Source: an uncultured virus (IMG/VR IMGVR_UViG_3300043395_001987) (taxonomy: Duplodnaviria > Heunggongvirae > Uroviricota > Caudoviricetes). From it: 20,000 bases of DNA. Under the pieces are notes generated by a model. It ran no database searches. It saw only the letters and a list, made by a program, of their open reading frames with translations, and was not told where the DNA came from. Each line of letters begins with the position of its first letter. The stretch's first letter is position 1. Made by a program: the position numbers and the translations under genes. This document shows, one piece after another, positions 1 to 20,000 of the stretch. The stretch spans positions 56,169-76,168 of the IMG/VR virus record IMGVR_UViG_3300043395_001987, one strand, 5' to 3'.

Positions 1-592
1 CTTCAATTATCTTACTGCCGTTTTGAATTACTTCTTCAATTGATCCATCGTGAACTGTAGTAACCATATCACCACCAACTGATATGTTCAAACTACCTCC
101 GACATTGATATCTAAATCCCCAACCGTTTCAATTGTAATTTTACCATCACCTTTCAATATCATATGACCTTTTGCAAACATAGTCATATCACCTTTTGGT
201 GCAACTATGCCAACACCCTTTGATCCGGAAGATATCATATGAATAGAACCATCAGCGTCAATCATAATAGTTGCACCTGAATGATGTTGCAATGTAATAG
301 TATCAGAACCAAATGTGTTATCAATTACAACTTTGTTTCCTGTAGCAGAAACAAATCCTTGAACATCAGTTGAATCACCAATGCCTCCCATAACACCTGC
401 ACCAGGTCCTGTATGAGTTATGGTATTATCAGAAGCAGAACCGGGTTTATCTTTTACTGATACTTCATAATAAGGTGCTGGATTACCAGATCCAATTATT
501 TGTGGTCCTTCATTTCTCCCTACGCCATCACTTTCAATATTGGTGACGGCTTTTACTAATTCAGGATCTGATGCAAATTTATCAATTGACAT
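1..592 (-). CDS. gp5 C-terminal-like baseplate spike (beta-helix) protein, 3' end runs off the window
   Basis: Hand-translated from ATG at 592-590, open to the window edge: MSIDKFASDPELVKAVTNIESDG...SATGNKVVIDNTFGSDTITLQHHSGATIMIDADGS...TVGDLDINVGGSLNISVGGDMVTTVHDG. It has the gp5C/VgrG-type 'SG...DxT.G.E.I...H.SG...IdpdG' segment followed by VxGxxxxx octapeptide repeats. Not in the ORF track. Confidence 0.8.
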   Translation of the reverse strand, partial: MSIDKFASDPELVKAVTNIESDGVGRNEGPQIIGSGNPAPYYEVSVKDKPGSASDNTITHTGPGAGVMGGIGDSTDVQGFVSATGNKVVIDNTFGSDTITLQHHSGATIMIDADGSIHMISSGSKGVGIVAPKGDMTMFAKGHMILKGDGKITIETVGDLDINVGGSLNISVGGDMVTTVHDGSIEEVIQNGSKIIE

Positions 593-594
593 TG

Positions 595-975
595 TTATCC
601 ACAATAATTGTTATACAAAGTGTTTAAATTATGTTCTAATTTATTATGATCTGCAGTAATTGTTGCATTATCAGTAAACATAGATAGATCTTTCATAATT
701 TTATATAGTGTAATTTTTTGCTGCTCAGTAAGATAATAATTAGAGTGTAAAACGTTTAATTTGCTATTGACGAATTTATTCAACCCACCAATAATACATA
801 CAGTTGCATTCTTTTCACTAGCTTGTGATCCCTGATAAACCGATCCATCTACATCAATTATAAATGTAAAGTTACTATAGTCATTTAAATTTACATTCTC
901 ACCTCTTGTAGTATTAGAAAAGGTGAAATTTAAATTTGTACTGTAGGATACTGCAGTTGGGGCAACTCTATTCAT
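595..975 (-). CDS. Degenerate N-acetylmuramoyl-L-alanine amidase (T7 lysozyme / Amidase_2 / PGRP fold)-like protein
   Basis: Motifs in the expected order: FIIDVDGSVYQG, NATVCIIGG, LTEQQKITLYKIMKDL, ITADHN, parallel to amidase YHFII.RDG.VE.GR / NSIGVCLVGG / FTPAQ..SL / AHH. The first Zn-ligand His motif (HCSAT) reads TFSNT. Confidence 0.5.
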   Translation of the reverse strand: MNRVAPTAVSYSTNLNFTFSNTTRGENVNLNDYSNFTFIIDVDGSVYQGSQASEKNATVCIIGGLNKFVNSKLNVLHSNYYLTEQQKITLYKIMKDLSMFTDNATITADHNKLEHNLNTLYNNYCG

Positions 976-1928
976 ACAAAATTACCTGTATAAGAAAATG
1001 ATGAGAGGGCAGCTCTTGCCTTTACAAGTTTTTTCTGGTAGAAAGGTGATTCTCTATCAACTGCCCATACTTTATTACTTATTTGTTTATAAGAGTCATC
1101 TCTTTCATAACAAATAATAGCTGCAGTAGCATCCTGAATAGTAGTTGCTACTAACAATTTTTTATATGCTTCTCTTTCAGAAACATGAAATTCATGCCAT
1201 ACATAATCTAATTGTTGTTCTAGAGGTGGCAAATTAGGAGGTTTCACAAGACCTGATATACCACAAAATTTAAGCATTGGAGTTGCTCTGTCATATTTGC
1301 CGGTTCTCCATTGTGCTATACCAATTGAAATTTCACCTTCATCATTTGGATTATATGCTTGTGGATTTATATTATCTGATGCGGATTCAATTTGAAAATT
1401 ACCTACTATGGCTGCACACATGAGTTTGATGTCACCCGAAGCTGAACCTTCTTTAGATATTTTTTCCCAGAAATAATTATAAACTTTTTGAGCATTACTT
1501 CCACCTGTTAATTGTGTTGTGGGTGTAGTATTGGTGTCAGTAGGAATATTATTTCCTGGACTACTCACTTCTCTAGAATCATTTCGGGTGCCGCTGCCAG
1601 CTGGTGAATTATTAATCGAACCAGGTCCACCATTTATTACACCCATAACAATAGGTTGTTGACTATCTTCTCCGTCAACAAACATCCCAAATACCCAAGT
1701 GCCAACCTTTAAGCCATGGCTCACATTACCACTTGATGTTTGTCCACCCGTTGTAGGATATAAAACCATCGCCCAAGGTAATATATCATTAGGTACTCTC
1801 AAAGTATCTTCTATGTGATGAATACCAAATATTCTTACACGCACACGAGATCTATCATCGGCAATGTCTTGAACAACACCAATGAACCATCTAAATCTAT
1901 CTCCGTAAAAATCGTCGTTTAATATCAT
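972..1928 (-). CDS. gp5: gp5 N-terminal OB-fold fused to a phage tail lysozyme (Phage_lysozyme2-type) domain
   Basis: N-terminus FRWFIGVVQDIADDRSRVRVRIFGIH...LPWA...GTWVFGMFVDGEDSQQPIVMG is the gp5 OB motif. C-terminus AAIVGNFQIES...NP.A.N...GIAQW...QLDYVWHE matches the tail lysozyme family. No beta-helix in this ORF. Confidence 0.85.
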   Translation of the reverse strand: MILNDDFYGDRFRWFIGVVQDIADDRSRVRVRIFGIHHIEDTLRVPNDILPWAMVLYPTTGGQTSSGNVSHGLKVGTWVFGMFVDGEDSQQPIVMGVINGGPGSINNSPAGSGTRNDSREVSSPGNNIPTDTNTTPTTQLTGGSNAQKVYNYFWEKISKEGSASGDIKLMCAAIVGNFQIESASDNINPQAYNPNDEGEISIGIAQWRTGKYDRATPMLKFCGISGLVKPPNLPPLEQQLDYVWHEFHVSEREAYKKLLVATTIQDATAAIICYERDDSYKQISNKVWAVDRESPFYQKKLVKARAALSSFSYTGNFV

Positions 1929-3331
1929 GCGTGACCGTATTTTACTACTGGTGAAGAGATTGAAGAATTATATTCAGACTCTTCTAATAACTGATTAAGA
2001 TAACCATCTTTGTAAATTCTAATTGATGTAGCAGCTTTATCCCCTGCTGAGAATACTGTTTTAATTTCAGAAATAATAAACATACCTGAAATATAAATGT
2101 CGGTTAAAACATTATTAAACCCATGCATTTCAGGAATGTCACAGTATATTATATCTCCTGCTTTTAAATTTATATTTGCTGGTACTGTAGCTGATAAATC
2201 AATTTGATTTAAAGCGTGATTATATTTTACAGTATTACCAAATTTCAATCTATAGCCAGGTTGTGTCTTTCCAATATCATCATTAAAATTATCATAATTA
2301 TTTACAATATATCTGATTCTATTTGTATATTCAGATTTTGCATTTTCATTTTTAACATAATCAATATATTTTTGAGTATTCAAAGGATATTTTTCAAGTG
2401 TGAAAGGTTTGTCTTTTGTTCCTGTATGTTCAGTAACTTTACTATTGTAGGCTTTTTGTAACATACTAATTTCAAATAGTTCGTTCTGATAATATCCACT
2501 AGCAATTTTTTCAATAGATGAAAATCTTTTATTATTAATTAAATTAGTAATAATTCTTAAATCTTGATCCGGATCACCAGTAGGTGAAGCATTATTTAAT
2601 TCAATATCTGAAATATAGACATATTTTTTCTGTCTTAAAGATTCTCTTTTCTTTAATGCTTCTTCAATTAATTTTTGAATAGTTATAAAATTAAACTTTT
2701 CAGTATCTTCGTAAAAAAGATAAGTAAAATGATTATCAGGATCAGCTGATACAGCATGTTTGGCTAACCATTTAATACCCTGAAATGGTCTCAAATTTGG
2801 AACTATAAGTGTTCTAACTTTACTTGATGTTTCTTTAACAAATGGTTTGCCAATATTATATAATGCTTTTGTATCTTCTGCAAGATATTCATCGAATAAT
2901 TTTTCAGCAGCGTCCTCTACTTTTTCATTATAACCATGTGAAACATATTTTCTAACATTTTGAAGATAGTACGGACTGATTAATTCAACAACATACATTA
3001 AAGATCTTGCTTTGTCACCTAATACGATATTTCTTACACCTTTAATAATAAATTTATATTCTTTTACTGTCTTAGCAGGACCTATAGCTGATGCAAGATT
3101 TGTGTTATATTCATAAGATATTGTAATTAATTCTTCACCAGTAAAAGGATAATTGACAAATAATCCTATCTGGTCATTTATAAGCATCTCTGCTTTAATT
3201 GATGATTCAAAAATAGATTGGTATACTGACACTTCCACAAATTGAGGAAGCAAACTCATTTTATCTGTTTTATTAAATTTTTCAATTGTTATAGCAACAA
3301 TTTTAATATCAAGTGGATTAAAATTAGCCAT
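1925..3331 (-). CDS. Baseplate hub protein (gp27-like)
   Basis: Lies between gp53 and gp5. Has YQSIF...D.IGL...P.TGEE near the N-terminus, YLFYED centrally and VPAN...AGD.I...SG.FII near the C-terminus. Start moved to ATG 3331 (MANFNP), which overlaps the gp53 stop by 8 nt. Confidence 0.65.
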   Translation of the reverse strand: MANFNPLDIKIVAITIEKFNKTDKMSLLPQFVEVSVYQSIFESSIKAEMLINDQIGLFVNYPFTGEELITISYEYNTNLASAIGPAKTVKEYKFIIKGVRNIVLGDKARSLMYVVELISPYYLQNVRKYVSHGYNEKVEDAAEKLFDEYLAEDTKALYNIGKPFVKETSSKVRTLIVPNLRPFQGIKWLAKHAVSADPDNHFTYLFYEDTEKFNFITIQKLIEEALKKRESLRQKKYVYISDIELNNASPTGDPDQDLRIITNLINNKRFSSIEKIASGYYQNELFEISMLQKAYNSKVTEHTGTKDKPFTLEKYPLNTQKYIDYVKNENAKSEYTNRIRYIVNNYDNFNDDIGKTQPGYRLKFGNTVKYNHALNQIDLSATVPANINLKAGDIIYCDIPEMHGFNNVLTDIYISGMFIISEIKTVFSAGDKAATSIRIYKDGYLNQLLEESEYNSSISSPVVKYGHA

Positions 3332-3884
3332 TAAATAGATCTTTAATTTGCTGTTTAAAATCACTTATATAATTTGGTCTTAACAATTTTATATCTCTCT
3401 TCAATTCATTTAATTCATATTCATATTCCCAGATTGATACAGGTTCCCATCCTGGAGGATTACCAAGTTTAGAATATGTTAATGGAGTCATTTTATAATT
3501 GTAAGAATTTATTGTTGCTTGATCGTCTGAATTTAAACCTTTATAGTAATAGTAAGCAATAGTATCAGATGATAATGTAGAATTTAATCTTGAGGCAGTA
3601 GTATTATATTTTGTTTCCATATAATCTTTAAATGAATTGTCATCCATCAACCAATCTTTATAAGGATCAACTATTTTATTCGTAAGATAAATGACCCAAT
3701 CAAGAGTTGGATCATTATATTCTTGATAGGCGATAGCATCTGCACGCTCATTACCTTTTATTGTATAAGAATAAAATTTATTATAATCATTTAAATATTG
3801 TGTTACGATTTCAGGTTCAACTAATATGTTGATACCTTGATTGCTATTATATTGGAGTCTAGGATAATAATCGAATATTGACAT
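3324..3884 (-). CDS. gp53: Baseplate wedge subunit gp53
   Basis: YTIKGNERADAIAYQEYNDPTLDWVIYLTNKIVDPYKDW (LysM-like) and C-terminal YEYELNELKRDIKLLRP. Confidence 0.9.
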   Translation of the reverse strand: MSIFDYYPRLQYNSNQGINILVEPEIVTQYLNDYNKFYSYTIKGNERADAIAYQEYNDPTLDWVIYLTNKIVDPYKDWLMDDNSFKDYMETKYNTTASRLNSTLSSDTIAYYYYKGLNSDDQATINSYNYKMTPLTYSKLGNPPGWEPVSIWEYEYELNELKRDIKLLRPNYISDFKQQIKDLFNG

Positions 3885-3886
3885 TT

Positions 3887-4681
3887 TTACGTATTATCTC
3901 TCTTGTAGTGAGAACCTGCGGTTGCCGTTGTTCCGTCAAAATTATCTCTTGTTTGAATATTGATTTCTTGGAATGACATAGCAATCTCAACTGATATAGG
4001 TTGTCCGTCTTTATAAAAAGCAGGAGTACCAGTACCAGCACCATTAATATCCAATCTAGTAATAAATGAATCGTTTACATTTGGCATTATTGAATAAGGA
4101 AGACCTATAAAATCAACTGTTGCAAGATAAGGATACTCCAATGCATATCCGCCAGGGATAATTTTTGGATGCATATATGTTTTTACATGGTCAATAATTC
4201 TGTTTAACGATCTTGCTTCATCAGAAGATTTAGGAGCCAGCTTCCACACAAACTGATAAGACTTAGGTCTTACACCTTCGAATATAGTTGTAAGATGTGG
4301 GTTGCGAACCTGACCACTTACGGATTGTGCATACTTACCTATAATAGTATCAGATATACCAGGAGCAATTGCTGCAGCTTGTAATGATATGTCTAAAATT
4401 TTACTTACTGACATATTGCCTGCTTTTGTTTGATTTTCATATTCTTGCAATTGTGTTTTACCCGCCGATAGTAAGTCAGTTGGTGAATTGCCAAATAATT
4501 CAAAAGCAGGATTACTCACGTCCATGTTAAATGAATCATGTAACCCTAAAGGTAAAGGTAAACGTATTGAAGAAGCCAGGGTTACAGTAGGTTGTGTTCC
4601 CGGTTTTCTTTCATATTTTCTTAAAGCCAGTCTAGTATAGAACTGGGGTTCTTGTAAAGGAAAAGCAAATATTTCAGCCAT
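3887..4681 (-). CDS. gp48: Baseplate tail-tube cap gp48
   Basis: NPHLTTIFEGVRPKSYQFVWKLAPKSSDEA and C-terminal FYKDGQPISVEIAMSFQEI; GGGAG RBS at 4690-4686. Confidence 0.85.
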   Translation of the reverse strand: MAEIFAFPLQEPQFYTRLALRKYERKPGTQPTVTLASSIRLPLPLGLHDSFNMDVSNPAFELFGNSPTDLLSAGKTQLQEYENQTKAGNMSVSKILDISLQAAAIAPGISDTIIGKYAQSVSGQVRNPHLTTIFEGVRPKSYQFVWKLAPKSSDEARSLNRIIDHVKTYMHPKIIPGGYALEYPYLATVDFIGLPYSIMPNVNDSFITRLDINGAGTGTPAFYKDGQPISVEIAMSFQEINIQTRDNFDGTTATAGSHYKRDNT

Positions 4682-4690
4682 TTTACTCCC

Positions 4691-4698
4691 TATAAATA
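4691..4698 (+). promoter_or_regulatory. T4-type late promoter TATAAATA for gp4-gp2-gp54-gp26
   Basis: Exact gp55 consensus 27 nt upstream of the gp4 ATG; gp33 coactivator is encoded in the window. Confidence 0.8.
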
Positions 4699-4705
4699 TT
4701 CTTAT

Positions 4706-4713
4706 TATTTATC
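4706..4713 (-). promoter_or_regulatory. Late promoter variant GATAAATA for the gp48-gp53-hub-gp5 operon
   Basis: NATAAATA on the minus strand 24 nt upstream of the gp48 ATG, interdigitated with the rightward promoter. Confidence 0.6.
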
Positions 4714-4725
4714 GGTATTTTTGAA

Positions 4726-5169
4726 ATGGCATATAAAGGTAAATTTAAACCTAAGTTCCCTGAAAAATATAGAGGGGATCCTACCAACATTATCTATAGA
4801 AGTCTTTGGGAGATGAGGTTCATGAGATATTTGGACCACCACCCAAGTGTTATGCAATGGGCTTCAGAAGAAGTTATTATTCCTTATATAAGTCCTATTG
4901 ATAAAAGAGTTCATAGATACTTTCCTGATTTTTGGGTAAAGATGAAGGCTGCAAATGGTGAAATAAATACTTTATTAATAGAAATTAAACCTTCTAAGCA
5001 AACTAAAATACCGATAAGACCTGAAAAATTAACTCGCAAATTTATTAACGAAGCCCGTACATATAGTGTCAATATAGCTAAGTGGAAAGCTGCACAAGAA
5101 TTTTGCGATGATAGAAAATGGCAATTTAAAGTACTTACAGAAAAAGAATTAGGATTAGATAAAATTTAA
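4726..5169 (+). CDS. gp4: Head completion protein gp4 (TnsA-like nuclease fold)
   Basis: MAYKGKFKPKFPEKYRGDPTNIIYRSLWE...WASEE...HRYFPDF...IEIKP...N.AKW.AA; typical gp4, adjacent to gp2. Confidence 0.92.
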   Translation: MAYKGKFKPKFPEKYRGDPTNIIYRSLWEMRFMRYLDHHPSVMQWASEEVIIPYISPIDKRVHRYFPDFWVKMKAANGEINTLLIEIKPSKQTKIPIRPEKLTRKFINEARTYSVNIAKWKAAQEFCDDRKWQFKVLTEKELGLDKI

Positions 5170-5774
5170 TGGGAATTTTTACTAACGTTCTTAAAGATGG
5201 TAGAACTTCTAGTTCATCTACTGGCATTTTAAGACCAGGGACAGTTGATGCTCGTGATTGGTTTAGAGATAAAGCCAGAGAAGTAAGATCAGTACAAGTG
5301 GATTCTATAATAAGAAAAAATCCTACTTACACAAGAACTACTATTAGACCTGGATTCATGTATCTTTTTAATTATGATCCAAAGATGAAAGATGAACTTC
5401 CTTACTATGATAGATTTCCTTTAGTGTTTCCTTTTGAGGCAACACCTGATGGGTTCTTGGGAATGAATATGCATTACATTCCTCATATCTACAGAGCAAG
5501 ATTGATGGATAATCTTTATGATCTAACCAATAATGAAAGATATGATGAAACAACCAAGCTCAGAGCATCGTATTCTATGCTTAATTCAGCCGCCCGCTAT
5601 AAATACTTTAAACCTTGTATTAAAAGATATCTATACTCTCATGTGAGAAGCAGATTTCTTTTGATACCAGCAAATGAATGGGATATAGCTTTATTTTTAC
5701 CACTTGAAAGATTTGCTAAATCAACAAAAAGTAAAGTATATAAAGATTCAAGGAATTATATAAATGGCCTTTAA
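5169..5774 (+). CDS. gp2: DNA end protector protein gp2
   Basis: YDPKMKDELPYYDRFPLVFP...GMNMHY...KPCIKRYL..HVRS. Confidence 0.92.
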   Translation: MGIFTNVLKDGRTSSSSTGILRPGTVDARDWFRDKAREVRSVQVDSIIRKNPTYTRTTIRPGFMYLFNYDPKMKDELPYYDRFPLVFPFEATPDGFLGMNMHYIPHIYRARLMDNLYDLTNNERYDETTKLRASYSMLNSAARYKYFKPCIKRYLYSHVRSRFLLIPANEWDIALFLPLERFAKSTKSKVYKDSRNYINGL

Positions 5775-6501
5775 TATTAGAGACATGATGGGGGCAATGA
5801 ATGCCTCCGGAGGTCTAACTAAAACTTCTAAATTTTTTGTTGAGGTTTATCCTCCAAGAAGTTTAGCTGTTAATCCTAATCTTTTCTTTTTGTGCGAGGC
5901 TGCAACATTACCAGGGGTATCATGGCAAACTGATGAAATAAGAATGTCTGGATATGGTAATCTAGAAAAACGTCCGTATACACCAATTTTTCAAGATGTC
6001 AATTTAACTTTTTATAATGATTCAAATAGTAAAGTGATGACATTCTTTCACAGATGGATGCAGACAATATTTAACTTTAATGCTTCTATCAATCCCAATT
6101 CAACAACTGCCGCAGGTCAACCCATTAATACCCTTAACTATCCTAATGAATATAGAGGTATTGTTGAAATAATTCATTATGATGATGCAGGCGAACAGGT
6201 AGTTAAATATACAATGCAAGATGCATATCCAATTGCAATTGGTGATATTAATGTTGACTGGAATCAATCAGATCAGCTTGTAAGAATACCTGTAACATTT
6301 GCATATACTTATTGGTCTTCAGAAACACTTGATCCAGGGTTAGCCTCTTATAAATCACAAGCTATTTTCAATGCTACTCAATCTACTGCCTCAAGAGTAG
6401 ATATGGAAAACAAAATTATTTGGGAACTTCTCAACTTTACATCACCAGCCATAGTACAAAATAAAGTAAACATTCTAGCTGGTGTTTTATCATTTTTATA
6501 A
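5764..6501 (+). CDS. gp54: Baseplate tail-tube initiator gp54 (gp19-fold)
   Basis: CEAATLPG...DVNLTFY...F.RW...AYPIAIGDINVDW...PVTFAY tube-fold motifs; position between gp2 and gp26. Confidence 0.7.
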   Translation: MAFNIRDMMGAMNASGGLTKTSKFFVEVYPPRSLAVNPNLFFLCEAATLPGVSWQTDEIRMSGYGNLEKRPYTPIFQDVNLTFYNDSNSKVMTFFHRWMQTIFNFNASINPNSTTAAGQPINTLNYPNEYRGIVEIIHYDDAGEQVVKYTMQDAYPIAIGDINVDWNQSDQLVRIPVTFAYTYWSSETLDPGLASYKSQAIFNATQSTASRVDMENKIIWELLNFTSPAIVQNKVNILAGVLSFL

Positions 6502-6518
6502 TATAAGGACTATTTGAA

Positions 6519-7217
6519 ATGGCACTACCTAAAATTAAACACCCAACATATAATGTTACTATACCTTCCAATAAACAGAAGGTTAACATTAGACCCTTTA
6601 CTGTTCAAGAAGAAAAACTTCTTCTTATGGCAAGACAGTCAGAAAATGCTGAAGATTCCATCAATACAATTAAACAAATAATTACCAATTGTGTAATTGA
6701 AAGTATTGATGTTGATAAATTAGCTACATTTGATATAGAATATTTGTTTGTCAAATTGAGAGCTAAATCAGTAGGTGAAATTGTTGAATTGGAATATAAA
6801 GATACTGAAACAAATGAATCAATAAAATTCAAAGTAAATCTTGATGATGTGGAAATTAAATACAATCCAAACCACACAAATAAATTCATTATAAGTGGTG
6901 AGGTTGGAGTATCTATGAGATATCCATCAATAAGCGAATTAAAACAAATAGAAAATGATATGATTGCAGATAAAACTATTACTGGAATCCTTAGTAAATG
7001 TATAGATAAAATTTTTGATAATGATAATGTCTATACAGATTACACAGATTCAGAATTAGAAGAATTTATCAACAGTTTACCTGTTGAAGCTATGACGAAA
7101 ATTAGAGAATTTTTTGAAACAATGCCTTCACTTGAATATACAACAAAGGTTAAAAATAAAGCTGGTAAAGAAATAGATGTTGAATTGCGAGGAATCAACA
7201 ATTTTTTTACGTATTGA
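6519..7217 (+). CDS. gp26: Baseplate hub subunit/assembly chaperone (gp26-like)
   Basis: MALPKI..P.Y...IPS...RPFTVQEEKLLLMA...FDIEYLFVKLRAKSVGE...MRYP...FFETMP...G..NFF. Confidence 0.88.
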   Translation: MALPKIKHPTYNVTIPSNKQKVNIRPFTVQEEKLLLMARQSENAEDSINTIKQIITNCVIESIDVDKLATFDIEYLFVKLRAKSVGEIVELEYKDTETNESIKFKVNLDDVEIKYNPNHTNKFIISGEVGVSMRYPSISELKQIENDMIADKTITGILSKCIDKIFDNDNVYTDYTDSELEEFINSLPVEAMTKIREFFETMPSLEYTTKVKNKAGKEIDVELRGINNFFTY

Positions 7218-7240
7218 CCGGATATTCTAATATCTCGGTC
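7202..7240 (+). promoter_or_regulatory. Candidate -1 programmed ribosomal frameshift signal
   Basis: In-frame slippery heptamer T TTT TTT (7202-7208), 7-nt spacer, hairpin GACCG-GATAT-tcta-ATATC-t-CGGTC (7216-7240). The -1 frame is the gp51-like ORF. Confidence 0.65.
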
Positions 7241-7390
7241 TATTACAATACGTTGTTTTCTTTAGTACATCACCATAAATATTCATTGACAGAGGTTTAT
7301 GATATGTATCCTTACGAAAGAGATCTATTTTTAGAATTGCTAATGATGCATATTAAGGACGTACAAGAAAGAAAGACACGTAATGGCTAA
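7214..7390 (+). CDS. gp51: gp51-like hub assembly catalyst (58 codons; TTG start or frameshift extension of gp26)
   Basis: Hand translation LTGYSNISVYYNTLFSLVHHHKYSLTEVYDMYPYERDLFLELLMMHIKDVQERKTRNG*. It matches the YY..NF.L..HHKYSL.E...M.P(W/Y)ER motif of small T4-like gp51 proteins. No ATG before the conserved motif. Confidence 0.8.
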   Translation: MTGYSNISVYYNTLFSLVHHHKYSLTEVYDMYPYERDLFLELLMMHIKDVQERKTRNG

Positions 7391-9746
7391 AAAAGAAACA
7401 GGCGAAGATATTCTCCGAGCTATTATGGAAAAAGGTGGTAAGGGTGGTGGTAGAGCTCAGCAAGCAGCTGCAGAGGCTCTTAATGATGCTGCTGAAAGTA
7501 TTAAAGAAAATACCAGACAACAGGCAAAAATTGGTGAAACCTTAGGTAACGTTTTTAATAATTTTAAAAATTCATTTTCCAGTGCTGGTGGTGGAGGCAG
7601 AGGTACGGGTGACGGAACAGGAGGCCTTGGTGGCCTTGGGGGCGGCGGAAGAAGAAATAATGTTCCAAATATATTATTAGATATCCTAAATGTAAATAGA
7701 AGTATCTTAAAATTTACTCATTCTAATAATGATGTTCTTTATGATATTCTTGACGCTATTCGTGGCAATGAAAGAAGTAAAATTGAAGAACGTAGAGAAA
7801 GATCCACAAGAACTCAACCTACTGAAGGTACAGGTGCAGGAATAGGCAAAACTTTAACTGGTGCTGGTAATCTCTTTGGTGGTATGGGTAATTTATTGAG
7901 TGGATTGGGTGGCGGACTAGGTAAACTACTTGGTGGTGCAGGCATTGCAGCTTTTCTTTTATCAGAAGCTGATGCAGAAAAAATCAAAAAAAATATTGAA
8001 ACCCTCTTATCAATTGGTGAGGGATATGAAAGCAAGCTTGATTTCCTAAAAGAAGGTGGAACTCTTGCTTTAATGTTATATGGAATAGGAACCGGTCTTT
8101 CTACATTTGCTATTGGACAATTTGCAAATGTTATTACTCAATGGACTACTGGATTTTTAGGTAAAGAAAATTGGGCTGAAACAGTAAAAGATAATGTTGC
8201 TGATCTTTTAGAAATAGCTAATTTACCAAATAGTAATGTAGGTAATGTTGCTTGGCTTACAACGGCTTTGGTTGGTATAGGAACAGGGTTAGCTGTTTTT
8301 GGAATTGGTAAAGGCGTTGAGGGTGGGATTGAAGGTATAGTAAAGGGAATAGATTTCTTTACAAAAGATCAACCATTTGCCCAGAGGTTAAAAGATGAAC
8401 TTGGAACTTTACTTTCAATAGCAGATTTACCACACCAAAATGACGCAGGATGGTTAGCAGGTGCTTTGACTAAAATAGGACTTGGTTTAAGTGTGTTTGC
8501 ATTAGGCAAAGGTTTAGAAGGTATTGCATATGCAGGTCAAGAAATAGTTGATTTCTTCACAGGACAACAACCCTTTGCACAAAGAATATATGATGAAGTA
8601 AAAACTCTATTATCAATTGCGGATATTCCTCATGCATCAGATGATGTAACATGGTTTGCTAATATGGCAGCAGGCATCACAGCCGGTTTGGGAGTATTTG
8701 CATTAGGAAAAGGGTTAGAAGGTGGCGTTAATGCTATAACTAGAATTGTTGATTTCTTCGCAGGTCAACAACCTTTTGCTGATAGAATTTATAATGAAGT
8801 AAAAACTTTATTATCAATTGCTGATATTCCTCACGCTTCTGAAAATGTAAATTGGTTTGCAGATGCAATGGCTGGTATAACTGCAGGACTTGGAGTGTTT
8901 GCATTAGGTAAGGGTTTAGAAGGCGGGGTCAATGCAGTAACCAAGATTATTGACTTTTTTACTGGAGATAAACCTTTTGCTCAGAGAATATATGATGAGG
9001 TTTCAAAATTATTATCAATTACTAAAATTGACGCAGATGGCAAATCTTTCTTCTTAACGATGTCTGATATAGCTGCTGGTCTTGCAGCCTTTACTGTATC
9101 AGACTTTGCAAGTTCATTAGTTAATGTCGGAACTAGTATTTTAAATTTTATATCCGGAAAAAGTAGCCCGTTTGATAAGATTAAAGAATTAGCTAATGAT
9201 GCTGATAAGTTAGAAAAAGGTGCCAATGCTTTAGAGAAAATTGCAAATGCATTGTCAACATTTTCTAATATTAAAACCGGTAATTTAGGTGATATTGATT
9301 TTGAAGGTATGGCAAAAAATCTAGGTCAAGCCATACCATTATTAAATGCTCTCGCAAATGGTGGAACTTTATCTGCAGGTGGTTTATTCAGTTGGCTTAA
9401 ATCAGATTTAGATTTTGGAAAAGGTATTCTTGATCCAAATCTAAAACTTGATCAGATGGCATCTGCAATTAGTAAGATTAACTACGTATTAGGTAGAACA
9501 ACTGATATAACACCTGTTCAAGGCAATGCTCAAAACGTAAATGCAGCAACTAGACAAAACGCTGTTGATGGTGAAAGTCAAGGTAATAACATCATAGTTG
9601 TACCACCAGCAAATGGAACTTCAAACGCTTCACGTGAACCACCTATGGTTCCTAGAAGTTCAGGGGCAGTTCAGACCGCCCCTGTTCCATCTTTATTTGA
9701 TCGTCATATGTACGATAGTGCTTACTTTGGTGCTGGACACCCTTAA
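7383..9746 (+). CDS. Tape measure / gp29-like baseplate hub tail-length protein
   Basis: 787 aa, Gly/Ala-rich helical, internal 64-67 aa repeats with hydrophobic segments, directly after gp26/gp51. Confidence 0.65.
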   Translation: MAKKETGEDILRAIMEKGGKGGGRAQQAAAEALNDAAESIKENTRQQAKIGETLGNVFNNFKNSFSSAGGGGRGTGDGTGGLGGLGGGGRRNNVPNILLDILNVNRSILKFTHSNNDVLYDILDAIRGNERSKIEERRERSTRTQPTEGTGAGIGKTLTGAGNLFGGMGNLLSGLGGGLGKLLGGAGIAAFLLSEADAEKIKKNIETLLSIGEGYESKLDFLKEGGTLALMLYGIGTGLSTFAIGQFANVITQWTTGFLGKENWAETVKDNVADLLEIANLPNSNVGNVAWLTTALVGIGTGLAVFGIGKGVEGGIEGIVKGIDFFTKDQPFAQRLKDELGTLLSIADLPHQNDAGWLAGALTKIGLGLSVFALGKGLEGIAYAGQEIVDFFTGQQPFAQRIYDEVKTLLSIADIPHASDDVTWFANMAAGITAGLGVFALGKGLEGGVNAITRIVDFFAGQQPFADRIYNEVKTLLSIADIPHASENVNWFADAMAGITAGLGVFALGKGLEGGVNAVTKIIDFFTGDKPFAQRIYDEVSKLLSITKIDADGKSFFLTMSDIAAGLAAFTVSDFASSLVNVGTSILNFISGKSSPFDKIKELANDADKLEKGANALEKIANALSTFSNIKTGNLGDIDFEGMAKNLGQAIPLLNALANGGTLSAGGLFSWLKSDLDFGKGILDPNLKLDQMASAISKINYVLGRTTDITPVQGNAQNVNAATRQNAVDGESQGNNIIVVPPANGTSNASREPPMVPRSSGAVQTAPVPSLFDRHMYDSAYFGAGHP
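8090..9110 (+). repeat. Intragenic tandem repeat, unit 192-201 nt, about 5 units
   Basis: GCATTAGG (VFALGKGLEG) recurs at 8499, 8700 and 8901 (201-nt period); diverged equivalents near 8106, 8301 and 9090. Confidence 0.9.
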
Positions 9747-10669
9747 TCAGAAGCTAACTTCTTAAAGAAGCTAAGATCCTCATCGTCTTCATCCCAAGGT
9801 GCTGAAGACTCTTGCTTAGCTGCTGGGATAGAAGGTGCAGGAGCTGCACGTTGAGGTGTTGGGAAAGCTTCATCTTCATCATCAAGAGAAGGAGCCATAC
9901 GCTGAGGTGAATCAGTGAGTGTTCCGAGAGCCTTCTCAAGACGCATCTTCAATTCTTCATATGACTTGAAGTGCTTTGCATCAAGAAGTTCTTGAAGTGA
10001 ATGTTGCTTACCCCAGATAGCTTTAATCTGCTCATCATCATTTGCAATAGAAGATGGTGAATCAAATTCAGACTTATCATAGTTACGATAGCCTTCTACC
10101 TGACGAATCTTCAACTTAAAGTTTGCTCCATCCCAGAAATCAAAAGGATTAACAGCCTTCTCATCTTGGAATTGTGGATGCATAGCTTCGTTGATCTTAT
10201 CAAAGATCTTTTTACCATACTTAAACAAGAATACCTTGCCTTCGTTTTCTGGACGAGTAGGATCCTTAATAACAAGAATGTTAGAGAAGTATGAAAGGCG
10301 ACGCTTTTGCTTGCGTACAATTTCCTTATTTGATTCAATACCAGAGTTCCAGAGTTTTGTGTTCATCTCTGATACTGGATCTGGTTTATTGAATGTGGTT
10401 AGGCTTTTTTCGATATACCAACCACCAGGACCTTGGAACCCATGGTCCCAAATGCGTACGAACGGCATGTCTTCACCAGCTGGGGCGGGAAGAAAACGAA
10501 TGATCGCATAGCCATTGCCGGCTTTGTCGACATCTGGTTTCCAGAAGCGATCGTCGTTGTTTGAACCGTCTTGTTGGGAAACTGTAGAATTGAGCTTGTT
10601 GAGCTCGGATGTGAGTTTGTCAAAGTTAGACTTACGATTTTGTTTAAGTGCTTCGAAATTAATAGTCAT
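9743..10669 (-). CDS. gp32: Single-stranded DNA-binding protein gp32
   Basis: DDRFWKP..DKAGNGYAIIRFLPAP...HGFQGPGGWYIE...EGKVFLFKYGKKIFDKI...GANFKLKIR..EGYRNYDKSEF, with an acidic tail. Confidence 0.97.
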   Translation of the reverse strand: MTINFEALKQNRKSNFDKLTSELNKLNSTVSQQDGSNNDDRFWKPDVDKAGNGYAIIRFLPAPAGEDMPFVRIWDHGFQGPGGWYIEKSLTTFNKPDPVSEMNTKLWNSGIESNKEIVRKQKRRLSYFSNILVIKDPTRPENEGKVFLFKYGKKIFDKINEAMHPQFQDEKAVNPFDFWDGANFKLKIRQVEGYRNYDKSEFDSPSSIANDDEQIKAIWGKQHSLQELLDAKHFKSYEELKMRLEKALGTLTDSPQRMAPSLDDEDEAFPTPQRAAPAPSIPAAKQESSAPWDEDDEDLSFFKKLASD

Positions 10670-10723
10670 AGTATTCTCCGTTGTGTTACGATATATTAAT
10701 TGTATGATACGTTGTATATGAAA

Positions 10724-11299
10724 TCACGAGAATTTATTTCTCAAGATCCCACAATATTTATCTTTATTATACTCCATAAAAGGGTATAATTTTTTACAGT
10801 TCATGGCAATTTGAGGCCATAGAACTGGGTCATTTATCTGCTTGTTCCAACTACCAAAGAATCGTACACAGTCTTGAATAATAATAAAGGATTCTTTGGT
10901 AATCTTTTTACGAACAAGCAAATTCAGTAGATAAGGATACCCACCATCGTCAGGTACCTTAAAATTCTCATCAAAATTTTCTAATAGATGATCTATATCT
11001 GATTCAAACATATATTGAAGTGTTTGCTTACGCCTCAAATAATCATTATATTTAAATTGATGATCTGTATTAAACATATCACCTATCCAAAGTTTTTGAT
11101 TCTCTGAAAGATTAGCAACCAGAAATGTCTTAGGATCTTCGTGTTTAGACAACTTATAAAACATATATTTGTCTTTGCGTGTTTCAAAAGAGTGTTCTGA
11201 AACGTTTGTTTTACCATTATACTTTACAAAATCATATGATGGTGAAGTAAAATGATTTTTCAAAGCTACAAATAATTTATAGGCTTCAAAAGGTGTCAT
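10724..11299 (-). CDS. gp59: Helicase loader gp59
   Basis: AYKLFVALKNHFT...YDFVKYNGK...F..RKDKY.FYKL; gp33-gp59-gp32 synteny. Confidence 0.92.
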   Translation of the reverse strand: MTPFEAYKLFVALKNHFTSPSYDFVKYNGKTNVSEHSFETRKDKYMFYKLSKHEDPKTFLVANLSENQKLWIGDMFNTDHQFKYNDYLRRKQTLQYMFESDIDHLLENFDENFKVPDDGGYPYLLNLLVRKKITKESFIIIQDCVRFFGSWNKQINDPVLWPQIAMNCKKLYPFMEYNKDKYCGILRNKFS

Positions 11300-11529
11300 A
11301 TAGGTAATCTACCCGATCTTCTTACAAGGTTAAGATTTTCAGCTTCTATTTGAATTTTTGCTTTTAATACTGTACTCTGTTTAATTAGTGAAGCAGCAGT
11401 TTCAACTTCAATGTTATTTGACTCACAGTAATGCATTACAGCGTCAAAATATGTCAAACCTTTAACTGAAGCTAACCTGTCAATTTCTTTTACAAAGTCA
11501 GCAGAGGATTTTATATTACTTATTTTCAT
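11296..11529 (-). CDS. gp33: Late transcription coactivator gp33
   Basis: YFDAVMHYCESNNIEVETAASLI...LKAKIQIEAENLN...LPI. Confidence 0.92.
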   Translation of the reverse strand: MKISNIKSSADFVKEIDRLASVKGLTYFDAVMHYCESNNIEVETAASLIKQSTVLKAKIQIEAENLNLVRRSGRLPI

Positions 11530-12685
11530 CTATATTTCTTTTAAATGCAAGTGTTATGTTTGTGCCACCAAAACCAAATGAATTATTGAGAACTATATTT
11601 TGTTCAGTTTCATATGGAACATTTGGTAGGAAAATTTCTTCTGATATGCTTTCGTCTTTTTCATCTAAATTCCAATTTGGAATTATTACACTATTTTCAA
11701 GAACAGTAATACAGGCTAATGATTCAATAGCACCGGCTGCACCAAATAAATGTCCGTGCAATCCTTTAGTAGAGCTGATGGGAATATTCGATGTATATTT
11801 ACCAAAAATATTTTCTATGCTTTTTAACTCTACAAGATCACCAATTGGTGTACCAGTTCCATGAGCATTAATATAAGTTACATCTTGAATATCAAAATCC
11901 TTTAAAGCAAGAGACATACATTTAACCTGGCCTTCAGTGTTTGGTTTAGTTACAGATTCAGAACCATTTGATACACCATATCCAACTATTTCACAATATA
12001 TTTTTGCATTTCTTGCAATAGCTTTATCGTAATTTTCTAGAATGAATATTACTGAACCTTCTGACATTGTAATACCATTTCTATTTTTAGAAAAGGGTTT
12101 ACAATCACTACTTAGCGCATTCATAGCTTTCCAATAGGCAAATTGCAATTCATTAATACAAGCCTCAGAACCACCAGCTGCTAGACAATCATATTCACCA
12201 TAAGCAATCTTCTTATAAGCTTCACCTATAGCTGTAGAGGAAGATGAACAAGCTGTCGAATAAGTAAAAGCGGGACCTTTTAAACCATCTTTAAGAGCTA
12301 TAAAGTTAGCACCCATATTAACAACAGAACAAATTAATGCAGAGGGTTTAACTTTTCCTTTTGCAAATAAAGATTTATATGACTCTTCATAAGCTATAGC
12401 ACCACCACCATATCCAACACCTAATAATATTCCCTCTGGATAATTGGAACTATCATTAATAGCATCTTTATAAGATAACCAAGCAAGCCTTGTAAACCTA
12501 TCTGTAATGTTTAGATCAAACCTATCAAAATGACTATCAACATCCTCAGAAACAACATAAGAAGATGAATCAAACATATCTTGTTTAGATCCAAATACAC
12601 CTCTTATAAATGAATTTTTTACTGTGGGGTAATCATTGCCAATTGGCGTTCTGCAACCTATACCTGTAATTGCAACTCTGTTCAT
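11516..12685 (-). CDS. Beta-ketoacyl-ACP synthase (FabF/NodE-like, Cys-His-His)
   Basis: RVAITGIG, TACSSS (catalytic Cys), INAHGTGT (His), STKGLHGHLFGAAG (Lys/His) and NSFGFGGTN are all intact. Confidence 0.95.
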   Translation of the reverse strand: MNRVAITGIGCRTPIGNDYPTVKNSFIRGVFGSKQDMFDSSSYVVSEDVDSHFDRFDLNITDRFTRLAWLSYKDAINDSSNYPEGILLGVGYGGGAIAYEESYKSLFAKGKVKPSALICSVVNMGANFIALKDGLKGPAFTYSTACSSSSTAIGEAYKKIAYGEYDCLAAGGSEACINELQFAYWKAMNALSSDCKPFSKNRNGITMSEGSVIFILENYDKAIARNAKIYCEIVGYGVSNGSESVTKPNTEGQVKCMSLALKDFDIQDVTYINAHGTGTPIGDLVELKSIENIFGKYTSNIPISSTKGLHGHLFGAAGAIESLACITVLENSVIIPNWNLDEKDESISEEIFLPNVPYETEQNIVLNNSFGFGGTNITLAFKRNIDENK

Positions 12686-12939
12686 TTATGATCCATATTA
12701 TCATAAATGTAATCAACTAATCCATTCAATGTTGTTGCAATGTCTTCTATTGTAATTGAATTTATTTCAAAAACATCTTCAAGTTCAAAAAGAATATTAA
12801 TGACTTCCATAGAATCTAATTTTTCATTTAATTCTTGAAGTCTGTTGAGAGGGAAATCACTATCTAAAACATTTATGTTAATATTATAATTTTTATTAAA
12901 GTAGGTAGCAATGGTTTCACGGATTTCATCTTTTGTCAT
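12682..12939 (-). CDS. Acyl carrier protein
   Basis: 85 aa, acidic, LDSMEVINILFELEDVFEI with the phosphopantetheine Ser and helix II. Start moved to ATG 12939 (GAGG at 12948-12945) because the longer ORF overlaps the tmRNA. ATGA overlap with the ketosynthase. Confidence 0.85.
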   Translation of the reverse strand: MTKDEIRETIATYFNKNYNININVLDSDFPLNRLQELNEKLDSMEVINILFELEDVFEINSITIEDIATTLNGLVDYIYDNMDHK

Positions 12940-12956
12940 CATAACCTCATAATAAA

Positions 12957-13243
12957 TGGTGGAGAGATTCTGTTTCCAAGCTCTCTCCGGGCTCATATCA
13001 AGCAGCGAGTGCTAGATTAGGTGCAAAGTTATCGTTTGCATTTAGTTTTGTCGCTTCAGTCTCGATCTTGTCTTTACTACACCTGTCGATCCTATTTCGC
13101 CCCCATCAAAGATACAGCAAAGAAGATTTATTTACTGCTGACTCTAATCTTCTATCCAGCATCACTTCTGTATCTATGGTGGAGGCGGAGGGTATCGCAC
13201 CCTCGTCCAGTATGTCTATTCTACTAGATGTCAACAACATCAG
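12957..13243 (-). ncRNA. ssrA: Two-piece (circularly permuted) tmRNA, alphaproteobacterial type
   Basis: Acceptor piece ends GGAC-GAGGG-TGCGATA-CCCTC-CGCCTCC-ACCA (13208-13177). A 72-nt intervening segment follows (13176-13105). The coding piece starts GGGGGCG-AAATAGGATCGAC at 13104, giving a 7-bp acceptor stem with G3.U70. Tag frame 13039-12998 encodes ANDNFAPNLALAA*. The 5' end is estimated from the promoter position. Confidence 0.93.
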
Positions 13244-13249
13244 CAATTA

Positions 13250-13280
13250 TATTTATAGCATATAATTAATTAAATGTCAA
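13250..13280 (-). promoter_or_regulatory. Composite sigma70 and T4-late promoter upstream of tmRNA
   Basis: TTGACA (13280-13275), 17 bp ending in TGC, then TATAAA(TA) (13257-13250): perfect -35, extended -10, and the -10 is also the exact late consensus TATAAATA. Confidence 0.8.
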
Positions 13281-13288
13281 CTGTAATT

Positions 13289-13990
13289 TTATACACCATT
13301 TCTGGTTCTATATACTTCACGCCAATGCATCAAATCTTTAACATAATAATCTCGACGATCCTCAAATACCTGAGGAGGTTCATTGTCAACCGAAATAAGA
13401 ATAACAATTCTACTTACGGGAATATTGAATCTTTCTTCGTACATAATAGCATAGGCAGAAGCTTGACAGAAGTAATTTAAAATATGATCTCTGTTTTTTA
13501 ATTTACGAGCTGTTTTAAAATCTATAATTGAAAGTTTACCTTTCCATTCAGCAACACAATCAACAGTGCCAGCCATCTTTAAATAATCAGAATAAAGTCT
13601 TACTTCTTGTAAATGTATGTTATCAATATTTCTATCCAACTCAGGTTTAAGTTCATTGAAATTAATGACATCATTAAAATTATATTTGCTTACATCTATC
13701 TCATTATTGTTTAGATAGTCTTCACACAACTGATGTATACGTGTTCCACGAGTAGCAGCTTGTGTGCTTATTTTATTGGCTTCTTCATTACCAACTCTTT
13801 TACGCCAAGCTCGAATCGCATCTTCACTCATTAATCCAGTTACAGTAGTCACAGAGGGATATAATTCACCGGAAGGAGTTTTATAATACCTTCCGGTGTC
13901 TGTATTGACTTGTTCTAATACATCCTCATTAAGGGTCTTTTTGAGATGAGTGAAGTGCTTGCGTTGGGCTAAAATGTCCTTGAGTAGCAT
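13289..13990 (-). CDS. PD-(D/E)XK exonuclease
   Basis: RYY.TP.G..YPSVTTV...RGTRIH...AGTVDCV...IIDFKT...Q..AYA; common partner of phoH in T4-like phages. Confidence 0.85.
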   Translation of the reverse strand: MLLKDILAQRKHFTHLKKTLNEDVLEQVNTDTGRYYKTPSGELYPSVTTVTGLMSEDAIRAWRKRVGNEEANKISTQAATRGTRIHQLCEDYLNNNEIDVSKYNFNDVINFNELKPELDRNIDNIHLQEVRLYSDYLKMAGTVDCVAEWKGKLSIIDFKTARKLKNRDHILNYFCQASAYAIMYEERFNIPVSRIVILISVDNEPPQVFEDRRDYYVKDLMHWREVYRTRNGV

Positions 13991-14729
13991 TATGTAATAT
14001 TCCGTTCTCTATCATATTTCTTTTAATTATAAAGTCTTTTACGAGACCGGATCTCACAATATCATTCTCGCTAAACTCAATACATGAAAAATATTTTGAC
14101 ATTCTATCAAGTATTTTCATAAATCTATGAATGCCTTCTTTTTCATCATCCCATTTTAAATCAGTTTGTCTATAATCTCCACAGAAAATAATCTTAGAGT
14201 TATGTCCGACTCGGGTGATGATTGTATTAAGTTCTTGATATGTCATATTTTGACATTCATCAACTATTATAATTGTATTGTCTAATGTAAGTCCTCTTAA
14301 GAAAGAAGATGTTTCAAATTGTATTAGATTTTTTTGTTTAAGTATTTCGTAAGCATCGCCTCTATTATAAAGCTGAGAGCATATTGCTTGATAGGGGGCT
14401 TCATATACTTTAGATTTTTCTTTTATGGAACCGGGTAAGAAACCCATATCTCGAGAGGGGACTACTGAGCGTATTATTGTAACACTATTATATTCTCTAT
14501 ACTCTTCTATTTCTGATAAGGCAAGATAAAGTGATATAAATGATTTGCCTGTACCAGGAAGACCGTGAATTAAAAGATTTTTACCATTAATAAATTCTTT
14601 AAATACTTTTTCTTGATTTAATGTTTTAGGTGTTACAGTCTTTAGTTCGAGGTTATTTTTTGTTTGTTTTTGCTCCTGACGCTTTTGTTGTTTCAGTAGT
14701 CTCTTTTCTGCGCGAGATAGTCTTTCCAT
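13929..14729 (-). CDS. phoH: PhoH-family ATPase
   Basis: Walker A GLPGTGKS, MGFLPG, FLRGLT, IIVDECQN, TRVG, GD..Q.D, IVRS. Start moved to ATG 14729 (GAGG at 14739-14736). Confidence 0.93.
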   Translation of the reverse strand: MERLSRAEKRLLKQQKRQEQKQTKNNLELKTVTPKTLNQEKVFKEFINGKNLLIHGLPGTGKSFISLYLALSEIEEYREYNSVTIIRSVVPSRDMGFLPGSIKEKSKVYEAPYQAICSQLYNRGDAYEILKQKNLIQFETSSFLRGLTLDNTIIIVDECQNMTYQELNTIITRVGHNSKIIFCGDYRQTDLKWDDEKEGIHRFMKILDRMSKYFSCIEFSENDIVRSGLVKDFIIKRNMIENGILHNATQGHFSPTQALHSSQKDP

Positions 14730-14742
14730 ATAGCACCTCGTG

Positions 14743-14979
14743 TTACCATGTGTTGATAGTATTATTCCTCCCACTAGCTTTTTTAACACGCTTTAAAACA
14801 TCACGAAACCCTCCATCAGGTTTTCTCAAACCTAATCGAGTTGGATCTGCAATAGCAGGAGCCGATAATACTTGTTGAAGATGTGGATTGTTTTCTATGT
14901 AGGTGTCTAGTTCAGAGATTGGCATTGAGATGTCAAACTCTTTGTTGGTCTTAGTATCGTAGAACGTATAATTAGCCAT
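14743..14979 (-). CDS. FmdB-like small protein (Cys-less variant)
   Basis: M..YTF.D.KT..EF...M.ISE...Y...NPH...GFRDVL pattern seen upstream of phoH in T4-like phages. Confidence 0.6.
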   Translation of the reverse strand: MANYTFYDTKTNKEFDISMPISELDTYIENNPHLQQVLSAPAIADPTRLGLRKPDGGFRDVLKRVKKASGRNNTINTW

Positions 14980-15169
14980 TAACTACTACACCCTTAGACT
15001 TCCAGTATGCCTGAATGTCATCTTTATTTAGGGGATCATACCCTTTAGAACGCATTTCTTCTTCAACTAAATCTTCCAAATAAGCCTTTTCATTAAGGTT
15101 TCTTGGATTGTAATATTCATCAATAATCTTATTAACTACTTCTTTGTTGCTATTAAGAATCTGAGACAC
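14972..15169 (-). CDS. Hypothetical protein
   Basis: 65-aa ORF overlapping both neighbours in the operon. Confidence 0.7.
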   Translation of the reverse strand: MSQILNSNKEVVNKIIDEYYNPRNLNEKAYLEDLVEEEMRSKGYDPLNKDDIQAYWKSKGVVVNG

Positions 15170-15338
15170 TTAACATCTCCCTAAGTTTGGTTTGAACTCT
15201 TTTTAATGCTTCTGGTTCGTGTTCTTTAAAAACTACTAGTGTTTCATGAACGCCTTTTTTATGGCCTTCAAACCAATAGTATACTGCTACAGCTGCTAAA
15301 AGCAGTGTATATAGAATTGCGCTTGTTAAATTGTCCAT
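15153..15338 (-). CDS. Hypothetical membrane protein
   Basis: N-terminal hydrophobic helix AILYTLLLAAVAVYYWF; TGATG coupling to the upstream gene. Confidence 0.7.
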   Translation of the reverse strand: MDNLTSAILYTLLLAAVAVYYWFEGHKKGVHETLVVFKEHEPEALKRVQTKLREMLSVSDS

Positions 15339-15529
15339 CAGTCGTCTTCGTATGAAAGGAGTCTATCTAAATTTTTAGAACGAAGAGCATTATCATAATT
15401 ACGATAATGCTTTTGCATTTTTTCTCGCTTTACTTCTCTAAAGCTGAGATTTTCTTCTTCTATAAAATTATTTGGAGGTTTCTTTTTATTTTTAAATTCG
15501 GTTTTATGGAATTTAGACGTATTGCTCAT
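15338..15529 (-). CDS. Hypothetical basic protein
   Basis: 63 aa, Lys-rich, ATGA overlap with the upstream gene. Confidence 0.7.
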   Translation of the reverse strand: MSNTSKFHKTEFKNKKKPPNNFIEEENLSFREVKREKMQKHYRNYDNALRSKNLDRLLSYEDD

Positions 15530-15954
15530 TCGGAAATTAACCCTGGGAAAGCTGCCATTACTACTTCTTTGTTTATTCCTTTATAAGGACATTTTTTATC
15601 CTTCATGTTGATTAAGAGTTCTGCATCATCAGGACTTACTGCTTCAAGCATTTGGATAAAAATTTGTTCACGTCTTATTTTTGTTAGATTAGGATTACCT
15701 TGTTCTGCTAACAAATAAAAACGAGAAACTTCGTTGTGTAGAGCTTTAGGCTCATCAAATTGATTTGGATTGAAAGGAGGTTTCCCTTCTGGTAAAGGAA
15801 ATTTGACATTAGGATCAAACATGCCCTGCAAGATAGATCTGAGCGTGTAATTACTATTTTGTTTTAAAGCTTCTATTCTATCTTCTTTTTTCTTTATTTC
15901 ACTAATTTTTGCTAACAACTTTGCAGTTGAGTCCATCTTAAATTGAAAAGCCAT
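15526..15954 (-). CDS. Conserved T4-like hypothetical protein
   Basis: FDPNVKF.LPEG.PP...RREQIFIQMLE...DAELL..MKDK pattern; TAATG coupling to rnh. Confidence 0.75.
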   Translation of the reverse strand: MAFQFKMDSTAKLLAKISEIKKKEDRIEALKQNSNYTLRSILQGMFDPNVKFPLPEGKPPFNPNQFDEPKALHNEVSRFYLLAEQGNPNLTKIRREQIFIQMLEAVSPDDAELLINMKDKKCPYKGINKEVVMAAFPGLISE

Positions 15955-16799
15955 TAAAAATCACCTACGTTTTCCATCATGAGTTTAAGTTTATGTGTTA
16001 TAAAATAATTAAACAGTTTACTTCTATCCTTGCCCTGTTCGTTTAGATATTTATTAATAACTTCATTTTTAATACCTTCAGGAACCATAGAAAGATCAAC
16101 CATATGTTTATTACGCATAAAGTTTCTATCAGTGGTGCTATCTAAAAGAACAGCTCCATCGTTATATATCTTATTGATTTTCTTTTGTGTCAAGGGTTTC
16201 TGACGTTTGTCTGTAACAAATGTATCGTCATCAGATAGCACATTAGGAACACCATCCCCGGCATCACCCTTGAGGATATGTTCCAAAAGAAATCTTTCAG
16301 GATTATCATGATTGATCCATTTCTTACGAACAGGATCATACTGTTTGACATTAGAGTAAGTTTGAAGCTGAACGAAATCTTTATCACCAGATAGAATAAG
16401 GATTTTATGCCCATCATTGGTGCATTTTACAAGGGAAGCAATAATATCATCCGCTTCCGCTGAATCAACTTGAATAACAGGATATGGAAAATTATCTTTA
16501 ATTTCAGTCTTTATCTTATTAAAGATTTCAAATACCTGTGTCCAATTAATCTCAGACTCTTCACGATTCTTTTTGCGATTGGCTTTATAATAAGGAAAGA
16601 TCTGCTTACGCCAATAATTTTTATCGTCACATGCTATAACCATCTCACCATATTCGTCACCAAATTTCTGCTTGTATGAACGAAGTGAGTTGATTACCAT
16701 ATGACGAAACAGACCTTCTTCGATAGGAATGTTTGTGTGATTTCCCAACTGCATCATTAGGTTGGAAATCATTACCTGGTTAAAGTCAACTATTATCAT
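15954..16799 (-). CDS. rnh: T4-type RNase H (5'-3' exonuclease, FEN family)
   Basis: MIIVDFNQ...YWRK..FPYYKANRKK...EADDII...SGDKDFVQL...GDAGDGVPN. Confidence 0.95.
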   Translation of the reverse strand: MIIVDFNQVMISNLMMQLGNHTNIPIEEGLFRHMVINSLRSYKQKFGDEYGEMVIACDDKNYWRKQIFPYYKANRKKNREESEINWTQVFEIFNKIKTEIKDNFPYPVIQVDSAEADDIIASLVKCTNDGHKILILSGDKDFVQLQTYSNVKQYDPVRKKWINHDNPERFLLEHILKGDAGDGVPNVLSDDDTFVTDKRQKPLTQKKINKIYNDGAVLLDSTTDRNFMRNKHMVDLSMVPEGIKNEVINKYLNEQGKDRSKLFNYFITHKLKLMMENVGDF

Positions 16800-16830
16800 G
16801 TTATATGTTCCACTTAATCTACTATAATTT

Positions 16831-16859
16831 ATTATATAGTAATTAATTTAAGTGTTCAA
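16831..16859 (-). promoter_or_regulatory. Putative sigma70 promoter for the rnh operon
   Basis: TTGAAC (16859-16854), 17 bp, TATAAT (16836-16831). Confidence 0.5.
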
Positions 16860-17204
16860 CTGTTTTTCTTCAATAATCCCTTGTAAATCTTGATGAGCTT
16901 GTGGTGTCAATGAAATTATTTTTTGTGCCAGATCTTGGAAGTCATGATTTAAATTTTTTGTTGAATAAATCATAGCCTTCAATGCTTCTTCTACAAATAC
17001 AATATACTTGACATTATCTTCGTCAGGTTTTACTGTAATTCCATATGAAGATAATACTGAGAAAGCTGCTTCCATAACATCTGAACAAACTTCGTCACAA
17101 TAATCGCGTCTTACGTTTTCAATATGCTCATAAGATTGTTCAAGAGAAACTGGGAAATTTTTATCATCAATTTTTTTGGGAAACTCTAATATGTTATCCA
17201 TCAC
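16848..17204 (-). CDS. Hypothetical protein
   Basis: 118-aa ORF with N-terminal NILEFP motif, co-oriented with neighbours. Confidence 0.75.
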   Translation of the reverse strand: MMDNILEFPKKIDDKNFPVSLEQSYEHIENVRRDYCDEVCSDVMEAAFSVLSSYGITVKPDEDNVKYIVFVEEALKAMIYSTKNLNHDFQDLAQKIISLTPQAHQDLQGIIEEKQLNT

Positions 17205-17218
17205 TCTGCCGTGTTAGA

Positions 17219-17256
17219 GGGGCATACACATTTATTTATGGTTTTGTGTATGCCCC
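17219..17256. repeat. Perfect 12-bp intergenic inverted repeat with a CATAAATA late-promoter-like motif in the loop
   Basis: GGGGCATACACA (17219-17230) / TGTGTATGCCCC (17245-17256), 14-nt loop containing minus-strand CATAAATA (17240-17233). Confidence 0.8.
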
Positions 17257-17262
17257 ATAATA

Positions 17263-18378
17263 TCATTTAATGACCCTAAGCAGAATCATGTTTGTATTAA
17301 TACGGTCTGAAAAGTTGGTGGGTTCAGATTTAATTTCTTCCATTAGTTTACGAAGAACAATCTTACCACCGTTAAGAACTTTCTTAACATACTCTTCAGG
17401 TTTACGTCCAATGCGTTTTGTCAAGGAAGCATCGCTATCATAGCCATCAATGCTAGCGCGCCGTATATTGAGACCAGAAGGCCCACGAGCCCTGAAAACA
17501 CTAAGAGTTTTAGACTTAGTGTTAAAACACCAGAGTTCTTGAGAGCCAATAATCGTTGCGGGGTCACACGATTGTAGTTTATACTCATTGCTTTCTTTCT
17601 GATACTGGAAATGTTTCAAGAGTTTTTCGGTAGTAGGAGCTTTCTTCTTACGAGGAGCACGAGCCTTCTTCACATTACCTGCAAAGCGTTCGCAGTCTTC
17701 GATAAGCTTAGCGACATATGCTAACTTAGCTTTTAGTTGAGGTTTCGAATAGTGAGTGTAGCCCTCATTACTCTCGGTATAAGCATAAGCATACTCATCA
17801 CGAAGAGGCTTATAGTAATCAGCGATTTTATTGGAATGCTGTGCTGGAATCTCATTTTTCTGTAACCACTCATAAATGTTGACTTGTTCACCGGAATCGA
17901 GAATAGCTTCTATATCCCCAATAATATCAGAGACACGTTCCCTGATACGTTCTTGAATATTAGGCTTGACTTTAGGTTCAGAAGGTTTCTCTTCTACCTC
18001 TTCACCAAAGCCAGAAGCATCCTTAATATCATCATTAACACGAACCAAATCATTTGCTTGTAATTCTTCTTTGCGATTAGTAGCAATACGACAAAGCCAA
18101 GCAGATGTCAAAGGAACACGCTTATCAGGAATACGATCAATAATCTTGATCATGTTCTTGTCATTTTTAAAATAGTCTTTTAGATATTGTCTAGCCTCAT
18201 TGTTATCACACATGTAATTATACCATGTGAAAGCACGAACCAGATCAATATTAGTCTCTATCTTGTCAGCCTTAGGTTCGTCACCCAAATACTTCCAATT
18301 GACTAAATATGTTTCACTCTTTGTTGAACGTTTGGTCTTAGGTTTCTTTGACTTTACACTAAGTAGTGATTTAGCCAT
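17263..18378 (-). CDS. Conserved phage hypothetical protein (371 aa, basic)
   Basis: Long uninterrupted ORF with Lys/Arg-rich segments; no catalytic motif recognised. Confidence 0.85.
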   Translation of the reverse strand: MAKSLLSVKSKKPKTKRSTKSETYLVNWKYLGDEPKADKIETNIDLVRAFTWYNYMCDNNEARQYLKDYFKNDKNMIKIIDRIPDKRVPLTSAWLCRIATNRKEELQANDLVRVNDDIKDASGFGEEVEEKPSEPKVKPNIQERIRERVSDIIGDIEAILDSGEQVNIYEWLQKNEIPAQHSNKIADYYKPLRDEYAYAYTESNEGYTHYSKPQLKAKLAYVAKLIEDCERFAGNVKKARAPRKKKAPTTEKLLKHFQYQKESNEYKLQSCDPATIIGSQELWCFNTKSKTLSVFRARGPSGLNIRRASIDGYDSDASLTKRIGRKPEEYVKKVLNGGKIVLRKLMEEIKSEPTNFSDRINTNMILLRVIK

Positions 18379-18586
18379 TCAATTTCTCCAAACGATCTAA
18401 AATGTCATTTATAAGATCTATTTTATCTTTAGCGGCTGACTTACGACCATTATAAAAACCAGACGAGTAGTCATGCATATTATACCAATCAGGCATTGGT
18501 TCATCTGCAAGAACCTTATAGGAATGAGCGAGTGTCTGCAGATATTCTCTTAAATTTTCAATCTTCAACTCTTCTACTAAATCCAT
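18371..18586 (-). CDS. Hypothetical early protein
   Basis: GAGG RBS upstream; overlaps the next start. Confidence 0.75.
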   Translation of the reverse strand: MDLVEELKIENLREYLQTLAHSYKVLADEPMPDWYNMHDYSSGFYNGRKSAAKDKIDLINDILDRLEKLNG

Positions 18587-18595
18587 AATAACCTC

Positions 18596-18847
18596 TCAAT
18601 CACAAGATGTCCAGCGTGAGCAGGCAGCATAATGTTCACCGTTTAAATATACAAAGCTAGCACGACCATTATAACCCATACGAGTAGCTTCAGTATAGTC
18701 TTCACAATACTGTTTACACTCTTCTAATGTATCAAATGGTCCAATGTAATAGTCTAGTATACCACCTGATACCTTTTCATTATACACACCAACTTCTTTA
18801 CCATTGGCTAGTTTCTTTGCATAATTAAGTTGCAAATTAATTTGCAT
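18596..18847 (-). CDS. Hypothetical early protein
   Basis: Start moved to ATG 18847 (MQINLQ), with GGGGAAG upstream and a short overlap with the preceding ORF. Confidence 0.65.
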   Translation of the reverse strand: MQINLQLNYAKKLANGKEVGVYNEKVSGGILDYYIGPFDTLEECKQYCEDYTEATRMGYNGRASFVYLNGEHYAACSRWTSCD

Positions 18848-19115
18848 ACACATCTTCCCCATTAATGAATCTGTGTGCTGTGTAATCACAGATTGAGGCT
18901 CTACAATGTTTTATATTATCTGATCCAGGGAAAAATGTCAACACATACCCGCCTGTAGAGACACAGGTTGAATCGAAATTACTATGCTGTGATGCAACCC
19001 AACGCATCCAATCATATACATCTTTCCAACCAGTAAACTTATCATGAAGGGCGTCATTCATCTTATACACAGCCATTGCTGTTCGCTTGAATGAGATATC
19101 ATCTATTTCTAACAT
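18837..19115 (-). CDS. Hypothetical early protein
   Basis: 92-aa ORF tightly packed in the early operon. Confidence 0.7.
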   Translation of the reverse strand: MLEIDDISFKRTAMAVYKMNDALHDKFTGWKDVYDWMRWVASQHSNFDSTCVSTGGYVLTFFPGSDNIKHCRASICDYTAHRFINGEDVYAN

Positions 19116-19116
19116 A

Positions 19117-19311
19117 TCACTTCACCATCACTGAACGAATGTAACCATCTTTATCTACAGACTGAGATTTAAGCTTCCAGCCTTCTTCGACTAGCAAGTC
19201 AATACGCTTACGAACATAGTTACGATTCTTGCTAGTAACTACATACTGATCGATATAGTTCTGCTGCATACGAAAGTAATCTTCTGCTAATGCTAAAACG
19301 TGATTGCTCAT
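19117..19311 (-). CDS. Hypothetical early protein
   Basis: 64 aa; GAAGG upstream; 1-nt gaps to neighbours. Confidence 0.7.
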   Translation of the reverse strand: MSNHVLALAEDYFRMQQNYIDQYVVTSKNRNYVRKRIDLLVEEGWKLKSQSVDKDGYIRSVMVK

Positions 19312-19312
19312 A

Positions 19313-19564
19313 TTAAGCTACCTTCTTCTTTTCCATTTTATATTCGAGTTCTTTTGATAGAATATACTTTGCGATATTCATCAACTTACGAGATTGATCT
19401 TTAGCACGTTCCACATTACCATATTCAAGAACATGCTGCGCGTCAGAAAGAATTGACATAACTGTCATCTCAATCCCTGACATCATCGTGGTAAAGCTCT
19501 TAATATACTCTTGCTCAATCTGCCCTTTAGACATACCGAACATCTGAAATTCTTCGTCTGTCAT
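19313..19564 (-). CDS. Hypothetical early protein
   Basis: Start moved to ATG 19564 (MTDEEF), with GGAG at 19574-19571 inside the promoter/RBS repeat. Confidence 0.75.
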   Translation of the reverse strand: MTDEEFQMFGMSKGQIEQEYIKSFTTMMSGIEMTVMSILSDAQHVLEYGNVERAKDQSRKLMNIAKYILSKELEYKMEKKKVA

Positions 19565-19570
19565 TTCTTT

Positions 19571-19618
19571 CTCCATTCCTTATATTATTAATATACGGTA
19601 TTTTGAAAATAATGTCAC
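19571..19618 (-). promoter_or_regulatory. Early promoter plus RBS cassette, copy 1
   Basis: GTGACA-17-TATATT...AAGGAATGGAG; 19571-19612 matches 19732-19773 at 41 of 42 nt. Confidence 0.75.
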
Positions 19619-19722
19619 GCTTTATCTGTGATGAGCTCATACAAAGTTGTTATAGCCAGGATACCAAATCCTAATATAAAGACCCATTGATATGTAGAAA
19701 TGATTGTAAGAATTGTGTCCAT
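19615..19722 (-). CDS. 35-aa single-pass membrane peptide
   Basis: Hand translation MDTILTIISTYQWVFILGFGILAITTLYELITDKA*; GGAG RBS at 19735-19732; fills the space between promoter copies 1 and 2. Confidence 0.6.
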   Translation of the reverse strand: MDTILTIISTYQWVFILGFGILAITTLYELITDKA

Positions 19723-19731
19723 TTGTTTTCT

Positions 19732-19780
19732 CTCCATTCCTTATAATATTAATATACGGTATTTTGAAAATAAAAGCCAC
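19732..19780 (-). promoter_or_regulatory. Early promoter plus RBS cassette, copy 2
   Basis: (G)TGGCTT-ttattttcaaaataccg-TATATT...AAGGAATGGAG. Confidence 0.7.
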
Positions 19781-19792
19781 ATAAAAATTATC

Positions 19793-19926
19793 GTTATTTT
19801 TCAATGGGTTAGCCGGGAACCTATTTTAACCCCTTGTTTTTATTGAGATTTTTTGGTCAAAAAAAGCTGTTATTTTTCAATAACTTAGCAAAAAAGCTAA
19901 CCCATTGAAATCATTAGCTTTTTTTT
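19793..19926. repeat. Cluster of TTTCAATGGGTTAGC-like direct and inverted repeats
   Basis: GTTATTTTTCAATGGGTTAGC (19793-19813), GTTATTTTTCAATAACTTAGC (19869-19889), inverted GCTAACCCATTGAAA (19896-19910), degenerate TAACCCCTTGTTT near 19827. Confidence 0.8.
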
Positions 19927-19929
19927 CTG

Positions 19930-19967
19930 TTGCTATTTTTTTCAAAATACCGTATATTATTAATATG
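19930..19967 (+). promoter_or_regulatory. Early promoter, copy 3 (divergent)
   Basis: TTGCTA (19930-19935), 17 bp, TATATT (19953-19958); shares the 21-mer TTTTCAAAATACCGTATATTA with copies 1 and 2. Confidence 0.75.
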
Positions 19968-19988
19968 ATGAAACGAAAGGAAAAATAT

Positions 19989-20000
19989 ATGCCAGATTTT
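19989..20000 (+). CDS. Probable start of a rightward early gene (MPDF...), truncated
   Basis: ATG preceded by AAAGGA and promoter copy 3. Confidence 0.45.

Follow-up and report, generated by a model that had tools for sequence, protein, structure and literature searches.

The window, a stretch of 20,000 nucleotides from an uncultured freshwater T4-like phage, carries adjacent genes for an acyl carrier protein (ACP) and an elongating β-ketoacyl-ACP synthase (KS). This pair is the smallest version of an ACP-(desaturase)-KS cassette that is specific to viruses and found repeatedly among related uncultured phages. With a probability of roughly 0.55 we take the two genes to be a working, phage-owned pair of private carrier and condensing enzyme, i.e. 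a minimal acyl cassette in which chain extension would borrow enzymes from the host. Directly behind this reading stand the intact genes, the conserved catalytic and carrier residues, the strict co-inheritance of ACP and KS, the separate viral clade formed by the KS, and the recovery of the DNA from independent metagenomes. The initial annotation had called such a pair much less familiar than the lone ACPs of phages; it is no lone oddity, however, since the cassette recurs and usually includes desaturases.

Location and integrity of the ACP-KS pair

The two genes are coupled on the minus strand as originally annotated. The ACP gene (85 aa, 12682-12939) and the KS gene (389 aa, 11516-12685) have an ATGA in common as stop and start, giving a 4-nt overlap, and the 3' end of the KS gene overlaps by 14 nt the start of the ORF for the late-transcription coactivator gp33 (11296-11529, minus strand; PF16805, 64.8 bits). 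The core locus gp33-gp59-gp32, in which the pair had been placed, is backed by Pfam matches for all three genes. The ACP gene begins with an ATG at 12939, with a GAGG 5 nt before it on the minus strand, and the M-T-(R/K) start is common to all 12 aligned ACP homologues. A longer ACP ORF (12682-12996) extends into a tmRNA gene and does not have the true start.

This tmRNA gene (12958-13278, minus strand), absent from the initial annotation, is the immediate upstream neighbour of the pair and thereby the upstream boundary of the cassette. It encodes a two-piece (permuted) tmRNA of the alpha type, recognized by Rfam (RF01849, 124 bits; RF04321, 111.8 bits) and by ARAGORN, which gives the tag as ANDNFAPNLALAA. 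A 20-nt word from the tag region was found in 29 stretches, mostly from diverse Alphaproteobacteria together with a few odd bins, and the only blastn matches to phages were one of 52 nt (SsrA of Pelagibacter phage Mosig) and some of 32 nt (tmRNAs of Cellulophaga phages). The gp6 protein of the window phage has at most 38.5% identity to that of any isolate (34.4% to Melnitz). In positions 9500-15200 neither the promoter-like sites (23, with 24.5 expected) nor the terminator-like sites (2, with 2.4 expected) exceeded the expected number.

A host contamination, or a chimeric assembly joining bacterial fab genes to phage DNA, would be a trivial explanation for fab-like genes in a phage. A tblastn search of INPHARED with the KS listed 28 records, none of which reaches 60% identity or belongs to the viral clade described below; most of these records resemble host contigs (unannotated short contigs with host-type fabF). 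We nevertheless consider such an artefact extremely improbable, because both the gp33/KS and the KS/ACP/tmRNA junctions are bridged without difference by independent contigs from public runs of other studies (10700-12120 and 12132-13214 in one run, 11379-11772 and 12075-12834 in another), because the gene order is the same in five further IMG/VR contigs (six with the window), and because the GC content of the ACP-KS segment equals that of its flanks. Also, the identity of the KS to GTDB representative genomes is at most 38% among the 80 matches listed. The assembly chimera that the initial annotation had allowed for is thus contradicted by the independent contigs.

In a survey of IMG/VR the pair was present in 3 of the 51 gp59-relatives having a complete interval. 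Being this rare among close relatives, the pair is dispensable: the space between the phage tmRNA and gp33 is a flexible island that the cassette may or may not occupy. Since the nearest gp59-relatives are without the pair, the earlier description of it as "inserted" is a fair one. Joints without the cassette also occur in contigs from other runs (11529 to 12959 with 25 other letters between them, and 11507 to 12954), which we take as a weak hint of variants without the pair, given the 25 letters on the shorter side and the 90% likeness; the IMG/VR survey makes the same point more firmly. Near-identical DNA, sharing half or more of the sampled words, was found in runs of six further studies, in metagenomes from freshwater, reservoir and estuary. 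Within the KS gene the contigs of other runs differ from the window at 17 sites, 11 of them synonymous and 6 conservative changes. Two 151-nt contigs at depth 2 (12537-12687 and 12706-12856) came from a single RNA library, possibly containing DNA as well, in which the remainder of the stretch was uncovered apart from a short contig that spans a joint near the tmRNA.

The acyl carrier protein

The 85-residue protein is an ACP as judged from sequence, profile and predicted fold, with Ser43 in the motif K-L-D-S-M as the putative site of phosphopantetheinylation. The initial annotation had recognized the DSM-type serine motif, and LDSM is indeed present in the translation, as are the KS strings YWKAMNALSSDCKPFSKNRNG, STKGLHGH and GGTNITLAF. 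In an alignment of 13 viral ACP homologues K40, D42, S43 and E54 are invariant, so that the D42-S43 pair is found in 13 of 13, and Ser43 falls into the alignment column of the DSL serine in E. coli AcpP and in ACPs at the NodF position. The window ACP scores 15.9 bits against PF00550, which is below the gathering cut-off of 20.8, but 10 of the 13 family members match this model at E<=0.1 and one homologue (L011) passes it with 26.4 bits. The ACP profile matches solved ACPs (best 2n50_A, E 6.5e-10). In the AF2 model (pLDDT 86.8) Ser43 opens the helix 43-56, in agreement with the ACP fold, a four-helix bundle in which helix II begins with the D-S-(L/M/I) serine, and the best Foldseek matches of the model are carrier proteins (TM 0.56-0.77). 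Compared with AcpP and the NodF-position ACPs, the window ACP has an insertion of 4-5 residues before the DS motif, and for this reason its loading by the host AcpS is not assured.

The ketosynthase differs from housekeeping FabF

The KS matches both ketosynthase domains in Pfam well above the cut-off of 20.8 bits (PF00109, 120.7 bits; PF02801, 112.2 bits). Its Cys146, His275, Lys307, His312 and Phe370 align with their counterparts in E. coli FabF and FabB, Phe370 being the gating phenylalanine, so the Cys-His-His triad reported earlier is intact and accompanied by the lysine and the gating residue. The catalytic residues are invariant in an alignment of 24 sequences, and all five positions are kept in the 30 rows of the viral clade.

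These features could suggest that the pair is a plain booster of FAS II, where the KS adds FabF-type elongation and the ACP adds a carrier, and ordinary phospholipid synthesis is sustained without any distinct product. The KS has the fold family and all the catalytic residues of housekeeping FabF (KAS II) and its best pairwise scores with it, FabF enzymes lead the scores of solved relatives (3o04_A, 245.8 bits), and the best NCBIfam model is fabF; the 76-kb record of this phage (47% complete) is also devoid of tailoring enzymes. Still, we find this explanation unlikely. Against the FabF equivalog model TIGR03150 the KS scores 320.7 bits, below the cut-off of 493.75, far under housekeeping FabFs (650.9 for E. 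coli and 642.4 for Heliorestis) and even under NodE (429), and against the FabF subfamily PRK07314 it scores 310.6 bits, where the cut-off is 387. Several loop deletions shorten the protein by 24 residues relative to E. coli FabF, and it has Trp185 where housekeeping FabF has Phe. A mere copy of FabF would moreover not need strict co-inheritance with a fast-evolving private ACP, and in relatives the pair is coupled to desaturases (see below).

The phylogeny points in the same direction. In a quick tree, for which the cellular rows had been selected with motifs taken from the viral KS proteins, the window KS and 29 other viral or metagenomic KSs form one clade of 30 rows (SH-aLRT 100) on a long stem (1.01), with identities inside the clade of 44-100%. 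The quick tree places this clade among dedicated ACP-KS pairs (beta/gammaproteobacterial paralogs and NodE), not among housekeeping FabFs, from which a 99-supported branch parts it. Forcing the viral KSs and housekeeping FabF into a joint clade costs 34.3 in lnL (AU test, p 0.018, with groups named after the tree was seen), a result that together with the TIGR03150 score upholds the earlier view that this KS is unlike an ordinary FabF. Trp185 is found throughout a 66-row clade consisting of the viral KSs, NodE and other dedicated-ACP KSs, and is replaced by Phe in 12 of 12 rows outside; the NodE-like motifs noted in the initial annotation are therefore real, as this residue marks a clade that holds both NodE and the viral enzymes.

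The KS is, however, not a NodE. The three NodE rows form a clade of their own elsewhere within the 66-row group, a joint clade of NodE with the viral KSs costs 35.5 lnL (p-AU 0.047, a borderline value for groups that were likewise named post hoc), and the nearest cellular group, sister to the viral clade, is composed of beta/gammaproteobacterial ACP-KS pairs. Each of the four KS genes examined in this sister group has its own ACP upstream, and dedicated ACP-KS pairs occur in clusters that are not of the housekeeping kind and include aminotransferase, FAD oxidoreductase, type III PKS and hydrolases. In the exhaustive search of representatives, where the summed scores of polyketide megasynthases with multiple KSs outrank single KSs, the only useful matches were P0125 (53%) and P0068 (49%).

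The pair is part of a recurring viral cassette

Twenty-five viral loci of the KS clade could be compared. At 21 of them the KS gene has an ACP gene immediately upstream or nearby, and the other four are cut at the 5' end, so that the ACP is present at 21/21 loci with enough upstream sequence. A membrane fatty-acid desaturase (PF00487) belongs to the cassette at 20 of the 25 loci, and 7 of them have an AcpS-like gene that overlaps the ACP start, with PF01648 scores of 19-23 bits, below the cut-off of 25. The cassette genes of these relatives are mostly joined by 4-nt start/stop overlaps, in architectures such as AcpS-ACP-Des-KS and ACP-three desaturases-KS-PF10118, and 2OG-Fe(II) oxygenases are found next to the KS along with the desaturases. 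The ACP diverges faster than its partner, with 30-54% identity where the KSs have 71-76%. Through the desaturases and AcpS-like genes of these cassettes, the pair is connected with fatty-acyl chemistry and with a carrier requiring activation.

The initial annotation had also raised a decoy role, and nothing in the analysis spoke for non-catalytic decoys or inhibitors that titrate ACP-dependent enzymes or defence systems of the host. We regard such a role as very improbable, as the full catalytic set is retained in 30/30 clade members at a divergence down to 44% identity, Ser43 of the ACP is invariant, and relatives co-translate the pair with AcpS-like and desaturase genes.

The window phage carries only the core of the cassette. 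Pfam scans of the 69 ORFs of the 76-kb record (47% complete), together with six-frame searches, revealed neither an AcpS-like gene nor a desaturase, reductase, dehydratase, acyltransferase or other fatty-acid gene, nor any nod-type family including a NodA-type acyltransferase, and its genes include no thioesterase. The earlier statement that the window is without a phosphopantetheinyl transferase or acyltransferase thus holds across the whole 76-kb record. The PF00487 desaturase is missing from the window, the 76-kb record and a 118-kb twin contig (69% complete). The 76-kb record also contains LPS-type sugar genes (an HldE-like gene, an epimerase, a GT25 and a GT1+GT2 fusion), located more than 45 kb from the ACP-KS pair.

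A model for the function of the pair

In the following we infer how the phage ACP is loaded by host enzymes, what the pair uses as substrate and makes as product, and how the phage benefits. The host AcpS would attach phosphopantetheine to the phage ACP at Ser43, and the malonate on this carrier would be supplied by host FabD. The phage KS would take an acyl primer onto Cys146 and condense it with malonyl-ACP in a decarboxylative Claisen reaction depending on His275 and His312, whereupon host FabG, FabZ/FabA and FabI would finish the cycle. Acyl chains would in this way be pooled on a carrier outside host regulation, and the lipids of the infected cell could thereby be shifted in chain length and/or unsaturation. 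In most relatives the same acyl pool would be tailored further by the co-translated membrane desaturases. The initial annotation had likewise proposed a minimal module that uses host FAS II; the coupled, intact ACP and the elongating KS distinct from FabF favour that proposal, although the KS itself is not a NodE.

NodF/NodE of rhizobia, a dedicated ACP followed by a dedicated KS, offers a close parallel in gene organization and motifs. NodFE makes special chains using only host FAS enzymes and relies on the housekeeping reductase and dehydratase, a reliance that presumably applies to the window pair as well. Both pairs have the ACP-then-KS order with start/stop coupling, NodE and the window KS have in common Trp185, the H-x-H after STK and the short loop after A-L-S, and both belong to the 66-row clade apart from housekeeping FabF. 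The identity between the window KS and S. meliloti NodE is 34%, and the nod context and the NodA-type acyltransferase are lacking in the 76-kb record (47% complete).

From this parallel one could argue for a NodFE-like specialist, in which host reductases treat intermediates on the private ACP differently and an unusual chain (polyunsaturated or of odd length) is made for an acceptor other than phospholipid, for example lipid A/LPS, a lipoprotein, a signal or a virion component. The position of the KS in the Trp185-marked clade, together with dedicated pairs from non-housekeeping clusters, and the LPS-type sugar genes of the same record fit this idea. We find it doubtful, since the record (47% complete) contains no acyltransferase or thioesterase that could move the chain to such an acceptor, the KS falls outside the NodE clade, and the sugar genes are distant from the pair.

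The private carrier and condensing enzyme of our preferred reading can also be compared with known phage genes. Freshwater pelagimyophages of the group PMP-D are listed with "fabF" and stearoyl-CoA desaturase genes (Zaragoza-Solas et al. 2020, PMC7029224), which together with a 2OG-Fe(II) oxygenase are named there as a gene trio. Like the window phage, PMP-D are T4-like aquatic myoviruses with a FabF-type KS, and the trio equals the gene types beside the KS in the relatives of the window phage, presumably representing the same gene families. A phage "fabF" was hence already known and our finding is not unique in that respect, but the paper devotes one sentence to these genes and its acyl, ketoacyl and oxoacyl passages contain no ACP, AcpS or phylogeny; the window phage differs in having KS and ACP but no desaturase. 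The lipid desaturases of cyanophages (Roitman et al. 2018, cited in PMC8224337) are likewise described as auxiliary genes of aquatic T4-like phages that act on host fatty-acyl chains, but these are lone desaturases, where the window phage has a condensing enzyme with carrier and no desaturase. PMC8224337 further reports fabG-acpP-fabF in predicted Rhodobacteraceae prophages. In the literature searched we found no described phage pair of ACP and KS.

Implications

A bolder interpretation, which we put forward only tentatively, is that the viral KS-ACP pairs constitute an old, distinct branch of dedicated-carrier ketosynthases maintained by viruses, and that the pair alone, in the manner of NodFE, makes host FAS II yield a foreign acyl chain, e.g. 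one that is conjugated-unsaturated or shifted in chain length. If this were true, a lipid pathway specific to phages would have carrier and condensing enzyme as its functional core, as the desaturase-less form would show, and its product would alter the envelope of the infected cell or act as a phage-made lipid effector. That the pair is missing from most close relatives but turns up in metagenomes from several studies, covering freshwater, reservoir and estuary, suggests a niche-dependent benefit. Because the window carries the smallest form of the module, with no desaturase, activating enzyme or other fatty-acid gene, it offers the cleanest construct for analyzing the role of this core. The lipid auxiliary genes of phages have so far mostly been lone desaturases, and a condensing enzyme with its own carrier would mean that a phage can start or redirect the building of acyl chains, beyond retouching finished lipids.

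Locus layout and phage background

All genes between 9743 and 14789 of the window lie on the minus strand. In the direction of transcription they comprise phoH (13929-14789; PF02562, 144.8 bits), a gene for a PD-(D/E)XK nuclease (13289-13990), a complete two-piece (permuted) tmRNA of the alpha type (12958-13278; Rfam RF01849, 124 bits, and RF04321, 111.8 bits; ARAGORN tag ANDNFAPNLALAA), the genes for an 85-aa acyl carrier protein (ACP, 12682-12939) and a 389-aa ketosynthase (KS, 11516-12685), gp33 (11296-11529; PF16805), gp59 (10724-11299; PF08993) and gp32 (9743-10669; PF08804). The ACP stop and the KS start share an ATGA, the KS gene overlaps gp33 by 14 nt, and 18 nt separate the tmRNA end from the ACP start; an alternative longer ACP ORF (to 12996) would extend into the tmRNA. 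When ORFs and translations were re-derived, the coordinates, overlaps and quoted peptides of the initial annotation all proved right, as did the genes in its description of the locus, from which the upstream tmRNA had been overlooked. A comparison of the window with Rfam gave no glutamine riboswitch and no further family above the gathering score. The likeness of the tmRNA to the SsrA of Pelagibacter phage Mosig is limited to a 52-nt stretch.

Judged by its sequence, the phage is a T4-like myovirus distant from all isolated phages, the best identities being 54.5% for gp32 (cyanophage S-CAM8) and 38.5% for gp6 (Stenotrophomonas phage DLP_6, Caulobacter phage Cr30 and rhizobial phages; 34.4% for phage Melnitz). 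Its tmRNA, being of the alpha type, suggests that the host is, or once was, an alphaproteobacterium. Elsewhere in the window, a 787-aa protein encoded between the baseplate genes and gp32 (7383-9746, plus strand) has a Gly-rich N-terminus, some five internal repeats, each around 60 aa long (…FTGQQPFAQRIYDEVKTLLSIADIPHAS…), no Pfam match and poor conservation among relatives, and a protein with a TnsA-like endonuclease N-terminal domain (4726-5169, plus strand; PF08722, 86.1 bits) amid baseplate and tail-tube genes may be a homing-endonuclease-type insert. The 76-kb record (G000:C1) also holds sugar/LPS-type genes (6272-9552, locus L007; 36743-39529, L281:244-3030), namely an HldE-like fusion of PfkB kinase and cytidylyltransferase, an NAD-dependent epimerase, a GT25 LPS glycosyltransferase and a 928-aa GT1+GT2 fusion, and a tail-fibre region (11409-16079 in L007; 6048-17679 in L008) with a 1556-aa RCC1-repeat protein (PF25390, 600.6 bits) and very long collagen-repeat proteins of 1654 and 1457 aa.

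Independent occurrence of the pair

Near-identical DNA (at least half of 197 sampled words) was present in nine public sequencing runs, two of which are possibly the source; the remaining seven represent six studies of freshwater, reservoir, aquatic or estuary metagenomes. Contigs from run X3 span 10700-12120 and 12132-13214 with zero differences and contigs from run X7 span 11379-11772 and 12075-12834, and since these cross both cassette junctions, each junction is independently bridged. An assembly artefact, which the initial annotation had allowed for as a chimera, is therefore unlikely. In X6 and X7 the gp33 start (11507-11529) is joined to the tmRNA end (12954-12959), in X6 with 25 other letters between. 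These joints may tentatively be read as cassette-less variants; their shorter sides are 25 letters only, and they agree with the cassette-less relatives in IMG/VR. Among 17 variant sites in the KS gene in these runs, 11 are synonymous and six are conservative replacements, while the ACP shows one Leu-to-Met change. One RNA library yielded two 151-nt contigs of depth 2, which cover the ACP and the beginning of the KS and hint only faintly at transcription.

The pair occupies a flexible interval

With gp59 as probe we obtained 80 related loci (44-100% identity), in 51 of which the whole interval could be seen, as defined by the presence of both the PD-(D/E)XK gene and gp33. A KS was found in three of the 51, the window-like contig L201, L210 and L211; a fourth carrier, L250, lacks upstream sequence and falls outside the 51. 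The closest gp59 relatives, L202/L203 (90%) and L204/L205 (82%), are devoid of a KS. The intervals of relatives among L202-L278 contain 2OG-Fe(II) oxygenases (PF13640, PF13759), DUF3310, DUF6065, endonuclease VII, SprT-like proteins, a cell-wall hydrolase or a PurT-like ATP-grasp enzyme. Because only three of 51 intervals hold a KS and other relatives have varied genes there, the interval is a hot spot in which the ACP-KS pair is optional, and the earlier description of the pair as inserted is apt. In ten loci (L214, L257-L259, L261-L266) a tmRNA adjoins or overlaps the gp33 start, an arrangement resembling that of phage Melnitz, whose tmRNA is described as immediately preceding the coactivator gene (PMC9004378).

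The GC content of the pair (0.27-0.35) equals that of its flanks, and the KS tree roughly tracks gp32 similarity, with gp32 at 75-90% where the KS is at 71-76%, and at 52-63% in the T4-like loci of the distant group where the KS is at 44-53%. The pair is therefore not a recent arrival.

The KS and its relatives

The KS contains both ketoacyl-synthase domains (PF00109, 120.7 bits; PF02801, 112.2 bits), and, when aligned against FabF and FabB of E. coli and NodE of S. meliloti, retains Cys146, His275, Lys307, His312 and Phe370. All five residues are kept throughout its clade (30 of 30 rows), which suggests a functional condensing enzyme of the elongating type. The KS shares 36% identity with E. 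coli FabF, 34% with NodE and 33% with FabB, and remains under the cut-offs of TIGR03150 (320.7 bits vs 493.75) and the broader subfamily PRK07314 (310.6 vs 387), while controls with the same models gave 650.9 for E. coli FabF, 642.4 for Heliorestis FabF and 428.8 for S. meliloti NodE. The KS is thus, as had been proposed, other than an ordinary FabF.

Among 50,697 GenBank phage records nothing exceeded 38.5% identity to the KS, and most matches were host-type fabF genes on unannotated contigs. In IMG/VR the KS as sole query retrieved six loci (71-100% identity), all with the order PhoH - PD-(D/E)XK - ACP - KS - gp33 - gp59 - gp32, and a 24-sequence profile retrieved 193 relatives, the best 80 of which fall into 25 at 44-100% and 55 at 31-42%. 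A search of 5.8 billion proteins gave, among the 120 matches listed, 22 at 71-91%, 49 full-length proteins and two fragments at 45-54%, and the remainder at 41% or less, whose lengths (408-423 aa, one of 543 aa excepted) are like those of cellular FabF. In prokaryotes (one genome per species, 185,579 species) the same profile found at least 601 relatives, the best 80 of which are all 32-38% identical; since this search works through two motifs, it does not prove that prokaryotes lack a closer relative.

In a quick IQ-TREE phylogeny of 78 rows (LG+C20+F+G4), the KS and 29 further viral or metagenomic KSs fell into a single clade (SH-aLRT 100), the stem of which is long (1.01 changes per column). 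With support of 95 this clade joined FabF-like paralogs of beta- and gammaproteobacteria (Methylophilaceae, Burkholderiales, Ferriphaselus "FabF 2"), and adjoining these was a clade of three NodE sequences and Rhodobacterales NodE-like proteins; the cellular rows come from the motif-biased scan, and groups were named after the tree had been seen. A branch with support of 99 parts these 66 rows from the housekeeping FabF set (E. coli, Firmicutes), three basal viral-contig rows and FabB. Position 185 follows this split exactly, being Trp in 66/66 rows inside and Phe in 12/12 outside, so that the Trp taken for NodE-like in the initial annotation is real and marks the wider clade rather than NodE. 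An H-x-H after STK is common in the large clade (57/66 rows) without being universal.

The intact residues would also suit a plain booster of FabF activity, but uniting the viral clade with the housekeeping set costs 34.3 lnL (AU test, p 0.018, for groups named after the quick tree), and together with the model scores this makes such a role improbable. The short loop after A-L-S is common to NodE and 19 of 30 viral rows and absent from the sister group. Uniting viral and NodE sequences in one clade costs 35.5 lnL (p 0.047, with the groups likewise chosen from the quick tree), and we regard a NodFE-style special product, destined for a non-phospholipid acceptor, as equally improbable. In all four sister-group loci examined (L090, L093, L112, L111) an ACP ORF with a DSL or DSF motif, tested against PF00550 in L111 only, abuts or overlaps the KS start or stops 11 nt short of it, and its neighbours are aminotransferase, FAD oxidoreductase, type III PKS and hydrolase genes, with no fabD or fabG. 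The sister-group KS genes are themselves parts of dedicated ACP-KS pairs, to which the phage pair is related.

The carrier protein

Taken alone the window ACP scores 15.9 bits with PF00550 (cut-off 20.8) and 21.4 bits with the NCBIfam ACP model (cut-off 66), yet its family membership is clear. Lys40, Asp42, Ser43 and Glu54 are invariant among 13 viral homologues, ten of which touch PF00550 at E<=0.1, one (L011) above the cut-off, and a profile of the viral ACPs matches solved ACPs (best 2n50_A, E 6.5e-10), the names read being acyl carrier proteins or complex-I ACP subunits plus one "putative uncharacterized protein". The AlphaFold model (pLDDT 86.8) has helices at 3-18, 31-36, 43-56, 64-67 and 71-81, with Ser43 opening the recognition helix, and its top Foldseek chains are nearly all carrier proteins or carrier-holding complexes (TM 0.56-0.77; E-values 0.0096 at best, the protein being so small). 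By alignment, Ser43 corresponds to the serine of the DSL motif in E. coli AcpP and in the ACPs encoded upstream of NodE, from which the viral ACPs differ by a 4-5 residue insertion immediately before the motif. The carrier thus retains its serine, as the condensing enzyme retains its residues.

Cassette architecture in relatives

An ACP precedes the KS in 21 of 25 loci of the viral clade and the other four lack upstream sequence; the two genes are strictly co-inherited. A PF00487 fatty-acid desaturase lies within the cassette in 20 of the 25, mostly between ACP and KS and behind the KS in L004/L005, and L025 has three in tandem with a PF10118 protein after the KS. In seven loci an AcpS-like gene (109-113 aa; PF01648, 19.3-23.0 bits vs a cut-off of 25) overlaps the ACP start. 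Starts and stops of cassette genes overlap mostly by 4 nt, and in relatives the pair is tightly linked to an activating enzyme and membrane desaturases. Seven loci (L011-L017) carry ACP-desaturase-KS with no gp33, gp59 or gp32 nearby, and therefore the trio occurs in another phage background too.

In nine loci (L010, L018-L023, L040, L067; for example L021:6069-6647 and L010:4014-4724) the KS stop is overlapped by the gene for a conserved protein of 192-236 aa, which matches nothing in Pfam and could be a further cassette member; L016 also has a homologue, some 2.7 kb downstream from its KS. The PF10118 "predicted metal-dependent hydrolase" (119.9 bits; L025:7152-7784, L024:1906-2538) overlaps the KS end in the loci with three tandem desaturases. 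A few hundred bases downstream of the ACP-desaturase-KS genes in the non-T4 context lies a 72-73-aa ORF (L011:7599-7820, L014:7859-8077), which, judged by eye, may encode a protein akin to translation initiation factor IF-1.

Six-frame searches that detect the desaturase in the contig of L005 found neither PF00487 nor an AcpS-like protein in the 76-kb record (47% complete), its 118-kb twin contig (69%) or the 110-kb contig of L006 (68%). Pfam comparison of the 69 ORFs of the 76-kb record gave no FabD, FabG, FabZ/A, FabI, FabH, acyltransferase, thioesterase or PPTase, extending across that record what had been noted for PPTase and acyltransferase in the window. This phage is the minimal case of the cassette, with neither desaturase nor PPTase.

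Proposed role of the pair

We favour, at a little better than even odds (about 0.55), a private-carrier mechanism that borrows host enzymes. Host AcpS would activate the phage carrier and host FabD would place malonate on it, the phage KS would elongate an acyl primer, and each cycle would be finished by the host's reductases and dehydratase. Acyl chains on a private carrier might then evade host control, and the lipids synthesised during infection might change in chain length or unsaturation. The pair could instead act as a decoy; the intact catalytic residues of the KS and the invariant Ser43 speak against this, and we consider it unlikely.

Parts of this cassette have appeared in print. The unique genes of freshwater pelagimyophages include "fabF, stearoyl-CoA desaturase" and a 2OGFeDO protein (Zaragoza-Solas et al. 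2020, PMC7029224), and looking through that paper for acyl, ketoacyl, oxoacyl and tmRNA brought up nothing further. A survey of Rhodobacteraceae prophages (PMC8224337) reports fabG-acpP-fabF in host gene order in three predicted prophages, and a viral acyl-CoA desaturase is discussed in work on Lake Baikal. Our literature search found no published description of a phage ACP-KS pair. The pair is real and intact, and is the minimal form, lacking desaturase and PPTase, of a phage lipid cassette partly in print; it is chiefly of value as the simplest case in which to test the role of the carrier-plus-ketosynthase core.
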